Shown: positions 1-64,000 of the stretch, in pieces
How positions within the stretch are numbered: position 1 is the first letter of the stretch
How the letters are laid out: every line of letters begins with the position of its first letter
NCBI RefSeq assembly: GCF_003334305.1
Contig: NZ_QOWS01000021.1
Length of the DNA: 64,000 bases
Direction: 5' to 3' (one strand)
Origin: Escherichia coli
Lineage (GTDB): Bacteria > Pseudomonadota > Gammaproteobacteria > Enterobacterales > Enterobacteriaceae
Notes under the pieces: model-generated
Told to the model about the DNA's origin: nothing
Databases searched by the model: none
What the model saw: the letters and a program-made list of their open reading frames with translations, nothing else
Translations under genes and position numbers: made by a program

Positions 1-197
1 TGCCACAGGGACATCGCCACCAGAAACGCGCCGGTTCTGATGGCGTCTTCCACAGTAAACTTCCGGTTGCTGTCTGACTCCGCCTGTTCTGCCTGCCGTT
101 TCATCAGGGCGAGATGCTCAATACGCTGCAGGGCTGACAGTTCAGAAAGCGTGACGGTCACGCCGTTATGTTCAAATGATTCGGTTTTCAGGAACAT
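1..197 (-). CDS. G: Tail assembly chaperone gpG, N-terminal part (gene runs off the window)
   Basis: Reverse translation from the ATG at 197-195 gives MFLKTESFEHNGVTVTLSELSALQRIEHLALMKRQAEQ..., which matches the recalled lambda gpG. It lies directly downstream of V as in lambda. Confidence 0.85.
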   Translation of the reverse strand, partial: MFLKTESFEHNGVTVTLSELSALQRIEHLALMKRQAEQAESDSNRKFTVEDAIRTGAFLVAMSLW

Positions 198-212
198 CGC
201 TGACTCTCCGGA

Positions 213-953
213 TTAACTGTCGGTGACAGTGATTTCTGCAACCGCAGCAAGTTCACCATTACCGGATACAACCGGAATGTTGACCTTACCTGCAGCAACG
301 CCTTTCACGGTGATGGTCATACCACTGACCGACACGGTGGCTTTTGTTTTATCCGCTGACACCGCACGGAAGCTCTTGTCAGTTGCGCCCTCCGGCTGGA
401 ATGCTGCGGTCAGCGTGGTGCTCTGCCCTTTCACCACCGAGGAGCTGGCAGGCGTCACAGTCATACCGGTTGCCGCCGTCACCGTACTGCGATCTTCTGC
501 CATTGACGGACGGCCCACATTGGTGACCTTCACCGTACGGGTGATCACTTCCTTCGCCGTCACCGCCTTACCGATACTGCTGACCCAGCCACGGAACACA
601 TCGACCGTGCCGTTCGGGAAGCGGATTTTATAGGCACGGGTATCACCTTCATTAAACCACGCCAGCAGCGCCTGCTGCCCCTGCTCTCCGGGCATCCACG
701 CCAGCGTGAAGCTGGTATCTCCGGCGGATTTCTGCCCCTGCCCGGTCGCGGTCCAGTCCGCATCTTCATCATCGAGATAACTGTCGTCATAGGACTCAGC
801 GGTCAGTTCGCCGGGCGTCAGGTCTTTAACTTTAGCCAGACGCGACCAGTCAACGTCTGAAAGCGGGTTCGCATAAGGGTCGCCGCTCCCGTTATAAACC
901 CACAGGGTGGTTCCGGCACCTTTCACCGGTATTGCTGGATTTGGTACAGGCAT
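213..953 (-). CDS. V: Major tail tube protein gpV (C-terminal Ig-like region)
   Basis: ORF 213..983. Lambda gpV starts MPVPNP, which is Met11 of this ORF, and a GAGG lies upstream. 246 aa, near-identical to recalled lambda V. Confidence 0.93.
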
Positions 954-960
954 ATCGTCC

Positions 961-1356
961 TCACATTTCATAGGTAATGACATAAGTCAGATCGGCAGAA
1001 CTCCACAGGCCCGCATCATCGTCGCGCCGGTAGTCATAGCCACTGGCCACCATACTGGTGATCAAATCTGACAGTGCCGGGATATCGCTCATCACCGGAT
1101 AAATCCGGGACTCCATCCACGCATCCAGCTCTGAATCCGGCACCTGAGCAGGCAGGAAAACTTCGATATGCAGTTCCGCCTGCCAGGTATCGCTGTCCAG
1201 CTCTTCGCCCGTGTATTCAGCGCCGGTGAGATAAACGGCAACTGCCGGAAAATCCGCCTCATCAAAAACAGCGGGGCGACCATCAAAAAACGTCGCCCCG
1301 GTGTCATGCTTCTCCAGTGCATCCAGTACGGCTGCACGGAGTTCAGTATGTTTCAT
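961..1356 (-). CDS. U: Tail terminator protein gpU
   Basis: 131 aa, [20 protein letters not shown]..., matches recalled lambda gpU; synteny. Confidence 0.93.
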
Positions 1357-1931
1357 CGCTTTATTACCATCCTCAGTTGATGCTGCAGCGCATAGCCCAG
1401 CTCTTTCGGAAGACGCTCACGCCGTATCCGCTCAATATTCTGTTTAAACGCCGTGGTCAGCGGCACCGCCATCGGGATTTTCACCACATCAATGGGGTAA
1501 CGGTTTTTCCCGGCCACACGCTGCATGACATGCCAGCGGCCATTTTTCAGTTGCTGAATAAACGCGCCGGGAATACGACGGTTTCCCACCACAAGCACGC
1601 TGCCGCCACCTTTCAGGGCTGAACGCTGCCCCTTTTTACGACGCCTGCGTCGGGACAGGACAATCCGCGCGTTACCCAGCTTTATTACGGGCAAATCCCC
1701 CCGGTTAACCTTGATTCTGGCCTGCGGATTTTTGACCGTGGCCCTTTTCAGCCTGGCCCTTTCCTTTACCAGTTTCCGGCGTACCTTTGTCTCACGGGCA
1801 ACCTGTGACGCCGACTGCGATATCGCGGATGAAGCAACGCGGTTAATGGCCATTGCGGCGGCACCAGGCACCGCCGTTTTGCTGATACGGCTGAGGTTTT
1901 CAATGGCCTGCTCAAGACCTTTTATGGCCAT
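1353..1931 (-). CDS. Z: Tail completion protein gpZ
   Basis: 192 aa, lambda gpZ length and position; 4-nt overlap with the U start. Confidence 0.9.
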   Translation of the reverse strand: MAIKGLEQAIENLSRISKTAVPGAAAMAINRVASSAISQSASQVARETKVRRKLVKERARLKRATVKNPQARIKVNRGDLPVIKLGNARIVLSRRRRRKKGQRSALKGGGSVLVVGNRRIPGAFIQQLKNGRWHVMQRVAGKNRYPIDVVKIPMAVPLTTAFKQNIERIRRERLPKELGYALQHQLRMVIKR

Positions 1932-1942
1932 ACATCCCCCTT

Positions 1943-2296
1943 TCAGCGGCGACGGTTAACGGCAGGCGGTACGCCCCGCCCAAGCCAGAGATGACAGCTT
2001 CCACCATCATCCGGCGAAACCCGGTCTATCCAGAAGTTTTCCTCACCGATGGTCAGCGTGTCTCCACGCCGCAGCTGCCGCACATCATCAGTCCGGACAA
2101 ACAGGGACGGGCTGGAGCCTTCAACGCGCACGCCCTGTCCGGCATAGCTGATATTTTCAGGGTCATCAAAAACACCACGTATTACTGCGCCGGACTGCTC
2201 ACCGGATGTCATGGTGGCTGACGTTCCCATGTACCCGCGTATCGTTTCATCGGCGCGGACAATGGCAGCATCGAACAGGTTATCGAAATCAGCCAC
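1943..2296 (-). CDS. FII: Head-tail joining protein gpFII
   Basis: 117 aa, MADFDNLFDAAI...; lambda gpFII length and position. Confidence 0.9.
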   Translation of the reverse strand: MADFDNLFDAAIVRADETIRGYMGTSATMTSGEQSGAVIRGVFDDPENISYAGQGVRVEGSSPSLFVRTDDVRQLRRGDTLTIGEENFWIDRVSPDDGGSCHLWLGRGVPPAVNRRR

Positions 2297-2307
2297 AGCG
2301 CCTCCCG

Positions 2308-2703
2308 TTATTGCATTCTGGCCAGGCCGCGCTCTGTCATTTCGGCTGCCACACCGGCAGAGACACGGAACGCCGTTCCCGGCAGCACAAATGCCACAGC
2401 CTCATCCCGCGTGGCGTGAAGTGCATCAGTATGCAGCGTCACCAGTGCCACAACCGTGACCAGATCAGCCGTATCAGTCACGGTATCCGGCTGCGCTGAT
2501 ACAACCTCATTTTCATGTCCGGTCAGCGCATTTTCCGGGCTGACAGATGTGTCCTGACCAGCAGCGTCATCCGTGTCATCAAGCTCCTCTTCCAGCTCTG
2601 CCACACGGAGTGCCAGTTCTTCTTTCGTCCCCGTCAGGCTGACATCACGGTTCAGTTGCTCACCCAGCACCTGAAGACGGGCAATCAGTTCATCTTTCGT
2701 CAT
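2308..2703 (-). CDS. FI: DNA packaging / head completion protein gpFI
   Basis: ORF 2308..2742. Recalled lambda FI begins MTKDELIARL, which is an internal Met of this ORF, giving 131 aa. Confidence 0.88.
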   Translation of the reverse strand: MTKDELIARLQVLGEQLNRDVSLTGTKEELALRVAELEEELDDTDDAAGQDTSVSPENALTGHENEVVSAQPDTVTDTADLVTVVALVTLHTDALHATRDEAVAFVLPGTAFRVSAGVAAEMTERGLARMQ

Positions 2704-2744
2704 GGACTCCTCCACAGAGAGAAAATGGCCCCGAAGGGCCATGA

Positions 2745-3770
2745 TTACGCCAGTTGTACGGACACGAACGCATCAGGGTCAGCCAGCAGCATCAGCGGTG
2801 CTGACTGAATCATGGTGAACTCACGCGCCGGATCGCCGGTGGTCACCCAGTTTTTCGGGTAGCGGGCAGAGGCGTTAATACCTTCGCGCTGTGCGTCCGC
2901 ATCCTGAATGCAGCCATAGGTGCGCAGACCGCGTGCCTGAGTGTTCCCCAGCACCATCGTGTTGTCCGGCAGGAAGTTCTTTTTGACGTCGTTTTCCACG
3001 TACTGTCCGGAATACACGACGATCGCCGTATCGCCATACATCCCCTTATAGGACACCGCTTCGCCCAGGTCTTTTACCGCTGTCTCCAGCTCGGAATTAG
3101 AGCCGCGACGGGTATCCAGCTTCTCCTTGACGGCTTTGAAGGAACGGAACAGCGCCCAGCCTTTCGGATCAAACACGATGATATTCACCACACCGCTGGC
3201 GTTCAGCGCGTAGGCTTCGATATCGTCGGTCGGGTCATACGTGGACTTGTCACGCTTGCTCCACTCCGTACCGCCGGACTGCGTGATGTTGTTCGCCACA
3301 CTGCGGCCCATATCCACTTCAACCGGATCGAAGGCTTCACCGGTCATGGTATATTTGCCCTTAAGCACGGCAGAAACGGCCTGCATCTCTTCGACCTGAG
3401 CAATGGCCAGCTCTTCGTCTCGCATGTTCTGCAGGATGATGCGACGGCGGCGGTAAGCCGGGTCCGCCAGATTCTGTGGATCTTCATCCGGCAGGCGACG
3501 CAGGGTCATCTGCGGATTCACCTCATGCTTCGGCTTGACATATCCCGGTGTAAATTCAGAGGTGGAGCCGCCACGGGAGCGGATAACCTCACCGGAAACA
3601 ATCGGCGAAACGTACAGCGCCATGTTTACCAGTCCCGGAATTTGTGAGAGATAGACTTTCTCCGTGGTGAAGGGATAGCTCTCACGGAAAAAGAGACGCA
3701 GAAACAGCGGATCAAACTTAAATTTCTTCTCATTTGCCGCCAGCAGCTGGGCGGTTGTGTACATCGACAT
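2745..3770 (-). CDS. E: Major capsid protein gpE
   Basis: ORF 2745..3797. Lambda gpE starts MSMYTTAQLL; the ATG at 3770 was verified in the sequence. 341 aa. Confidence 0.95.
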   Translation of the reverse strand: MSMYTTAQLLAANEKKFKFDPLFLRLFFRESYPFTTEKVYLSQIPGLVNMALYVSPIVSGEVIRSRGGSTSEFTPGYVKPKHEVNPQMTLRRLPDEDPQNLADPAYRRRRIILQNMRDEELAIAQVEEMQAVSAVLKGKYTMTGEAFDPVEVDMGRSVANNITQSGGTEWSKRDKSTYDPTDDIEAYALNASGVVNIIVFDPKGWALFRSFKAVKEKLDTRRGSNSELETAVKDLGEAVSYKGMYGDTAIVVYSGQYVENDVKKNFLPDNTMVLGNTQARGLRTYGCIQDADAQREGINASARYPKNWVTTGDPAREFTMIQSAPLMLLADPDAFVSVQLA

Positions 3771-3825
3771 AAAAAAATCCCGTAAAAAAAGCCGCACAGG
3801 CGGCCTTTAGTGATGAAGGGTAAGG

Positions 3826-4158
3826 TTAAACGATGCTGATTGCCGTTCCGGCAAACGCGGTCCGTTTTTTCGTCTCGTCGCTGGCAGCCTCCGGCCAGAG
3901 CACATCCTCATAACGGAACGTGCCGGACTTGTAGAACGTCAGCGTGGTGCTGGTCTGGTCAGCAGCAACCGCCAGAATGCCAACGGCAGCACCGTCGGTG
4001 GTGCCATCCCACACAACCAGCTTACGGGTGGAGGTGTCCAGCATCAGCGGGGTCATTGTAGGCGCTTTCGCACTCAATCCGCCGGGCGCGGTTGCCGTAT
4101 GTGCCGGGTCACTGTTGCCCAGCGGCTGGTAATGGGTAAAGGTTTCTTTGCTCGTCAT
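3826..4158 (-). CDS. D: Capsid decoration protein gpD
   Basis: Lambda gpD starts [12 protein letters not shown]; ATG at 4158. 110 aa. Confidence 0.95.
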
Positions 4159-4167
4159 AAACATCCC

Positions 4168-4773
4168 TTACACTGGTGTGTTCAGCAAATCGTTAACGGC
4201 ATCAGATGCCGGGTTACCTGCAGCCAGCGGTGCCGGTGCCCCCTGCATCAGACGATCCAGCGCAGTGTCACTGCGCGCCTGTGCACTCTGTGGTGCAGCT
4301 GCCAGAATGCGGCGGGCCGTTTCCACGGTCATACCGGGGGTTTCGGCCAGCACGCGTGCCTGTTCTTCGCGTCCGTGAGCCTCCTCACAGTTGAGGATCC
4401 CCATAATGCGACTGTTTTCTGCCGCAACCGCTGCGGTGATCTGCGCGTTCACGTCCGGCTGCGCCGCGCTGGCGTTCTCGCCCTCCGTCGCTTGCACCAC
4501 GCCAGTAACGTCAGCCTGCGAAGCAGTGGCTGAAACAGTTGTTGATTGAGTCTCTTTGGTCATTCGCCCTCCTGAGAGACGGGATTTACGTGCATCCAGT
4601 GCATCACGCATGACGGTGATCGCATCGGTACTGTTAACAAGTTCATCAGCCAGTCCGGCATCAATGGCCTCCTGACCGCTGTACACTGCAGCCTCGGTAT
4701 CCAGCACAGCCTGCACGGACAGGCCGGTATATGCCGACACCTTCTGTGCAAACATCCGGCGGGTTGCATCCAT
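4168..4773 (-). CDS. Nu3: Scaffold protein Nu3, nested in-frame in the 3' part of C
   Basis: The internal Met (MDATRRMFAQKV...) is 201 codons before the shared stop, the same nesting as lambda Nu3 in C. Confidence 0.75.
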   Translation of the reverse strand: MDATRRMFAQKVSAYTGLSVQAVLDTEAAVYSGQEAIDAGLADELVNSTDAITVMRDALDARKSRLSGGRMTKETQSTTVSATASQADVTGVVQATEGENASAAQPDVNAQITAAVAAENSRIMGILNCEEAHGREEQARVLAETPGMTVETARRILAAAPQSAQARSDTALDRLMQGAPAPLAAGNPASDAVNDLLNTPV

Positions 4774-5467
4774 CCGGGACTGCAATGTTTCCCGGACATC
4801 ATCCGGTAGATGGCTGTAGGGGTTGCCATCCACCTTATGGCTACCGCTGTAAATCAGCGTGATTTCCACGCCCTGTTTCTCCAGCGCAGCGCCGTAATTA
4901 CTGTGAGCCATCATGACGCCGATGGAGCCTGTCCGGGCGGTCTGCGTGACCAGACGCCGGGAGGAGGCACTGGCAAGCAACTGACCTGCGCTGCAGTTCA
5001 TGTCATTGGCCAGCGCCCATACCGGCTTTATGTCACGCACACGGGCGATGATGTCAGCGCAGTCAAATGCCCCTGCCACCATCCCGCCTGGCGTATCCAT
5101 ATCGAGCAGAATGCCGTCCACCATCGGGTCGCTGGCAGCCTGTTGCAGACGGGCGATAATGCCGTTGTAACCGGTCATCCCCGAATACGGCTGCAGCGCC
5201 CGCGTCCGGCTGACCAGCGTGCCGGACACCGGCAGCACGGCGATGCCGTTCATGACCTGATAACTGCGGGCCTGTCGTGGTCCGTCATCATCAACGGATA
5301 ACGCCAGCGCCGCGGGTGCCTCTCCGGCAGTCAGGCTGTCGCCGGATACCGCATCCGTCAGGCGGCTGATCCCAAGCTGGCCTGCAAGCGCACAAAAGAA
5401 AACCCGCGCATAGGCGGGTTCAAGCATCAGCGGCTCATTAAAGGCCATACTGGCAATATGCGGGAGA

Positions 5468-5487
<20 letters not shown>
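4168..5487 (-). CDS. C: Prohead protease / scaffold fusion gpC (ClpP/SppA-like S49 family)
   Basis: 439 aa from the GTG at 5487 (VTAELRNLPHIASMAF...). This reproduces lambda gpC length and the 20-nt overlap with the B stop at 5468. Confidence 0.9.
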
Positions 5488-9168
<3,681 letters not shown>

Positions 9169-9194
<26 letters not shown>

Positions 9195-9714
9195 TCAGCA
9201 ACCCCGGTATCAGTTCATCCAGCGCGGCTGCTTTGTTCATGGCTTTGATGATATCCCGTTTCAGGAAATCAACATGTCGGTTTTCCAGTTCCGGAAAACG
9301 CCGCTGCACCGACAGGGGGATCCCGTCGAGAATACTGGCAATTTCACCTGCGATCCGCGACAGCACGAAAGTACAGAATGCGGTTTCCACCACTTCAGCG
9401 GAGTCTCTGGCATTTTTCAGCTCCTGTGCGTCGGCCTGCGCACGCGTAAGTCGATGGCGTTCGTACTCAATAGTCCCTGGCTGGAGATCTGTCTCGCTGG
9501 CCTGCCGCAGTTCTTCAACTTCCCGGCGCAGCTTTTCGTTCTCAATTTCAGCATCCCTTTCGGCATACCATTTTATGACGGCGGCAGAATCATAAAGCAC
9601 CTCATTACCCTTGCCACCGCCTCGCAGAACGGGCATTCCCTGCTCCTGCCAGTTCTGAATGGTACGGATACTCGCACCGAAAATATCAGCCAGCTGCTTT
9701 TTGTTGACTTCCAT
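9169..9714 (-). CDS. Nu1: Terminase small subunit gpNu1
   Basis: 181 aa, MEVNKKQLADIFGASIRTIQNWQEQGMPV... (winged HTH); lambda Nu1. Confidence 0.95.
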
Positions 9715-9742
9715 TGTTCATTCCACGGACAAAAACAGAGAA

Positions 9743-9903
9743 AGGAAACGACAGAGGCCAAAAAGCTCGCTTTCAGCACCTGTCGTTTCCTTTCTTTTCA
9801 GAGGGTATTTTAAATAAAAACATTAAGTTATGACGAAGAAGAACGGAAACGCCTTAAACCGGAAAATTTTCATAAATAGCGAAAACCCGCGAGGTCGCCG
9901 CCC
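9743..9903. other. cos site: cosN 12-nt cohesive-end sequence (9892-9903, AGGTCGCCGCCC = complement of GGGCGGCGACCT) plus cosB R elements
   Basis: Exact lambda cohesive-end sequence. GGAAACG-core R sites lie at 9743-9754 (R1), 9780-9791 (R2, inverted) and about 9838-9851 (R3), between cosN and Nu1 as in lambda. Confidence 0.9.
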
Positions 9904-10102
9904 CGTAACCTGTCGGATCGCCGGAAAGGACCCGCAAAATGATAATAATTATCATCTACATGTCACAACGTGCATCTACGCCATCAAACCACGTCAAATA
10001 ATCAATTATGACGCAGGTATCGTATTAATTGATCTGCATCAACTTAACGTAAAAACAACTTCAGACAATACAAATCAGCGACACTGAATACGGGGCAACC
10101 TC

Positions 10103-10297
10103 ATGTCAACGAAGAACAGAACCCGCAGAACAACAACCCGCAACATCCGCTTTCCTAACCAAATGATTGAACAAATTAACATCGCTCTTGAGCAAAAAGG
10201 GTCTGGGAATTTCTCAGCCTGGGTCATTGAAGCCTGCCGTCGGAGACTAACGTCAGAAAAGAGAGCATATACATCAATCCAAAGTGATGATGGATGA
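10103..10297 (+). CDS. Small conserved lambdoid protein (lambda orf-64-like), probable ribbon-helix-helix fold
   Basis: 64 aa, MSTKNRTRRTTTRNIRFPNQMIEQINIALEQKGSGNFSAWVIEACRRRL...; same sequence and position as the orf next to cos in lambda as recalled. Confidence 0.75.
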   Translation: MSTKNRTRRTTTRNIRFPNQMIEQINIALEQKGSGNFSAWVIEACRRRLTSEKRAYTSIQSDDG

Positions 10298-10658
10298 ACA
10301 TCCCGGTTTCTTCCACCATCGCACCGGAAAAGCGACTATGAGGGTAACCCTGCGTCTGTCAGCACAGTAAAACCCGGTGTGCATCGTTTTTGATTATTCC
10401 CGCACACTCACGCAGAAGGAATTCCCCGTCGGGCTACGGTCATGGTTAATGCGGGAATACGGCGACGATACAGCGCAGCTAAAAGGGTAATGGACAGATA
10501 GAGCGGTTTATTTCATTCCACAGGATTCTGAGTGCCCCCCCCTCCTCCAATAGGCTGAGCATCCACCTATATAGTTTTAATTTTCATCAATCCATTTAAC
10601 TATCGTTTAATTGTTGTCACATAGGATTCTGCCGTTTTTAACAATGCAGGATAATAAG

Positions 10659-10952
10659 ATGAAAAAAATGTTGTTTTCTGCCGCTCTGGCAATGCTTATT
10701 ACAGGATGTGCTCAACAGACGTTTACTGTTGGAAACAAACCGACAGCAGTAACACCAAAGGAAACCATCACCCATCATTTCTTCGTTTCGGGAATTGGAC
10801 AGGAGAAAACTGTTGATGCAGCCAAAATTTGTGGCGGCGCAGAAAATGTTGTTAAAACAGAAACCCAGCAAACATTCGTAAATGGATTTCTCGGTTTTAT
10901 TACTTTAGGCATTTATACTCCGCTGGAAGCGCGTGTGTATTGCTCACAATAA
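10659..10952 (+). CDS. bor: Bor outer-membrane lipoprotein (serum-resistance lysogenic conversion protein)
   Basis: 97 aa from MKKMLFSAALAMLITGCAQQ (lipobox LITGC); matches recalled lambda Bor. Confidence 0.93.
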   Translation: MKKMLFSAALAMLITGCAQQTFTVGNKPTAVTPKETITHHFFVSGIGQEKTVDAAKICGGAENVVKTETQQTFVNGFLGFITLGIYTPLEARVYCSQ

Positions 10953-10983
10953 TTGCATGAGTTGCCCATCGATATGGGCAGCT

Positions 10984-11445
10984 CTATCTGCACTGCTCAT
11001 TAATATACTTCTGGGTTCCTTCCAGTTGTTTTTGCATAGTGATCAGCCTCTCTCTGAGGGTGAAATAATCCCGTTCAGCGGTGTCTGCCAGTCGGGGGGA
11101 GGCTGCATTATCCACGCCGGAGGCGGTGGTGGCTTCACGCACTGACTGACAGACTGCTTTGATGTGCAACCGACGACGACCAGCGGCAACATCATCACGC
11201 AGAGCATCATTTTCAGCTTTCGCATCAGCTAACTCCTTCGTGTATTTTGCATCGAGCGCAGCAACATCACGCTGACGCATCTGCATGCCAGTAATTGCCG
11301 CGTTCGCCAGCTTCAGTTCTCTGGCATTTTTGTCGCGCTGGGCTTTGTAGGTAATGGCGTTATCACGGTAATGATTAACAGCCAATGACAGGCAGACGAT
11401 GATGCAGATAACCAGAGCGGAGATAATCGCGGTTACTCTGCTCAT
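10984..11445 (-). CDS. Rz: i-spanin Rz
   Basis: 153 aa from [20 protein letters not shown]...; lambda Rz. 4-nt overlap with the endolysin stop. Confidence 0.92.
11043..11225 (-). CDS. Rz1: o-spanin Rz1 lipoprotein, embedded in the +1 frame of Rz
   Basis: 60 aa, [24 protein letters not shown]... (lipobox VVGC, Pro-rich); lambda Rz1. Confidence 0.92.
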
Positions 11446-11939
11446 TGTTTCCCCCACAAACAGACTTCACGCTCAATCTCACGGCGAGTCATCAGTCCTT
11501 TCCATTGATTACCGCCAGCGTATGTCCAGCGCTGTAGCTGATCACATGCGCCTTTAATATCACCCTGGTTTATTTTGCGAAGAAGCGTCGATGTTCTGAA
11601 ATTGCCAGCACCCACGTTGTAGACGAACGAGTAAAGAGCGCCGCGCGTTGTTTCCGGTATATCGACTTTGATGTACCGGTTAATTTGTCTGGCGACAGTT
11701 GCAAGGTCTTTATTCAGGAGGGCTTTGCACTCTGCTTCGGTATACGTTTTACCGGGAATGATGTCTTTTCCTGTATGCCCGTAACATACAGTCCATACAC
11801 CAACTATGTCTTTGTAAGGATTATGTCTCACACCTTCCAGACCATCGTTACCACTTGGGCCAGTGATTAACACAGATGCTATAGCAATAGCCCCGCCACC
11901 AATAGCAGCAGCAACAGCTTTTCGTAATGATGGAGGCAT
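11442..11939 (-). CDS. R: SAR endolysin, phage 21 R / DLP12 RrrD type (T4-lysozyme-like muramidase)
   Basis: 165 aa. The N-terminal Gly/Ala-rich signal-anchor-release segment is [20 protein letters not shown]. The E-x8-D-x5-T catalytic spacing is present (GLEGV...YKDIV...WTVC). Matches recalled RrrD/R21. Confidence 0.92.
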
Positions 11940-12154
11940 TATTCACCTCTCGCAGCCTTGCGCTTATCTTCTTTAATCTTGAAATAAAGGTTTGTCAGGT
12001 ACGTCAGCAGGCCAAATACCAGGCTACCCAGCACACCTATTGCTGCCCACTGTGAGGGCGTGACTTTATCGAGCAGCTGTAAAAACCAGTACCCGGCACT
12101 ACCTGCTGAGGTGCCATAGGCGACACCCGTTGTTAACTTATCCATGGATTTCAT
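11939..12154 (-). CDS. S: Pinholin, phage 21 S / DLP12 EssD type, with dual-start motif (MKSM)
   Basis: 71 aa, [28 protein letters not shown]...[11 protein letters not shown]. Met1 and Met4 correspond to the S21-71 antiholin and S21-68 holin arrangement. Confidence 0.9.
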
Positions 12155-12266
12155 AACCCCACCTCGCAGACAAAGCGGGTGTAAATTGAGGGAATACTAC
12201 GAAACGTAACAGACTCGGAGTCAGTGAATAACTCAGGTATTGGGTTATCAGCTAATATCGAGACTC

Positions 12267-12299
12267 AAAAAATGGAAAAACCCGCTCGACGGCGGGTTT
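12267..12299 (-). terminator. Intrinsic terminator on the minus strand about 120 nt upstream of the holin gene
   Basis: Minus-strand RNA reads AAACCCGC-CGTCGA-GCGGGTTT followed by TTCCATTTTTT. Confidence 0.6.
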
Positions 12300-12727
12300 A
12301 AGCTGTGTGACGAAGTAACCACTCTTAACAGCATAACCAATTTTTTACGTACGTAAACCACTAAATGATATTTGCGAGAATGCTACCGAGTATTGAAAAC
12401 ACCACTACAAATACATAAGCAAATCTCAACAAATAACCAACAAATAATTTCCAGCGTTATTTTTAGCCAATTTAAATTGAACCTTCAAATTATAGAGCAC
12501 TTATAAATAACAGCCATTAATATAAATTGGCTAATAGATTTATTTTTATTCAGCCAAGAGCCATGAATAGGATTCGATAGAAAAAAGTTCAGATAAAAAT
12601 AGAGATCTACTTCACAAATTAAACGAGAAACCAAAACTTACATCTTGAAATAATCACATTGATTAGATGAATATTTATCGCGCAGTGACATCATTTTTTA
12701 ATAATAGTTCAAAAAAAAGGGCTCACG

Positions 12728-13810
12728 ATGAAAAAATTAACAGTGGCAATTTCTGCTGTAGCTGCATCAGTACTGATGGCGATGTCTGCTCAGGCAGCTG
12801 AAATTTATAATAAAGACAGTAACAAGCTGGATCTGTACGGGAAAGTTAATGCTAAGCACTACTTCTCCTCTAATGATGCAGATGATGGTGATACTACTTA
12901 TGCCCGTCTTGGCTTCAAAGGTGAAACCCAAATCAACGATCAACTGACTGGTTTCGGTCAGTGGGAATATGAATTCAAAGGCAACCGCGCTGAATCTCAA
13001 GGTTCCTCCAAAGATAAAACCCGTCTTGCCTTCGCTGGCCTGAAATTCGGTGACTACGGCTCCATCGATTATGGCCGTAACTACGGTGTAGCATACGATA
13101 TTGGTGCATGGACCGACGTTCTGCCAGAATTCGGTGGCGATACCTGGACCCAAACAGATGTATTCATGACTGGTCGCACCACAGGTGTTGCAACTTATCG
13201 TAACAACGACTTCTTTGGTCTGGTTGATGGCCTGAACTTTGCAGCTCAGTATCAGGGCAAAAATGACCGAAATGAAGTAACTGAAGCTAATGGCGATGGT
13301 TTCGGTTTCTCAACTACTTATGAGTATGAAGGATTCGGCGTGGGTGCAACCTATGCTAAATCTGATCGCACTAATAATCAGGTTATCTACGGTAACAACG
13401 GTCTGAATGCTTCTGGTCAAAATGCTGAAGTATGGGCAGCTGGTCTGAAATATGATGCGAACAACATCTATCTGGCCACCACCTATTCTGAAACCCAGAA
13501 CATGACTGTTTTTGGTAATAACCATATTGCCAACAAAGCACAAAACTTCGAAGCTGTTGCACAATATCAGTTCGACTTCGGCCTGCGTCCATCCGTTGCT
13601 TACCTGCATTCTAAAGGAAAAGACTTGGGTGTTTGGGGTGATCAGGACCTGGTTGAATATGTTGATGTAGGTGCAACCTATTACTTCAACAAAAATATGT
13701 CCACTTTTGTTGACTACAAAATCAACCTGATTGATAAGAGCGATTTCACGAAAGCATCTGGCGTTGCTACCGATGATATCGTTGCTGTAGGTATGGTTTA
13801 CCAGTTCTAA
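12728..13810 (+). CDS. nmpC: Phage-borne general porin, NmpC / Lc (PA-2) type, intact
   Basis: 360 aa. Signal peptide ...MSAQA|AEIYNK, OmpC/OmpF-family sequence throughout, C-terminal ...GMVYQF. Matches recalled K-12 NmpC, which is IS5-disrupted in K-12. Opposite strand to the late genes, as in DLP12. Confidence 0.92.
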
Positions 13811-13946
13811 TTTGATTACTAAAAGATATGTTGTGGGAGGCTTTGCCTCCCCAACATATAAGTGGCTCCCTCAAGCCACTTCCTTTAGAAGCACAACCTT
13901 GCTTCTAACTATACAAACCTTCTGTTATATATTACCCTTTATTTTT

Positions 13947-13971
13947 GGGGGCGTTTCAACGCCCCATTTTT
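13947..13971 (+). terminator. Probable nmpC intrinsic terminator
   Basis: GGGGCG-TTTCAA-CGCCCC stem-loop followed by ATTTTT. Confidence 0.6.
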
Positions 13972-13998
13972 AATAACTTTTAGTAAATAATTGGCGTA

Positions 13999-14382
13999 TT
14001 AATTAGAGTTATTAACAACGATATCCATCTCTAACCGGATATCTAATGCCATTAACATCCCTTCAATTATGCCCTCAGCCTTTTGTAACCTTTTCCCGAT
14101 ATAACCATCAGAGCAGCAATGCTTACCTGCCAGTGACATGAATGTCATACCGACTACATAATAATCTACTAATAAATCGTGCAAATCGCTGTTGTTCTTT
14201 TTCAGACGGGCCATGCACCCGCAAATGATCATCGCGTCATCGTCACAACATTGCGGGCGAGATTTTACTTTTGAAGGAATTAATCCCTTAAAACCGGCGG
14301 CAATGGACGACCAGGTCACATCTTCATGATTATTAGCCGCCCACGCTCCCCAACGCTCAAGAACCATCTGAATATCACGCAT
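13999..14382 (-). CDS. Q: Late-gene antiterminator Q, phage 21 / QuuD type
   Basis: 127 aa from [26 protein letters not shown]...; matches recalled DLP12 QuuD. The ORF extends 5 codons further upstream. Confidence 0.9.
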
Positions 14383-14467
14383 CAACTTACTCCACAAAAA
14401 TCAGACCAGAACGCCAATTACAAGCAAAAATCAACAAAACAGTATTAGTTGATTGTTATCTCTGACT

Positions 14468-14608
14468 TCATACTCCTGCTCCTGTCAGTGTTTTGGCGTA
14501 ATTCTTCAGTATTCGGTAATCGGTCAAAACAGAACCGGGGAAACGATATAAGCGCAGGCGCACCCAGCGGCGGCGAAGACGCTCTGCCATATAAGACTCA
14601 AACATCAT
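14468..14608 (-). CDS. ylcG: Small protein YlcG (46 aa)
   Basis: Hand translation gives [46 protein letters not shown]. Its ATG overlaps the rusA stop (ATGA). Position between rusA and Q as in DLP12. Confidence 0.6.
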
Positions 14609-14967
14609 TCATCTCCCAGTTCGGTGATGGTCAGTTCCAGCCTCCCACCTTTGGTAACAGGCATCTTCACAACGCGGTAATCAACGACCTGAGCATCATC
14701 CAGCCAGAAACCTGCTTTGGTGAGTGCGTCAAAAGCGGCTTTTTGCAGATTATCCAGGTCACGGCGACGGCGATCCGGCATGTGGCACTCAATACGGATT
14801 TTCACTGGCATAGCCAGGCCGATATCCAGCATTGCGTTTTTAATGATTCGGGTGACGTTATCGCGGTATGCCTGCCCTTCTGCGCTGATGTGTGTGCGCC
14901 CGCGATTATGGCGGTAATAGCGGTTATTGCTCGGAGGCCAGGGTAATGTGATGCTGTAGGTATTCAC
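14605..14967 (-). CDS. rusA: Holliday junction resolvase RusA
   Basis: 120 aa, [28 protein letters not shown]...; matches recalled RusA. Confidence 0.95.
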
Positions 14968-15254
14968 GCCTTAATAACCCCCTCTTTCAGCCAGATAACC
15001 TGCGTTCTCGCCATACCTTCCAGCGCGCATTCTTTTGCATACTCAGCATCGACAAAATATGTGCGGCGGTCGATTTCGTCGTGACAGGCAGAACATGCAA
15101 TGGTGGCAATCAGGTCTGGCGGTTTGATACCGGTACCGCACAATCCAGCCAGCCGGATATGTGCCAGTACTGACGTTTCAGGATTGCCATTACATACGCC
15201 AGGGATTCTTACCTGGCATTCCCGACCACGCGCTGCTTTTCTCAAATCAGCCAT
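14964..15254 (-). CDS. ybcO: YbcO (DUF1364) putative nuclease of the nin region
   Basis: 96 aa from [32 protein letters not shown]... with Cys clusters; matches recalled DLP12 YbcO. Confidence 0.88.
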
Positions 15255-15417
15255 GATTCCTCCTTGCTGCCAGTCGCAACCATTTTTTATCAACCAGGCT
15301 AGCGGTATATCCGAGCAGTGTTGGTATTTCGGATGGCTTCAGCTCAGGCTTACGCTTACGACGATTTGATACTCTGTAGATGTGCCCGTTCATGACACGA
15401 ATAAGCGGTGTAGCCAT
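15247..15417 (-). CDS. ninE: NinE
   Basis: Hand translation gives [56 protein letters not shown] (56 aa). It overlaps the ybcO start by 8 nt. Too short for the ORF track. Confidence 0.75.
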   Translation of the reverse strand: MATPLIRVMNGHIYRVSNRRKRKPELKPSEIPTLLGYTASLVDKKWLRLAARRNHG

Positions 15418-15872
15418 TACGCCTCCTGCTTATCGCGCAGCTGCTGGTATTCACAGCTCTGCGGAATTGTCAGGTGGCAGCCGATATTCATCGCCCAGGC
15501 TTCGACTTTGCACAGGAAGATGTACATCTCGCCGGTTTCCAGCTCTGACGTATGGCGGAGGGATTGGACGGTGGTGACCTCGCCGGACACGACATCTACA
15601 CGGTCTTTGCTTTCGTAGCCGAGATAGGTGTGCTTCATCGCGTCTTTGACCCACTCAGGCGTAGCGAAGGTCTTGCCGCGGGCGATGAGATATTCGCTGA
15701 TCTCCGTGTACCACATGTGGCTGAGCGCGTTCTGCGACAGGCTGCGCTTCTCGCGCCACGGCTTAACCTGCAGGCGTAAGCATTGCCCGGCATCCAGCAA
15801 TGGCTGAATCTGCTGGCCGATGGCCGCGAAGTTACCGCGATGGAGTTTGATGCCGTCTACTGGCAGAGTCAT
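15417..15872 (-). CDS. ybcN: NinB-family recombination protein (YbcN)
   Basis: 151 aa, MTLPVDGIKLHRGNFAAIGQQIQPLLDAGQ...; matches recalled DLP12 YbcN/NinB family. Confidence 0.88.
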   Translation of the reverse strand: MTLPVDGIKLHRGNFAAIGQQIQPLLDAGQCLRLQVKPWREKRSLSQNALSHMWYTEISEYLIARGKTFATPEWVKDAMKHTYLGYESKDRVDVVSGEVTTVQSLRHTSELETGEMYIFLCKVEAWAMNIGCHLTIPQSCEYQQLRDKQEA

Positions 15873-16136
15873 ACGGCCTCCCTAACGGAAACCGCAGAAT
15901 GCAGAAAATCGCAGGTGCATTTCTGCATCTGTGACAAGGTGATGAGTTCAGATTGTGGTCGCATTTAAGTCCCCTTAAATGCGCAGAAGTCACCGGAGTT
16001 GTTCAGGCTCCGATGAGAGGATTATGGCGGATTGATTACGATAAATCAAAACTATCTTGAAGCCAAAACAGTGATCTTCGCTTTAAAAACCTTGTATACT
16101 TTCACCTAATCACAGCCAGAACTATGGATCTAACCA

Positions 16137-16514
16137 ATGACCAACAAAGAAAACAAAGATAAATATATTAACAAGTTCAAGAAAGAGCTTTCAAAATATA
16201 TACAACCAACTGCTGGAGTGGACATTCAATTATTTAACTCTAAGGATGGTGGTGGTGTAATTAAAGCCACTTTGAATAGAAGTGGAAAAAGAAAATCATC
16301 TATTGCAGGTAATTTTACTAAATTAGGTGAGGCAATTACCTCGAGTGGGCAGAGGGTTTTTGGTGGTGATCTATCAAATGTAAATTTTTACGGAACAAAT
16401 ACGATTTTTGATGGAGATACAATATTTTTAATTAAATCACCTGATTCAGAGGAGTGGTCATCACAAAAAGCTTCCAAAGACGTAGAGGGCATCGTATTTG
16501 GAGGGAAAAAATGA
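16137..16514 (+). CDS. Hypothetical soluble protein (125 aa), first gene of an AT-rich opposite-strand cassette
   Basis: ORF track. Lys-rich N-terminus and Gly-rich body; no family recognised. The stop overlaps the next start (ATGA at 16511-16514). Confidence 0.6.
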   Translation: MTNKENKDKYINKFKKELSKYIQPTAGVDIQLFNSKDGGGVIKATLNRSGKRKSSIAGNFTKLGEAITSSGQRVFGGDLSNVNFYGTNTIFDGDTIFLIKSPDSEEWSSQKASKDVEGIVFGGKK

Positions 16515-16939
16515 TTAACATTACTACTAAGGATGGCACTCAAGTCAGTGGTGAAGTAAGAGATCTAGTAATTCTTCTTGAAACTGATGGAAAAACGGTG
16601 TCTGATTATTTGCAGCCAATCCCTCCCAAAAAAGATACACACTGGAGCATGATTTTCATTCCGGTAGCAATTTATATACTACTTAATCTTGTATACATTA
16701 TTGCTCACCCATTATTTCCTGAAAAATATCTAAAAACATCAACATCTATATTTCTATTCATTTCCTTCATATTAAGTGCAATAGTAGCATATTTTGTTTT
16801 CCATAAGCATAAATCTGCCACTCTATCCATATGCAGCTTAGTGTTCTTAGTGTTAATTGTAGGTGCTAACGTAGGGTTTATCAGTTACAGCGACCTAACA
16901 CAAAAAGCGACGCAAAAATTAGATAGTTTGTCTAAATAA
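16511..16939 (+). CDS. Hypothetical membrane protein (142 aa; ~44-aa N-terminal soluble part + 3 predicted TM helices)
   Basis: The ATG at 16511 is preceded by GGAGGG. Hydrophobic stretches: WSMIFIPVAIYILLNLVYIIA, SIFLFISFILSAIVAYFVF, LSICSLVFLVLIVGANVGFI. A hairpin at 16947-16967 lies downstream. Confidence 0.6.
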   Translation: MINITTKDGTQVSGEVRDLVILLETDGKTVSDYLQPIPPKKDTHWSMIFIPVAIYILLNLVYIIAHPLFPEKYLKTSTSIFLFISFILSAIVAYFVFHKHKSATLSICSLVFLVLIVGANVGFISYSDLTQKATQKLDSLSK

Positions 16940-17017
16940 TTATGTTGCCATGCGAAGTATGCATGGCTGCATGTCTGCCTTCCATTTAAAATGGGCTAAG
17001 ACCTATAACCCTAAATA

Positions 17018-17731
17018 TTATTCTTTATTATCTTCTTTACCACTTCGCACCATCCCGTTCGACTTGTTGCGGTTGTACTTCGCCTGAAGCAGCTGGATTG
17101 GCGTCGGGCCATGCTCGGCAGCCGGTGCTGCAATCGCCCGGCGCACAGGCGGTACTGGTTTGCCCTCGGTGACGCGCCTCTCCCACATGTCCAGCAGATC
17201 GCCGGCTTCACGCGCCAGCTCACCATGCGTTAACTGGCGCTCTGTGCTGCGGTGGCGCAGTTCGACGCAGATGTGGTACATGACAGGCTGTGACCACGGG
17301 AAATGCTCGCTGGAAGTGAATTCGAAGGAACGATTACGCCAATCCCAGTATTCGGTTATGACTTGGTCAACAGTGATACCTAACGCCCCGCCACTCTGCT
17401 TACACCACGCTACGAACTGGCCGGGCGACGGCAGGAATGGTCGCTCCTGTCGGCGGGCCACGCGCATTCCGGCGTTAACCTGTTCCATTGTGGTGATCCC
17501 GTTTTCCCGGAAAGCCAGAACCCACTGGCGGCGAATTTCGTTCAGTTCGTTCTGGTCACGGTTAGCCAGGCTCGCAGGGAAAGTTGCCAGCAACTGGCTG
17601 AATACACCGTTGATGATCTGCGCTACCTGCTGTACCTGCGGCTTTTCGTCGTACTGTTCCGGCATGTTGTTGGCGATCCGGCGCATCTGCTCACGGTCAA
17701 AGTTAACCATCTGTGCGGCGATGTTTTTCAT
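17018..17731 (-). CDS. P: Replication protein P (DnaB helicase loader), chimeric: lambda-like N-terminal ~110 aa, divergent C-terminal part
   Basis: 237 aa. MKNIAAQMVNFDREQMRRIANNMPEQYDEKPQVQQ...FVAWC matches recalled lambda P, and the sequence then diverges. Confidence 0.88.
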   Translation of the reverse strand: MKNIAAQMVNFDREQMRRIANNMPEQYDEKPQVQQVAQIINGVFSQLLATFPASLANRDQNELNEIRRQWVLAFRENGITTMEQVNAGMRVARRQERPFLPSPGQFVAWCKQSGGALGITVDQVITEYWDWRNRSFEFTSSEHFPWSQPVMYHICVELRHRSTERQLTHGELAREAGDLLDMWERRVTEGKPVPPVRRAIAAPAAEHGPTPIQLLQAKYNRNKSNGMVRSGKEDNKE

Positions 17732-18657
17732 AAATCCACCCCGTAAATCCAGTCAGTGTTCGTCAGGTCGAGTTTTGGTTTGCCGGCTGTCACGCCAGCC
17801 TGTTGCTTGTTTCGGTTGATTTCGAGCTGGGTCCACTTGTCGCGGAGTTTGGCCGGACTCAGCACGTTACCGGACCAGAAGTTGTCCTGGCAGGCCCAGC
17901 GAAACAGTACACACATGTCGCGGTGGTTACGTCCATCACGTTCACGCATCAGACGGATATCGTTAGCCCACCCTGCAAAATTCGGTTTTCTGGCTGATGG
18001 TGCGATAGTCTTCACCATGTCAAACATCCACTCTGCGGCGGTCAGGTCTTCTGCTGTCCCCCACTTGCTGCCGTTCTGAATCGCAGCATCCGCTTTCACC
18101 ACAGGAAGGTCGTTTTCTGGCAGGTCAGAGGATTCGCCAGAATTCTCTGACGAATAAGGTTTTATATTGTCTTTTGTTAGTTTGTCTTTTGTGTTTACCG
18201 GATTCGGGTAAGTGCCTTTACCTGATTTGGGTAAACTTTTCTTACCTGATTCAGGTAAATTTACCTCTTTCAGGTAAACTTTATTTTTCTTACCTGATTC
18301 GGGTAATGTTGACCATTCACTGACCACATTATTAATGCCTATATTCCGCCCGCTCTGAATAAAAATCCCACGCTTTACCAGAACACTTTTTGCAGCAGAA
18401 CACTTGTGCGGCAATATCCCGGTCAACTCGGAAAGTTGCTCGTTGCTCACCCAATCCAGTTTTTTATTAAAGCCATATGTTTTGCGCATGACAGCCAGGA
18501 AGACCAGAAGCTGGTGCTGTGTTAATCCGGCCAGCATTACAGCTTCCAGCAACTCATTTGCAATGCGCGTATAACCATCATCGAGATCTGCCACGCGCGG
18601 CTCCTTTTGTGCCGCATCCGGCACAGGAAAATTGAATATCTCAGCAGTGTTTGCCAT
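17728..18657 (-). CDS. O: Replication initiator O, chimeric: divergent N-terminal ori-binding part, lambda-identical C-terminal part
   Basis: 309 aa from MANTAEIFNF (GGGAGG RBS). The C-terminal ~150 aa (YSSENSGESSD...TDWIYGVDL) matches recalled lambda O. Iterons lie inside the gene. Confidence 0.9.
   Translation of the reverse strand: MANTAEIFNFPVPDAAQKEPRVADLDDGYTRIANELLEAVMLAGLTQHQLLVFLAVMRKTYGFNKKLDWVSNEQLSELTGILPHKCSAAKSVLVKRGIFIQSGRNIGINNVVSEWSTLPESGKKNKVYLKEVNLPESGKKSLPKSGKGTYPNPVNTKDKLTKDNIKPYSSENSGESSDLPENDLPVVKADAAIQNGSKWGTAEDLTAAEWMFDMVKTIAPSARKPNFAGWANDIRLMRERDGRNHRDMCVLFRWACQDNFWSGNVLSPAKLRDKWTQLEINRNKQQAGVTAGKPKLDLTNTDWIYGVDL
18195..18306. repeat. Origin of replication iterons: five 17-bp inverted-symmetry repeats TTACCTGATTCGGGTAA, with an AT-rich tract at 18165-18194
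   Basis: Copies at 18195-18211, 18218-18234, 18242-18258, 18261-18277 and 18290-18306, inside O at the position of lambda ori. The sequence differs from lambda iterons. Confidence 0.85.
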
Positions 18658-18743
18658 AATTCCTCCCGCAATGAGTGTGTTACGATTTGCACCTGAAAGT
18701 CGGTTCTGTTCCCGCAGACCGACTTTCGCCATTTTTAAACCTG

Positions 18744-19289
18744 TCATATTGCCCCCAACATGGTGGTAACCATCGCCATCAATGGACCAGCCAGATCCGG
18801 GTCCACACGAAACATCGACACAATACCTTCACTCATCTCCTTCAGTTTCTGGTGGCGTGGTGCGTTGAGAATGACAGCCTGTTTTGCCTCACTGAGTTCC
18901 TTTTCCATTTCAGCCAACCGAGTCATGAAGCTATCCTGCTCAACCAGGTAACCGCGATATTCCAGCGGTAGTACCGCCAGAATTGCCGGGGTCAGTTCAC
19001 GCACGTTATTTCGGTATTTTTCAGAATCGAATTTGTTATCGAGGAAGCGGAACAGCTTCTGGCGTGCACGGCTGACATCATCAGGGAAATCGATGGTGCC
19101 GCCGCCCTGTGCTCGATACTCATTCACAATGAGTGCGGCAACAACATCCTGATTATCTGCAGCCGACCAGGCGCGGACGGCATCACGGATTTTTTCGTGG
19201 CCTGGCACCTGTTTTGTTTGAGAACGATTTATCACCGCAGTCGGGCTAAATCCGCTAGTCTGTTGGTATGTAAGTGGTTGCATAGTCAT
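18744..19289 (-). CDS. YdaT-family protein in the cII position (probable CII functional analogue)
   Basis: 181 aa. NEYRAQGGGTIDFP... and LTPAILAVLPLEYRGYL resemble recalled Rac YdaT (EEYLRQGGGELPLVP..., LIPAILAILPRELRHRL). Located between cro-like and O. Confidence 0.6.
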   Translation of the reverse strand: MTMQPLTYQQTSGFSPTAVINRSQTKQVPGHEKIRDAVRAWSAADNQDVVAALIVNEYRAQGGGTIDFPDDVSRARQKLFRFLDNKFDSEKYRNNVRELTPAILAVLPLEYRGYLVEQDSFMTRLAEMEKELSEAKQAVILNAPRHQKLKEMSEGIVSMFRVDPDLAGPLMAMVTTMLGAI

Positions 19290-19313
19290 TGCCTTATCAG
19301 TTAACGCCGCAGT

Positions 19314-19547
19314 TTAGGCGGCAGAATTACTCGCGTTAAACAATGGTGCGAGGTCGGGACGAATATCTGCTGGTTTAATCTTTCCACCAGTGGCTGAGAC
19401 AATTTTCATTACATAGCGGGCATCAATTCCGCCACCGTGTAGCCAACGCCAAACTGTGGGTTGGGCTACACCGCATAGATCTGCCAGTCGTTTTTGACTA
19501 CCTGTAATACTGATTGCGAGTTGAATGGTTTGATTTGTCATTATCAA
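19314..19547 (-). CDS. cro: Cro-like HTH regulator (YdaS family)
   Basis: 77 aa. HTH GSQKRLADLCGVAQPTVWRWLHG. Divergent from the cI-like gene across an operator-bearing intergenic region. The start could instead be Met3. Confidence 0.8.
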   Translation of the reverse strand: MIMTNQTIQLAISITGSQKRLADLCGVAQPTVWRWLHGGGIDARYVMKIVSATGGKIKPADIRPDLAPLFNASNSAA

Positions 19548-19556
19548 TTCCTATTG

Positions 19557-19607
19557 GTATTGCAATGAATGAATAATAGCAATGAGTATTAACCCAAGCA
19601 ATAGCAA
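19557..19607. promoter_or_regulatory. OR operator cluster: three AGCAAT-type motif copies spaced about 20 bp apart
   Basis: GTATTGCAAT 19557-19566, ATAGCAAT 19576-19583, AGCAATAGCAA 19597-19607. The same motif recurs at the PL region (22278-22317). Confidence 0.55.
19573..19601 (-). promoter_or_regulatory. Candidate PR promoter (TTGCTT-17 bp-TATTAT) reading into cro
   Basis: Minus strand: -35 TTGCTT (19601-19596), 17-nt spacer, -10 TATTAT (19578-19573). It overlaps the operator motifs. Confidence 0.55.
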
Positions 19608-19651
19608 AACGTGTTTTGACCATCAATACGCAAGCGTATAAATTAAAACTT

Positions 19652-20344
19652 ATGAAAAAAGAAACTCTTGCTGATCGCTTAAATCTAGCGATGGAACAAT
19701 CTGGAATGTCTCAAGGCGCTCTTGCAAAGGCGTCTGGCGTAGCTCAACCCACAATCTGGAGACTGACAAGCGGCAACGCGCGCGGCTCAACAAAAATTGT
19801 TGAAATAGCTAATGCATTGGGTGTTCGAACAGAATGGCTCTCTTCAGGCATAGGCCCGATGAGAAATGACGGTCAACAATCAGGGAAGCCTGCTGTCAGC
19901 CATTCCAAATACTTCAAAATTGACGTTCTTGATATAGAAGTCAGTGCCGGGCCGGGTGTAATCAACCGTGAGTTTGTAGAAGTTCTACGCTCGGTTGAAT
20001 ACTCGTTTGACGATGCTCGTCACATGTTCGATGGCAGGAAGGCGGAAAATATCCGCATCATTAACGTGCGTGGTGACAGCATGTCAGGAACGATCGAACC
20101 AGGTGATCTGCTGTTCGTTGATATCACGGTTAAATCTTTCGACGGTGATGGTATCTATGCGTTTCTGTATGACGACACCGCCCATGTAAAACGCCTGCAA
20201 ATGATGAAGGATAAGCTGCTGGTTATCTCTGATAACAAGAGCTACTCACCGTGGGACCCGATCGAGAAAGACGAGATGAACCGCGTGTTCATCTTCGGGA
20301 AAGTCATCGGGAGCATGCCGCAGACATATAGAAAGCATGGGTAG
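19652..20344 (+). CDS. cI: cI-like prophage repressor (N-terminal XRE-type HTH + C-terminal S24 LexA-like autopeptidase)
   Basis: 230 aa from MKKETLADRLNLAMEQSGMSQGALAKASGVAQPTIWRL. Ala-Gly cleavage site context (EVSAGPG), GDSMSG Ser motif and HVKRL Lys motif. No SD before the ATG. Confidence 0.9.
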   Translation: MKKETLADRLNLAMEQSGMSQGALAKASGVAQPTIWRLTSGNARGSTKIVEIANALGVRTEWLSSGIGPMRNDGQQSGKPAVSHSKYFKIDVLDIEVSAGPGVINREFVEVLRSVEYSFDDARHMFDGRKAENIRIINVRGDSMSGTIEPGDLLFVDITVKSFDGDGIYAFLYDDTAHVKRLQMMKDKLLVISDNKSYSPWDPIEKDEMNRVFIFGKVIGSMPQTYRKHG

Positions 20345-20473
20345 AAATCAGAACAAAATTATGCACTTCGCTTTTCAGCTTACTGTAGTAAGGCAATAAA
20401 TTAGGCTTGACGTTAGCTATCAGGTGCACAACAATAATTGTTGAATAATAGGTTTTTTTAACTAGGTGATAAC

Positions 20474-21613
20474 ATGGCAGCGGTTGAATTTCAATTGTCT
20501 AGGAAGATGATTGATTGGATAGCAAATTCTCAAGGAGTTTCTATCGAAACTCTTGCTGACCAAGTCATGCCCAAAAAGATTAATAAATTTCTTAACGGAG
20601 TGGTAAGTAAATCCGCAGCAGAAAAACTGGCAAAAATTGGAGGAATCCCTTTCGGTTTTTTATTTCTTGAAACGCCACCAACTCCAGCCAAACCCAAGAT
20701 CCCTGACTTAAGGCAAGCTATAAATAGCCGTGAGTTAGGAAAAGATTTTTTTGATGTTTACTATGATATAGAATATAAACTTGAGTGGTACAAAGACTAT
20801 TTAAGAGAAAATGGTAATGATGATCCACTCGATTTTATTGGTAAATTTAAATTTAATAGAAAATTAAATTATAAGGTTGTTGCTACAGACATAGCAAACA
20901 CAATACATTTTGATATACAAAAAGAGATAAAAAATGTCACTTTTGAGAGCTATTTTTCTAAAGTGGCAAAACTAATAGAAGACACTGGCGTATTAGTTTT
21001 CAAGAATGGTGTTGTGGGTAATAATAATAAAAGAAAACTTGACACGCGAGAGTTTCGTGGTTTCTGTATATCTGATAGCGTTGCTCCGATCATTTTTGTA
21101 AATAGCTCGGACGCGTTATCTGCGCAGGTATTTACATTATTTCATGAGGTGGCTCATCTTTGGCTTGGAGTCGATGGAGTCTCTGGGTGGGACACAGAAA
21201 AAAACATAGAATCTTTTTGTAATAAAGTTGCTGCTGAAATCTTAATGCCTGATAATCTCTTCAAATCTTTCTGGCTTAATGCATCCAGCGATAATAATTA
21301 TTATCGAGTAAAAGAGGTTTCTAAGTTATTTAAGGTTAGTGATTTCGCTTGTGCAATCAAAGCGTTACAATTAGATTTGATAGAAAGAAACACTTTGGAG
21401 ATAATTAAAGATCAAGCTTACAATAAGCCCAAAAAAGAATCCAATGGTGGTTCTTTCTTTAACACATTACCTGTTCGTAACAGTCCAAAACTTACGAATA
21501 TAATAATTTCCAAAGCAATGTCTCAACAATTACCATTAAGGGAAGCAGGCGTACTGCTAAATGTAAAAGCAGATACAGTTGTTGAATTTTATAAAAAACG
21601 AGAATCTCTATGA
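20474..21613 (+). CDS. HTH + ImmA/IrrE-like (HEXXH, COG2856/M78-type) zinc metallopeptidase domain protein
   Basis: 379 aa. HEVAH lies at residues 224-228 (nt 21143-21157) in the context FTLFHEVAHLWLG. The N-terminal ~60 aa are XRE-HTH-like. AGGTGA RBS. AT-rich. Confidence 0.75.
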   Translation: MAAVEFQLSRKMIDWIANSQGVSIETLADQVMPKKINKFLNGVVSKSAAEKLAKIGGIPFGFLFLETPPTPAKPKIPDLRQAINSRELGKDFFDVYYDIEYKLEWYKDYLRENGNDDPLDFIGKFKFNRKLNYKVVATDIANTIHFDIQKEIKNVTFESYFSKVAKLIEDTGVLVFKNGVVGNNNKRKLDTREFRGFCISDSVAPIIFVNSSDALSAQVFTLFHEVAHLWLGVDGVSGWDTEKNIESFCNKVAAEILMPDNLFKSFWLNASSDNNYYRVKEVSKLFKVSDFACAIKALQLDLIERNTLEIIKDQAYNKPKKESNGGSFFNTLPVRNSPKLTNIIISKAMSQQLPLREAGVLLNVKADTVVEFYKKRESL

Positions 21614-22122
21614 TTCATAATGGAAAATTCTTAATTGATAGTAATGTCTTCATAGAGGCAAAAAACTTTGCATATAACTTCAATTATTGCAAAATATTTT
21701 GGGATTTTCTTCTCGCTTTACACATTAATGGTCTGATTTATAGCATTAATGCTGTAAAAAAAGAACTATGTGCAAAAGATGATCCATTGTGTAAATGGAT
21801 TAAAGAAGAGTTACCATCATCATTCTTCGAAGATGAGCATAGTTCAATAGAAAATTATGCAAAGTTAATAAATTGGTCAACTAAATTAGATGTTACCGAA
21901 AAGGCAAAGTTTGATTTTGCAAGCCATGAAAAAGCAGATGCTTTTTTAATAGCCCATGCGATGACACATGGATATACTATTATTACCCATGAGAAACCAT
22001 CCGGTGGCAAACCTAAAAAAAGAATAATGATCCCGGATGCTGCTGCTTCTCACGGCGTTAAGACATTAACACTATATGAATTTCTTCCAAGATACGCTAG
22101 TCATAATTTTTCTTTGAAATAA
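21610..22122 (+). CDS. PIN-like domain protein (resembles the DUF4411 family), candidate toxin/effector
   Basis: 170 aa. N-terminal KFLIDSNVFIEAKN (PIN first acidic residue D10), later EKADAFLIAHA and TIITHEK. The start overlaps the upstream stop (ATGA). Confidence 0.65.
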   Translation: MIHNGKFLIDSNVFIEAKNFAYNFNYCKIFWDFLLALHINGLIYSINAVKKELCAKDDPLCKWIKEELPSSFFEDEHSSIENYAKLINWSTKLDVTEKAKFDFASHEKADAFLIAHAMTHGYTIITHEKPSGGKPKKRIMIPDAAASHGVKTLTLYEFLPRYASHNFSLK

Positions 22123-22127
22123 AACGT

Positions 22128-22154
22128 CCCGGCCACCGTGCCGGGTTTTCTTTT
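22128..22154 (+). terminator. Intrinsic terminator closing the cI-linked operon
   Basis: CCCGGC-CACCGT-GCCGGG followed by TTTTCTTTT. Confidence 0.75.
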
Positions 22155-22277
22155 GCCTCCCCTCATCACACACACCGTTCAAAAAACCACCACAACCCCG
22201 CTTCAGTTATCGCTATGCGATGCAAGTCACAAAATTAATTCTTTTTGCTATCAAATATTTAATATCAAAACACATCT

Positions 22278-22323
22278 AGCAATAGCAATAAGTATTGATA
22301 TCATCAATAGCAATAGCTATTAT
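22278..22323 (+). promoter_or_regulatory. Candidate PL promoter (TTGATA-17 bp-TATTAT) with OL operator motifs
   Basis: -35 at 22295-22300, -10 at 22318-22323. AGCAATAGCAATA at 22278-22290 and ATAGCAATAGC at 22307-22317 (in the spacer) share the OR motif. Confidence 0.65.
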
Positions 22324-22429
22324 CACCATGTCGCAACAACACAACGATACGGCAATCACCTGATTCACCGTTGCGATGACCGCTTAGATCCGCAGCTTGA
22401 ATTTCAGCAGGCTCCGGGGAGTGCGAGGG

Positions 22430-22807
22430 GTGAAGCGGACGCGTGAACGTCGGTGTGACCAGCTGAAATCAACTCAACACTTCATACCTCAGTCGCTTCA
22501 ACGAGGCGGCTTAGTTATGACAACCGGCGGCCATCCACCGCCTGAATACGCGCAGAAGTCTTTATATGTTCAGCAGCCCAGCTTACGGGCAGGAGTTTTT
22601 ATGGTTCATCAACATTACGGAACGCAGACCGTTAATCGCGGTGCGGTCATGCCAGGAATGCTGGTCAAACACAAAGATGGTACCTGGACTGCATCAGCTA
22701 ATTTACGCGGACGGCTTTATCTGCATCGCGGCATCGAGCGCACTTATACCCGTGATTTGCTCGTAGAAGTTTTTCTCGACGGACGCGGTAACGGCCTGAA
22801 TCACTAA
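22430..22807 (+). CDS. First ORF of the PL operon; hypothetical, possibly an N-like antiterminator (Arg-rich N-terminus); start uncertain
   Basis: ORF 22397..22807. The GTG at 22430 has GGAG 8 nt upstream and gives MKRTRERRCDQLKS.... Alternative ATG starts are 22517 and 22601, the latter with a strong AGGAG RBS (68 aa). Confidence 0.4.
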   Translation: MKRTRERRCDQLKSTQHFIPQSLQRGGLVMTTGGHPPPEYAQKSLYVQQPSLRAGVFMVHQHYGTQTVNRGAVMPGMLVKHKDGTWTASANLRGRLYLHRGIERTYTRDLLVEVFLDGRGNGLNH

Positions 22808-22883
22808 CCCCCCTTTCCTGTTTTCCTAATCAGCCTGGCATTTCGCAGGCGATATTTTCACAGCCATTTTCAGGAGTTCAGCC

Positions 22884-23180
22884 ATGAACGCTTATTACAT
22901 TCAGGATCGTCTTGAGGCTCAGAGCTGGGCACGTCACTACCAGCAGATCGCCCGTGAAGAGAAAGAGGCAGAACTGGCAGACGACATGGAAAAAGGTCTT
23001 CCACAGCACCTGTTTGAATCACTCTGTATCGATCATTTGCAACGCTGCGGGGCCAGCAAAAAAGCCATTACCCGTGCGTTTGATGACGATGTTGAGTTTC
23101 AGGAGCGCATGGCAGAACACATCCGGTACATGGTTGAAACCATTGCTCACCACCAGTTTGATATTGATTCAGAGGTATAA
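22884..23180 (+). CDS. gam: Gam (RecBCD inhibitor), 98-aa GamS form
   Basis: [41 protein letters not shown]...; matches recalled lambda Gam. Confidence 0.93.
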
Positions 23181-23185
23181 AACGG

Positions 23186-23971
23186 ATGAGTACAGCACTC
23201 GCAACGCTGGCAGGAAAGCTGGCTGAACGTGTCGGCATGGATTCTGTCGACCCACAGGAACTGATCACCACTCTTCGCCAGACGGCATTTAAAGGTGATG
23301 CCAGCGATGCGCAGTTCATCGCATTGTTGATCGTCGCCAACCAGTACGGCCTTAATCCGTGGACGAAAGAAATTTACGCCTTCCCTGATAAGCAGAACGG
23401 CATCGTTCCGGTGGTGGGCGTTGATGGCTGGTCCCGCATCATCAATGAAAACCAGCAGTTTGATGGCATGGACTTTGAGCAGGACAATGAATCCTGTACA
23501 TGCCGGATTTACCGCAAGGACCGTAATCATCCGATCTGCGTTACCGAATGGATGGATGAATGCCGCCGCGAACCATTCAAAACTCGCGAAGGCAGAGAAA
23601 TCACGGGGCCGTGGCAGTCGCATCCCAAACGGATGTTACGGCATAAAGCCATGATTCAGTGTGCCCGTCTGGCCTTCGGATTTGCTGGTATCTATGACAA
23701 TGATGAAGCCGAGCGCATTGTCGAAAATACTGCATACACTGCAGAACGTCAGCCAGAACGCGACATCACTCCGGTTAACGATGAAACCATGCAGGAGATT
23801 AACACTCTGCTGATCGCCCTGGATAAAACATGGGATGACGACTTATTGCCGCTCTGTTCCCAGATATTTCGCCGCGACATTCGCGCATCGTCAGAACTGA
23901 CACAGGCCGAAGCAGTGAAAGCTCTTGGATTCCTGAAACAGAAAGCCACTGAGCAGAAGGTGGCAGCATGA
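23186..23971 (+). CDS. bet: Bet (Red-beta single-strand annealing protein)
   Basis: 261 aa, [38 protein letters not shown]...; lambda Beta. Confidence 0.95.
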
Positions 23972-24648
23972 TACCGGACATTATCCTGCAGCGTACCGGG
24001 ATCGACGTGAGAGCTGTCGAACAGGGGGATGATGCATGGCACAAATTACGGCTCGGCGTCATCACCGCTTCAGAAGTTCACAACGTGATAGCAAAACCCC
24101 GCTCCGGAAAGAAATGGCCTGACATGAAAATGTCCTACTTCCACACCCTGCTTGCCGAGGTTTGCACCGGTGTGGCTCCGGAAGTTAACGCTAAAGCACT
24201 GGCCTGGGGAAAACAGTACGAGAACGACGCCAGAGCCCTGTTTGAGTTTACTTCCGGCGTGAATGTTACTGAATCCCCGATCATCTATCGCGACGAAAGT
24301 ATGCGTACCGCCTGCTCTCCGGATGGTTTATGCAGTGACGGCAACGGCCTTGAACTGAAATGCCCGTTTACCTCCCGGGATTTCATGAAATTCCGGCTCG
24401 GTGGTTTCGAGGCCATAAAGTCGGCTTACATGGCCCAAGTGCAGTACAGCATGTGGGTGACGCGAAAAGATGCCTGGTACTTTGCCAACTATGACCCGCG
24501 CATGAAGCGTGAAGGCCTGCATTATGTCGTGATTGAGCAGGATGAAAAGTACATGGCGAGTTTTGACGAGATGGTGCCGGAGTTCATCGAAAAAATGGAC
24601 GAGGCACTGGCTGAAATTGGTTTTGTATTTGGGGAGCAATGGCGATGA
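23968..24648 (+). CDS. exo: Exo (lambda 5'-3' exonuclease)
   Basis: 226 aa, [36 protein letters not shown]...; lambda Exo. Confidence 0.95.
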
Positions 24649-24827
24649 AGCATCCTCACGATAATATCCGGGTAGGTGCGATCACTTTCGTCTACTCCGT
24701 TACAAAGCGAGGCTGGGTATTTCCCGGCCTTTCTGTTATCCGAAATCCACTGAAAGCCCAGCGGCTGGCTGAGGAGATAAATAATAAACGAGGGGCTGTA
24801 TGCACAAAGCATCTCCTGTTGAGTTAA
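24645..24827 (+). CDS. Lambda orf60a-like small protein
   Basis: [35 protein letters not shown]...; same position after exo as in lambda. Confidence 0.75.
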
Positions 24828-24991
24828 GAACGAGCATTGAGATGGCACATAGCCTTGCTCAAATTGGAGTCAGGTTTGTGCCAATACCAGCAGAAACAGA
24901 CGAAGAATTTCATACGTTAGCCACATCCCTTTCACAAAAGCTGGAAATGATGGTGGCGAAAGCAGAAGCAGATGAGAGAGACCCGGTATGA
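24800..24991 (+). CDS. Lambda orf63-like small protein
   Basis: 63 aa, [23 protein letters not shown]...; recalled lambda orf63. Confidence 0.75.
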   Translation: MHKASPVELRTSIEMAHSLAQIGVRFVPIPAETDEEFHTLATSLSQKLEMMVAKAEADERDPV

Positions 24992-25289
24992 CAGCCACGG
25001 AATGCATTTTTCTGGCAGCGGGCTTCATATTCTGTGTGCTTATGCTTGCCGACATGGGACTTGTTCAATGACACCTCAGCAGGAAAACGCCCTTCGCAGC
25101 ATTGCCCGTCAGGCTAATTCTGAAATCAAAAAAGCCAGACAGCAGTTTCCGGATAAAAACGTCGATGACATTTGCCGTAGCGTACTGAAGAAGCACCGTG
25201 AAACGGTAACGCTGATGGGATTCACACCGACTCATTTAAGCCTGGCGATCGGCATGTTAAACGGCGTCTTTAAGGAACGGTTAACATGA
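24972..25289 (+). CDS. Hypothetical early-left protein (lambda orf61 position); start uncertain (alternative ATG 25068, 73 aa)
   Basis: ORF track, 105 aa. It has the same 20-nt overlap with orf63 as lambda orf61. See the finding on an alternative ATGA-coupled reading. Confidence 0.5.
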   Translation: MRETRYDSHGMHFSGSGLHILCAYACRHGTCSMTPQQENALRSIARQANSEIKKARQQFPDKNVDDICRSVLKKHRETVTLMGFTPTHLSLAIGMLNGVFKERLT

Positions 25290-25381
25290 AAAGCAAAATC
25301 ATCAGGGAGCTACAGGCTCCTTTTTTATTGTTCGCATTCATCCTCAAGCGTATTAACCAACAATTCAGGGATTAATGGAAG

Positions 25382-25600
25382 ATGGCAGACATCATTGATT
25401 CAGCATCAGAAATCGAAGAATTACAGCGCAATACAGCAATAAAAATGCGTCGTCTGAACTACCAGACTGTATCCGCAACTCATTGTTGTGAGTGTGGCGA
25501 TCCGATAGATGAGCGAAGACGCCTGGCTGTTCAGGGTTGTCGGACTTGTGCAAGTTGCCAGGAGGAGATCGAACTTAAGAACAAACAATGGGGACTGTGA
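25382..25600 (+). CDS. TraR/DksA-family C4 zinc-finger protein
   Basis: 72 aa. CxxC-x17-CxxC (CCECGDPIDERRRLAVQGCRTCASC). Typical size and position of phage TraR homologues. Confidence 0.8.
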   Translation: MADIIDSASEIEELQRNTAIKMRRLNYQTVSATHCCECGDPIDERRRLAVQGCRTCASCQEEIELKNKQWGL

Positions 25601-25647
25601 TGGCCTCAAAGCAGCAAATTTCAACATCGTCCAACTGAGGTGTAAAA

Positions 25648-25926
25648 ATGTTCAGAATCATTTTTCCTAACACCTGGTACGTCGACCACCACGGCACTCC
25701 CTGCAAAATCCTGCGTTCTACCCACAACAAAGTTCACTACATCCGAAAAGGCAGAACATGTATCGCCAGCATGTTCCGCTTTAATCATGACTTTGAACCT
25801 GTGAATAAAGCTGATGCAGATCAGATAGCAGAAGAGATCGAAACGGCAGAACACATTAAGAAGTTACGTGACATGCGTTCAAAAAGCAGAGGTAACCATG
25901 GAATCATACAGCCTCACACTCGATGA
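25648..25926 (+). CDS. Hypothetical protein upstream of xis (possibly DUF4222-like)
   Basis: 92-aa ORF. The family assignment is only an impression from WYVDHHGTPCKILRSTHNKVHYIRKG. Confidence 0.45.
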   Translation: MFRIIFPNTWYVDHHGTPCKILRSTHNKVHYIRKGRTCIASMFRFNHDFEPVNKADADQIAEEIETAEHIKKLRDMRSKSRGNHGIIQPHTR

Positions 25927-26269
25927 GGCCTGTCAGTTTCTTAAGATATCCAGACCAACCGCCACCAACTGGATACGAACAGGCCGCCTACAGGCAACAC
26001 GTAAAGATCCAACCAAGCCAAAATCTCCTTACCTCACAACACGGCAAGCCTGCATTGCGGCGCTTCAGTCTCCGCTGCATACTGTCCAGGTGAGCGCGGG
26101 TGATGGCATAACAGAGGAAAGAAAATGTCACTCTTCCGCAGAAATGAAATATGGTATGCCTCGTATTCGCTCCCGGGCGGGAAACGAATTAAGGAATCTC
26201 TTGGCACAAAGGACAAGCGGCAAGCTCAGGAGTTGCACGACAAGCGAAAAGCAGAACTCTGGCGAGTAG
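25898..26269 (+). CDS. xis: Excisionase (HTH, MerR-like excisionase family)
   Basis: [37 protein letters not shown]... lies immediately upstream of int. The frame stays open 145 nt into int. Confidence 0.7.
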
Positions 26270-27288
26270 AAAAGCTAGGGGATTTACCTGATGTCACTTT
26301 TGAAGAGGCCTGCCTAAGATGGCTTGAGGAAAAAGCTGATAAAAAATCTCTCGATTCAGATAAAAGCCGGATTGAGTTCTGGCTTGAACATTTTGAGGGT
26401 ATAAGGCTTAAAGATATCTCGGAGGCAAAGATTTACTCTGCTGTAAGCAGAATGCATAACAGAAAGACGAAAGAAATATGGAAACAGAAAGTTCAGGCCG
26501 CCATCAGGAAAGGTAAAGAACTGCCTGTTTATGAACCAAAGCCAGTATCAACTCAGACAAAGGCAAAGCATCTTGCCATGATAAAGGCCATTCTCCGTGC
26601 TGCAGAACGCGACTGGAAGTGGCTGGAAAAAGCGCCTGTCATCAAGATACCAGCGGTCAGAAACAAGCGAGTCAGATGGCTGGAAAAGGAGGAAGCAAAA
26701 CGCCTTATTGATGAGTGCCCCGAACCACTGAAATCTGTCGTCAAGTTTGCGCTGGCAACTGGTCTGAGAAAGTCGAACATCATAAATCTGGAATGGCAAC
26801 AAATCGACATGCAGCGACGAGTTGCCTGGGTGAATCCAGAAGAGAGCAAATCAAACCGCGCCATTGGTGTGGCGCTGAACGATACCGCCTGTAAAGTGTT
26901 GCGTGATCAAATAGGCAAGCATCACAAATGGGTGTTTGTACATACCAAGGCGGCTAAGCGAGCAGATGGAACATCAACGCCTGCGGTCAGGAAGATGCGC
27001 ATCGACAGCAAGACATCATGGCTATCAGCTTGTCGTCGTGCAGGAATTGAAGATTTCCGTTTCCATGACCTCAGACACACCTGGGCAAGCTGGCTGATTC
27101 AGTCAGGCGTCCCATTATCAGTGCTTCAGGAAATGGGCGGATGGGAGTCCATAGAAATGGTTCGTAGGTATGCTCACCTTGCGCCTAATCATTTGACAGA
27201 GCATGCGAGGAAAATAGACGACATTTTTGGTGATAATGTCCCAAATATGTCCCACTCTGGAATTATGGAGGATATAAAGAAGGCGTAA
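26125..27288 (+). CDS. int: Tyrosine integrase, IntD (DLP12) type
   Basis: 387 aa, [35 protein letters not shown]...; catalytic [10 protein letters not shown]...VRRYAHL. Adjacent to argU. Confidence 0.95.
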
Positions 27289-27303
27289 CTGATTGAATTG
27301 TAA

Positions 27304-27380
27304 TGGCGCGCCCTGCAGGATTCGAACCTGCGGCCCACGACTTAGAAGGTCGTTGCTCTATCCAACTGAGCTAAGGGCGC
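27304..27380 (-). tRNA. argU: tRNA-Arg (anticodon UCU), argU
   Basis: The reverse complement reads GCGCCCTTAGCTCAGTTGGATAGAGCAACGACCTTCTAAGTCGTGGGCCGCAGGTTCGAATCCTGCAGGGCGCGCCA: 77 nt, cloverleaf-compatible, encoded CCA. Confidence 0.95.
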
Positions 27381-27411
27381 GTTGATACCGCAATGCGGTG
27401 TAATCGCGTGA

Positions 27412-27439
27412 ATTATACGGTCAACCCTTGCTGAGTCAA
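27412..27439 (-). promoter_or_regulatory. argU promoter (TTGACT-16 bp-TATAAT)
   Basis: Minus strand: -35 TTGACT (27439-27434), -10 TATAAT (27417-27412), about 30 nt upstream of the mature tRNA 5' end. Confidence 0.7.
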
Positions 27440-27622
27440 TGGCTTTTGATCTGGTTGCTGAACAAGTGAACGACCGCGTCTGATTTTCTGATTTATTTCG
27501 CTATAGCGGCAAACAAACACACACCGCTGCGCGTCTGAATCAAGAAAACCCGTATTTTCATGTATCAAAGTACAATTTACCGCCCTAACGGAAAATTGTC
27601 CGCTCCTATGAGACTGGTAACT

Positions 27623-28255
27623 ATGAAACCAACGTCGGTGATCATTATGGATACTCATCCTATCATCAGAATGTCTATTGAAGTTCTGTTGCAAAAAAAC
27701 AGTGAATTGCAGATTGTCCTGAAAACGGATGATTACCGCATAACCATCGATTATCTCCGAACCCGTCCTGTTGATTTAATCATTATGGATATAGACTTGC
27801 CCGGAACAGACGGTTTTACCTTCCTGAAAAGGATCAAACAAATCCAGAGCACAGTGAAAGTGTTATTTTTATCATCGAAATCAGAATGCTTTTATGCTGG
27901 CAGAGCGATACAAGCTGGTGCTAACGGTTTTGTCAGTAAATGCAATGATCAGAATGATATTTTTCATGCCGTTCAGATGATCCTCTCCGGATACACGTTT
28001 TTTCCCAGCGAAACGCTTAACTATATAAAAAGCAATAAATGTAGTACGAATAGTTCAACGGTCACTGTACTATCTAATCGTGAAGTGACCATATTACGTT
28101 ATCTGGTTAGCGGATTATCTAATAAAGAAATTGCCGATAAGTTATTACTTAGCAATAAAACAGTTAGTGCGCATAAATCTAATATTTATGGCAAGCTAGG
28201 TTTGCATTCAATTGTAGAACTTATCGACTACGCCAAATTATACGAATTAATATAA
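27623..28255 (+). CDS. fimZ: FimZ response regulator (LuxR-type)
   Basis: 210 aa from MKPTSVIIMDTHPIIRMSIEVLL...; matches recalled K-12 FimZ. Confidence 0.93.
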   Translation: MKPTSVIIMDTHPIIRMSIEVLLQKNSELQIVLKTDDYRITIDYLRTRPVDLIIMDIDLPGTDGFTFLKRIKQIQSTVKVLFLSSKSECFYAGRAIQAGANGFVSKCNDQNDIFHAVQMILSGYTFFPSETLNYIKSNKCSTNSSTVTVLSNREVTILRYLVSGLSNKEIADKLLLSNKTVSAHKSNIYGKLGLHSIVELIDYAKLYELI

Positions 28256-28257
28256 TA

Positions 28258-28773
28258 TTAATTATAATTGATCATAAATATCGCATCCGCTTTCGCCACA
28301 CCTGGCCGAACACCGCTGGCTAACGCTCGATAATTGGCAAAAAAGTTTAGTGTGACATTGCCATTTGCATCTACTTCCTCAGTCGGGCTCGCCGCTCCCA
28401 GTGCGAGCCGGGAGCGATCGCTATTACGTAATTCGATGGCGATGGTTTGCGCCATTGCGGGATCATCCAGAGCCAGCAGGTTGGTATCGGATGCCGGCGT
28501 TCCCGTAAATAAAATCGCAACTGAACCCGGAGGACATCCCTCCAGCCGCAGGCTAAAAGGGACGAGTGCCGTGGTATCGCCAGCGTTCAGTAATTGTGTC
28601 GTAGGCCATCTGCCTAAATCTACCGTCTTATCAATATCCGCAGTGTTTACGGTACAGGAGAAATCAACAACGTTACCGTGCAAATTGATATTAATCGTTC
28701 CCAAAGGGTCAGCTACCCATCCACTGGAAATCCACAGTAACCCGCAGAAACAGCTAAAGAGTGCTCTTCTCAT
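28258..28773 (-). CDS. sfmF: Sfm fimbrial minor subunit SfmF
   Basis: 171 aa from MRRALFSCFCGLLWISSGWV...; synteny with sfmACDH. Confidence 0.9.
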   Translation of the reverse strand: MRRALFSCFCGLLWISSGWVADPLGTININLHGNVVDFSCTVNTADIDKTVDLGRWPTTQLLNAGDTTALVPFSLRLEGCPPGSVAILFTGTPASDTNLLALDDPAMAQTIAIELRNSDRSRLALGAASPTEEVDANGNVTLNFFANYRALASGVRPGVAKADAIFMINYN

Positions 28774-28783
28774 TCTCCGTACC

Positions 28784-29791
28784 TCATTGATAATCGACGC
28801 GTAAATACCCCAGCGCGCTAAACGGCCCTTCGGTCGGTTTTTGACCGGTAATACTGATAGGCCAGGCGCGAAGTGTGACATTGGCTGCCGCAGCTGCATC
28901 CAGACGGAAAGGAATAACGCTATTGAGATCGTTAGGCGTGATCGGCGTATCGTTCTGATCGGCGACAATAAAACCTAAATCCTGATTGTCCGACACCATC
29001 GCCTGACCAGAAACGGCACTGGCTTCCAGACGCATTGTTAAATAAGCCTGCGCAGCAACATTCGTACATTTGACCGCAATGCTCTTGGTTTGCGGCATGA
29101 CACCAGCAGGTCGATTACCCGGCCCTGCCGCACTAAATAACGATGCGCCGATATCACCAAAATCAAATTCAACAATCTGCCCGGCATTTAATTCGCAGTT
29201 TTGCGGTACTTCAACCCGGCCACCAAAACTAATGGTATAAACAGGTGTAACCAACGGATCGTAAGGCGTTGATGTCACATACACGGTAAACATCACCTGT
29301 CTGGGGATCTCCACCATGTTAATAAAGGGACGAATAACCTTTAAACGAAATATTAAACGAGAATCCATCACCCCGAATGGAAGGTTTTGTGAAACGTTAG
29401 GATCTGTTCCCATCCGAATATAATTTTGCGGGGGGAACTGAATATCCATCACACTATCAACCAGACTCACCGCACCTAATAGATAATCATTTAATTGCAT
29501 ATATTTATAATTATCGATAGTTTCCTGAACAATAAAGTTGGTGACATAACTACGGTATGTATAATTCACCAGCGTGCCGGGTGGACAAATTGCTGACACA
29601 CCTACCCAGCCGGATTTTTCCGGTAAAACAACAATCTGCCCTGGCTGGTTATTGGTGCTATTAAAGATATTTGAGAGATCATAGTGTTCATCTTCTGCTA
29701 CGCCAGTACTATTTGCACAAACAGTAGCCCAGGATATGTTTGCCAGACACAAACATTCCATCGCCAATAATAATCTGCAGATTATCTTCAT
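28784..29791 (-). CDS. sfmH: Sfm fimbrial adhesin-like subunit SfmH
   Basis: ORF with an AAGGA RBS. FimH-like size and position. The start may be an internal Met. Confidence 0.85.
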   Translation of the reverse strand: MKIICRLLLAMECLCLANISWATVCANSTGVAEDEHYDLSNIFNSTNNQPGQIVVLPEKSGWVGVSAICPPGTLVNYTYRSYVTNFIVQETIDNYKYMQLNDYLLGAVSLVDSVMDIQFPPQNYIRMGTDPNVSQNLPFGVMDSRLIFRLKVIRPFINMVEIPRQVMFTVYVTSTPYDPLVTPVYTISFGGRVEVPQNCELNAGQIVEFDFGDIGASLFSAAGPGNRPAGVMPQTKSIAVKCTNVAAQAYLTMRLEASAVSGQAMVSDNQDLGFIVADQNDTPITPNDLNSVIPFRLDAAAAANVTLRAWPISITGQKPTEGPFSALGYLRVDYQ

Positions 29792-29803
29792 TGATAATTT
29801 CCT

Positions 29804-32413
29804 TTATGAGCCAGGATGTGTGCAAACTGCCGAAATAACAGTGACGGCTTGCTGTAAGCTTTGCTTCGGCAATACATAGTGCGCAATGCAGCGTGAGTTC
29901 GCGCCGTCTCCCCACTGAACCAGTAATTCACCAGACAATGGCGCACCACTTAAATAAACTTGCCCGTCATCACCCACCATACTGGTTATTCCGGTACTGT
30001 TTTCCCGTACCAGTGATCCAAACGGCACCGGTTTTCCGCCCTGGGTAACGGTAATGAGCGCCCGCACGCCTATGCGGGTATCAAAATTGGCACGAACCAA
30101 CGCGCCTTGCGTCGGCACAACGCTGCTAATATTTTTTTCAACATCGATGGAATTCCCCATCGTATTGGTATCAAGCGCGATACGGTTATACCGATAAACC
30201 GTGGCATACGGCATCACCGCATAGCCGCGCCAGTCGGTTAAAATGCCAGTTTGATTTTCAATGCGTACACCGCCTGCGCCAGGCGCTTTAATCAAAACAT
30301 TGGTATCCCCTAAAGGCTGGCTCAGCGTTATGCCATTTTCGTGCCCGACCACACCGCCAGACAGCTGCCAGTTAACGTCATGTTGATCGCGGTCGTAGTT
30401 ATACCCGACCCCCAGCGTACCGTAAGTGGCCTGCCAGTTTGCCGTGGCGCTGCCCGTATACCCATTATTCGAGGTATCACCCTGGCTTACGTGATAACTC
30501 AGGTTGTGGCCTTCCAGTAAGGTCCCACCTACACCTGCCAGCCAGCTATTTTGCCCGTTGCTGTTACGGTTGGCGTTAAAGGAGGCATAAGCGCGGTCGA
30601 GCGCATTTTCCCGGGTGTAGCGACGTTTGGTCAGAACATTGAAAGGCACTGAAACATTAAGTCCGACAATACGTTCGTTATCGGGGATCCCTACAGATTC
30701 ATTCCACGAAAATGAGAGTGAATAACTGATACCAACCCAGCTGCTGGTATACCCCACCTGATACCAGGTATCTGAATCCGAAGTATTCCAGTATTTTTGA
30801 TGGGTACCAGAGATATAAAGCGAGCCAAAGTCATTAAGTGATTGTGAAATATTTAACTGCAAACGGTCTTTACGGCTAAAGCGTAAATTGTGGTAATTCA
30901 CGATTATCGGTTCATCCCGATGCTCACCGTCGTAATCGTAATCATATTCGTACCCCTCCATTCGACGATACGCAACATCATCAAGGGTATAAAAACCTTG
31001 TGTCGAATAGCGGTAACCCATTAACTGAAAATTGGTGCCGAAGGTGTTCATCGATTTCGCATAGAGGAAGCGAATGGAATCCCCCTCATGACGACTGTCG
31101 TCGGCTAACTGACTGCGCGCATGGGTCACATCCAGCGACACTGCCCCCCAGTTTCCGAGATTGCGCCCCAGTCCTAATAAAAAGGCGGTGTAATTGGCAG
31201 ATAATTGCGTCCCGCCGTAGGCAGTAAATTCCTGTGGTAAACCGCCGAGTGCCGTGCCCTGAAAAAAGAAAGGTGATGATTGCTGACTATTACCGCTACG
31301 AAAATCGCCCGCCTTCAGGTCAAATTTGAAACGCCCTTCGCGTTGTAAAATCGGCACTGTTGAATACGGAATTGTGTAATTCTGCTGATTGCCATCGCGC
31401 TCGTCGATGGTGACATCCAGATCGCCATTTGAAGATGTCGGGTGCAAATCTGTAATTTCAAAAGCGCCGGGGGAAACATAGCTTTGATAGATAATCAAAC
31501 CATTTTGCCGAATCGTTAGCTGGGCCGCCGTACGGGCAATCCCACGTACCGTTGGGGCAAACCCTTGCTGGCTATCAGGATACATATTATCGGAAGAGTA
31601 AAGCCGTATACCACGAAATCCAACACCATCGAAAATATCACTTCCTGTATTGCCGTCTCCCATTACCAGTTCACTTTTCAGCGGAATAATGGCGCGCTGT
31701 ACCCAGGTGCCAATATTATTCCACTGCTCTGAATGATATCCATTTCCGCGAAAATAGTTCCAGGAACCATTGTTGCGTAAACGCCACGGGCCAATATTAA
31801 TCCCGCTGAGCTCACTAAAAAAATAGCTATCGTTACCATTACCTCTGTTACCGGTGAAATTATAATTCAGGAGTAAAGCAGGAATACCTTCATCCCACTC
31901 TTCAGGCGGAATGTAACCGTGAGCGCTACTCAACAACGCTATCTGAGGAATAGTGATGTTCAGGCGCATCGCTGCAAAATCAAAGTTAATTGTGGCATCA
32001 GGTACAGCTTTCAGTAAATTGATGCATTTATTGTTTTGCTGCTGGGCTAACTCGGGAAATGCACTGCTATTAAGGCCAATTCGTTCAAGGAGTACCTGGT
32101 TAAAACAGGGCATTAACCCACCTGATTTATCACCTGTATTTTCTGTTGTCGATTCAAATACGATATCCTGTGAACCAATGAACTCATCATTACGCCAGAG
32201 ATCCACCCGATACACGCCCGCAGGTTGATGATTACCTCTCTCAAAGCGCGATAAATCAGCAACGGATGTGCCATTCTCTAATAAAAATGCCGGGTTGAAA
32301 TAACTTTCCGCATAGCTTAAAAAGGAGGGTAAAATGGCAAGAGATGAATAACAAATTCCGGCCAGACACCAGGTATACCTCTGCGGAATATCCGTAGTAG
32401 TGGGTATTTTCAT
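29804..32413 (-). CDS. sfmD: Fimbrial outer-membrane usher SfmD
   Basis: 869-aa usher-family protein; synteny. Confidence 0.92.
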
Positions 32414-32443
32414 AATTAGCTCTGATATTGTCAGATGATTCGG

Positions 32444-33136
32444 TTAGTTTAAGTTCACTTCTCTGACCGGGGTTACTGAACCATAATCATTAACGGTCTG
32501 AAATTTCAGCTTTCCCTGCACTCCTGAGGGTAAGGGAATTTGTGAACTAACTCTGGGTGCCGCCATAGCATTCCCCAACTTTTGGCTGCCCACTTGCAGG
32601 TTAACGAGGGTGACATAAAAAGGTGATGGATTATGAACATTGATATAGTTACCGGATCGCGAAAACTTGAGTGTGTCCGGCGCTTCTGCGGGTAATTCTT
32701 GTAATTGAATTGGACGGAGAAATAATTTCATGCGCGATAAAATCGCCAGTTGCAAAACATTCCTGCCGTTCAATGCATTTTTATCTACCGAAGGGATCGT
32801 CTTAACATTCATCCAGAACAGAGACTCACGATCTGCTGCCAGCGGTGGACCGGTGTAAATAATACGCAAAGTATTTTCGCTTTTGGGTTCACTAACAAAC
32901 AGTGGCGGTGTAATGATGAATGACTTTTCTTTTACACCGCTGCTGTTTTCAATCCACGAATTGACCAGAAAACGCTCATTGGTATGGCTATTTCTAATCC
33001 ATACCGCAGTCTGTTTAGCATCAGCGGGATAAATAATACGCGTGGCACCTAATGCGATCCCTCCGGCAGCATGGGCGCTGGCCGAAATGATTAAAAAAAA
33101 TATAATGAGCATCAATAACTTTATTTTAGTCATCAT
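32444..33136 (-). CDS. sfmC: Periplasmic fimbrial chaperone SfmC
   Basis: 230 aa, PapD-like (signal peptide, ...RIIYP...). Confidence 0.92.
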
Positions 33137-33355
33137 AGTTAATACGCCTTGTGTATTCCTGACGGCAAAAATAAGAAATATAAAGAAATGATTGCTTTGG
33201 TTTCTTACAACACATCATTCCCTTTTCATTTAATAAAGCGGCATGATACAAAGTGAACATGATTTCGATTTACATTGCCACCATACCGCTTCAGACAACC
33301 GGCACATTACTTTGTTATAAGACGTGATATATAATTCAAAACAACGTGGTTTTGA

Positions 33356-33898
33356 TTATTCGTATCTCATAATAAAAGTCGCGTCAGCATTTGCTTGCCC
33401 TGCTGATGCACTTGTACCGGTGCCTTTATAACGTGCAGAAAAATGAAGAACGTTGGTCCCGGGGATCAAGTTCTGGTTGGTTGAGAAGCTATTCCCATCA
33501 GGTTTGAGAATTGCGGATGTATTATCAAGTATTTCAATACCGACACCCGTTGCTGTTGTTGTATTGGTACTGGATGCAATGGCCAATAAATTATCATTGA
33601 TTGCATCAGCCTGACCAGAAAATGCAACGGCAGCATTAGCGGCAACAACAGGATCGCAGTCGTTCAACTGAATGGTGAATGGAATTAATGCAGAGGTATT
33701 ACCAACAGCATTGAAAATATCGGTACGATATTGACCGAGTGTGACAACCTGGTCTGCCGAGTCAGTATTCACTGAACAGGCAGCATTCACCAGTTCGCCT
33801 TCAAAGTGAATTGTACCGCCATCTACAACGGCAGCATAACTACCCGTAGCGGCGAATAGTGCGGCAGCCAGCGCAGACGAAATAAATCTTAATTTCAT
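33356..33898 (-). CDS. sfmA: Type-1-like fimbrial major subunit SfmA
   Basis: 180 aa from [22 protein letters not shown]. Confidence 0.9.
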
Positions 33899-34378
33899 AT
33901 ATATTCCTTCAATCTCATTTATCGACTCCACATCCGTATATAACCGATTACTTTATTTAAGTCACTGATAGTAGTAAAATTCCTTTTTATCCTCTAAGAA
34001 TGTCTTAATTGAAAATATGCACTCTAATCTAAAAAATAGAGAGCCCCGTTAGATGAATACTTCCGCGCAAAATATATTCAACACAAATATAGACCTGAAG
34101 CGGTAAATCACCAGGCTGAAAATTCTTTTTATATTGTCAGGTATTTCTTAAATTATCTTAATCCTTAAACAAGGAAATAAATCAGTTCCAGATTTACAAC
34201 GCCATCATGGACGAAAAATGAAGCTTTCAATCTCAGCGACCTCAGCGACGGTGCGCCTAACCTTCGCAAGAGGTCGCTTCACGCGATAAATCTGAAACGA
34301 AACCTGACAGCGCGCCCCGCTTCTGACAAAATAGGCGCATCCCCTTCGACCTACGTAACAGATGGAATCCTCTCTCTG

Positions 34379-35245
34379 ATGGCAGCAAAGATTATTGACG
34401 GTAAAACGATTGCGCAGCAGGTGCGCTCTGAAGTTGCTCAAAAAGTTCAGGCGCGTATTGCAGCCGGACTGCGGGCACCAGGACTGGCCGTTGTGCTGGT
34501 GGGTAGTAACCCTGCATCGCAAATTTATGTCGCAAGCAAACGCAAGGCTTGTGAAGAAGTCGGGTTCGTCTCCCGCTCTTATGACCTCCCGGAAACCACC
34601 AGCGAAGCGGAGCTGTTGGAGCTTATCGATGCGCTGAATGCCGACAACACCATCGATGGCATTCTGGTTCAACTGCCGTTACCGGCGGGTATTGATAACG
34701 TCAAAGTGCTGGAACGTATTCATCCGGACAAAGACGTGGACGGTTTCCATCCTTACAACGTCGGTCGTCTGTGCCAGCGCGCGCCGCGTCTGCGTCCCTG
34801 CACCCCGCGCGGTATCGTCACGCTGCTTGAGCGTTACAACATTGATACCTTCGGCCTCAACGCCGTGGTGATTGGCGCATCGAATATCGTCGGTCGCCCA
34901 ATGAGCATGGAACTGTTGCTCGCAGGTTGCACCACTACCGTGACTCACCGCTTCACTAAAAATCTGCGTCATCACGTAGAAAATGCCGATCTGTTGATCG
35001 TTGCCGTTGGCAAGCCAGGCTTTATTCCCGGTGACTGGATCAAAGAAGGCGCAATTGTGATTGATGTCGGCATCAACCGTCTGGAAAATGGCAAAGTTGT
35101 GGGCGACGTCGTGTTTGAAGACGCGGCTAAACGCGCCTCATACATTACGCCTGTTCCCGGCGGCGTTGGCCCGATGACGGTTGCCACGCTGATTGAAAAC
35201 ACGCTACAGGCGTGCGTTGAATATCATGATCCACAGGATGAGTAA
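34379..35245 (+). CDS. folD: Bifunctional methylenetetrahydrofolate dehydrogenase/cyclohydrolase
   Basis: 288 aa, [23 protein letters not shown]... Confidence 0.96.
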
Positions 35246-35246
35246 C

Positions 35247-35459
35247 ATGGCGACATTTTCTTTAGGTAAACATCCGCACGTTGAGCTGTGCGACTTGCTG
35301 AAACTGGAAGGCTGGAGCGAAAGCGGCGCGCAGGCGAAAATCGCGATTGCCGAAGGCCAGGTGAAAGTCGACGGTGCGGTTGAAACGCGCAAACGCTGCA
35401 AAATCGTCGCCGGTCAGACAGTGAGTTTTGCAGGTCACAGCGTACAGGTTGTTGCCTGA
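35247..35459 (+). CDS. ybcJ: S4-like RNA-binding protein YbcJ
   Basis: 70 aa from MATFSLGKHPHVELCDLLKLEGW... Confidence 0.9.
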   Translation: MATFSLGKHPHVELCDLLKLEGWSESGAQAKIAIAEGQVKVDGAVETRKRCKIVAGQTVSFAGHSVQVVA

Positions 35460-35467
35460 TCCCTTTC

Positions 35468-35498
35468 CCGGCCTGTATCAACAGGCCGGTTCTCTTTT
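35468..35498 (+). terminator. folD-ybcJ intrinsic terminator
   Basis: CCGGCCTGT-ATCA-ACAGGCCGG followed by TTCTCTTTT. Confidence 0.75.
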
Positions 35499-35566
35499 CA
35501 GACTTTTGCCCTCTACGCCCCGTTCATCCATGCTGATAGCATCGACATTTTGCCGAAGCGACCATC

Positions 35567-36088
35567 ATGCCAACCGTTATTACGCACGCCGCCGTTCCCC
35601 TATGCATTGGTTTAGGGTTGGGTTCGAAAGTCATCCCTCCGCGTCTGTTATTTGCCGGAATCATCCTGGCGATGCTGCCCGACGCCGACGTATTGTCGTT
35701 TAAATTTGGCGTTGCTTACGGCAATGTTTTTGGTCATCGCGGTTTTACCCATTCGCTGGTGTTTGCGTTTGTTGTCCCGCTGTTATGTGTGCTGATTGGA
35801 CGCCGATGGTTCAGGGCTGGGCTGATTTGCTGCTGGCTGTTTTTAACCGTCTCGTTGCTATCGCACAGCTTGCTGGATTCGGTAACCACTGGCGGTAAGG
35901 GCGTTGGCTGGCTGTGGCCGTGGTCAGATGAACGCTTTTTCGCTCCCTGGCAGGTGATTAAAGTCGCGCCGTTTGCATTGTCTCGTTACACCACGCCGTA
36001 CGGGCATCAGGTGATAATTTCTGAATTGATGTGGGTGTGGTTGCCGGGGATGGTGCTTATGGGAATGTTGTGGTGGCGCAGGCGATAA
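35567..36088 (+). CDS. ybcI: Inner-membrane protein YbcI (DUF457)
   Basis: 173 aa, multi-TM; synteny. Confidence 0.88.
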   Translation: MPTVITHAAVPLCIGLGLGSKVIPPRLLFAGIILAMLPDADVLSFKFGVAYGNVFGHRGFTHSLVFAFVVPLLCVLIGRRWFRAGLICCWLFLTVSLLSHSLLDSVTTGGKGVGWLWPWSDERFFAPWQVIKVAPFALSRYTTPYGHQVIISELMWVWLPGMVLMGMLWWRRR

Positions 36089-36112
36089 CCGGATGCGAAA
36101 ACTCGCATCCGG
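36089..36112. terminator. Hairpin between convergent ybcI and cysS
   Basis: 10-bp stem CCGGATGCGA-AAAC-TCGCATCCGG. Confidence 0.5.
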
Positions 36113-36123
36113 CAACAGCGCAA

Positions 36124-37509
36124 TTACTTACGACGCCAGGTGGTCCCTTGCGGGCCATCTTCCAGCACGATCCCCATCTCGTTAAGACGGTCACGCGCCG
36201 CATCTGCCGCCGCCCAGTCTTTCGCTTTACGGGCATCCAGACGCTGTTGAATTAACGCTTCAATCTCAGCCACTTCGCTGTCGTCTGCCTGCGCGCCGCT
36301 TTGCAGGAACGCTTCCGGTTCTTGCTCCAGCAGGCCCAATACAGCGGAAAGTTTACGCAGGTGAGATGCCATTGCATTCGCCGCTGCCATATCTTCTGCT
36401 TTCAGACGGTTTACTTCACGCGCCATATCAAACAGTACGGAATAGGCTTCCGGGGTGTTGAAATCGTCGTCCATCGCTTCAATAAAGCGCGCTTCAAACG
36501 CTTCGCCACCGGCAGGCGCAACGGTTTTATCTGTGCCGCGCAGCGCAGTGTAGAGACGCTCCAGCGCCGCACGCGCCTGCTTCAGGTTCTCTTCGCTGTA
36601 GTTCAACTGGCTGCGATAGTGGCCCGACATCAGGAAGTAACGCACGGTTTCCGCGTCGTAGTATTTCAGCACATCGCGCACGGTAAAGAAGTTACCCAGC
36701 GATTTGGACATCTTCTCGCGGTCAACCATCACCATCCCCGAGTGCATCCAGTAGTTCACATACTGGCCATCATGGGCACAGGTGGACTGCGCGATTTCGT
36801 TCTCGTGGTGCGGGAACATCAGGTCTGAACCGCCGCCGTGGATATCAAAGTGGTTACCCAGCTGCTTGCAGTTCATTGCCGAACATTCAATGTGCCAGCC
36901 TGGACGGCCCGCGCCCCACGGAGACGGCCAGCTCGGTTCGCCCTCTTTCGACATCTTCCACAGAACGAAGTCCATCGGGTTGCGTTTGTCGTCGACCACG
37001 TCAACGCGCGCACCTGCCTGCAGCTGGTCGAGATCCTGACGCGACAGCACGCCATATGTCGGATCGGTCGGGACGTCGAACATCACGTCGCCGTTGTCCG
37101 CCACATAAGCGTGACCTTTGGCGATCAGTTGTTCAGTGAGTTCAATAATTTCTGCGATATGGTGCGTCGCGCGCGGCTCCATATCCGGGCGCAGAATGTT
37201 CAAAGCATCAAAATCTTTGTGCATTTCGGCGATCATGCGATCCACCAGCGCCACAAAGCTTTCGCCATTTTCATTGGCGCGTTTGATGATTTTGTCGTCG
37301 ATATCGGTAATGTTGCGCACATACTTCAGTTTATAGCCGAGGAAACGCAGATAGCGCGCAACCACGTCAAAAGCAACAAAGGTACGCCCGTGACCGATAT
37401 GACAGAGATCGTAAACGGTGATTCCACACACATACATGCCGACTTCCCCGGCGTGAATAGGCTTAAATTCCTCTTTTTGGCGTGTCAGAGTATTGAAGAT
37501 TTTTAGCAT
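36124..37509 (-). CDS. cysS: Cysteinyl-tRNA synthetase
   Basis: 461 aa, [29 protein letters not shown]...HIGH and KMSKS motifs present. Confidence 0.97.
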
Positions 37510-37682
37510 CGAAGATTCCGTTTAGACATGTGTGGGTAATTGAGTTGCGTATAATACCCATATTTCCCGCGCGAATCAGCATACATTGCGTGATGATCCG
37601 ATCGTGCGGTTATGCTATAACACCACCCTATATATGACCCGAACTGGGTTGAAGCACCAATCAAACGGAACAGGATGCAAAA

Positions 37683-38177
37683 ATGGTTACTTTCCACACC
37701 AATCACGGCGATATTGTCATCAAAACTTTTGACGATAAAGCACCTGAAACAGTTAAAAACTTCCTGGACTACTGCCGCGAAGGTTTTTACAACAACACCA
37801 TTTTCCACCGTGTTATCAACGGCTTTATGATTCAGGGCGGCGGTTTTGAACCGGGCATGAAACAAAAAGCCACCAAAGAACCGATCAAAAACGAAGCCAA
37901 CAACGGCCTGAAAAATACCCGTGGTACGCTGGCAATGGCACGTACTCAGGCTCCGCACTCTGCAACTGCACAGTTCTTCATCAACGTGGTTGATAACGAC
38001 TTCCTGAACTTCTCTGGCGAAAGCCTGCAAGGTTGGGGCTACTGCGTGTTTGCTGAAGTGGTTGACGGCATGGACGTGGTAGACAAAATCAAAGGTGTTG
38101 CAACCGGTCGTAGCGGTATGCACCAGGACGTGCCAAAAGAAGACGTTATCATTGAAAGCGTGACCGTTAGCGAGTAA
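37683..38177 (+). CDS. ppiB: Peptidyl-prolyl cis-trans isomerase B
   Basis: 164 aa, [27 protein letters not shown]... Confidence 0.97.
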
Positions 38178-38179
38178 TC

Positions 38180-38902
38180 GTGGCGACACTCTTTATTGCA
38201 GATCTTCATCTCTGCGTGGAAGAACCGGCGATCACCGCCGGTTTTCTGCGTTTTTTAGCGGGGGAAGCCCGCAAGGCCGACGCGCTGTATATTCTTGGCG
38301 ATCTGTTTGAAGCATGGATTGGCGACGACGATCCCAACCCACTCCATCGCCAGATGGCGGCAGCGATCAAAGCGGTGTCCGATTCCGGCGTTCCCTGTTA
38401 TTTCATTCATGGCAACCGTGATTTTCTGCTCGGCAAACGCTTTGCCCGTGAAAGCGGCATGACATTATTGCCGGAAGAAAAGGTGCTCGAACTTTATGGT
38501 CGCCGGGTGTTGATTATGCATGGCGACACGCTGTGCACCGATGACGCGGGTTATCAGGCTTTTCGCGCCAAAGTCCACAAACCCTGGCTGCAAATGCTAT
38601 TCCTCGCCCTGCCGTTGTTTGTGCGCAAACGCATTGCCGCGCGAATGCGAGCGAACAGTAAAGAAGCCAACAGCAGTAAATCGCTGGCGATCATGGACGT
38701 TAACCAAAACGCGGTAGTCAGTGCGATGGAAAAACATCAGGTGCAATGGCTGATCCACGGACATACCCATCGCCCGGCGGTACATGAACTTATCGCCAAC
38801 CAGCAACCTGCTTTTCGCGTGGTACTCGGTGCCTGGCATACGGAAGGTTCGATGGTGAAAGTCACGGCGGATGACGTTGAGCTGATTCATTTTCCGTTTT
38901 AA
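38180..38902 (+). CDS. lpxH: UDP-2,3-diacylglucosamine diphosphatase
   Basis: 240 aa, GTG start, [22 protein letters not shown]... Confidence 0.95.
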
Positions 38903-38932
38903 AAAACCCACAACTTTGCTGATTTCACAGCC

Positions 38933-38948
38933 ACGCAACCGTTTTCCT
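38933..38948 (+). promoter_or_regulatory. PurR operator (pur box) upstream of purEK
   Basis: ACGCAACCGTTTTCCT against the pur-box consensus ACGCAAACGTTTTCNT. Confidence 0.75.
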
Positions 38949-39019
38949 TGCTCTCTTTCCGTGCTATTCTCTGTGCCCTCTAAAGCCGAGAGTTGTGCAC
39001 CACAGGAGTTTTAAGACGC

Positions 39020-39529
39020 ATGTCTTCCCGCAATAATCCGGCGCGTGTCGCCATCGTGATGGGGTCCAAAAGCGACTGGGCTACCATGCAGTTCGCCGCC
39101 GAAATCTTCGAAATCCTGAATGTCCCGCACCACGTTGAAGTGGTTTCTGCTCACCGCACCCCCGATAAACTGTTCAGCTTCGCCGAAAGCGCCGAAGAGA
39201 ACGGTTATCAGGTGATTATTGCGGGCGCAGGTGGCGCAGCGCACCTGCCAGGCATGATTGCCGCCAAAACGCTGGTGCCGGTGCTGGGCGTGCCAGTACA
39301 GAGCGCCGCACTGAGCGGTGTCGATAGCCTCTACTCCATCGTACAAATGCCGCGCGGCATTCCGGTGGGTACGCTGGCGATTGGTAAAGCTGGCGCGGCA
39401 AACGCGGCATTACTGGCAGCACAAATTCTCGCGACTCACGATAAAGAGCTACACCAGCGTCTGAATGACTGGCGCAAAGCCCAGACCGACGAAGTGCTGG
39501 AAAACCCGGACCCGCGAGGTGCGGCATGA
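39020..39529 (+). CDS. purE: N5-carboxyaminoimidazole ribonucleotide mutase
   Basis: 169 aa from [20 protein letters not shown]... Confidence 0.96.
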
Positions 39530-40593
39530 AACAGGTTTGCGTCCTCGGTAACGGGCAGTTAGGCCGTATGCTGCGTCAGGCAGGCGAACCGTTAGGCATT
39601 GCTGTCTGGCCGGTCGGGCTGGACGCTGAACCGGCGGCGGTGCCTTTTCAACAAAGCGTGATTACCGCTGAGATCGAACGCTGGCCGGAAACCGCATTAA
39701 CCCGCGAGCTGGCGCGTCATCCGGCCTTTGTGAACCGCGATGTGTTCCCGATTATTGCCGACCGTCTGACTCAGAAGCAGCTTTTCGATAAGCTCCACCT
39801 GCCGACCGCACCGTGGCAGTTACTTGCCGATCGCAGCGAGTGGCCTGCGGTGTTTGAGCGTTTAGGTGAACTGGCGATTGTTAAGCGTCGCACTGGTGGC
39901 TATGACGGTCGCGGTCAATGGCGTTTACGTGCCAATGAAACCGAACAGTTACCGGCAGAGTGTTACGGCGAATGTATTGTCGAGCAGGGCATTAACTTCT
40001 CTGGTGAAGTGTCGCTGGTTGGCGCACGCGGATTTGATGGCAGCACCGTGTTTTATCCGCTGACGCATAACCTGCATCAGGACGGTATTTTGCGCACCAG
40101 CGTCGCTTTTCCGCAGGCCAATGCGCAGCAGCAAGCGCAAGCCGAAGAGATGCTGTCGGCGATTATGCAGGAGCTGGGCTATGTGGGCGTGATGGCGATG
40201 GAGTGTTTTGTCACCCCGCAAGGTCTGCTGATCAACGAACTGGCACCGCGTGTGCATAACAGCGGTCACTGGACACAAAACGGTGCCAGCATCAGCCAGT
40301 TTGAGCTGCATCTGCGGGCGATTACCGATCTGCCGTTACCGCAACCGGTAGTGAATAGTCCGTCGGTGATGATCAACCTGATTGGTAGCGATGTGAATTA
40401 TGACTGGCTGAAACTGCCGCTGGTGCATCTGCACTGGTACGACAAAGAAGTCCGTCCGGGGCGTAAAGTGGGGCATCTGAATTTGACCGACAGCGACACA
40501 TCGCGTCTGACTGCGACGCTGGAAGCCTTAATCCCGCTGCTGCCGCCGGAATATGCCAGCGGCGTGATTTGGGCGCAGAGTAAGTTCGGTTAA
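39526..40593 (+). CDS. purK: N5-carboxyaminoimidazole ribonucleotide synthase
   Basis: 355 aa; ATGA overlap with purE. Confidence 0.96.
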
Positions 40594-40609
40594 CTGGTGC
40601 TCTATTCTT

Positions 40610-40767
<158 letters not shown>

Positions 40768-40787
40768 CAAATGTCTAATGCCTACGA

Positions 40788-41681
40788 CTACAGCGAAATA
40801 CAGGTCCCCGCTTCGCCCGCCAGCGTCTCTTCAATTCGCGATAACGCCCCAATCCACGCGGGTTTACCACGGCTTCTGACATAACCACTTACCGCCGTTA
40901 CCTTCGGCCCCATCGAACCATCGGCTTTGGCAAATGGCGCTAACTCATCCGGTGTGGCATGGCGAATGGCGCGTTGCTGCGGCGTTCCCCAGTTTTCATA
41001 TACCGCATCAGCATCGGTGAGGATCACCAGCCCATCGGCGTTAATCTGCTCGGCAAGCAAGGCAGCGGCGAGATCTTTATCAATCACCGCTTCACTCCCT
41101 GCCCCATCTTCCGTCACAGGCACACCGCCGCCGCCACTGCAAATCACCACATGCCCCTCTTTGAGCAACAACTCGATGGCTTCGCTGTCGAGAATTTTAC
41201 GCGGTTGCGGAGACGCCACCACCCGGCGCAAATATTTACCATCACGTTTCATCTGCCAGCCGTAAGCCGCTTCCAGTGCCTTTTGTTCTTCTGGCTGATA
41301 AACCGGACCAATAAATTTCTCTGGCTGCAAAAACGCCGGATCATCAGGCGAAACCTCAATGCGCGTCAGCACCGTCGTGACAGGCGGCATCTGCGGCTGT
41401 GCGCTCAAACTCTGCGCCAGCATATAGCCAATCATCCCCTGGCTTTCCGCCACCAGCACATCCAGCGGATACGGATCTACCTCTTTCCACGCCAGATTCT
41501 GCAATGCCAGCAGCCCCACCTGCGGCCCATTGCCGTGAACAATCGCCAGCCGATAAGAACGGGCCAGGCGCGCCAGCGCGGGTACAGCACTGGCGATATT
41601 GCGATATTGATTTTCTGCCGTCAGCGCCTCACCGCGCTGGAGTAAGGCGTTGCCCCCAAGAGCTACAACCAGTGTTTTCAT
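40788..41681 (-). CDS. ybcF: Carbamate kinase-like protein YbcF
   Basis: 297 aa, [25 protein letters not shown]...; carbamate kinase family. Confidence 0.92.
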
Positions 41682-42493
41682 GGTGTTCCTTGTAATAATT
41701 GTTGACCAAGCCAGAACCCCAGCAGCGTATCTGCCCCTGACGTGTGCCCCAGCGCCAGCAGCGAATCAATCGCAACAGCGGTACGTTTCGGGCAACTCAG
41801 AGCATGAACAAAGTGCAGGAGTGGCGAGGCGAAATATCCTTGCGCGGCATAACGTAAATAACTGACGCTCACCGCTGTGGTAACGAGTTGCAGATTGTCG
41901 GAACAGGCAAAAAACTGGCGACCGGAGCGCGCATCTAAAGCGCCATAATACCAGGCCGCCAGCAGCATTCCGCTCAGCGTGTCATCATGACTCGGCGTTA
42001 ATCCGGGGCCTTTACCCAGCCAGTGCCGCCAGTCGGTCTTAACGCCATTGAGCGCGGCCTGAAAACAGTGACGAAACTGGCGTAACTCAGCAGGCAGCGG
42101 ATCGCTTGCCGCCAACGCCAGTGGCCCGAAAAGCCCGGTTTCCTCCGCGCGTTGCATCCATGCAGCTGCAAGTGGTTGAGGATGCGCAGGCGGCGTAATA
42201 CGCAGCAAACAATAACGCTGTGGCTGTTTAACCGTGAAACGCCCGAGGCGAATCCCTTGAGCCACAACCTGTGGTCGTTCATTGCCGCATAATCCACCGC
42301 ATAACGCATCGAATTGCGCACGGCGAAGCATCCATCCTCCGGGGCCGAAACCACTACCCTGACGATGCAGCGTTAACAGTTCGCCGCTTTCCGTCATCAG
42401 GTTAATCGCCCGTCGCCACACTCCCGCTAACCGCCAGGACTGGCGATAATTCGGTGCACTACGGCTGGCAAGCAGAGGATGGATGATCGTCAT
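41678..42493 (-). CDS. ylbF: YlbF (DUF2877)
   Basis: 271 aa from [18 protein letters not shown]... (GAGGA RBS); synteny. Confidence 0.88.
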
Positions 42494-42503
42494 TGCGCGT
42501 TCC

Positions 42504-43763
42504 TCAACCAATCCCCATGCTTTCAGCCAGTGCTTCCAGCGCCTGTTCAAAACACGCCAGCGGTGCCCGCACAGTGCCTGCGCCAATCTGCCCGATCCCC
42601 GCCTCTTTATGGGCGATACCGGTATTGATGAGTGGCGTAATGCCGGTTTCTACCACGCGACGAATGTCCAGTCCCAGGCACGCGCCCTGAAAATCCCAGC
42701 CTGGGATCTGCAACTGCATATTGCGCTCAAGGTAAATTTCCGCCATCTCTTCAGATACCGCTCTGGCCGCTTCCATGCCACCCGCACCGACAAAGCGCGT
42801 TACGCCAGGCGCTGCGATCATTGCCGCACCTCCGATACCAAAGGTTTCGGTAATCGCGCTATCGCCCATATCCGGGTTCGCCTGCTCCTGCGAGAAGCCG
42901 GTGAAAAACAGACCTTGCGGAGTGTTTACAGGCGCAGTAAACCAGCGTTCGCCCAGCCCGCTTACCCGAATCCCGAACATATTGCCGTTGCGGGTCATTG
43001 CCGTGACGATGCTGCCTGCGCGGATCATCGCGCCAGCATCCATCGCCGCCTTGCAGTAAGCCATCGCGAGGTTGAGGAAGAACTGATCGGTCACGCTGAG
43101 GAAATCCATCACTTCGGCGATGTGCTGTTTATCATGATCGAGGCGAGCAATTTGTGGGGCCAGCGCACGCATTAACAGTGCAGAGGAAGCAATATTGCGT
43201 TGATGGAACTCATCGCCCATCGTAATGCCCTGCGCCATCATCGCCGTGAGATCGATACCGCGCTCCATGCGCCCCAGCGCCGCGCTTAATACTGGCATTA
43301 ACACATCGCGCATCCAGCGATGGCGAGTCAGGACATCTTCGCCGTAAGCGCCAAAACGCATCACTTTGCCGATACCTTCGTTGAGGTTGCAGTACGCCCG
43401 GTTGCCGTCGGTCACGTTCTCGACCACCAGCATCGGCATACTGGCAGAAGTAATGCCGCCCATTGGCCCGACGGCATTCACATGGTGACAAGGAATGAAG
43501 TTCACTTCCCCCTGCTCCAGCATTGCCAGTGCCTGCGCTTCATCTTTCGCCCAGCCTTCAAACAGACATGCACCCACACATGCCCCTTTCATTGGCCCGG
43601 TCATCTCCTGCCAGCGCATTGGCGGCCCGGCGTGAAGCAGTGTTTTGCCCTGGTTTAGTTCGCTGATAAGTGAAGAAGCCGGTTGCACATCCAGCCAGTG
43701 TGGACGAGCGCGACGAATTTGTTCGATAACCGCAGCATTGGCTTGCGCCACTGATGTAAACAT
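42504..43763 (-). CDS. ylbE: YlbE (DUF1116), intact 419-aa form
   Basis: Single uninterrupted ORF; synteny between fdrA and ylbF. Confidence 0.88.
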
Positions 43764-43772
43764 GGGAACCCC

Positions 43773-45440
43773 TTATTGCAAACGTTCTAATAAACGAGCC
43801 AGTTTTTTATTGCCGCCGGCGACTGGCGACCATTGGTAATGCACAACCGGTTTGCTGGCGCTTTGTAGCTCCAGCGCAAAGCTGCGTAATCCGATGTTAA
43901 TCACGGCGACGTTTTCCAGTAATGACGGTGTGTGTTGCTGTGTGGCAGACGAGAGCGGATGAATTAACGCTGCCGCCAGCAAGGTGGCTTCCGGCAGCGA
44001 ACTCACTACCGCGATCCCCGCATCTTCCAGCGTGGCGATTTGCTGCGAGCGGCATTGCGGGTCACGTTCGGTACCTGTCACCGTGGCAATGGCGTACAGT
44101 GGTTGGCTGTCTGAACGCGCGGCACAGGCTTTTTGCCAGGCGCTCACCAGCGAGGCAGCAGGATCGGCGGTCGCACCGAAGCCAATCACGACATCAAGCA
44201 GCAATACGCGCACTTGCGGTTTAGCGCCGAGATCGGCAATTAACTGGTTGCGTAAGGCTGGGTCGATCATCGGATGGGGACGCCCGACGGTGTAGAAATC
44301 ATCGCCCAGATCAATGATCTGGTGACCATCGGCGTCCAGCATCATGCCGTGATGATGGGTATCGTCGGCTTCCACGCCAAGGTGCCCGGCAAGTAATCCC
44401 GCCGCTTCGGCAGCAAGCGTACCGCCGGTATACAAACCGCAAATAAATCCGCTGCTGACAGGCGCTATTGCGTTACGTCGCGCCGTGACGCGTGAAAGCA
44501 GGCAAGCCAGGCGTGCGGCCTCATCCAGCGAGGAGGCAAACCAGACATTCTCGTCGCGGGCCACCGCCGGGGTATAACCTAAAAACAGCGCCACCGTCGG
44601 TTTGCCGGTTGCTTTCATGGCATTAACAATTTTCAGACGCACAGCTTCGGCAGGCGGTTTTGAAACAAATGCCAGCACTTCGCTTTTCTCGTCTGCACTG
44701 AGCATTTCCAGCGCCGTCAGCGCACTGATGCCGCCCACTTCACGGCTGAGGTCGCGCCCGCCAAGGCCAATCGCGTGAGTAATTCCCTCCCCTGCCAGCG
44801 CAATCTGTGAGCACAGCTCCTGAATCCCGGTACCGGAAGCGCCAATGACGCCAATGTTGCCTTCCGGCATCACGTTAGCAAAAGCCAGCGGCGTGGCGGC
44901 AATCATCGACGTACCGCAGTCCGGCCCCATCACCAGCAAGCCTTTTTCTCGCGCGCGGGTTTTAAGTTGGATTTCATCTTCCAGCGTGACGTTATCGGAG
45001 AACATCATCACGTTGAGGTTGCGATCCAGCGCCTGATTCGCCAGCTCCGCCGCATACTCGCCAGCCACTGAAATCAGCGCCAGATTGGCATCGGATAATT
45101 TCTGACAGGCACTGTCCCAGCGACGCACCTGCGTCAAGGACTGGCTGCTGCCTGACCCCTGCGCCAGTTGTTTTAGCGCCTCTTCAAGCTGCTGCATAAT
45201 CGCCTGCGCGATCCCCGCATCCGCCGCTTCGCTACGTATTGCCACGCAAATATCGTTCGGCGTGGCGTTATTAAAATCGTCATGCCAGAAACCTGTGGTA
45301 TCTAATAACGCTTTATTGGCGGGCGTACCCATCATTACGGAAACATCATCAACATTTTCTGATTCGCTGAGTTTTCGTGAAATAATCATTAAACTGACCG
45401 AATCCTGAAAACACCCTTTTTTAATAAAGGCGTGGATCAT
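43773..45440 (-). CDS. fdrA: FdrA (acyl-CoA synthetase/succinyl-CoA ligase alpha-like)
   Basis: 555 aa, MIHAFIKKGCFQDSVSLMIISRKL... Confidence 0.92.
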   Translation of the reverse strand: MIHAFIKKGCFQDSVSLMIISRKLSESENVDDVSVMMGTPANKALLDTTGFWHDDFNNATPNDICVAIRSEAADAGIAQAIMQQLEEALKQLAQGSGSSQSLTQVRRWDSACQKLSDANLALISVAGEYAAELANQALDRNLNVMMFSDNVTLEDEIQLKTRAREKGLLVMGPDCGTSMIAATPLAFANVMPEGNIGVIGASGTGIQELCSQIALAGEGITHAIGLGGRDLSREVGGISALTALEMLSADEKSEVLAFVSKPPAEAVRLKIVNAMKATGKPTVALFLGYTPAVARDENVWFASSLDEAARLACLLSRVTARRNAIAPVSSGFICGLYTGGTLAAEAAGLLAGHLGVEADDTHHHGMMLDADGHQIIDLGDDFYTVGRPHPMIDPALRNQLIADLGAKPQVRVLLLDVVIGFGATADPAASLVSAWQKACAARSDSQPLYAIATVTGTERDPQCRSQQIATLEDAGIAVVSSLPEATLLAAALIHPLSSATQQHTPSLLENVAVINIGLRSFALELQSASKPVVHYQWSPVAGGNKKLARLLERLQ

Positions 45441-45756
45441 AACAACTCCTTAAAAATTGCACCCATGGCAATTGCACGAGCAGTGTTAATGTGGCGATTA
45501 CGGTATCGATGACAACGGGTAAATAAGGTGATGAATATCACACAGGGATTATTAACAAAAGAATTCAAATAACCGCCAGGCTATTACGCATTATTTTTTA
45601 ATAAGCGTGGTTGTTTTAAAAATCAGGTTAAAAGTGAGCGGATTATCAAATAAATTCTAACTATATTTTTTTGCCTGTCTGGATCACATAATCCAGATAT
45701 TTTCCCTGTATGTTAATTGCAGTCATGCTTCACACCGTCGTTAAAAAGGAAGACAG

Positions 45757-46806
45757 ATGAAAATCAGTCGGGAAACACTCCACCAGCTAATCGAGAATAA
45801 ACTCTGCCAGGCTGGGTTAAAACGTGAGCACGCTGCAACCGTGGCTGAAGTATTGGTTTACGCCGATGCCAGAGGGATCCACTCTCATGGCGCGGTGCGC
45901 GTGGAATACTACGCGGAACGCATTTCAAAAGGCGGCACCAACCGCGAACCGGAGTTTCGTCTTGAGGAAACCGGGCCGTGCTCGGCAATTTTACATGCCG
46001 ACAATGCCGCCGGACAGGTCGCGGCGAAAATGGGTATGGAACATGCCATCAAAACCGCCGAGCAAAATGGCGTTGCGGTGGTCGGAATCAGCCGGATGGG
46101 TCACAGCGGCGCAATCTCTTATTTTGTGCAGCAGGCAGCCCGCGCCGGATTAATTGGCATTTCGATGTGCCAGTCCGATCCAATGGTGGTGCCGTTTGGC
46201 GGCGCGGAAATTTACTACGGTACTAACCCACTGGCCTTTGCCGCGCCGGGAGAAGGCGACGAGATCCTTACCTTTGATATGGCGACTACCGTACAGGCAT
46301 GGGGAAAAGTGCTCGACGCCCGCTCGCGTAATATGTCTATCCCGGATACCTGGGCGGTCGATAAAAACGGAGCACCAACAACCGATCCGCTCGCGGTACA
46401 TGCTCTGCTCCCCGCCGCCGGGCCGAAAGGGTATGGCCTGATGATGATGATTGACGTCCTCTCAGGCGTCTTACTCGGCTTACCGTTCGGGCGACAGGTT
46501 AGTTCGATGTATGACGATTTACACGCCGGGCGTAATTTGGGGCAATTACATATAGTTATTAATCCGAACTTTTTCTCCTCCAGCGAATTATTCCGTCAAC
46601 ATCTTAGCCAGACCATGCGCGAATTAAATGCCATTACCCCCGCGCCCGGTTTTAATCAGGTTTATTATCCCGGACAGGATCAGGATATTAAACAACGCAA
46701 AGCCGCCGTCGAAGGCATCGAAATTGTTGATGATATTTACCAGTATTTAATTTCCGACGCGCTTTATAACACGTCATACGAAACGAAAAATCCCTTTGCG
46801 CAATAA
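45757..46806 (+). CDS. allD: Ureidoglycolate dehydrogenase
   Basis: 349 aa, MKISRETLHQLIENKLCQAGLKREHAATV... Confidence 0.94.
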   Translation: MKISRETLHQLIENKLCQAGLKREHAATVAEVLVYADARGIHSHGAVRVEYYAERISKGGTNREPEFRLEETGPCSAILHADNAAGQVAAKMGMEHAIKTAEQNGVAVVGISRMGHSGAISYFVQQAARAGLIGISMCQSDPMVVPFGGAEIYYGTNPLAFAAPGEGDEILTFDMATTVQAWGKVLDARSRNMSIPDTWAVDKNGAPTTDPLAVHALLPAAGPKGYGLMMMIDVLSGVLLGLPFGRQVSSMYDDLHAGRNLGQLHIVINPNFFSSSELFRQHLSQTMRELNAITPAPGFNQVYYPGQDQDIKQRKAAVEGIEIVDDIYQYLISDALYNTSYETKNPFAQ

Positions 46807-46827
46807 TTATTGAGACAGGACTTTCTT

Positions 46828-48063
46828 ATGATTACACATTTCCGTCAAGCCATAGAAGAAACGCTACCCTGGCTTTCCTCTTTTGGCGCTGACCCAACGG
46901 GTGGGATGACCCGTTTACTTTATTCGCCGGAATGGCTGGAAACCCAGCAGCAATTTAAAAAAAGAATGGCAGCAAGTGGGCTGGAAACACGTTTCGATGA
47001 AGTAGGGAATTTATACGGTCGCCTGAATGGTACCGAATATCCACAGGAAGTGATTCTGAGCGGTTCGCATATCGATACCGTGGTTAACGGCGGTAACCTC
47101 GACGGGCAATTCGGCGCGCTGGCGGCGTGGCTGGCAATTGACTGGCTGAAAACGCAATACGGCGCGCCGCTACGTACGGTCGAAGTGGTGGCGATGGCAG
47201 AAGAAGAAGGCAGCCGCTTCCCGTATGTCTTCTGGGGCAGTAAAAATATCTTTGGGCTGGCGAATCCTGACGACGTGCGGAATATCTGTGATGCCAAAGG
47301 AAATAGTTTTGTCGATGCGATGAAGGCTTGCGGATTTACTCTTCCGAACGCCCCACTAACTCCGCGTCAGGATATTAAAGCCTTTGTTGAACTGCATATT
47401 GAACAGGGCTGTGTGCTGGAAAGTAATGGGCAATCAATTGGCGTGGTGAATGCAATTGTCGGGCAGCGTCGTTATACGGTAACGCTGAACGGCGAATCAA
47501 ACCATGCAGGCACCACGCCGATGGGTTATCGTCGTGATACAGTTTACGCTTTCAGTCGCATTTGCCATCAGTCGGTCGAAAAAGCGAAAAGGATGGGCGA
47601 TCCGCTGGTTCTGACCTTTGGCAAAGTAGAGCCGCGCCCGAATACGGTAAATGTGGTGCCGGGTAAAACCACGTTCACCATTGATTGTCGTCATACCGAC
47701 GCTGCCGTGCTGCGCGATTTCACCCAACAGTTAGAAAACGACATGCGGGCGATTTGCGATGAAATGGACATTGGTATTGATATCGATTTATGGATGGACG
47801 AAGAACCCGTGCCGATGAATAAGGAGCTGGTCGCCACCCTGACAGAATTGTGTGAAAGTGAAAAACTGAATTACCGGGTGATGCACAGTGGTGCCGGGCA
47901 CGACGCGCAAATTTTCGCGCCTCGCGTACCAACCTGCATGATTTTCATTCCCAGCATCAACGGGATCAGCCATAACCCGGCGGAACGCACCAATATTACC
48001 GACCTTGCCGAAGGGGTCAAAACGTTGGCACTCATGCTTTATCAACTTGCCTGGCAGAAATAA
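46828..48063 (+). CDS. allC: Allantoate amidohydrolase
   Basis: 411 aa from MITHFRQAIEETLPWLSSFG... Confidence 0.94.
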   Translation: MITHFRQAIEETLPWLSSFGADPTGGMTRLLYSPEWLETQQQFKKRMAASGLETRFDEVGNLYGRLNGTEYPQEVILSGSHIDTVVNGGNLDGQFGALAAWLAIDWLKTQYGAPLRTVEVVAMAEEEGSRFPYVFWGSKNIFGLANPDDVRNICDAKGNSFVDAMKACGFTLPNAPLTPRQDIKAFVELHIEQGCVLESNGQSIGVVNAIVGQRRYTVTLNGESNHAGTTPMGYRRDTVYAFSRICHQSVEKAKRMGDPLVLTFGKVEPRPNTVNVVPGKTTFTIDCRHTDAAVLRDFTQQLENDMRAICDEMDIGIDIDLWMDEEPVPMNKELVATLTELCESEKLNYRVMHSGAGHDAQIFAPRVPTCMIFIPSINGISHNPAERTNITDLAEGVKTLALMLYQLAWQK

Positions 48064-48073
48064 GGAGTCATAA

Positions 48074-48859
48074 ATGGGATATTTAAATAACGTCACCGGT
48101 TACCGCGATGATTTACTGGCTAACCGTGCGATTGTTAAACACGGTAATTTCGCACTGTTAACCCCGGATGGTCTGGTAAAAAATATTATTCCGGGCTTTG
48201 AAAATTGTGACGCGACAATCCTCTCCACGCCAAAGCTGGGTGCCTCTTTTGTTGATTATCTGGTCACACTGCATCAAAACGGTGGCAACCAACAGGGCTT
48301 CGGTGGCGAAGGCATTGAAACGTTCCTGTATGTGATCTCTGGAAATATCACTGCCAAAGCCGAAGGCAAAACATTTGCCTTAAGCGAAGGTGGCTATCTT
48401 TATTGCCCACGAGGCTCCTTAATGACGTTTGTTAACGCCCAGGCCGAAGACAGCCAAATCTTTTTATATAAGCGCCGCTATGTTCCGGTAGAAGGCCATG
48501 CACCGTGGCTGGTTTCTGGCAATGCCAGCGAACTGGAACGCATTCACTATGAAGGTATGGATGATGTGATCCTGCTGGATTTTCTGCCCAAAGAGTTAGG
48601 TTTTGATATGAACATGCATATCCTCTCTTTTGCACCAGGTGCCAGCCACGGTTATATCGAAACACATGTTCAGGAACACGGTGCCTATATTCTTTCCGGT
48701 CAGGGGGTTTATAACCTCGACAATAACTGGATCCCGGTGAAAAAAGGCGATTACATCTTTATGGGCGCTTATTCTTTACAGGCTGGTTATGGCGTAGGGC
48801 GTGGTGAAGCGTTCAGCTATATTTACTCGAAAGATTGTAACCGCGACGTCGAGATTTAA
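48074..48859 (+). CDS. allE: (S)-ureidoglycine aminohydrolase (YlbA)
   Basis: 261 aa, bicupin; synteny. Confidence 0.9.
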   Translation: MGYLNNVTGYRDDLLANRAIVKHGNFALLTPDGLVKNIIPGFENCDATILSTPKLGASFVDYLVTLHQNGGNQQGFGGEGIETFLYVISGNITAKAEGKTFALSEGGYLYCPRGSLMTFVNAQAEDSQIFLYKRRYVPVEGHAPWLVSGNASELERIHYEGMDDVILLDFLPKELGFDMNMHILSFAPGASHGYIETHVQEHGAYILSGQGVYNLDNNWIPVKKGDYIFMGAYSLQAGYGVGRGEAFSYIYSKDCNRDVEI

Positions 48860-48901
48860 GTCATACCACTCGCCTGATTATTTTTAGCTATGTTGGATTT
48901 T

Positions 48902-48928
48902 GCCACGGTTTATACCGTGGCTTTTTTT
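48902..48928 (+). terminator. allDCE intrinsic terminator
   Basis: GCCACGGT-TTAT-ACCGTGGC followed by TTTTTTT. Confidence 0.8.
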
Positions 48929-48943
48929 GTAGTAAATTCAGGT

Positions 48944-48970
48944 AAAAAAAGATGCGATATAAATCGCATC
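48944..48970 (-). terminator. glxK-operon intrinsic terminator
   Basis: GATGCGAT-ATAA-ATCGCATC with a T-run on the minus strand (A-run 48944-48950). Confidence 0.75.
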
Positions 48971-48987
48971 CGCTTTAAAGGTAAGGG

Positions 48988-50133
48988 TCAGTTTTTAATT
49001 CCCTGACCTATTTTAATGGCGCAGGCAATATTTCGTGCGCTGTTGAAGAGATTGGTTTCACCGCTGGCGAGCACTTCGGCTAAAGGTGCCAGACGTGGCA
49101 AAATGCTGAATACCGCATCAATGCCGTACTGGTGCACCACTTCCACGCCATCACCCAATACGCCAGCAATCCCAATCACCGGGACATTAAACTGCTTCGC
49201 CACCGACGCCACACCCAGCGGCGCTTTACCGCCTGCCGTTTGCGAGTCGATGCGCCCTTCCCCGGTAATCACCAGTGCTGCGCCCTGCACTGCCTGCGCA
49301 AGATTGACCGCATTCAACACAATCTCAATACCTGGTTTAATATCCGCATTGAGAAATACCGCCGCCGCAATACCCATACCGCCCGCAGCGCCGCCGCCCG
49401 CCATCTGGCAGACGTTGATTTCAGTTTGCTGTTGTAAAACACGGGCGTAATTTTGCAGCCCCTGTTCCAGCTCTTCGACCATCTCCGGCGTTGCCCCTTT
49501 TTGCGGGCCAAATACCGCCGCCGCGCCGCGTGCCCCTACCAGCGGGTTATCAACGTCACATGCCACTTCAATATGGCTTTTCGCCAGACGCGGATCGCAT
49601 TCCTCTATCTCAATGCTTGCCACGCGCGCTAAATTGCCGCCGTTAGCCGCCAGCACCTGGCCGTCGGCATCAAGGAAACGCACACCAAGCGCCTGCGCCA
49701 TGCCCATACCGCCGTCGACCGTCGCACTGCCGCCAATGCCGAGAATAATATGGCGAATGCCGTTATCCAGCGCATGACGAATTAACTCCCCCGTACCAAA
49801 ACTGGAGGCCAGCAACGGATTACGCTTTTCAGGCGCGACCAGCATCAGGCCACTTGCTGCCGCCATCTCAATCACCGCCGTTTTCCCGTCGCCGGTAAGG
49901 CCATAAAAAGCATTCACTTTTTCGCCCATCGGCCCGCAGACTTCAAGCGTCACGATGTTGCCGCCCGTCGCGGCGACCATCGCATCCACCGTTCCTTCGC
50001 CGCCATCCGCTATCGGCAAACAGATATAGTTCGCATCGGGAAAGAGGGTCGAAAACCCGGCTTTAATTGCCTGACAACATTTTTCTGCACTTAAGCTCTC
50101 TTTAAAAGAGTCTGGCGCAATGACAATCTTCAT
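48988..50133 (-). CDS. glxK: Glycerate 2-kinase
   Basis: 381 aa from [21 protein letters not shown]... (AAGGA RBS). Confidence 0.94.
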
Positions 50134-50154
50134 TATCAATCCTTTTTCAACAAA

Positions 50155-51456
50155 TTATTCGATACGTTCCCACGGAATAAGGTTATCCATAAGAACAGCC
50201 AGTAAAATCCCGACCAATAAGCCGTTACTGAGCAGAGGACGAAGCGTTAATGGAAGGTCTTGCAGATACACAGGCGGTAATGCCATTAAAAATATGCCGA
50301 CAAATAACGGCAATGCGAGTCGATAAATATTGCGAGCGGTAAAGGTTATTTGCTGGCTAAACACCAGCGCGGAAAAGAGTAAAGGCAGATAAGAAACCAG
50401 CATGACCGCGCTACTCACGGGTAAAGGGATACTGCAAAACAGTCGTGTGAGTGCCGGAACCAGCGCCACCAGCAGGCAAATAACGCTGCCATAAATAAAC
50501 GAACGCCGCGTGTAATCGCCTGTCTGGGTTAATAAACCAATGGATGAAACAAACGGTGAAAATGGAATTACCGCCAGCGGTACGGTTATCAGCGTCATAA
50601 ATCCGGTCGCCACAAAGCTGCGACGATAACGCGTATTTCCCGCGCCCTGCTGCGGATAAAAAACATCCGTGCCCCGAATCGCACCGTAGGTATTGCTGAT
50701 ATTCACCAGACCTGTAATCACCGCCGTCAGAATAATTCCCGGAGACAAAGCACCTCCACTGCCGAGCGGGAACCACTGCCAGTGCAACTCACCGGAGAGC
50801 GAGTGCGAAGAAGGAAAGCAAAAGTACCACAACAACCAGCCGGTTATGGTGCCGACCAGCAGGCCATAACGGGCAAAACGTTGCGGCAGGAAGATAATCA
50901 TCCCCAGTACCAGGCACATCACCGCCACCGAGAGCGCGAACGGCGGTAACTGAATTTTAAAATTTGGGTCGGCTATGCCAAACGGCAGCCCGAGCATACC
51001 TTTGAAAAAGATAGTGGTCAGCTGCGCGCCCAGCATCAACATAAACAAGACCATCACCGACGGCGTAAATAACCGCGCCAGGCGATGGCCTAATCCGCTA
51101 AAACCAATCAACACCGTCAGCACGCCGGAGAGTGCAATCCCCACTGCCAGGCTGGTGGCGATATCGTTGATCGGTGTCCCGCGCGATGCTTCGCCAAGGG
51201 TGATAGTAAGGATGGTTCCCCACCACAGGCCACCTGGCCCTTCCATAATAGCGCGACGATGACCGCAGAACGCCTGAGCGAAGCAGGCCAGTGCGGTAGC
51301 AAGAAAAGCATATTGCGTGAGTGTAAGCAGGCTACTTTGCGGCAACTGAAAAGCAGAAAGTAGCGTAGGAGGAACCACAACCGTGTTGCAAAAAATAAAG
51401 AAAAACCACTGAAATCCTGATAACAGGCTTTCGCGGCTCACTGCAAAATTGAACAT
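50155..51456 (-). CDS. ybbY: Putative purine/uracil permease YbbY
   Basis: 433 aa from the ATG at 51456 (AAGGTG RBS); polytopic membrane protein. Confidence 0.9.
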   Translation of the reverse strand: MFNFAVSRESLLSGFQWFFFIFCNTVVVPPTLLSAFQLPQSSLLTLTQYAFLATALACFAQAFCGHRRAIMEGPGGLWWGTILTITLGEASRGTPINDIATSLAVGIALSGVLTVLIGFSGLGHRLARLFTPSVMVLFMLMLGAQLTTIFFKGMLGLPFGIADPNFKIQLPPFALSVAVMCLVLGMIIFLPQRFARYGLLVGTITGWLLWYFCFPSSHSLSGELHWQWFPLGSGGALSPGIILTAVITGLVNISNTYGAIRGTDVFYPQQGAGNTRYRRSFVATGFMTLITVPLAVIPFSPFVSSIGLLTQTGDYTRRSFIYGSVICLLVALVPALTRLFCSIPLPVSSAVMLVSYLPLLFSALVFSQQITFTARNIYRLALPLFVGIFLMALPPVYLQDLPLTLRPLLSNGLLVGILLAVLMDNLIPWERIE

Positions 51457-51512
51457 AAACACACCTTAACCGGAGAATGCCCGCCGCAAGGACGGGCATT
51501 GCAGGGGCCAGA

Positions 51513-52874
51513 TTACTGCTGATGTTTAAGGATAAATTGACCTTTCGGCGCAACAGGGAAGCCCTGTTCAATGTCGTAAATCACATCACCACGTAAGATG
51601 GTTTTCGTGATACGCGCGCCAATGGTACGGCCAACATACGGGCTGACTTTGTGGCGATATTCCAGATCGTCATTGGTAAGAACATAGCTGCTATTCGGCT
51701 GAATGAAGACGAAGTCGGCATCTTTTCCTGGGGCGATACGGCCTTTTTGCTGCAGACCGAAAATATCTGCTGCGTTAGTCGCCATTAATTTGCCGAACAT
51801 TGGCAGAGACATTCCGCGTTTCTGTACCGCTTCATCGAACATCACGTCCATACAGTTTTGCAGACCGGCAATACCGCCCCATGCTTCCATGATGTTGCCG
51901 GCTTTCATTTCCGGAGGGCATGGTGAGTGGTCGGAAACCAGGCAGTCGATTTCACCGTTAAACAGTTTTTCCCACATGCCTTTCTGGTTTTCCAGATCGC
52001 GGATCGGCGGTGAACACTTCGCCAGAGTGCCGATTTCTTCGAACTGATCGGTATCCAGTACAAAGTAATGCGGGCAGGATTCACAAGTAACGTCCTGACC
52101 TTCCTGACGTGCACGAGTCACTTCTTCAACGCCTTCCGGGCTGCTGATATGGCAAACGTGCAGACGGCAACCGGCAACTTTCGCCAGATACAGCACGCGG
52201 CGAATCGCTTCCACTTCGGTAAATACCGGACGCGAAGCCACATAGTCATGGGCAGTTACGCGACCTTCACGTTTCGCTTCTTCGCCCAGTGCGTCACAGA
52301 TCAGCGCGTTTTCGCAGTGCACCAACACCGGCTGCCCCAGTTCGCCCAGCTTCTGCGCACCTTTGAAGAACTGCCAGTCGTTTACATCACGGAAGTCGTT
52401 GTCGATACCGCGATCGCCACAGGTCGCAACGAAGCATTTGAAGCCGACAACGCCCACTTCATCCAGCTCATGCAGACGGTCGATGTTGTAAGACACCAGG
52501 CCACCGAGTTGTGCCGCATCGATAGTCAGCTTGCCTTTAGCGGCATCGAACTTCAGTTCAATTGAAGCGCGGTCAACCGTTGCAGGCAGCTGGTTGAGCG
52601 GCATTTCGATCATGGTGGTGATACCACCTTTTGCCGCTGCGCGAGTACCGGTTTCATAACCTTCCCAGTGGCTACGACCCGGTTCAGAAATATGGGTGTG
52701 CGCATCAACCATGCCCGGCGAAACCACCAGACCAGACGCATCCATAACTTCTTTTGCATCGCCCAGATCCTGACCGATAGCAGCAATTTTCCCGCCTTTA
52801 ACGGCGATATCTACAACGCGAGCTTCGTTTTCTAAAATAACGGTGCCGTTTTTAATGATTAAATCAAAAGACAT
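51513..52874 (-). CDS. allB: Allantoinase
   Basis: 453 aa, [30 protein letters not shown]... Confidence 0.96.
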
Positions 52875-52933
52875 AACAAACTCCTTGTAAAATACAGATT
52901 GGTTTTTAACTCAATGTTCAATATCGGGATTAA

Positions 52934-54388
52934 TTAACCTATGGTTTTTTGCTCTCCTGTTTTTTCTGCTGTTGTACGTTTCTTTAATAAGGCGTAGGCC
53001 GCAAAGGCGACGATGACGCCGACAAACCATGAAACACGCGATAACGGTTCCATAAAGGGAATAAACTTACCGCCAAGAGATAAAATAACGGCCACCAGAG
53101 TTACTGAAAACGCGGTGAGGTTAAAACCGTTATCGTAATATTTATAATCGCCAGGTGCGGTGTACAGTTCATCAAGATTAATTTGCCCACGCATCACCAC
53201 AAAATAATGTGCCATCATGACACCAATTACCGGACCCAGCATTCCGCCGATGATATCGAGGAACAGATAAATACTGTCCTGATTTTCCATTAATTTCCAC
53301 GGGCAGATCAGCAGGCTGATAATACTGGCAATCAGTACGCCGTTTTTATAGGTCAGTTTTGTCGGTGCAATGGCAGCAATCTGATAACCGGCCGGAATAA
53401 TATTACCGGTGGCGTTAGTGGAAATAGTCGTCATCAGAATAACCAGTACCGCAAAGAACGAGGCAAACAGGCTGTCCCAACGCTGAACAATATCCAGCAC
53501 GTTCCAGGTGTCAGCGCCGTAGTGAATACTGGCTCCGGCAATAATACATACCCCAGCGACCGCAAACAGAATATAGGCCACAACTAAACCCAGCGTTTGC
53601 CCCAGCGCTTGCTCACGAAACGAGTGGGCGTTTTGCGTAAAGTCGGATGCGCTCACCGCCGGTGCCGCCCAGACCGCAACTACCGCGTTAATCACCACCA
53701 GGAACAAGAATCCACTGTTTTCTGCTTTCTGAATACCGCTCGGAATGTAGTCAAAGATTGGACCGATCCCGACCAGTGAAATCGCCCAAATCGCCATGCC
53801 GCCGAAAACGATATAGATGCACGGGTTAAGAATGGCAGTGAATTTATTTAAAACTTTGCCACCGCCAAAACCAATACCAACGTTAACCAGCCAGAAGAGT
53901 AAGAAAGTAATTAAGCCCGGTAGCGAAAGGCCTAACAAGGTAAAATCACCACCGAGAGTTAAAAATCCCGGCCAGATTTTGCCAATCAGGATCAAGCAGG
54001 CCAGTGATCCGGCGTAACATTGCAGGCCAAACCACATAATGGCAGCAATACCACCTCTTAATAATCCGGGAAACAGTGCGCCACGTACGCCGTAAGAAGC
54101 ACGCAGGATCATGGCAAACGGTACGCCGTATTTACTGCCCGCAGCACCGTTTAATACCATTACCGCGGCAATGAAAAAGGCGCTGAGGATAATTGCCAGC
54201 ATAATACTAAAGGTAGACAAGCCGAGAATAAAAAAGCCGCCGACCATCACATAATTGGGAACGTTATGAACCGAACCCATCCATAAGGTAAAATAGTTAA
54301 ATGTTTTCCAGGTCCGCTGGCTTTGCGTTTTCGGCAATAAATCTTCGCTATAGCCGCGTTGCTGGAATAGCTTTCTCTGATGTTCCAT
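52934..54388 (-). CDS. ybbW: Allantoin permease (NCS1 family)
   Basis: 484 aa, polytopic; synteny. Confidence 0.92.
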   Translation of the reverse strand: MEHQRKLFQQRGYSEDLLPKTQSQRTWKTFNYFTLWMGSVHNVPNYVMVGGFFILGLSTFSIMLAIILSAFFIAAVMVLNGAAGSKYGVPFAMILRASYGVRGALFPGLLRGGIAAIMWFGLQCYAGSLACLILIGKIWPGFLTLGGDFTLLGLSLPGLITFLLFWLVNVGIGFGGGKVLNKFTAILNPCIYIVFGGMAIWAISLVGIGPIFDYIPSGIQKAENSGFLFLVVINAVVAVWAAPAVSASDFTQNAHSFREQALGQTLGLVVAYILFAVAGVCIIAGASIHYGADTWNVLDIVQRWDSLFASFFAVLVILMTTISTNATGNIIPAGYQIAAIAPTKLTYKNGVLIASIISLLICPWKLMENQDSIYLFLDIIGGMLGPVIGVMMAHYFVVMRGQINLDELYTAPGDYKYYDNGFNLTAFSVTLVAVILSLGGKFIPFMEPLSRVSWFVGVIVAFAAYALLKKRTTAEKTGEQKTIG

Positions 54389-54557
54389 AAATCCCTCTTA
54401 ATTTCACGTATCGAATAACGTTGTTTTAATCTAGCTATGAGGAACAAATAAAATAAAAAATATTATTTTTAATACTGAAGCAACATCTTTGGCTGCTTTC
54501 TTTTTTAATATTGCTGGCCGATTCATTTTCTGATATCGGCCATTTTTATTGCGGGTA

Positions 54558-55436
54558 TCAGGCCAGTTTATGGTTAGCCATTAATTCCAGCGCCTGCACT
54601 AACGCAGAGTGATCCAACTGGCTGCCACCGTTTGCCGCACAGGTATTAAATAACTCCTGGCAGGTCGCAGTGTTTGGCAGGTTCAGCGCAAGTGCTTTCG
54701 CACTTTGCAGTGCCAGGTTGAGATCTTTCTGGTGCAGAGCGATTTTGAAGCCCGGATTAAAGGTGCGTTTAATCATACGCTCGCCATGAACTTCCAGAAT
54801 ACGTGAGGAAGCAAAGCCGCCCATCAGCGCCTGGCGCACACGTACCGGGTCCGCACCGGCTTTTGAAGCAAATAGCAGGGCTTCAGAAACCGCTTCAATA
54901 TTGAGCGCCACGATAATCTGATTTGCCACTTTGCAGGTTTGACCATCGCCGTTACCGCCCACGAGGGTGATATTTTTACCGAGCAGTTCAAACAGCGGTT
55001 TAACACGTTCAAATACCGCTTCATCACCGCCAACCATAATCGACAACGTCCCTTCACGCGCACCGATTTCACCGCCGGAGACTGGCGCATCGAGATAATC
55101 GCCGCCCAGTTCATTCACCTGACGAGCGAAACGCTTAGTTTCAATCGGGGAAATGGAGCTCATATCAACAATGGTTTTGCCCTTCAGCGAAGTTTTTGCA
55201 CAGCCATTTTCACCAAACAATACTTCTTCAACCTGCGGCGTATCTGGCACCATAATAAAGATAATGTCAGAAGATTCAGTTACCTGGCGCGCAGTTTCAA
55301 CACTGACGGCACCCAGTGACAGTAATTCATCAGCAACCGGTCCAATGGTCGTGACATGCAGTTGATGACCGGCACGCGCCAGATTAATGGCCATCGGTGT
55401 ACCCATAATGCCTAAGCCAATAAATCCCAGTTTCAT
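54558..55436 (-). CDS. glxR: Tartronate semialdehyde reductase
   Basis: 292 aa, MKLGFIGLGIMGTPMAINLARAGH... Confidence 0.95.
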   Translation of the reverse strand: MKLGFIGLGIMGTPMAINLARAGHQLHVTTIGPVADELLSLGAVSVETARQVTESSDIIFIMVPDTPQVEEVLFGENGCAKTSLKGKTIVDMSSISPIETKRFARQVNELGGDYLDAPVSGGEIGAREGTLSIMVGGDEAVFERVKPLFELLGKNITLVGGNGDGQTCKVANQIIVALNIEAVSEALLFASKAGADPVRVRQALMGGFASSRILEVHGERMIKRTFNPGFKIALHQKDLNLALQSAKALALNLPNTATCQELFNTCAANGGSQLDHSALVQALELMANHKLA

Positions 55437-55535
55437 AATTAACCTCTTTTAAATTTCGCTTTTCCTGAATTCAGACAACACGATCCCCTGCCAACTTAGC
55501 GGCCTAAAAAAGCATTGCCTGAACAGCGTTACGTT

Positions 55536-56312
55536 TTAACGGTACGGATCCATCCAGCGTAAACCGGCTTCCGTGGTGGTTTGGGGTGTATATTCACACC
55601 CAACCCAACCGTTGTAGTCAGAATTTTCGATTACCTTAAAGAGATAATCATAATTAATTTCTCCGGTCCCCGGTTCGCCGCGATGCGGATTATCAGCAAT
55701 TTGCAGGTGACCAATTTTATCGGCCCACTGAGTCATGGTGTTGGTTAATTCACCTTCCATCCGCTGCATGTGATAAATGTCATACTGAATTTTCAAATTG
55801 CAGCAACCAACATCATCAATCAATTTCAGCGCCTGCCGAGTTCCGGTGAGATGGAAACCAGGAATATCAAAATGGTTAATAGGTTCAATCAGTAATAAAA
55901 TATCTTCTTTCATCAGCATATTCGCGGCATAACGCAGGTTTTCTACAAGCGTTGCGTGAATCTGTTCACTGCTGAAACCAGCCGGCGTTTTACCGACCAG
56001 ACAGTTAATTTTTTTATTACCCAGCGCACGGGCATAACGAATCGCTGCTGCTACGCCATCCCGAAACTCTTCTTCACGGCCAGTAATACAGGCAATACCG
56101 CGCTCCCCCGCCGCCCAGTCACCTGCCGGTAAATTGTGCAGCGTATGTTCGAGTTTATTACTCGCCAGCACCTGTTTTAATTCTTCAATGTCGTAGTCAT
56201 AAGGAAACATAAATTCAACGCCGCGAAAACCACACTGCGCAGCTTTCTCAAAACGGGCGAGAAAATCATATTCACCAAATAACATCGATAAATTAGCAGA
56301 GAAACGTAACAT
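55536..56312 (-). CDS. hyi: Hydroxypyruvate isomerase
   Basis: 258 aa, MLRFSANLSMLFGEYDFLARFEKAA... Confidence 0.95.
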   Translation of the reverse strand: MLRFSANLSMLFGEYDFLARFEKAAQCGFRGVEFMFPYDYDIEELKQVLASNKLEHTLHNLPAGDWAAGERGIACITGREEEFRDGVAAAIRYARALGNKKINCLVGKTPAGFSSEQIHATLVENLRYAANMLMKEDILLLIEPINHFDIPGFHLTGTRQALKLIDDVGCCNLKIQYDIYHMQRMEGELTNTMTQWADKIGHLQIADNPHRGEPGTGEINYDYLFKVIENSDYNGWVGCEYTPQTTTEAGLRWMDPYR

Positions 56313-56324
56313 TATTTATCTCCC

Positions 56325-58106
56325 TTATTCATAGTGCATGAAGCAGGTTTCAGTCGGTGCGTCCGCTGCGTTATCGGCGATATCTTCAAATTCCATGACG
56401 TTATGCAGTTCGCTGCCCATCGAAATATTGGTCACACGCTCGAGAATAACTTCCACGACTACCGGTACCCGATATTGCGCCATTAAGGCTTTCGCCTGTT
56501 CAAAGGCTGGCGCAATATCTTCCGGTTTGAAGACGCGAATCGCTTTACAACCTAAACCTTCCGCTACTTTTACGTGGTCGACGCCGTAACCGTTCACTTC
56601 GCTGGAGTTGATATTCTCGAAAGCGAGTTGCACGCAGTAGTCCATATCAAACGCGCGCTGCGACTGACGAATCAGCCCCAGATAAGCGTTGTTGACCAGC
56701 ACATGGATGTACGGAATGTTGAACTGCGCGCCAACAGCTAACTCTTCAATCAGGAACTGGAAGTCAAAGTCGCCAGAAATCGCCACCACATTGCGTTTCG
56801 GATCAGCGGCACAAACCCCTAGCGCAGCCGGAATCGTCCAGCCTAACGGACCAGCCTGACCACAGTTGATCCAGTGGCGGTCTTTAAAGACATGCAGCAT
56901 TTGCGCAGCGGCAATTTGCGACAGACCAATGGTGGTGACATAGCAAACATCGCGACCAAAGGCTTTGTTCATCTCTTCATACACGCGCTGCGGTTTCACC
57001 GGCACGTTGTCGAAATGGGTTTTGCGCAGCAAAGTGCGTTTGCGCTGCTGGCAGTCGGCGACCCATTCTTTACGACACGGCAGACGACCCGCTTTTTGCA
57101 TCTCCTGCGCCACTTCAACCAGCAGTGTCAGCGCCGCTTTAGCATCAGAGACAATGCCGAGATCCGGACACAGCACGCGACCAATTTGCGTCGGCTCAAT
57201 ATCGATATGAACGATTTTGCGCCCTTCGGTGTATTTCTCTACCGAACCGGTATGACGGTTAGCAAAACGGTTACCGATACCAAACACCATGTCGGACGCC
57301 AGCAACGTTGCGTTACCGTAACGATGCGCGGTTTGCAGACCCACCATCCCGGCCATCAGTTCATGATCGTCCGGGATACAGCCCCAGCCCATCAGCGTTG
57401 GGATCACCGGAACGCTGGTCAGTTCAGCAAACTGTTGTAACAGTGCAGCTGCGTCAGCATTAATTACCCCGCCCCCGGCAACAATCACCGGACGTTCGGC
57501 CTGGATTAACATTTCTACAGCTTTTTCGATCTGCATACGGCTGGCAGCAGGTTTGTAGACCGGCAGCGGTTCGTACATGTCAGGATCAAACTCGATTTCC
57601 GCAACCTGAACGTCGAACGGTAAATCCACCAGTACCGGACCCGGACGACCAGAACGCATCAGGTGAAATGCCTGTTGCAGCACGCGAGGCACCAGCGCCG
57701 CTTCACGAACTGTAACCGCCATTTTGCTGACCGGTTTAGCAATTGCTTCAATATCTACGGCCTGAAAATCTTCTTTATGCAGACGGGCGCGCGGTGCCTG
57801 GCCGGTAATGCACAGAATAGGAATGGAATCAGCAGAAGCGGAATAGAGCGCGGTGATCATGTCCGTGCCCGCAGGACCGGAAGTCCCCAGACATACGCCG
57901 ATATTTCCTGCCGTTGCGCGGGTATAACCTTCCGCCATGTGCGAAGCACCTTCCACATGACGCGCCAGAATGTGACGAATACCGCCGTGCTTACGCATCG
58001 CTGAGTAGAACGGATTGATTGCAGCTCCCGGAACACCGAAGGCGGTGGTGATACCTTCTTTCTCCAGCACATACATTGCCGCGTCAACGGCTCTCATTTT
58101 TGCCAT
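56325..58106 (-). CDS. gcl: Glyoxylate carboligase
   Basis: 593 aa from [24 protein letters not shown]...; ThDP enzyme. Confidence 0.96.
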
Positions 58107-58126
58107 TTTATTCCTACCTTTATTTA

Positions 58127-58143
58127 TTGGAAAATTTTTCCAA
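58127..58143. promoter_or_regulatory. AllR operator in the gcl promoter region
   Basis: Palindrome TTGGAAAATTTTTCCAA. A TTGACA -35-like hexamer lies on the minus strand at 58160-58155. Confidence 0.7.
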
Positions 58144-58158
58144 CTTTCAAATTTTGTC

Positions 58159-58183
58159 AAAAAAACCCGCTCCGCAGAGCGGG
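58159..58183 (-). terminator. allR intrinsic terminator
   Basis: Minus strand: CCCGCTC-TGCG-GAGCGGG followed by TTTTTTT. Confidence 0.8.
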
Positions 58184-58195
58184 ATGCGACAGACA

Positions 58196-59011
58196 TTATG
58201 GATGTGCTTTCAGTCCCAACGCCGTGCTGATATCGCGGGCGGTGTCTCTGACCAGCTCACCCTGACTGACAAAACGATCTTCTGTCAGTCTTGATGAAGG
58301 CCCGGAGATGGAGATAGCGGCAACAACACTACCTACATCATCGTAAATTGCTGAAGCTAAGCAATTCAGACCTACAACATGCTCTTCTTTATCTACGGTA
58401 TAGCCCAGTTCACGCGCTTGTTCCAGGTCCTTCAGCAAGGTGGGCATATCCACAAGCGTAGTTGGCGTAAACTGCTGCAAACCGGTTTGCAGAATGATGC
58501 TCATCAACTCCTCTTCCGCCAGCGGATAAAGCAGCGCTTTGCCCGCACCGGAAGCATGCAGCGGCAGACGACTGCCCAGTGGCGCACACATCCTGACCAT
58601 CGATTTACACTCTAACTGACCAATTAATACCGCTTCATTGCCGTTACGGATCGCGACATTGACCGTTTCGCCGGAAAGTAACATCAGGCGGCGCATAAAC
58701 GGCCCGGCGACGGAGAGGACATCGCGGTTATGGATGTACGCTGCACCGACGTTAAAGACACCTAATCCTATATGCCACCAGCCTAATTGACTGTCCTGAT
58801 AGACAAAATCCGCTGCCTGTAAAACCTTCAGCAAGCGAAAGGTCGTGGAGAGCGGCAAATCCAGATTGAGAGAAATATCGCTAACCGACGAGCTTCCCCC
58901 ACTTTTTTCCAGATATTGCAGAATCGCAATTCCCCGCTCTAACGCCTGTGCGCCCTTCTGTGCCACAGGCTCCGCCTGTCCTGGCCTGCCGCGCCGTCTA
59001 ACTTCCGTCAT
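58196..59011 (-). CDS. allR: AllR, IclR-family repressor of the allantoin regulon
   Basis: 271 aa, [27 protein letters not shown]... Confidence 0.95.
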
Positions 59012-59088
59012 ACCTACGTTAACTCCGACCTACAAGTGAGCATAAACAATGAACAATTAGTTTATCTTATGCAAGTCGGTTGCAGGCG

Positions 59089-59571
59089 TCACGCAAAACA
59101 GAGTTCCTGTTCAGGAATACTTTCAACATCACAGTTGTCACTGCCGCCGCGATCGATGGTCAGAAAATCGGTGACGCGCTGCCAGGCGAAAAGTGGGTGA
59201 TGCCAGACGTTACGATGGTAATTCACTCCCTGTTCGCCGTTGGTGATAAACGCCCGCAGCGTTGACAGGTCTGGTTTGTCGTCGCCTAACGCCACGACCA
59301 CCACAAACACTTCACCTTTCATCGGGATAAAGGCCTGAGTGCCCAGCGGATGACGTTCGAGTTCGTGAATGGTCAGCGGCAGATTCGCCGGTTGCGCGCG
59401 GTTAATGCTGATAAGCGTACGGTCTTGCTCAAGAATCTCAACCAGCGCCAAATCGTGGTAACGCTCCACCAGGCCATTGTTAATATGGAAAAAATCCCGT
59501 TGCTGCGTTTCGATTACGTCGCCATAAGCACTAAAGGCTTCCTGACTTAACGGTAATACCTGAAGTTTCAT
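59089..59571 (-). CDS. allA: Ureidoglycolate lyase
   Basis: 160 aa, [26 protein letters not shown]... Confidence 0.95.
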
Positions 59572-59676
59572 CTTTTTGTCCTTGTAACATAATTCCGTTC
59601 AACCAGCGCCGACCGGTCAGCTTGGTTTCAATAACAGGCAATCTAAAACCTTAAGAGAACAACATCAATACAAAAG

Positions 59677-59693
59677 TTGGAATATTTTTCCAA
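59677..59693. promoter_or_regulatory. AllR operator in the allA-allS divergent intergenic region
   Basis: TTGGAATATTTTTCCAA, near-identical to the gcl-proximal palindrome. Confidence 0.7.
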
Positions 59694-59800
59694 AACTAGA
59701 TTTAGTCCACAAATTGAACAGGGTTATCATGTAAAAATACTGATAAATCAGAGGATAAGAAAATCACGCAACTTGCGGATTTAAAAGGGGATACCTGAAG

Positions 59801-60727
59801 ATGTTCGATCCAGAAACCTTGCGGACTTTCATTGCGGTTGCTGAAACAGGAAGTTTTTCAAAAGCGGCAGAACGATTATGTAAAACCACGGCGACGATCA
59901 GTTATCGCATTAAACTTCTGGAAGAGAATACCGGAGTAGCGCTGTTTTTCCGTACGACTCGTAGCGTAACGTTGACAGCGGCTGGCGAGCATCTACTTTC
60001 CCAGGCCAGAGACTGGCTGAGCTGGCTGGAAAGTATGCCAAGCGAGCTGCAACAGGTGAATGATGGCGTGGAACGCCAGGTGAATATTGTCATCAACAAC
60101 CTGCTCTACAACCCCCAGGCCGTCGCCCAGTTGCTGGCGTGGCTGAATGAACGTTACCCCTTTACCCAGTTTCACATCTCCCGACAAATCTATATGGGCG
60201 TCTGGGATTCGCTATTGTACGAAGGTTTTTCACTGGCTATCGGCGTCACGGGAACCGAGGCGCTGGCAAATACCTTTAGTCTTGATCCCTTAGGATCGGT
60301 GCAATGGCGCTTTGTCATGGCGGCGGATCATCCGCTGGCGAACGTTGAAGAGCCGCTAACAGAAGCGCAGTTGCGGCGCTTTCCGGCGGTCAATATTGAA
60401 GACAGCGCCCGCACCTTAACCAAACGCGTCGCCTGGCGATTGCCAGGGCAAAAAGAGATTATTGTTCCTGATATGGAAACGAAAATCGCCGCCCATCTTG
60501 CGGGCGTTGGCATTGGTTTTTTGCCAAAATCGCTTTGCCAGTCAATGATCGATAATCAACAACTGGTTAGCCGGGTAATCCCAACGATGCGCCCTCCTTC
60601 GCCATTGAGTCTGGCATGGCGCAAATTTGGCAGCGGCAAAGCGGTAGAAGATATTGTGACCTTGTTTACCCAGCGCAGGCCGGAAATCAGCGGATTTTTA
60701 GAAATTTTCGGCAACCCACGCAGTTAA
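59801..60727 (+). CDS. allS: AllS, LysR-family activator of allDCE
   Basis: 308 aa, [26 protein letters not shown]... Confidence 0.95.
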
Positions 60728-60780
60728 AAATCAAGTTTCCTTGCGCGTTGGCGCGTAAAATAGCGCGCAAGCTGATTTGA

Positions 60781-61890
<1,110 letters not shown>

Positions 61891-62005
61891 TGAGGGACGT
61901 ATTTGTATTAGTCGCGACTTGATCTGACACATGGCCTTGAAAGGTTGAGAGTTACCGGTTTTGATATGAGTGTCGAATCCTTATCCAAAACAAGAGGTAA
62001 CTCTC

Positions 62006-62440
62006 ATGCTTCATACTGCCAATCCCGTCATCAAACACAAAGCCGGTTTGCTCAATCTGGCTGAAGAACTCAGCAACGTATCAAAAGCCTGTAAAATCAT
62101 GGGCGTTTCGCGTGATACGTTTTATCGTTACCGCGAACTGGTCGCTGAAGGCGGTGTGGATGCGCAGATTAATCGTAGTCGCCGCGCTCCTAACCTTAAG
62201 AACCGTACCGATGAGGCAACTGAACAGGCTGTTGTTGATTACGCCGTCGCTTTCCCGACACATGGTCAGCACCGGGCCAGCAACGAGCTGCGTAAACAGG
62301 GGGTTTTTATCTCCGACAGTGGTGTCCGTTCTGTCTGGTTACTCCATAACCTTGAGAATCTCAAAAGACGATACTGAACAAATTTTATCAGGTGACGTTC
62401 CGTAAAAAGTTGTATGGAGTTCTCGATGCAGTCGGCGCGA
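62006..62440 (+). pseudogene. Decayed IS transposase (HTH N-terminal ~120 aa, catalytic core deleted, short out-of-frame C-terminal remnant)
   Basis: MLHTANPVIKHKAGLLNLAEELSNVSKACKIMGVSRDTFYRYRELVAEGG... is a typical rve-type transposase N-terminus. After the stop at 62377 another frame reads ...KFYQVTFRKKLYG, which is transposase C-terminal-like. No DDE core lies between. Confidence 0.5.
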
Positions 62441-62891
62441 CTATCAGTACCCCCGCTGAACCCTGGACTATCGGGCCGCCGTACTGGGGCATGTCACCCT
62501 GGCGTGCCGCTGGTTTTCCGCTAATGGTTTATTTCCTCTTTCTTTCCCGGCAAGAATTTATTTTAATCCGGAAGGATTATTTATTTTCAGATAGGGACTC
62601 ACATTAAACACGTAACATTTTAATTAATGCATGGCTGAATATGTATTACACAATGTCAGATATCGTAAAAGACCAGTGCAATTCTATGTAAACTCTCTGA
62701 CTGTTCATTTTATTTGTTGTTTCAGGGTCGGAACTCACCCTCAATAAACAACTGAATACGAGTAGATATTCATCGTCTGAGCTATATGGCTTTACACAAT
62801 AGCCGACATGTCTTTTCTCAGTCAGGAATTTTACTTTTCCTCACTACGAAGTTGACGACTTCGATATGGGATAGACTCTTAATTCAAGCAA

Positions 62892-63383
62892 TTACTCTGC
62901 ACAAGCATCAGGCAATCCAGCTCCAATATTTGTTATAAAATAATGCGTAACATTAATTTCACCAACAAAAAAAAGGTTTACACCATCCCCTTGCCCTGGT
63001 ATCTTACCATATTTACACCACACTTTTTTTGTATCTGGATCATTCTTTGATACGATTTTCGCCACTTGTTCCCTGGCCCTCACTGTCAATGTTTTCTTAA
63101 ACCTACCCCCATCATCATTTGTTAGGGAAAAATAAGAAAAAAAATAATCATCTTCTACATTTGTGTATATTGATATATCCACCGCTACGTGCGGAAAAAA
63201 ATCTGGGAGCCATGTAAAAACTCCATCATTTTCTGGTATTGCCATATAGTTTATGTAATGTTTACTTACAAGAGATTCATCTTTGTATAAATAAAGATAA
63301 GTAATTACGCATAAAACAACAATGATTATAATAGCAAAAATAAATATTATCATCTTTGATAGATTACTTGAGATAGCCAGCAT
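62892..63383 (-). CDS. Candidate Rhs-toxin immunity protein (N-terminal TM helix + soluble domain)
   Basis: 163-aa AT-rich ORF overlapping the 3' end of the rhs toxin tip by 20 nt. No family recognised. Confidence 0.55.
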   Translation of the reverse strand: MLAISSNLSKMIIFIFAIIIIVVLCVITYLYLYKDESLVSKHYINYMAIPENDGVFTWLPDFFPHVAVDISIYTNVEDDYFFSYFSLTNDDGGRFKKTLTVRAREQVAKIVSKNDPDTKKVWCKYGKIPGQGDGVNLFFVGEINVTHYFITNIGAGLPDACAE

Positions 63384-64000
63384 CTTGTAAAGCCTTTATC
63401 GTTTTTTTATGCTCTGGATTAATATAATCACTACATCTATCTGAGCAATCTGTTGTTGATGGACATGTCAACCCATGGTCATTTACAGCCAAGTCTTTTT
63501 TATTATCTTCAATCATTTCAGAATGGGATAGCTTTACTTTTCTGCCGTACATACCGAACAGATTTAACCCGTAATCTCTAATCTCTTTTTCATAACCCAG
63601 CCCTTTCGCCGATCGGCTAACACCAGCGTCATTTAATTTAGACACTCGACAAAATGCCATACAATGGAAAAATTGATCAGTCCCACCTAAATTTAATCTC
63701 TTCATATCTTCATAAGTATCAGATAATATATCCCATGCTCTTTGATGGTTTAGTTGATCTTTTCTTCTTATTAGCGCTACATCTGCGGGACTTAACCCTA
63801 ATGGATCAATACCATTCACCGGATTCAGCGGGTACGCATACAGACTCCATCCCCCCCTCCAGCCCTATCGGGTCCTGAGTGATATACCGCCCCTGCAACG
63901 GATCGTAGTACCGGTTCCGGTTGTAGTACAGCCCCGACTCCTTATCATACTGCTGCCCCGGCAGCCGGTACGGCTGGTGCAGGTGATGCGGGTTCTCCTC
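63364..64000 (-). pseudogene. rhs-family gene 3' end: conserved core C-terminus + variable C-terminal toxin tip, split by a 1-nt frameshift in a C7/G7 run (63851-63857)
   Basis: One frame from 64000 reads [50 protein letters not shown] and then hits a stop at 63808-63806. The next frame continues [25 protein letters not shown]... to 63364. DPxGL is the Rhs core/tip boundary motif. Confidence 0.7.

Follow-up and report, generated by a model that had tools for sequence, protein, structure and literature searches.

A foreign two-gene cassette at the replication/nin junction of a lambdoid prophage encodes a soluble protein and a small membrane protein, and may represent a phage-exclusion pair

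The window (the whole stretch of 64,000 nucleotides of Escherichia coli DNA that was analysed) contains two small genes on the plus strand between the ninB and P genes of a lambdoid prophage. The first gene (16137-16514) encodes a soluble, basic protein of 125 residues (pI 9.5), here called P1, and the second gene (16511-16939) encodes a predicted inner-membrane protein of 142 residues, here called P2. All flanking genes are on the minus strand, i.e. ninB/ybcN (15417-15872), ninE (15247-15417), a ybcO-like gene (14964-15293), rusA (14605-14967) and a Q-like gene (13999-14397) on one side, and P (17018-17731) and an O-like gene (17728-18747) on the other. The pair is therefore oriented against the early-right operon, as had been stated in the original prediction, which was made from the letters of this DNA only. 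The lower GC fraction claimed for the cassette was also found (0.345 for 16052-16967, compared to 0.577 and 0.571 for ninB and P, respectively, and 0.499 for the window in its entirety). The TGA stop codon of P1 (16512-16514) and the ATG start codon of P2 (16511-16513) overlap by 4 nt (ATGA, 16511-16514) and are preceded by a GGAGGG Shine-Dalgarno sequence (16500-16505), and this translational coupling region (16500-16514, plus strand) is present in the sequence as originally described. Both are real genes under purifying selection, with dN/dS values of 0.08-0.11 for P1 and 0.08-0.13 for P2.

The cassette is carried by a mosaic, foreign segment of about 0.99 kb (16052-17044), which on its left side abuts the conserved nin leader. 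Its left boundary is approximate. On the right it extends into P, of which the 3'-terminal 27 nt thus belong to the segment, and other P alleles align only from 17045. An upstream intergenic region of 264 nt had been attributed to the cassette, which is correct from 16052 onwards, whereas the part from 15969 to 16051 is a conserved lambdoid leader of orf33-ninB on the minus strand and lies outside the cassette. This leader has its own promoter-like site (16049 to 16021, minus strand), is adjoined by a 10-bp inverted repeat (15960-15983), and is annotated in the phage 82 record as a putative promoter/regulator site of orf33-ninB; RefSeq calls an orf33 homologue of 32 residues at the equivalent of 15869-15967. 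It is kept in many lambdoid phages and in more than 2,000 E. coli genomes which match the leader only (15969/15981-16051), and have other cargo or no cargo at this position.

A candidate sigma-70 promoter of the cassette could be identified at 16071-16100 on the plus strand, consisting of a -35-like element GTGATC (16071-16076), an 18-nt spacer ending in TG (16093-16094), and a -10 element TATACT. The latter had been correctly noticed before, but its position is 16095-16100 rather than near 16104. Comparison of six distinct Enterobacteriaceae cassette upstream regions showed that similarity starts at the -35-like element, with unrelated DNA farther upstream, and that the -10 position reads TATACT, TATGAT or TATAAT. 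The candidate site was not flagged by a consensus promoter scan. Directly 3' of the P2 stop codon, the hairpin described as having a 7-bp stem (GCCATGC 16947-16953 / GCATGGC 16961-16967) is indeed present, and pairing extends to 16941-16973 (-16.6 kcal/mol, z = -2.8). The stem GCCATGCG...GCATGGC is invariant in the cassettes of Klebsiella and Enterobacter, in which it measures 13-15 bp (-23 to -27.5 kcal/mol, z = -5.5 to -7). No U-tract follows the conserved hairpin on the plus strand; as a U-rich tract is present on the minus strand only, the hairpin may terminate antisense transcripts entering from P no less than the mRNA of the cassette. No match was obtained when the cassette region was scanned for Rfam families and tRNAs.

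The region is a moron, i.e. a self-contained unit of about 0.9 kb comprising the promoter-like site, P1, the coupled P2 and the hairpin, inserted against the early-right operon at the variable replication/nin junction of a lambdoid prophage. In line with this, the cassette is present in some close relatives and absent from others, and has a distinct base composition. Its description as an independent, compositionally foreign, opposite-strand two-gene unit is thus supported. The ren/ninA-equivalent position had moreover been regarded as a site of moron insertion, in agreement with the differing cargo found at the P/ren-ninB junction of an O157 prophage (emrE and ybcK), of HK639 (other genes) and of PEC408.

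P1 has neither a signal peptide nor a hydrophobic transmembrane (TM) segment. The AF2 model built from 87 sequences predicts an alpha-beta3-alpha-beta2-alpha2 fold (pLDDT 92.7, pTM 0.87), and a run with only nine close homologues gave a pLDDT of 58. The family is characterized by the motif F84-x-G86-T87-N88 ... I99-K100 ... W107 ... D115, of which the polar residues are invariant phylum-wide. P1 had been said to resemble nothing recognised, and this held in all searches: no match was obtained to Pfam, NCBIfam or PADLOC, a Pfam search with 87 P1 relatives yielded nothing relevant, and no solved structure matched the confident AF2 model significantly. Profile searches of PDB sequences with P1 and with P2 gave chance-level matches only, and the one family matched by P1 in PHROG (18061) is without assigned function. 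On the basis of the model, P1 is a predicted cytoplasmic alpha/beta protein with an unannotated fold. A match of P1 to a cadherin-repeat protein of 1,251 residues (P0130) was discarded as spurious. In a single case, located on contigs of 1.7 kb, the P1 domain is fused to an HNH nuclease in one ORF of 447 residues (P0104).

Segment prediction for P2 gave the anticipated architecture, namely a soluble N-terminus of 44 residues, followed by hydrophobic segments at about 45-66, 79-97 and 105-125 that correspond to three TM helices. About 36 residues of the N-terminal soluble domain are conserved, TM2 is followed by a basic HKHK/RFK motif, and the protein ends in a short polar tail. The N-terminus is weakly predicted to be inside the cell (K+R 4.0 inside versus 3.3 outside). 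No NCBIfam, PADLOC or holin-family match was found for P2, and in Pfam nothing exceeded the curated cut-off, the best being 7TMR-DISM_7TM over the TM region (21.4 bits versus a cut-off of 29). P2 matches PHROG 16940, again a family without assigned function. A profile made solely from distant partners of P1 homologues matches P2 at 40-51 bits. Distant members of the P1 and P2 families were likewise without matches in Pfam and PADLOC.

Three TM helices are also found in class I holins, and the cassette sits where lambda has ren and ninA. These two properties would be expected if the pair had a function in the lytic cycle of the phage, such as lysis timing, replication control or ren-like counter-exclusion. 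We consider such a function very improbable, as the cassette is oriented against the early-right operon, is absent from most lambdoid phages as well as from all 50,697 phage records searched (tblastn with P1, P2 and one distant P1), and the pair also occurs in non-phage contexts. Moreover, there is no adjoining endolysin and no match to a holin family; P2 differs from class I holins in having 142 residues with an extra N-terminal domain, and its gene is separated by about 4 kb from the lysis genes, which are on the other strand.

Exhaustive HMMER searches identified 111 clusters of P1 relatives among 1.84 billion representatives. Family loci were retrieved with a hand-made degenerate motif scan, which was found to be specific and gave 23 true family loci in species genomes and 28 in IMG/VR. 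A P2 homologue follows P1 in 21 of the 23 genome loci, the exceptions being one locus that ends before the partner and one in which the partner is another small membrane ORF, and in 27 of the 28 IMG/VR loci, the remaining partner being an unrelated protein with two TM segments. The 4-nt overlap is retained in most genome loci, including those from other phyla, and the same P1-P2 arrangement is found in three further metagenome subfamilies. No recurrent third gene was detected by an all-against-all BLAST of 122 neighbouring ORFs. In prophages of Klebsiella and Enterobacter the two genes are always adjacent, opposite to the early operon and between the replication and nin genes, in carriers that differ both in their replication module (DnaB-type, IstB-type, O/P or DUF6475) and in their nin neighbour (NinB or DUF1367).

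Members of the family occur in Pseudomonadota, Bacteroidota, Verrucomicrobiota, Cyanobacteriota and deltaproteobacterial lineages, and a query with the whole cassette was matched by 46 of 5,426 complete E. coli genomes. In E. coli 536, the segment equivalent to 16052-17000 corresponds to ECP_RS05855/ECP_RS05850. Judged from these sequence comparisons, P1 and P2 travel as a unit across at least five bacterial phyla, with the exception of a few loci, and constitute a rare but phylum-spanning family that is described here for the first time. Co-occurrence of the pair elsewhere had been proposed as a check of the original prediction, and the outcome is in its favour, as the two genes are conserved together well beyond the Enterobacteriaceae. 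Literature searches by accession, PHROG number and keyword retrieved no paper on P1 or P2.

The genomic contexts of the family are diverse. In addition to lambdoid prophages and one other phage (L013), the pair was found on a small, mobilisable, plasmid-like contig (about 4.8 kb), which encodes a replicase, MobC and a relaxase and has no cargo besides P1 and P2. At one locus (L018) it is part of a toxin-antitoxin/IS island with BrnA, HigB/Gp49 and HTH genes, and another locus lies near an Xre/MbcA-type antitoxin. Neighbours with a role in defence include BrxA/BrxB of BREX, directly upstream of which the pair is located in L033, and a type III methyltransferase with an HKD-Snf2 helicase, 35 nt downstream of which it is located in L028; other loci are near PDC-M49A (L025) or an AriA/PtuA-like ATPase (L044). 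Recognisable defence genes occur within 3.6 kb in only about four to six of 26 non-enterobacterial loci, and many family members adjoin housekeeping genes (plsX/fabH-type, GAPDH, EPSP synthase, ThiC).

The many non-enterobacterial loci among housekeeping genes, together with the patchy distribution of the pair, would be consistent with an accessory function unrelated to phages. The pair might for example form a small transporter in the membrane, serve in stress response or signalling, or regulate host physiology (lysogenic conversion), P1 being the cytoplasmic subunit in each case. P2 also has weak, sub-threshold similarity to families of membrane proteins, among them 7TMR-DISM_7TM and SemiSWEET, albeit with every profile match below the curated thresholds. 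We regard a function of this kind as unlikely, considering that no neighbour or regulator is constantly associated with the pair, and that it is rare both among the 1.84 billion representatives and in E. coli, and is repeatedly carried on mobile elements, with BREX and restriction-modification genes as neighbours.

Two small overlapping genes of which the soluble one comes first, found as the only cargo of a plasmid-like contig and in or near the antitoxin-containing regions mentioned above, could also be an addiction module. P2 would then act as a toxin that damages the membrane, with P1 as the protein antitoxin, and the pair would stabilise the carrier prophage or plasmid, any phage defence being a secondary effect. 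GhoS/GhoT and SpoIISA/SpoIISB are comparable in having small overlapping genes and a potentially harmful membrane partner, and in being located on mobile elements, but there is no homology to P1-P2, and P1 does not have a known antitoxin fold. Two loci with a frameshifted P2 and an intact P1 (L056 and L063) are what would be expected of a decaying toxin. The converse is seen in E. coli CV839-06, in which IS1 interrupts P1 at codon 46-49 or thereabouts and P2 is intact, and perhaps in Es_ST80, in which P1 is cut short by a 1-nt deletion in a T5 run that may be a sequencing error. Loss of P1 with P2 intact would weigh against a toxin-antitoxin function, because an essential antitoxin should not be the first to go; P2 in CV839-06 may, however, simply be silent, as the IS1 insertion is possibly polar. 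Furthermore, Pfam searches and the AF2 model gave no indication of a DNA-binding (HTH, RHH or AbrB) antitoxin as in type II-like systems, P1 has no structural match to antitoxins, its invariant polar motif would be more usual for a site of ligand binding or catalysis than for a neutralising protein, and the P1-HNH fusion is hard to read as antitoxin-toxin. An addiction module, although the strongest competitor of the interpretation given below, is accordingly rather unlikely in our judgement.

A small inner-membrane protein at a moron position of a prophage, having a promoter-like site separate from the lytic operon, is likewise reminiscent of superinfection exclusion at the envelope, with P2 obstructing DNA entry, a receptor or a component of translocation in the manner of Sie or Imm, and P1 assisting its insertion or stability. 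To our knowledge, Sie and Imm proteins act alone, whereas in the present family the cytoplasmic partner P1 is strictly retained across phyla. The family also occurs in chromosomal islands, on a plasmid and in phyla with very different envelopes, and the fusion of P1 to HNH suggests that the system acts inside the cell, which makes exclusion at the envelope quite improbable.

We propose that the proteins encoded by this prophage moron are a Rex-like sensor and a membrane effector, i.e. a two-component phage-exclusion (abortive-infection) device, which we hold to be a serious possibility, albeit one that falls somewhat short of probable. A role in defence is suggested, circumstantially, by the mobile and defence-island contexts, the membrane partner, the one P1-HNH fusion and the lack of a competing annotation. 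According to this proposal, both proteins would be expressed by the prophage, and P1 would be a cytoplasmic sensor or regulator, in which the conserved polar residues Y10, Q72, T87, N88, K100 and D115 suggest a ligand or partner site. Having perceived a cue from a phage, P1 would act on the N-terminal, cytoplasmic domain of P2; P2 would then compromise the membrane, and the infection would be stopped. The fusion of P1 to an HNH nuclease would fit the design of a sensor with a swappable effector. More tentatively still, P1-P2 could represent a previously unrecognised two-component abortive-infection family, in which a sensor fold absent from the PDB gates an effector with three TM helices, or is fused to an HNH nuclease in some lineages.

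Some observations count against a Rex-type device, namely the housekeeping neighbours at many loci, the small number of loci with a defence gene nearby, the lack of any match to P1 and P2 in the phage records mentioned above and to P1 in 72,556 plasmid records (tblastn), and the lack of a match, also for distant members, to the 5,027 models of PADLOC-DB 2.0, candidate systems included. The intact P2 next to the IS1-broken P1 in CV839-06 was counted in its favour, as P2 would not be lethal without P1.

RexA is a protein of about 279 residues, and RexB has four TM helices. The RexA/RexB pair of lambda resembles P1-P2 in being a prophage pair of a cytoplasmic and a small polytopic inner-membrane protein, whose expression might, in the case of P1-P2, be independent of the lytic operons, and in the proposed logic of a sensor that activates a membrane effector. 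It differs in that P1 has only 125 residues, P2 combines a soluble N-terminal domain with three TM helices, and the P1-P2 genes lie between P and ninB with their own promoter-like site, about 2.7 kb from the cI-like gene instead of beside it; the rex-equivalent position in the window holds a different pair (M78 peptidase and DUF4411). Searches of Pfam, NCBIfam and PADLOC at E <= 1 revealed no RexA/RexB-type family, and the PHROG matches are to other families. Prophage-expressed pairs of a membrane and a cytoplasmic protein that exclude heterotypic phages, and are unrelated in sequence to RexAB, have reportedly been found in Gordonia phage CarolAnn (gp43/gp44) and mycobacteriophage Sbash (gp30/gp31). 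Compared by description only, these are similar to P1-P2 in make-up, but host phyla and protein sizes differ, and the P1-P2 family is not confined to phages. The San Juan system, sjdA/sjdB, obtained by functional metagenomics, consists of two genes without recognisable domains that confer MOI-dependent (abortive-type) defence against T4 and T7, and sjdB is described as having four TM domains (PMC12366544). By description, both San Juan and P1-P2 are two-gene, domain-less systems with one TM protein, the number of TM segments being four in sjdB and three in P2.

If the pair does exclude phages, its two small proteins, encoded on about 0.9 kb, would make up a compact defence family that escapes current annotation tools altogether, with a sensor fold without structural precedent and a modular design using either a membrane effector or a nuclease fusion. 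It would then be well suited for studying how small cytoplasmic sensors gate membrane effectors. Should the pair instead serve addiction or have a physiological role in the membrane, the family would still be a well-delimited target, given its motifs, strict pairing, taxonomic range and confident P1 model. The P/ren-ninB junction of lambdoid prophages would, if the proposal is correct, be a cargo site worth systematic mining. At this junction PEC408 carries an ORF of 472 residues with a weak match to HEC-07, which was also counted in favour of the Rex-type interpretation.

The cassette consists of two genes on the plus strand, P1 (16137-16514, 125 aa) and P2 (16511-16939, 142 aa), joined by an ATGA start/stop overlap, with GGAGGG located 5 bases before the P2 start. 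The early genes on both flanks are on the minus strand, i.e. ninB/ybcN (15417-15872, -) with the Q-like, rusA, ybcO-like and ninE genes on one side, and P (17018-17731, -) with an O-like gene on the other. ORF calls and flanking gene strands therefore agree with the original prediction of an opposite-strand pair, and the proposed coupling and ribosome-binding site of P2 can be read in the sequence. The predicted low GC content is also evident (0.345 for 16052-16967, against 0.577 for ninB, 0.571 for P and 0.499 for the window). Scans of the cassette region for Rfam families and tRNAs found none.

The interval originally proposed for the cassette, 15969-16967, holds from 16052 onward only. Its first ~83 bases (15969-16051) recur in more than 2,000 E. 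coli genomes and in numerous lambdoid phages, and are not part of the cassette. In the phage 82 record (X92588), DNA corresponding to the 15960-16051 leader carries the annotation of a putative promoter and a regulator-binding repeat for orf33-orf151(ninB). In the window, this conserved leader (-) contains a promoter-like site (16049..16021, -; TTGATT, 17 nt, CATAAT) and a perfect 10-bp inverted repeat (15960-15969/15974-15983), and it would allow nin transcription independent of upstream cargo. At the right junction, alignment to other P alleles starts only at 17045, so that the final 27 nt of P fall within the mosaic segment, which spans about 16052-17044.

Among 5,426 complete E. coli genomes, 46 carry the cassette, all copies being at least 99.8% identical and accompanied by the same P allele. 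One carrier is UPEC 536, in which both genes (ECP_RS05855 and ECP_RS05850) are annotated as 'hypothetical protein'. The claim that this is a variable cargo site is supported by the different cargo found at the same junction elsewhere: emrE and ybcK in an O157:H7 prophage, several small genes in HK639, and in E. coli PEC408 (ren/P-ninB junction, locus L021 2673-4091, +) a single unannotated opposite-strand ORF of 472 aa, which has a weak PADLOC match to HEC-07 (1e-9) and no Pfam domain. An imperfect 13-nt direct repeat (CTTCGCTTTAAAA at 16076-16088 and CTTCCATTTAAAA at 16979-16991) flanks the promoter-to-hairpin unit, and could be a recombination scar or due to chance.

Alignment of six distinct upstream regions from enterobacterial cassettes showed that similarity begins at a -35-like element (GTGATC at 16071-16076 in the window, TAGACC in Klebsiella-type copies) and runs through the -10 position (TATACT, TATGAT or TATAAT), while the DNA upstream of the -35-like element is unrelated between phage backgrounds. 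Hence, the mobile unit starts with a promoter-like site of its own. The predicted TATACT -10-like element is thus present and its position is kept in all six regions, albeit at 16095-16100 rather than near 16104; a generic promoter scan did not pick up the candidate promoter at 16071-16100. At the other end, the predicted hairpin at 16947-16967 was recovered, with a folding energy of -16.6 kcal/mol (z = -2.8) when its extension is included. Enterobacterial copies have an invariant stem and a variable loop at this position after the P2 stop, and the hairpins of Klebsiella and Enterobacter are longer (13-15 bp, -23 to -27.5 kcal/mol, z down to -7). As a U-rich tract follows the hairpin in the minus-strand reading only, it may serve to block antisense transcription from the replication genes, and so protect the cassette, at least as much as to terminate its own mRNA. 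Just past the P stop, a weak terminator-like hairpin is found at 16993-17011 (-), GGGTTATAGGTCTTAGCCC followed by ATTTTAAA, with a folding energy no better than that of shuffled sequence (z = -0.4).

A word-indexed search found close relatives in Escherichia, Shigella, Enterobacter and Klebsiella only. In Klebsiella and Enterobacter prophages the pair is always on the opposite strand between the replication and nin modules, with varying neighbours (DnaB-, IstB-, O/P- or DUF6475-type replication genes; NinB or DUF1367). An exhaustive profile search extended the P1 relatives to 111 clusters (E <= 1e-3), nearly all of 120-135 aa, with the family motif F-x-G-T-N ... I-K ... W ... D and an invariant K100; in three distant metagenome subfamilies the downstream gene encodes about 125 aa and overlaps by 4 nt. 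A degenerate DNA pattern for this motif, which matched all known family loci and none of four unrelated loci, identified 28 loci in IMG/VR, all of them true, and 25 in the species-genome collection, of which 23 were confirmed as P1 homologues by HMM. The latter originate from Flavobacterium, Chitinophaga, Pedobacter, Chryseobacterium, Bacteroides, Photobacterium, Pseudomonas, Nitrosomonas, Rhodocyclaceae, Alphaproteobacteria, Deltaproteobacteria, Horticoccus and Synechococcus. The family is rare, spans several phyla and is without annotation.

In all but a few loci with readable downstream DNA, the gene that follows P1 encodes a P2-type protein of 123-155 aa, and most genome loci have the 4-nt overlap. 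The N-terminal domain of these partners is acidic ('MK-G--EGTPEE--D----GL----Y'); they also share three TM helices, with a basic motif (R-F-K or H-K-H-K) following TM2, and a 'TP-E' tail. A profile built from non-enterobacterial partners only matched P2 of the window with 40 bits and its enterobacterial relatives with 50-51 bits, along the entire length and with little bias, indicating that P2 is homologous, not just analogous, to the distant partners. Exceptions to the pairing are a locus that stops before the partner (L028), one in which the partner is another small membrane ORF (L023), and one with a divergent P1 followed by an unrelated 2-TM protein (L070). In a single relative (P0104, 447 aa, metagenome contigs L048/L049), the P1 domain is fused to an HNH nuclease, and its contig leaves no space for a membrane partner. 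When 122 neighbouring ORFs were compared all against all by BLAST, no third gene common to the loci was identified; the module comprises exactly two genes. The conserved co-occurrence of the pair, proposed as a check, is borne out by both the IMG/VR and the species-genome loci.

P1 and P2 diverge in parallel: identities to the window are 76% and 66% in the Klebsiella-type copy, 68% and 66% in a third enterobacterial copy, 42% and 38% on the plasmid-like contig L050, and ~30% and ~12-22% in other phyla. Among the three enterobacterial copies, with synonymous sites near saturation, dN/dS is 0.08-0.11 for P1 and 0.08-0.13 for P2, which marks both as real genes under purifying selection. In accordance with the original reading, the pair is a moron: a mobile module of two genes, equipped with a conserved promoter-like site and hairpin of its own and inserted at a variable junction of a lambdoid prophage.

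Neither P1 nor P2, from the window or from distant members, matched Pfam, NCBIfam or PADLOC models above threshold, and the PHROGs that they match (18061 and 16940) are labelled 'unknown function'. P1 is hydrophilic and basic (pI 9.5), without a hydrophobic segment. Its AF2 model (87-sequence alignment; pLDDT 92.7, pTM 0.87) contains helix 4-19, strands 27-35, 40-47 and 52-60, helix 63-69, strands 87-92 and 95-100, and helices 104-107 and 109-124; it is a confident prediction without structural precedent. Residues conserved across phyla are mostly polar (Y10, Q72, T87, N88, K100, D115), and the placement of T87/N88 and K100 at opposite ends of one predicted beta-hairpin may point to a functional site. 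P2 has the predicted 44-aa N-terminus followed by three strong hydrophobic segments (~45-66, 79-97 and 105-125). K+R counts over 26 family members (4.0 versus 3.3; loop 2 1.73 versus loop 1 1.0) weakly point to a cytoplasmic N-terminus and a cytoplasmic TM2-TM3 loop.

The pair occurs in lambdoid prophages and in another temperate phage (L013), and is the sole cargo of a plasmid-like metagenome contig of 4,826 bp (L050) with Replicase/PriCT_1, MobC/NikA-like and relaxase genes. Two other copies lie in islands, one (L018) with BrnA, HigB/Gp49-HTH, GNAT and IS genes, the other (L010) adjoining smc-zipA-ligA and containing an Xre/MbcA-type antitoxin. The copy at L033 immediately precedes BrxA/BrxB, and that at L028 follows a type III methyltransferase with an HKD-Snf2 helicase at a distance of 35 nt. 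PDC-M49A is found in the vicinity at L025, and an AriA/PtuA-like ATPase at L044. Other loci have housekeeping-gene surroundings. A defence-type neighbour within 3.6 kb could be individually placed for four of the 26 non-enterobacterial loci, and a pooled scan hints at one or two more, not assigned to loci (PD-Lambda-3_B, PDC-S45), so that the association with defence genes is suggestive, not decisive. In one enterobacterial prophage with the pair (L009 5665-7348), the nin region has a colicin-like ORF (377 aa, weak PF01024) and a colicin-immunity-like ORF (weak PF03857).

Natural knock-outs bear on a membrane-toxin/antitoxin addiction module, which we consider unlikely. In E. coli CV839-06, P1 is disrupted by an IS1 insertion (equivalent to 16273-16282) with P2 intact, and in Es_ST80 a 1-nt deletion in the T5 run at 16357, possibly a sequencing error, truncates P1; two IMG/VR loci (L056, L063) have a frameshifted P2 and an intact P1. 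Loss of P1 with retention of P2 argues against P1 as an indispensable antitoxin, an argument weakened for CV839-06 by a possible polar effect of IS1. Since the contexts are mobile and defence-adjacent, a cytoplasmic and a small membrane protein are strictly paired, a single P1-nuclease fusion exists and P1 loss seems to be tolerated, we tentatively propose as the most likely function, at somewhat less than an even chance, a prophage- or island-borne Rex-type phage exclusion, in which P1 would sense or regulate in the cytoplasm and P2 would be the effector at the membrane. A defence function remains a plausible proposal. Among the other rival readings, an accessory membrane function without relation to phages is unlikely, superinfection exclusion at the level of the envelope quite improbable, and a part in the phage's own lytic cycle highly improbable.

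RexAB and the Rex-type pairs of actinobacteriophages follow a similar scheme. The likeness lies in the proposed working scheme only, on paper; P1-P2 departs from RexAB in each testable feature of membership, i.e. homology, TM number and genomic position. The San Juan two-gene system from functional metagenomics (PMC12366544) combines a TM protein with an abortive phenotype but, compared by description only, is reported to have four TM domains versus three in P2. We found no paper mentioning the P1 or P2 proteins, and rate the pair as a two-component membrane-effector module made of unrelated proteins. Many such candidates exist; this one stands out as unusually well delimited, phylum-spanning and only ~0.9 kb, with a confident P1 model.

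The same prophage has a second overlapping gene pair directly after the cI-like repressor gene (19616-20344), in the position that rexAB occupies in lambda. It encodes a 379-aa Peptidase_M78/IrrE-like protein (20474-21613, +), with weak PADLOC matches to capP (1e-14) and RmrA, and a 170-aa DUF4411 protein (21610-22122, +), and is a candidate second moron or defence pair. In addition, a gene for a 360-aa OmpC-family porin (12728-13810, +) lies between the Q-like antiterminator and the lysis genes, opposite to the late operon, and is preceded by AT-rich DNA (GC ~0.28-0.30 at 12300-12750).

Follow-up and report, generated by a model that had tools for sequence, protein, structure and literature searches.

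The closest characterised relative of the two-gene cassette described here is VapBC52 of Mycobacterium tuberculosis (Rv2515c/Rv2514c), in which an HTH-IrrE-peptidase antitoxin is combined with a DUF4411 toxin and for which crystal structures are available (9vzy and 9vzz; Singh et al., NAR 2026, PMC13273310). VapC52 is a demonstrated tRNase toxin (PMC13273310). [quoted passage not shown] Self-cleavage of VapB52 depends on its HEXXH motif, is triggered by single-stranded DNA (ssDNA) and cuts off the toxin-binding N-terminal domain (PMC13273310). Residue E245 of VapB52 is a zinc ligand, and in both VapB52 and CapP a cysteine acts as an auto-inhibitory fourth zinc ligand, which sits in the zinc site as long as the protease is inactive (PMC13273310). 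Protection against phage D29 was obtained by over-expression of VapC52 only; VapB52 and VapC52 expressed together gave none (PMC13273310), so that an intact module of this kind is at most a candidate defence system. Comparative genomics had already pointed out pairs of ImmA and DUF4411 proteins in 2017 (PMC5499597) and did so once more in 2023 (PMC10440598). Literature searches on DUF4411/PF14367, on ImmA/PIN defence and on prophage IrrE/PIN turned up no study of the present Escherichia coli pair; an earlier note on this DNA, which knew of no experimental characterisation, is outdated for the family, given the structures, tRNase activity and ssDNA-triggered self-cleavage reported for VapBC52 (PMC13273310).

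A similar architecture, a helix-turn-helix (HTH) plus ImmA/M78 zinc-peptidase antitoxin with a swappable toxin, is found in RosmerTA and in the ImmA hub of NetFlax (Millman 2022; Ernits 2023, PMC10440598). PIN-like toxins are attached to the ImmA-antitoxin hub of NetFlax (Ernits 2023, PMC10440598), and some members of the ImmA-antitoxin class (RosmerTA) are validated defence systems (Millman 2022; PMC10440598). The RmrT toxin of Gordonia phage Kita is different, as it depolarises the membrane and is not a PIN nuclease (PMC10440598). CapH/CapP, IrrE/DdrO and ImmA/ImmR have the same peptidase fold and active site as the first protein of the cassette (ORF1) and share the logic of proteolysis activated by DNA damage or ssDNA. 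The proteases CapP, IrrE and ImmA turn transcription on by cleaving an HTH repressor that is a separate protein, whereas in ORF1, by homology to VapB52, protease and substrate would be one chain and the output would be the release of a bound toxin. No CapH- or DdrO-like partner gene and no CBASS system were found in the neighbourhood of the cassette, where the sole downstream gene encodes the DUF4411 protein (ORF2). Canonical type II VapBC modules resemble the cassette in that the toxin has a PIN fold and the same acidic active site, and in that the antitoxin gene comes first and overlaps the toxin gene. Their antitoxins are DNA-binding peptides of 8–13 kDa, whereas ORF1 is a 43-kDa enzyme, from which the toxin would be expected to be released by regulated self-cleavage rather than by Lon/Clp turnover.

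Locus layout and exchangeable cargo

The window, a stretch of 64,000 nucleotides of E. coli DNA, contains a cI-like repressor gene (19652–20344, plus strand), the protein product of which has HTH_3 and Peptidase_S24 domains (Pfam E-values 1.8e-6 and 1.3e-18, respectively) and is labelled XRE family transcriptional regulator in RefSeq (WP_001295669.1). This gene is part of the prophage backbone and lies outside the cassette. After an interval of 129 nt (20345–20473) it is followed, on the same strand, by ORF1 (20474–21613, 379 amino acids) and ORF2 (21610–22122, 170 amino acids), the stop and start codons of which overlap as ATGA (21610–21613). The open reading frame check confirmed all these coordinates, and with them the gap, the two same-strand frames and the stop/start coupling described in the earlier note. 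The cassette is also more AT-rich than its surroundings, as had been stated, with a GC content of 30–36% versus about 46% for cI and 50–53% for the Red genes.

The 64 kb contain just three exact copies of the operator word AATAGCAAT, located at 19575, 22281 and 22306. They flank cI and the cassette, which confirms an OR/OL layout, with OR at 19547–19608 containing the word and OL/PL at 22281–22323 (plus strand) containing further copies and a promoter-like TTGATA-17-TATTAT sequence directed towards kil-gam-bet-exo. Ahead of OL/PL, the terminator scan located a bidirectional intrinsic terminator (22128–22154, plus strand), consisting of the hairpin CCCGGCCACCGTGCCGGG and TTTTCTTTT, with a 6-bp GC stem and a T-run; this terminator ends transcription of the immunity operon. 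The hairpin and T-run are thus where the earlier note had placed them, just before OL/PL, but they do not belong to the cassette itself. Homology with sister prophages bearing other cargo resumes at 22119–22128, and the terminator is therefore conserved backbone, common to all cargo types. Searching the entire window against Rfam gave no match near the cassette, and the 276-nt leader downstream of PL folds unremarkably (z = −0.89) when considered as a put-like structured RNA.

The order of cI, cargo, terminator and OL/PL is the rexAB-like arrangement that had been proposed. Lambda carries rexAB in the corresponding position between cI and OL/PL, likewise after cI and ahead of the immunity terminator. 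The 933W-type Stk kinase is also cargo of the slot between cI and PL, and a kinase of the PD-T4-6 type is present at the exact breakpoints in sister prophages, while BstA of Salmonella phage BTP1 reportedly lies downstream of its prophage repressor. ORF1 and ORF2 are unrelated in sequence to RexA/RexB, Stk and BstA and differ from them in effector chemistry.

The exchangeable unit extends from 20345 to 22127 (plus strand) and is made up of a leader with its own promoter-like site, ORF1 and ORF2. When compared with five prophages bearing other cargo, the left breakpoint is at 20340–20345, coinciding with the cI stop codon (20344, plus strand), and the right breakpoint is at 22119–22128 in four of the five; in the remaining one (L006), homology resumes only at 22364. 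Between the same breakpoints, other prophages contain a SIR2 protein (PDC-S25, 2.7e-235), a Ser/Thr kinase (PD-T4-6/mad6) or PDC-M11A/B, in agreement with the earlier idea of a module that replaces rex. The cI-OL slot of this prophage group is a hotspot for defence cargo with exact breakpoints.

In the leader, the promoter scan predicted a sigma-70-like promoter at 20407–20435 (plus strand; TTGACG, 17 nt, AACAAT; 9 of 12 positions). Both hexamers keep their position in the diverged leaders of four relatives with different upstream genes (L022, L023, L027 and L033) and may well function as the promoter of the cassette. A perfect palindrome, CAACAAT-A-ATTGTTG (20429–20443, plus strand), overlaps the −10 hexamer, and weaker ACAAT..ATTGT repeats are present at the equivalent place in L022 and L027. 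The palindrome is a candidate operator, through which ORF1 may regulate its own expression. No terminator was detected by the scan in the interval between cI and ORF1, and the cassette may be co-transcribed with cI.

Structure and conservation of the two proteins

ORF1 is predicted to be a three-domain antitoxin and sensor of the VapB52 type. Its AlphaFold2 model (pLDDT 89.4, dipping to 71–74 at residues 71–90) contains a helical N-terminal domain (residues 1–64, approximately), a flexible linker, a zinc-peptidase domain of the M78/IrrE type in the middle and a four-helix C-terminal domain (approximately residues 325–379). The ImmA/IrrE assignment made in the earlier note is borne out by the Pfam Peptidase_M78 profile (E 1.2e-13), and ORF1 also matches phrog_2439 (3e-76) and, over the peptidase core, the PADLOC capP model (E 9.8e-15). 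Thirteen RmrA models of PADLOC match weakly (best E 6e-8, 30 bits), two of which align nearly end to end, again weakly (residues 20–314, E 1e-7). The best Foldseek matches of the model, in a structure library that did not include 9vzy, are CapP (7t5t), IrrE (3dti) and the PprI-ssDNA complex (8sln). A match to the NCBIfam spr1629 repressor/antitoxin family was set aside as sub-threshold (24.6 bits against a cut-off of 335).

The HEVAH motif (21143–21157, plus strand), with the zinc-binding and catalytic residues H224, E225 and H228, was found as reported, inside FTLFHEVAHLWLG. The HEXXH pattern is unchanged in all 124 relatives, and its aligned counterparts are HEFVH in VapB52 and HEISH in IrrE. 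The third zinc ligand, E246, is part of the sequence E246-S-F-C249-N250 (21209–21223, plus strand), which corresponds to the ExxCN motif of IrrE-type peptidases and aligns to EARCN of VapB52 and ETLCN of IrrE; E246 is invariant, while C249 and N250 are each conserved in 121 of 124 relatives. The IrrE/ImmA zinc-peptidase site of ORF1 is intact. In the low-confidence linker, D78-L79-R80 (20705–20713, plus strand) aligns to the "FR motif" of VapB52 (F75-R76, in DFRR), the proposed self-cleavage site. Of 124 distinct relatives, 118 have aspartate at residue 78 and 121 have arginine at residue 80; at position 79, where our protein has leucine, most have phenylalanine, leucine or methionine, and nine viral sequences have arginine.

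The XRE-HTH-like N-terminus proposed earlier held up in part. No Pfam HTH family matches ORF1 or 50 of its relatives, and when the ORF1 family was aligned with the neighbouring cI using hhalign, the probability was 0.55%; neither the HTH nor the operator role has a sequence-family match in support. What points to an HTH is the full-length homology to VapB52, together with the N-terminal domain, which is helical in the AlphaFold model.

ORF2 is a DUF4411 PIN-like nuclease and the predicted toxin. It matches DUF4411 (PF14367) with an E-value of 1.2e-37 and phrog_11126 with 1.3e-67, and the strings KFLIDSNVFIEAKN, EKADAFLIAHA and TIITHEK, from which the family had been guessed, are all present. 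Its AlphaFold2 model (pLDDT 88.3) has a PIN fold, for which VapC toxins are the best Foldseek matches, with a probability of 1.00 (M. tuberculosis VapC2 and VapC11 and Shigella VapC; structure library without 9vzy), so that the DUF4411/PIN assignment agrees with both profile and structure comparisons. The predicted catalytic residues D10 (21637–21639), E52 (21763–21765), D110 (21937–21939) and E128 (21991–21993, all on the plus strand) are invariant across 131 relatives, save for alignment gaps and one E52Q substitution, and the acidic active site is intact. ORF2 does not match any RmrT or other model of PADLOC-DB 2.0 at E-values up to 1. Scans of both proteins against Pfam, PHROGs, NCBIfam and PADLOC gave only matches of the M78/ImmA and DUF4411 types.

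When the families are compared as profiles, both proteins are full-length homologues of the VapBC52 components: the ORF1 profile aligns to VapB52 (9vzy_A) with an E-value of 3.7e-23 over positions 9–372 of 377, and the ORF2 profile to VapC52 (9vzy_D) with an E-value of 1.2e-13 over positions 6–158. The relationship is distant, with single-sequence E-values of only 8e-7 and 7e-6. Family composition and gene order agree between the two loci, and the genes overlap in each; the three-domain antitoxin with its four-helix C-terminal domain, the PIN acidic residues, the HEXXH plus Glu zinc site and the linker motif D-[F/L]-R are also shared. Judging by these comparisons, the E. coli pair is a member of the VapBC52 family and not a new kind of system. 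There are differences. The antitoxin has 415 amino acids in M. tuberculosis versus 379 here, and VapBC52 is a chromosomal locus, while our pair, known from sequence alone, is located behind cI in a prophage immunity operon. The residue at the position of the VapB52 "cysteine switch", Cys229, is S237 in ORF1 (21182–21184, plus strand; GVS aligned with GLC). The switch residue is thus not present here, and serine occupies this position in 113 of 124 relatives. The cysteine switch is a trait of the characterised member and not one that the family as a whole has, but it bears on activation: with a conserved serine in its place, activation may differ, or the trigger may not be ssDNA.

Pairing, distribution and linkage to cI

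The family comprises 5,368 clusters at 50% identity. A co-occurrence check found ORF1- and ORF2-type genes together, in the same order and usually overlapping, in all 78 viral loci and in at least 74 of 80 species genomes; the pairing is effectively obligate, in line with the association of DUF4411 with ImmA/IrrE genes named in the earlier note. The pair is located downstream of a cI-like S24 repressor gene in 19 of 35 distinct prophage lineages, while in species genomes only 5 of 80 loci adjoin a cI-like gene. Among GenBank phages, megablast of the cassette gave no match and tblastn of ORF2 a single one (27%, in an unannotated faecal phage contig), so that prophages and UViGs are the only known sources of the cassette.

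In complete E. coli genomes, the cassette is present, 99.8–100% identical, in 33 of 5426. The cI allele of the window occurs in 761 genomes of E. coli, 33 with and 728 without the cassette; 4% of the prophages with this cI carry it, and cI of the identical accession, WP_001295669.1, is found beside different cargo and without ImmA. These data bear on a reading in which ORF1 is an ImmA-type anti-repressor that cleaves the cI-like or another HTH repressor at induction, ORF2 being accessory. The position of ORF1 directly 3' of the repressor gene would suit it, and ImmA/ImmR, IrrE/DdrO and CapP/CapH all work by cleavage of a separate HTH repressor. However, the cI-like repressor has its own S24 self-cleavage domain and mostly occurs without ORF1; conversely, the pair mostly occurs without a cI gene nearby, the partner of ORF1 across phyla is DUF4411 and not a repressor, and the homologue VapB52 cleaves itself. 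The anti-repressor role, for which ORF1 was not obviously needed according to the earlier note, was rejected on these genomic grounds, and we consider it the least probable of all explanations.

Neither reading frame is interrupted in the window, and the same holds for most of the E. coli copies. One copy has a nonsense mutation at the codon for toxin residue E52, and in strain ATCC 43886 the antitoxin gene is split by IS1 while the toxin gene is intact; the toxin of this strain is either unexpressed, neutralised by the antitoxin fragment or only mildly toxic. Together, the nonsense codon and the IS1 insertion represent a decay that is TA-like. They could also suggest that the cassette is a remnant, decaying or silent, which currently has no function, and the E. 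coli copies are too alike (at least 99.8%) to reveal purifying selection. Set against this are the intact frames of the other copies, the conservation of the leader promoter elements and the catalytic and motif residues kept across hundreds of distant relatives, and a remnant is in our view highly improbable.

Proposed mechanism and alternative roles

We regard it as somewhat probable that the pair is a VapBC52-type toxin-antitoxin in a lambdoid cI-OL slot, in which an ssDNA-type signal leads to self-cleavage of ORF1, liberation of the PIN RNase and abortive infection of superinfecting phage. The steps are modelled on VapBC52, CapP and IrrE. In the lysogen, the pair would be made by read-through from PRM and/or from its own promoter, and one ORF1 would keep a dimer of ORF2 inactive, its N-terminal domain gripping the toxin and its C-terminal four-helix domain plugging the active site. 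At the palindrome, ORF1 is probably also a repressor of its own promoter. The peptidase would be turned on by a signal that indicates foreign or damaged DNA, ssDNA being the most likely one, and would cut ORF1 in its linker, at the conserved D-L-R motif. Loss of the N-terminal domain would follow, and the freed PIN RNase would cleave tRNAs or other RNA, stopping translation and aborting the infection by the superinfecting phage. Given its family and a slot that holds other anti-phage genes in sister prophages, the cassette is a plausible defence module; its anti-phage activity, its toxicity and the neutralisation of the latter are inferred.

A stress-responsive or addictive toxin-antitoxin module without a dedicated anti-phage role, which slows growth after DNA damage or stress, or kills cells that lose the prophage, is a possible but rather unlikely alternative. 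It would fit the proposal that VapBC52 acts in copper stress and infection, the TA-type decay and the location of most species-genome members outside recognisable prophage immunity regions. It fits less well with the known or candidate defence genes that fill the slot in sister prophages, and with the repeated presence of the module in the lysogen-expressed immunity operon of unrelated prophages. That so few of the prophages with this cI carry the module is also better explained by pan-immune cargo than by maintenance.

Under the abortive infection reading, an ssDNA sensor would be expected to fire also at induction of the prophage itself, and a self-immunity device against this was not identified. 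Firing at induction could instead serve the phage, with the RNase reshaping the host tRNA or RNA pool or killing the cells when induction fails. The one trigger known for the family, ssDNA, is also the signal for RecA-dependent cleavage of cI, and the linkage to cI is tight and recurrent; but the module is common without any prophage, and cutting of tRNA would be expected to hurt late gene expression of the phage, which makes such a switch very unlikely. Less doubtful, and yet still unlikely, is that the prophage copies sense something other than generic ssDNA, or that a gate keeps induction of their own prophage from activating them, and that they provide a self/non-self-discriminating abortive infection, expressed in the lysogen and coupled to the cI switch. 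This possibility is suggested by the replacement of the switch cysteine by a conserved serine and by the repeated capture of the module into the cI operon of unrelated prophages. Candidates for the alternative trigger are intermediates of replication or recombination and proteins of the superinfecting phage.

The family is large, and its characterisation dates only from 2026, from work on a slow-growing pathogen, in which the intact pair failed against the single phage tested. In E. coli, a prophage copy with sisters that differ only in their cargo makes the action of an intact module as an anti-phage system tractable, as well as the trigger of the protease when the switch cysteine is absent and the coexistence of a DNA-damage-type sensor with SOS-dependent prophage induction. 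A DUF6414 protein and a 173-amino-acid protein, neither of them with a PADLOC match, are examples of the further candidates that the exact breakpoints of the cI-OL slot help to find.

Layout and transcription of the region between cI and the Red genes

The cI-like gene, coding for a protein with HTH_3 and Peptidase_S24 domains (E 1.3e-18), ends at 20344 on the + strand. Directly 3' of it lies a gap of 129 nt, ending before 20474, followed on the same strand by ORF1 (20474–21613; 379 amino acids, HEVAH motif at 21143–21157) and ORF2 (21610–22122; 170 amino acids), which share an ATGA stop/start overlap at 21610–21613. A terminator (22128–22154) comes next, made up of a hairpin of six GC pairs and then TTTTCTTTT. 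Just past it, a promoter-like site of OL/PL, TTGATA-17-TATTAT, is directed into kil-gam-bet-exo. The GC content is 30–36% over ORF1 and ORF2, against about 46% for cI and 50–53% for gam-bet-exo. The coordinates, overlap, HEVAH motif, ORF2 peptides, low GC content and terminator reported in the earlier note are all present as described there. Within the 64 kb, only three exact copies of the word AATAGCAAT are present, one at 19575 in the cro/cI interval and two, at 22281 and 22306, just beyond the terminator. Together, gene order, the positions of this word and the promoter-like site give the layout cro (leftward), OR, cI, cargo, terminator, OL/PL and Red genes. On the lambda map, rexAB occupies the same position, after cI and before OL/PL; the proposed placement in the rexAB slot is borne out, with operator words flanking cI plus cargo in lambda-like order.

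A scan of the + strand between cI and ORF1 revealed no terminator-like site, so transcripts from PRM could run on into the cassette, as with rexAB. In addition, the leader has a promoter-like sequence, TTGACG-17-AACAAT (20407–20435). Both hexamers hold their position in the diverged leaders of four related loci (L022, L023, L027 and L033) with different upstream genes, which argues for a predicted promoter moving along with the module. The -10 hexamer is overlaid by a perfect palindrome, CAACAAT-A-ATTGTTG (20429–20443), weaker forms of which are found in two relatives; it is a candidate operator for ORF1. Six more distant cassettes located behind different repressors (L030, L031, L037, L063, L083 and L088) have in common the leader block GGAATAATAGGTATAACC...ATTGAC...TAATACTT, about 70–100 nt 5' of the ImmA start, which could be a second leader or promoter type of the module.

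No gene for an N-like antiterminator is located between OL/PL and the kil-like gene at 22601–22807 (that is, in 22155–22600), nor does the RefSeq annotation of the identical prophage region contain one. No Rfam family matches the 276-nt leader after PL, and its folding is not stronger than that of shuffled sequences (z = -0.89). Far from the cassette, at 48866–48932 (- strand), the enterobacterial sRNA STnc480 is matched in Rfam with 87 bits, above the gathering score.

The cassette as exchangeable cargo

The cassette is present in 33 of 5,426 complete E. coli genomes, with 99.8–100% identity and always in the same immunity backbone, while the cI allele of the window is found in 761 genomes. 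Sister prophages, with the same backbone and other cargo in the cI–OL slot, are 96–98% identical on both flanks of the slot, the one with cro and cI and the one with kil-gam-bet-exo. Homology breaks off on the left at 20340–20345, at the cI stop codon, and resumes on the right at 22119–22128, at the ORF2 stop just before the hairpin, in four of five sister prophages (in the fifth, L006, only at 22364). As homology resumes before the hairpin, the terminator belongs to the backbone, and the cassette proper extends over about 20345–22127, its own leader included. The hairpin described earlier as closing the cassette is thus present, but as an element of the backbone.

In place of the cassette, other copies of the slot contain a SIR2 protein (PADLOC PDC-S25, 2.7e-235), a small ORF with a Ser/Thr kinase (PD-T4-6 and mad6 models, 1e-36 to 8e-49) or a PDC-M11A/B pair (3e-133 and 7e-52). 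Two further cargos are without PADLOC match: a small ORF with a DUF6414 protein (related locus L003, 1745–2744) and a 173-residue hypothetical protein (related locus L007, 2005–2526). Behind other cI alleles, DUF3037 with a HipA-kinase and PP2C with a kinase are listed. The cI–OL slot of the lambdoid prophage is a defence hotspot and the cassette is exchangeable cargo in it; the DUF6414 and 173-residue cargos are further uncharacterised candidates from the same hotspot.

The backbones themselves are mosaic. In the window, the integrase gene (26125–27288) adjoins tRNA-Arg(tct) (27304–27380), while in strain CV839-06 (L001, 26274–28780) the identical cI-cassette region is part of a prophage beside icd, with an integrase of different size; the immunity region and cassette therefore reside on backbones that differ in their integration module. 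At 18744–19289 (- strand), in the cII position after a cro-like HTH gene (19314–19547), is a gene that RefSeq names "toxin YdaT domain-containing protein" and that is kept in every sister prophage examined.

Among 35 evaluable IMG/VR toxin clusters (90% identity), 19 have a cI-like gene 37–1266 nt upstream on the same strand. Of ten upstream repressors sampled, nine contain Peptidase_S24, seven of them with HTH_3, and the remaining one is an HTH protein matching Phage_CI_repr. In species genomes, such placement is seen for 5 of the best 80 of at least 474 loci, so that location after cI is something prophage copies have adopted repeatedly and does not characterise the family as a whole. An action of ORF1 on cI was considered and, on genomic grounds, rejected. 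It is not implied by the placement, cI has an S24 domain of its own, a cI protein of the same accession (WP_001295669.1) occurs with the DUF6414 cargo, and 96% of the genomes with this cI allele are without the cassette. The view that ORF1 is not needed as an anti-repressor therefore stands.

Similarity to VapBC52

The family assignments of the earlier note, ImmA/IrrE for ORF1 and DUF4411 for ORF2, are supported by matches to Peptidase_M78 (E 1.2e-13) and DUF4411 (E 1.2e-37). RefSeq names the proteins "ImmA/IrrE family metallo-endopeptidase" (WP_000741702.1) and "DUF4411 family protein" (WP_000581650.1), and in PHROGs they match phrog_2439 (3e-76) and phrog_11126 (1.3e-67), respectively. Against PADLOC, ORF1 matches the capP model (9.8e-15). 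Thirteen models for RmrA, the Rosmer antitoxin, match it weakly, and with two of these the match spans almost the whole length; ORF2 matches no PADLOC model. AlphaFold gave confident models of both proteins, with pLDDT values of 89.4 (ORF1) and 88.3 (ORF2). The structures closest to the ORF1 model are CapP (7t5t), IrrE (3dti) and ssDNA-bound PprI (8sln), and those closest to the ORF2 model are VapC PIN toxins (probability 1.00, TM about 0.55–0.65).

A PDB sequence search led to entries 9vzy and 9vzz, in which an "HTH cro/C1-type domain-containing protein" is complexed with a "DUF4411 family protein". These are Mycobacterium tuberculosis VapB52 and VapC52 (Rv2515c/Rv2514c; NAR, June 2026, PMC13273310), and at the family level they supersede the earlier statement that the pair had no experimental characterisation. 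Profiles built from 51 ORF1 and 42 ORF2 relatives match both proteins over their full length: VapB52 with E 3.7e-23 (profile positions 9–372) and VapC52 with E 1.2e-13 (positions 6–158).

VapC52 is a PIN tRNase cutting in anticodon or variable loops, and its dimer is bound by one VapB52; the VapB52 amino-terminal domain is needed for toxin binding and the four-helix carboxy-terminal domain covers the active site (PMC13273310). Triggered by ssDNA, VapB52 cleaves itself in a HEXXH-dependent manner and loses the amino-terminal domain, the proposed cut site being the conserved FR motif of the linker; in the inactive protein, a "cysteine switch" (C229) sits in the zinc site, as in CapP (PMC13273310). 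Against phage D29 in M. smegmatis, over-expressed toxin alone protected and the co-expressed pair did not (PMC13273310). Comparative genomics had already located DUF4411.1 downstream of fused HTH-DUF955 genes (Matelska 2017, PMC5499597), and an ImmA/Rosmer antitoxin hub has been tied to PIN-like toxins (Ernits 2023, PMC10440598).

The modelled ORF1, with a helical amino-terminal domain (about residues 1–64) and four carboxy-terminal helices (residues 328–378), fits the description of VapB52. Of the XRE-HTH-like amino-terminus suggested earlier, the helical domain is thus retained in the model, but none of 51 members has a Pfam HTH match there. Residues D78-L79-R80 are aligned with DFRR of VapB52 and are part of the sole low-confidence stretch in the amino-terminal half of the model (pLDDT 71–74), as would be expected of an exposed cleavage linker. 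Unlike VapB52, ORF1 has a serine (Ser237) at the position of the switch cysteine.

For the analysis of conservation, viral contigs and species-representative genomes supplied 124 different sequences of the ORF1 type and 131 of the ORF2 type. In ORF1, H224, E225, H228 and E246 never vary, C249 and N250 are each present in 121 of 124 sequences, D78 and R80 are near-invariant (with mostly F, L or M at position 79), and the Ser237 position is serine in 113. In ORF2, D10, N12, E52, D110 and E128 are near-invariant.

We conclude with high confidence that the cassette belongs to the VapBC52-type family of protease-antitoxins and PIN toxins, and in function it resembles systems of the RosmerTA class. 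The full proposed mechanism, with its anti-phage role, we favour by a little; the first guess of a defence or toxin-antitoxin module was reasonable. VapBC52-type modules are a kind already known, to which the cassette is a prophage-borne addition in the cI–OL slot.

Pairing, spread and decay

Scanning IMG/VR with the ORF2 profile yielded 80 loci. In 78 of them the sequence 5' of the toxin gene was long enough to be judged, and in every one of these an ORF1-family gene immediately precedes the toxin gene in the same orientation, most often with an overlap of 4, 1 or 8 bases. A scan of one genome per species gave at least 474 loci, and the 80 with the best matches come from Proteobacteria, Actinobacteria, Chloroflexi, Spirochaetes, Planctomycetes, Bacteroidetes and further groups. 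The same pairing is present in at least 74 of these 80; the remainder are due to contig ends or to wrongly called start codons. The toxin family comprises 5,368 clusters at 50% identity (E up to 0.001). The ORF1–ORF2 pair is an autonomous unit.

In strain ATCC 43886 (L002), ORF1 is interrupted near codon 180 by an IS1 element that has duplicated 9 bp of its target (21010–21018). ORF2 is intact there and its protein accession unchanged; either the toxin is silenced by polarity or the antitoxin fragment still neutralises it. In L019 (IMGVR_UViG_2908572912_000001), an otherwise identical cassette, 21763G>T turns the codon of catalytic E52 into TAA. The split ORF1 and the E52 stop are signs of TA-like decay. 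Among 14 IMG/VR copies, the substitutions in ORF1 are mostly in third positions and the others in ORF2 mostly non-synonymous and grouped at residues 32–40, both from small numbers and with codon effects assigned by hand.

Follow-up and report, generated by a model that had tools for sequence, protein, structure and literature searches.

A conserved structured RNA in the PL leader of an Escherichia coli lambdoid prophage, a candidate put-like antiterminator upstream of kil in an early-left operon lacking a recognisable N gene

Expression of the early-left operon in phages such as lambda, 434 and 933W depends on N, and N proteins are very diverse. In rrn operons and in phi80-type boxA leaders without a recognisable N, antitermination by Nus factors involves boxA only. 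To our knowledge, processive antitermination by an RNA alone is represented by very few examples, which in the present setting are the put RNAs of phages HK022 and HK639. A put RNA folds into stem I and stem II with conserved bulges and acts in cis on the beta' zinc-binding domain of RNA polymerase, without protein factors; the rpoC change Y75N blocks put. The put RNAs suppress intrinsic terminators as well as Rho-dependent ones across at least 10 kb (PMC9378689). A hybrid phage with the immunity region of HK022 and otherwise lambda genes is described as the tool that revealed RNA-mediated antitermination (PMC6256539), and in this hybrid the use of an RNA antiterminator by lambda genes has a precedent. 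Here we compare these systems with the leader of the early-left operon of a prophage contained in a 64,000-nucleotide stretch of E. coli DNA (contig NZ_QOWS01000021.1 of assembly GCF_003334305.1), hereinafter the window.

The prophage is lambdoid and adjoins a tRNA-Arg(TCT) gene (27304-27380). The order of elements on the + strand is cI, the ImmA/IrrE-type peptidase, the DUF4411 protein, a terminator, OL/PL, ORF 22397-22807, gam, bet and exo, and exo is followed by lambda-like small ORFs, a gene for a DksA-type protein and int (26125-27288, + strand) (Table 1). The kil gene (22601-22807) is followed by gam at 22884, bet at 23186 and exo at 23968, and the same order of kil and the recombination genes is seen in phi80, HK225, KO-TP1 and S9-5. 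The segment from PL to gam is 91-97% identical to the corresponding region of the isolated phages Perceval (genus Bievrevirus), 4A7, Lambda_4C10 and the PhiR series. The PL-leader-kil segment (22290-22810) is found, over 80% or more of its length, in 2,199 of the 5,426 complete E. coli genomes (~40%); the segment of E. coli IAI1 is 99.6% identical to that of the window. The terminator directly upstream of OL/PL marks the left mosaic junction of this PL-kil module, and homology to most of the related loci begins at ~22128.

The candidate PL promoter that had been proposed in a first-pass annotation of this DNA (22295-22323, TTGATA-17-TATTAT) is the best promoter match on the + strand of the region, with 10 of 12 positions. 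The operator half-sites around PL, AATAGCAAT, recur at OR (19547-19606). The OL/PL block is the most variable stretch among the relatives, as expected of determinants of immunity specificity. The PL transcript probably starts at ~22330; the counterpart of its putative short 5'-terminal stem-loop in the leaders of phi80 and HK639 is CCATCGAAACGAAACATCGA according to the leader alignment. The kil gene is preceded by an untranslated leader of 270 nt that consists of the 5' stem-loop and two further elements, denoted X and Y.

Table 1. Features of the early region of the prophage, in coordinates of the window
Feature	Position	Strand	Details
cro, then YdaT-type cII	leftwards from 19547
cI	19616-20344	+
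ImmA/IrrE-type peptidase and DUF4411 protein	20474-22122	+	occupying the position of lambda rex
Intrinsic terminator	22128-22145	+	CCCGGCCACCGTGCCGGG then TTTTCTTTT; ends the cI / ImmA-IrrE / DUF4411 operon
OL operators and PL	22270-22329	+	-35 TTGATA 22295-22300; -10 TATTAT 22318-22323
5'-terminal stem-loop of the PL transcript	22331-22347	+	short; TCG / CAACAACACAA / CGA; read by eye
X	22373-22476	+	two covarying hairpins, invariant single-stranded parts
X stem A	22390-22396 with 22411-22417	+	loop UUGAAUUUCAGCAG, 14 nt
X G-rich linker	22418-22434	+	17 nt, invariant
X stem B	22435-22441 with 22448-22454	+
X 3' tail			GUGUGACCAGCUGAAAU, invariant
'N-terminal extension' of the mechanical ORF	22397-22600	+	non-coding; open in the window by chance
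Y	22483-22600	+	CATACC, hairpins 1-3, UUAUGA
Y hairpin 1	22489-22496 with 22506-22513	+
Y UUAUGA between hairpins 1 and 2			contains ATG 22517
Y hairpin 2	22526-22542	+	GGCGG-CCAUCCA-CCGCC
Y hairpin 3	22576-22579 with 22587-22590	+	abuts the kil Shine-Dalgarno sequence
kil	22601-22807	+	68 aa; Shine-Dalgarno AGGAG 22591-22595; phi80 Kil / Rac KilR type
Terminator-like hairpin and T-run	25304-25322	+	8-pair stem, tail TTTTTATTGTT; before DksA-type gene, xis, int

As noted previously, the interval from the candidate PL to gam contains a single long ORF, 22397-22807 (+ strand, TTG start, 136 aa), and the alternative starts listed for it are all present, namely GTG 22430 with GGAG 8 nt upstream, ATG 22517, and ATG 22601 with AGGAG 5 nt upstream. 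The accompanying statement that a kil equivalent is absent turned out to be wrong. Residues 69-136 of the ORF match, as residues 1-68 of the kil product, PHROG 294 ('Kil protein for bacterial septation inhibition', E 1.3e-37); this part shares 41% identity with phi80 Kil over the full length (E 5e-16), and it aligns with positions 1-70 (of 73) of the NCBIfam model NF008465 ('FtsZ inhibitor protein') with 63 bits (E 1.8e-17), a score under the curated 92-bit cutoff. In a genome that carries this segment at 100% identity, the CDS annotated by PGAP/RefSeq, WP_000233576.1 (68 aa, 'phage encoded cell division inhibitor protein'), has precisely the limits that correspond to 22601-22807. The identity of kil and its start at 22601 are thus virtually certain: within ORF 22397-22807, only the last 68 codons are a gene, and judging by homology, this is the already known gene for an inhibitor of FtsZ and cell division. 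It resembles the kil genes of the phi80/Rac/lambda group (PHROG 294, NF008465) in being small and in standing, within the early-left operon, just upstream of gam-bet-exo; however, kil of phi80 sits behind N and other genes, whereas kil in the window is the first gene after PL. ATG 22517 is an unlikely start for kil, being located inside the conserved RNA element Y. The mini-ORF that begins at this ATG (MTTGGHPPP...) stops short of the next gene; in all window-type variants, the frame from ATG 22517 is open, so that a 96-aa isoform is possible. The extended kil ORF is annotated, at ~139 aa, in phage Perceval and others, which calls for caution on the part of annotators.

The extension upstream of kil shows no sign of being translated. 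We aligned 70 distinct sequences of the segment, collected from 80 IMG/VR loci and from phage records. In 19 of these close variants, a C>T change at 22490 creates an in-frame TAG; in four of the 70, a duplication of TCAAC adds 5 nt between 22468 and 22483, and 1-nt indels are found at 22400 and at 22426, each in a single variant. The 21 distinct substitutions between 22397 and 22516 comprise 15 non-synonymous and 6 synonymous ones and are split 9:6:6 among the codon positions, that is, without bias. In divergent copies of the same DNA, the GTG is immediately followed by TAA. The arginine-rich peptide that would open the extended protein has no relative outside its own phage group in tblastn searches, and a Pfam search of the ORF detected no family. 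The stop codon, the insertion, the indels, the lack of a codon pattern and the GTG-TAA configuration of the divergent copies together imply that the extension is not coding. All 21 substitutions inside kil are synonymous, which is an artefact without value as evidence because the loci were selected for a 100% identical Kil. The arginine codons (CGG ACG CGT ... CGT CGG) are the two arms of a GC-rich RNA stem at 22435-22454. The string KRTRERR, which had been likened to the arginine-rich motif of N proteins, is accordingly present in the sequence and not conserved as coding, and the extended ORF with its arginine-rich start arises by chance when a GC-rich structured RNA is read as codons. The proposal of a novel N-like antiterminator with such an N-terminus thus found no support: the extension is interrupted or frameshifted in many near-identical relatives, and the search for homologues in other phages and prophages yielded a disrupted extension and a peptide confined to one phage group.

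The earlier failure to recognise an N gene is reproduced in our searches. When the ORF was compared with Pfam and PHROGs, PHROGs returned only Kil; phi80 N, lambda N (a query entered by hand) and HK022 Nun gave no tblastn match in the window; and the leader between PL and kil contains no further ORF. Given the diversity of N proteins, such a test of homology is weak when taken alone. No boxA-like sequence was detected in 22330-22600 or in the early PR region, and no nut site of the boxA/boxB type was found in the early leaders; the spacing between cro and cII is only 24 nt, which leaves no nutR/tR1 interval. The curated annotation of Perceval lists Q and no N, and the same layout without an annotated N is seen in viable phage isolates, among them Perceval, 4A7 and the PhiR series. 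Phages with this layout form plaques or are inducible, so that the N-less state is not the result of decay. We conclude that the N gene is very probably absent. The resemblance to the N-nut systems of lambda, including N/nutL of phi80, is limited to the position directly downstream of PL and to a distal operon that is ~97% lambda-like; in contrast to lambda, the window lacks N, boxA, boxB, a position for nutR between cro and cII, and the tL1 terminator.

The promoter-proximal part of the leader is occupied by X, which starts ~45 nt past the presumed start of the PL transcript. TTG 22397, GGAG 22418-22421, GTG 22430 and the codons for KRTRERR are all located inside this element. X is present in the window in a single copy, which scores 123.9 bits with the X covariance model. 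Divergent relatives, ~81% identical, were identified in 15 IMG/VR contigs, including the locus denoted L181, in one metagenome contig and in one genome of Scandinavium hiltneri; a scan of 100 further loci with the covariance model yielded near-identical copies only. In a gap-free alignment of 15 distinct X sequences, three of the six pairs of stem A are changed on both sides, with 100% of the cells paired, and two pairs of stem B are changed on both sides. Overall, 92.7% of the stem cells are paired, compared with 22-40% when the partners are slid, and RNAalifold recovers stems A and B unaided. Given that the 15 rows are related, this covariation comes from only ~3 independent lineages. Of the 26 variable columns in the X core, 14 are in the stems; only ~6 of the ~60 single-stranded columns vary, and the loop, the linker and the 3' tail are almost invariant. 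The fold is specific to the + strand, i.e., to the sense of the PL transcript, as indicated by the G-U pairs. The folding energy of X is no better than that of shuffled sequences (z-score of the window copy, +0.7; of the other copies, -1.4 to -1.7). There is no Rfam family at 22330-22600, which says little because the put RNA of HK639 likewise has no Rfam match. On the strength of the paired changes and the invariant single-stranded parts, X is likely to be a functional RNA. A rut-like C-rich stretch was also considered for this leader and given no weight, the C-richness being mild (C/G up to 2.0 at 22450-22499). The literature searched yielded no account of this leader; King et al. 2011 (J Bacteriol 193:5784), which was outside that coverage, may already contain this type of RNA.

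The remainder of the leader, Y, is widespread. The stretch 22481-22545 is 97% identical to HK225, although the kil genes of the two are only ~72% identical, and Y is also found in phi80, in HK639 and in phages of Enterobacter, Klebsiella and Salmonella; an exact 24-nt core of Y is present in >120 IMG/VR contigs. Nearly always, Y is located behind a strong intrinsic terminator, which is of the tL1 type in phi80 (tL1A), HK639 and HK225, and extends up to the next gene. In the window, the tL1-type terminator that usually precedes Y is missing, and the homology to phi80 and HK225 starts at ...TTCATACC. Among 34 distinct versions of hairpin 1, all six stem positions covary. Hairpin 2 is kept where the mini-ORF that starts at the equivalent of ATG 22517 is frameshifted or altered; therefore, this ATG belongs to a conserved RNA element and is not a conserved coding start. 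By comparative sequence analysis, then, Y is a conserved structured RNA.

Comparison of homologous PL leaders indicates that X shares one slot with put and boxA. The PL leader of L181 resembles that of HK639 on either flank (GCCAGCGGCGAAGTGGAG ... TTACCAGCAGCTCTTTGCGAGGGGCTGACGG), and X replaces the put core, in a region that the GenBank record of HK639 labels 'putL-like antiterminator RNA'. The leader of phi80 has the same 5' scaffold as those of L181 and HK639, with boxA where X or the put core stands. Two other loci (L098 and L101) have the arrangement PL-put-Y-(orf54)-kil, as opposed to PL-X-Y-kil in the window. In a census of the loci fetched, boxA was found in 27, put in 6 and X in 121, and no locus contained two of the three. 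The genes that follow the leader form a shuffled assortment common to different leader types; no protein accompanies X among the X-bearing leaders compared, and most of the boxA-type leaders in the census lack a homologue of phi80 N. In L181, L212 and L218, X is located 0.7-1.9 kb upstream of kil, with several genes and terminators in between. Two of these X-phages, L181 and L218, contain strong canonical GC-rich intrinsic terminators between PL/X and kil-bet, and no N gene was recognised in that interval.

X and put share no detectable similarity in sequence or structure. A covariance model built from six put RNAs found nothing in the PL leader, its best match in the window being in a structural gene (11.6 bits, E 0.035), and the X model did not match the put RNAs of HK022 or HK639; homology of X and put was rejected on these negative results in both directions. 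The idea that X is a relic of N or nutL is likewise rejected, X being a discrete cassette without similarity to phi80 N or nutL. The likeness to the put RNAs of HK022 and HK639 is of a different kind: both are ~65-100 nt long, contain two covarying hairpins, and are located in the PL leader soon after the promoter; both occur in N-less phages, X is exchanged for put in homologous leaders, and it is present as a single left-hand copy, as annotated in HK639. However, put has no counterpart of the 14-nt conserved loop and the 17-nt G-rich linker of X, and HK022 has a second copy, putR, whereas no second copy of X, or of put, was detected in the rightward operon of the window. The GenBank record of HK639 lists the left-hand put only, which is a precedent for the single X site and implies that the pair of putL and putR may not define the put family. 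Compared with boxA-only antitermination by Nus factors, X occupies the same slot without containing a boxA-like sequence.

These observations are compatible with the following scenario. The PL transcript, starting at ~22330 with its 270-nt untranslated leader and with kil as its first gene, would contain in X a cis-acting RNA that, like put, modifies the RNA polymerase by which it has just been made. The modified polymerase would escape Rho-dependent termination within the untranslated leader and would pass downstream intrinsic terminators, such as that at 25304-25322, without an N protein. We give an even chance to the reading as a whole, that is, kil in an early-left operon that does without N and has, in X, a put-like antiterminator RNA in its leader; the assignment of X as an antiterminator, which is drawn from position and analogy, is about evenly balanced as well, and its putative action on RNA polymerase, leading to antitermination, is likewise deduced from that analogy. 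Somewhat more tentatively, X may represent a class of antiterminator RNA that is new in sequence and needs no factors, and that would match put in function while differing from it in sequence; this more demanding proposal includes an E. coli RNA polymerase that becomes terminator-resistant after PL, carriage of X by the lambdoid prophages of ~40% of complete E. coli genomes, and recombinational interchange of X with put and boxA cassettes in a common leader scaffold. The earlier suggestion of an N-independent, put-RNA-like mechanism is the best-supported reading, in that N and nut are absent and a conserved, covarying RNA takes the place of put or boxA; this support is positional, and X does not match the put model. 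The hairpin and T6 element reported at 25305-25326 in the first-pass annotation is real and is located at 25304-25322; the 441 nt around it are ~97% identical to lambda, 434 and 933W. The need for read-through is suggested by the terminators of L181 and L218 and by the location of this hairpin in a segment that the window shares, at 97% identity, with N-dependent phages; in the window, such a need is less obvious than in L181 and L218 because there is no tL1-type terminator before Y.

It seems unlikely, although this is the strongest competitor to antitermination by X, that the operon has no dedicated antitermination at all and that X and Y are ordinary leader structures that contribute to transcript stability, processing or tight translational control of the toxic kil gene, with the distal early-left genes expressed through partial read-through or from other promoters. 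The lack of a tL1-type terminator before Y in the window, the presence of only one good intrinsic terminator in the operon, the lack of similarity between X and put and the unexceptional folding energy of X all fit this explanation, and the abutment of Y on the kil Shine-Dalgarno sequence implies that at least Y could act on translation. Moreover, given that the slot also holds boxA, it may accept any leader cassette and not only antiterminators. However, X is not tied to kil, as the distances in L181, L212 and L218 demonstrate; it always occupies the promoter-proximal slot of put and boxA and never occurs alongside either; and X-phages contain strong terminators between PL and the recombination genes, with no N recognised there, all of which is easier to reconcile with a role of X in antitermination.

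It is improbable, but less so than any role for the arginine-rich peptide, that X is a nut-like recruitment site for a factor acting in trans, which could be Nus proteins of the host or a phage protein that is encoded elsewhere and has escaped recognition. A Nus-factor site, boxA, can occupy the slot, and the long invariant single-stranded stretches of X resemble surfaces for protein recognition; furthermore, N is too diverse to be excluded by homology, and most boxA-type leaders themselves come without a phi80-N homologue. Against such a site, the X-bearing leaders have no protein in common, there is no ORF between PL and kil in the window, neither X nor the rest of the leader contains a boxA-like sequence, and X has no second copy in the rightward operon, unlike the pair of nutL and nutR. 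The main idea of the first-pass annotation, namely that translation from GTG 22430 or TTG 22397 yields an N-like antiterminator whose arginine-rich N-terminus binds a leader hairpin, retains hardly any probability. The ORF is indeed open in the window, GGAG precedes GTG 22430 by 8 nt, and the peptide would begin with MKRTRERR; however, the TAG at 22490 in 19 of the 70 variants, the 5-nt insertion in four and the missing coding pattern contradict translation, as do the divergent homologues that read GTG-TAA. The tblastn matches of the peptide stay within the same phage group, with no Pfam family, the last 68 aa form a complete Kil, for which homologues and PGAP place the start at 22601, and no boxA or boxB-type nut site was found for such a protein.

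The kil gene itself is already known, and it is the leader preceding it that is a possible new variant of RNA-mediated antitermination. Should X prove to be a second, unrelated RNA solution in the same slot, the working of lambda-like early-left operons in the absence of N would be accounted for. The interchange of boxA, put and X would then provide a natural three-way swap for the study of the reprogramming of RNA polymerase by nascent RNA, and RNA-based modification of the polymerase would be shown to be a common strategy in very abundant prophages of E. coli.

The leader element Y, which lies between the candidate put-like antiterminator RNA X and the FtsZ inhibitor gene kil, is a conserved multi-hairpin RNA leader. 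Its components appear in the order CATACC, hairpin 1, UUAUGA and hairpin 2 (GGCGG-CCAUCCA-CCGCC), and the stem of hairpin 1 shows strong covariation; a mini-ORF contained within the element (MTTGGHPPP...) is not conserved, and Rfam yielded no match for Y. Y lies between an intrinsic terminator of the tL1 type and the next gene in more than 120 viral contigs as well as in phi80, HK639 and HK225.

Coordinates of the features discussed (L, comparison loci from viral contigs or phage records)
Feature	Position in the window	Position in other loci	Remarks
Element Y	22483-22600	L084 2503-2640; L085 2484-2615; L089-L208	
Translation-initiation cassette		L084 2140-2184; L085 1965-2006; L181 (reverse strand); L209 7440-7495	By eye only
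Two-gene module	20474-22122		Between cI and OL/PL, the rexAB position in lambda
AT-rich cassette, two ORFs	16137-16939		Strand opposite to PR transcription

In some deposited phage genomes, the structured RNA elements of the leader are overlapped by protein annotations. In Perceval, the over-extended ORF is annotated as a 139 aa "FtsZ inhibitor protein Kil" (PERCE_41), and in others, for example Turner and IdasGreatGrand, small hypothetical proteins are annotated across the leader (window 22138-22446). Such over-extended Kil and small leader-protein calls are probably wrong.

Upstream of unrelated genes in different phages, phi80 N among them, we noticed (by eye only) a conserved translation-initiation cassette, CCCGCATCAGCGGGTAACGACAGAGGGTAAGG..ATG, which looks like a portable hairpin-plus-Shine-Dalgarno junction joining shuffled early-left genes. 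Several phages that carry X have a long non-coding PL leader in which a stretch resembling 16S rRNA is surrounded by approximately 400 nt of G-rich, ORF-free sequence. In one such locus (L218, 4959-5005), it matches positions 237-283 of bacterial 16S rRNA (Rfam SSU_rRNA_bacteria, 37 bits, E 2e-7); by eye, it is present in L212, L213, L215 and L224 as well.

The products of the two-gene module are a 379-aa ImmA/IrrE protein (Peptidase_M78) and a 170-aa DUF4411 protein; the genes overlap by 4 nt, and the pair is followed by a terminator. This pair may serve the prophage as a cassette for defence or exclusion; the DUF4411 gene of E. coli AR_0369 is a pseudogene according to PGAP. The AT-rich cassette is flanked by the replication gene P (17731-17018) and ninB (15872-15417), and its transcription would be convergent with that of the rightward early operon. 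Neither of its ORFs has a Pfam match above threshold.

Comparison of prophages revealed mosaic junctions within the leader. Some (L038, L041 and L068) share the leader with the window only from 22364 onward, the immunity region and PL being different, and one (L072) only from 22545 onward; therefore X, Y and kil are swapped as separate modules.
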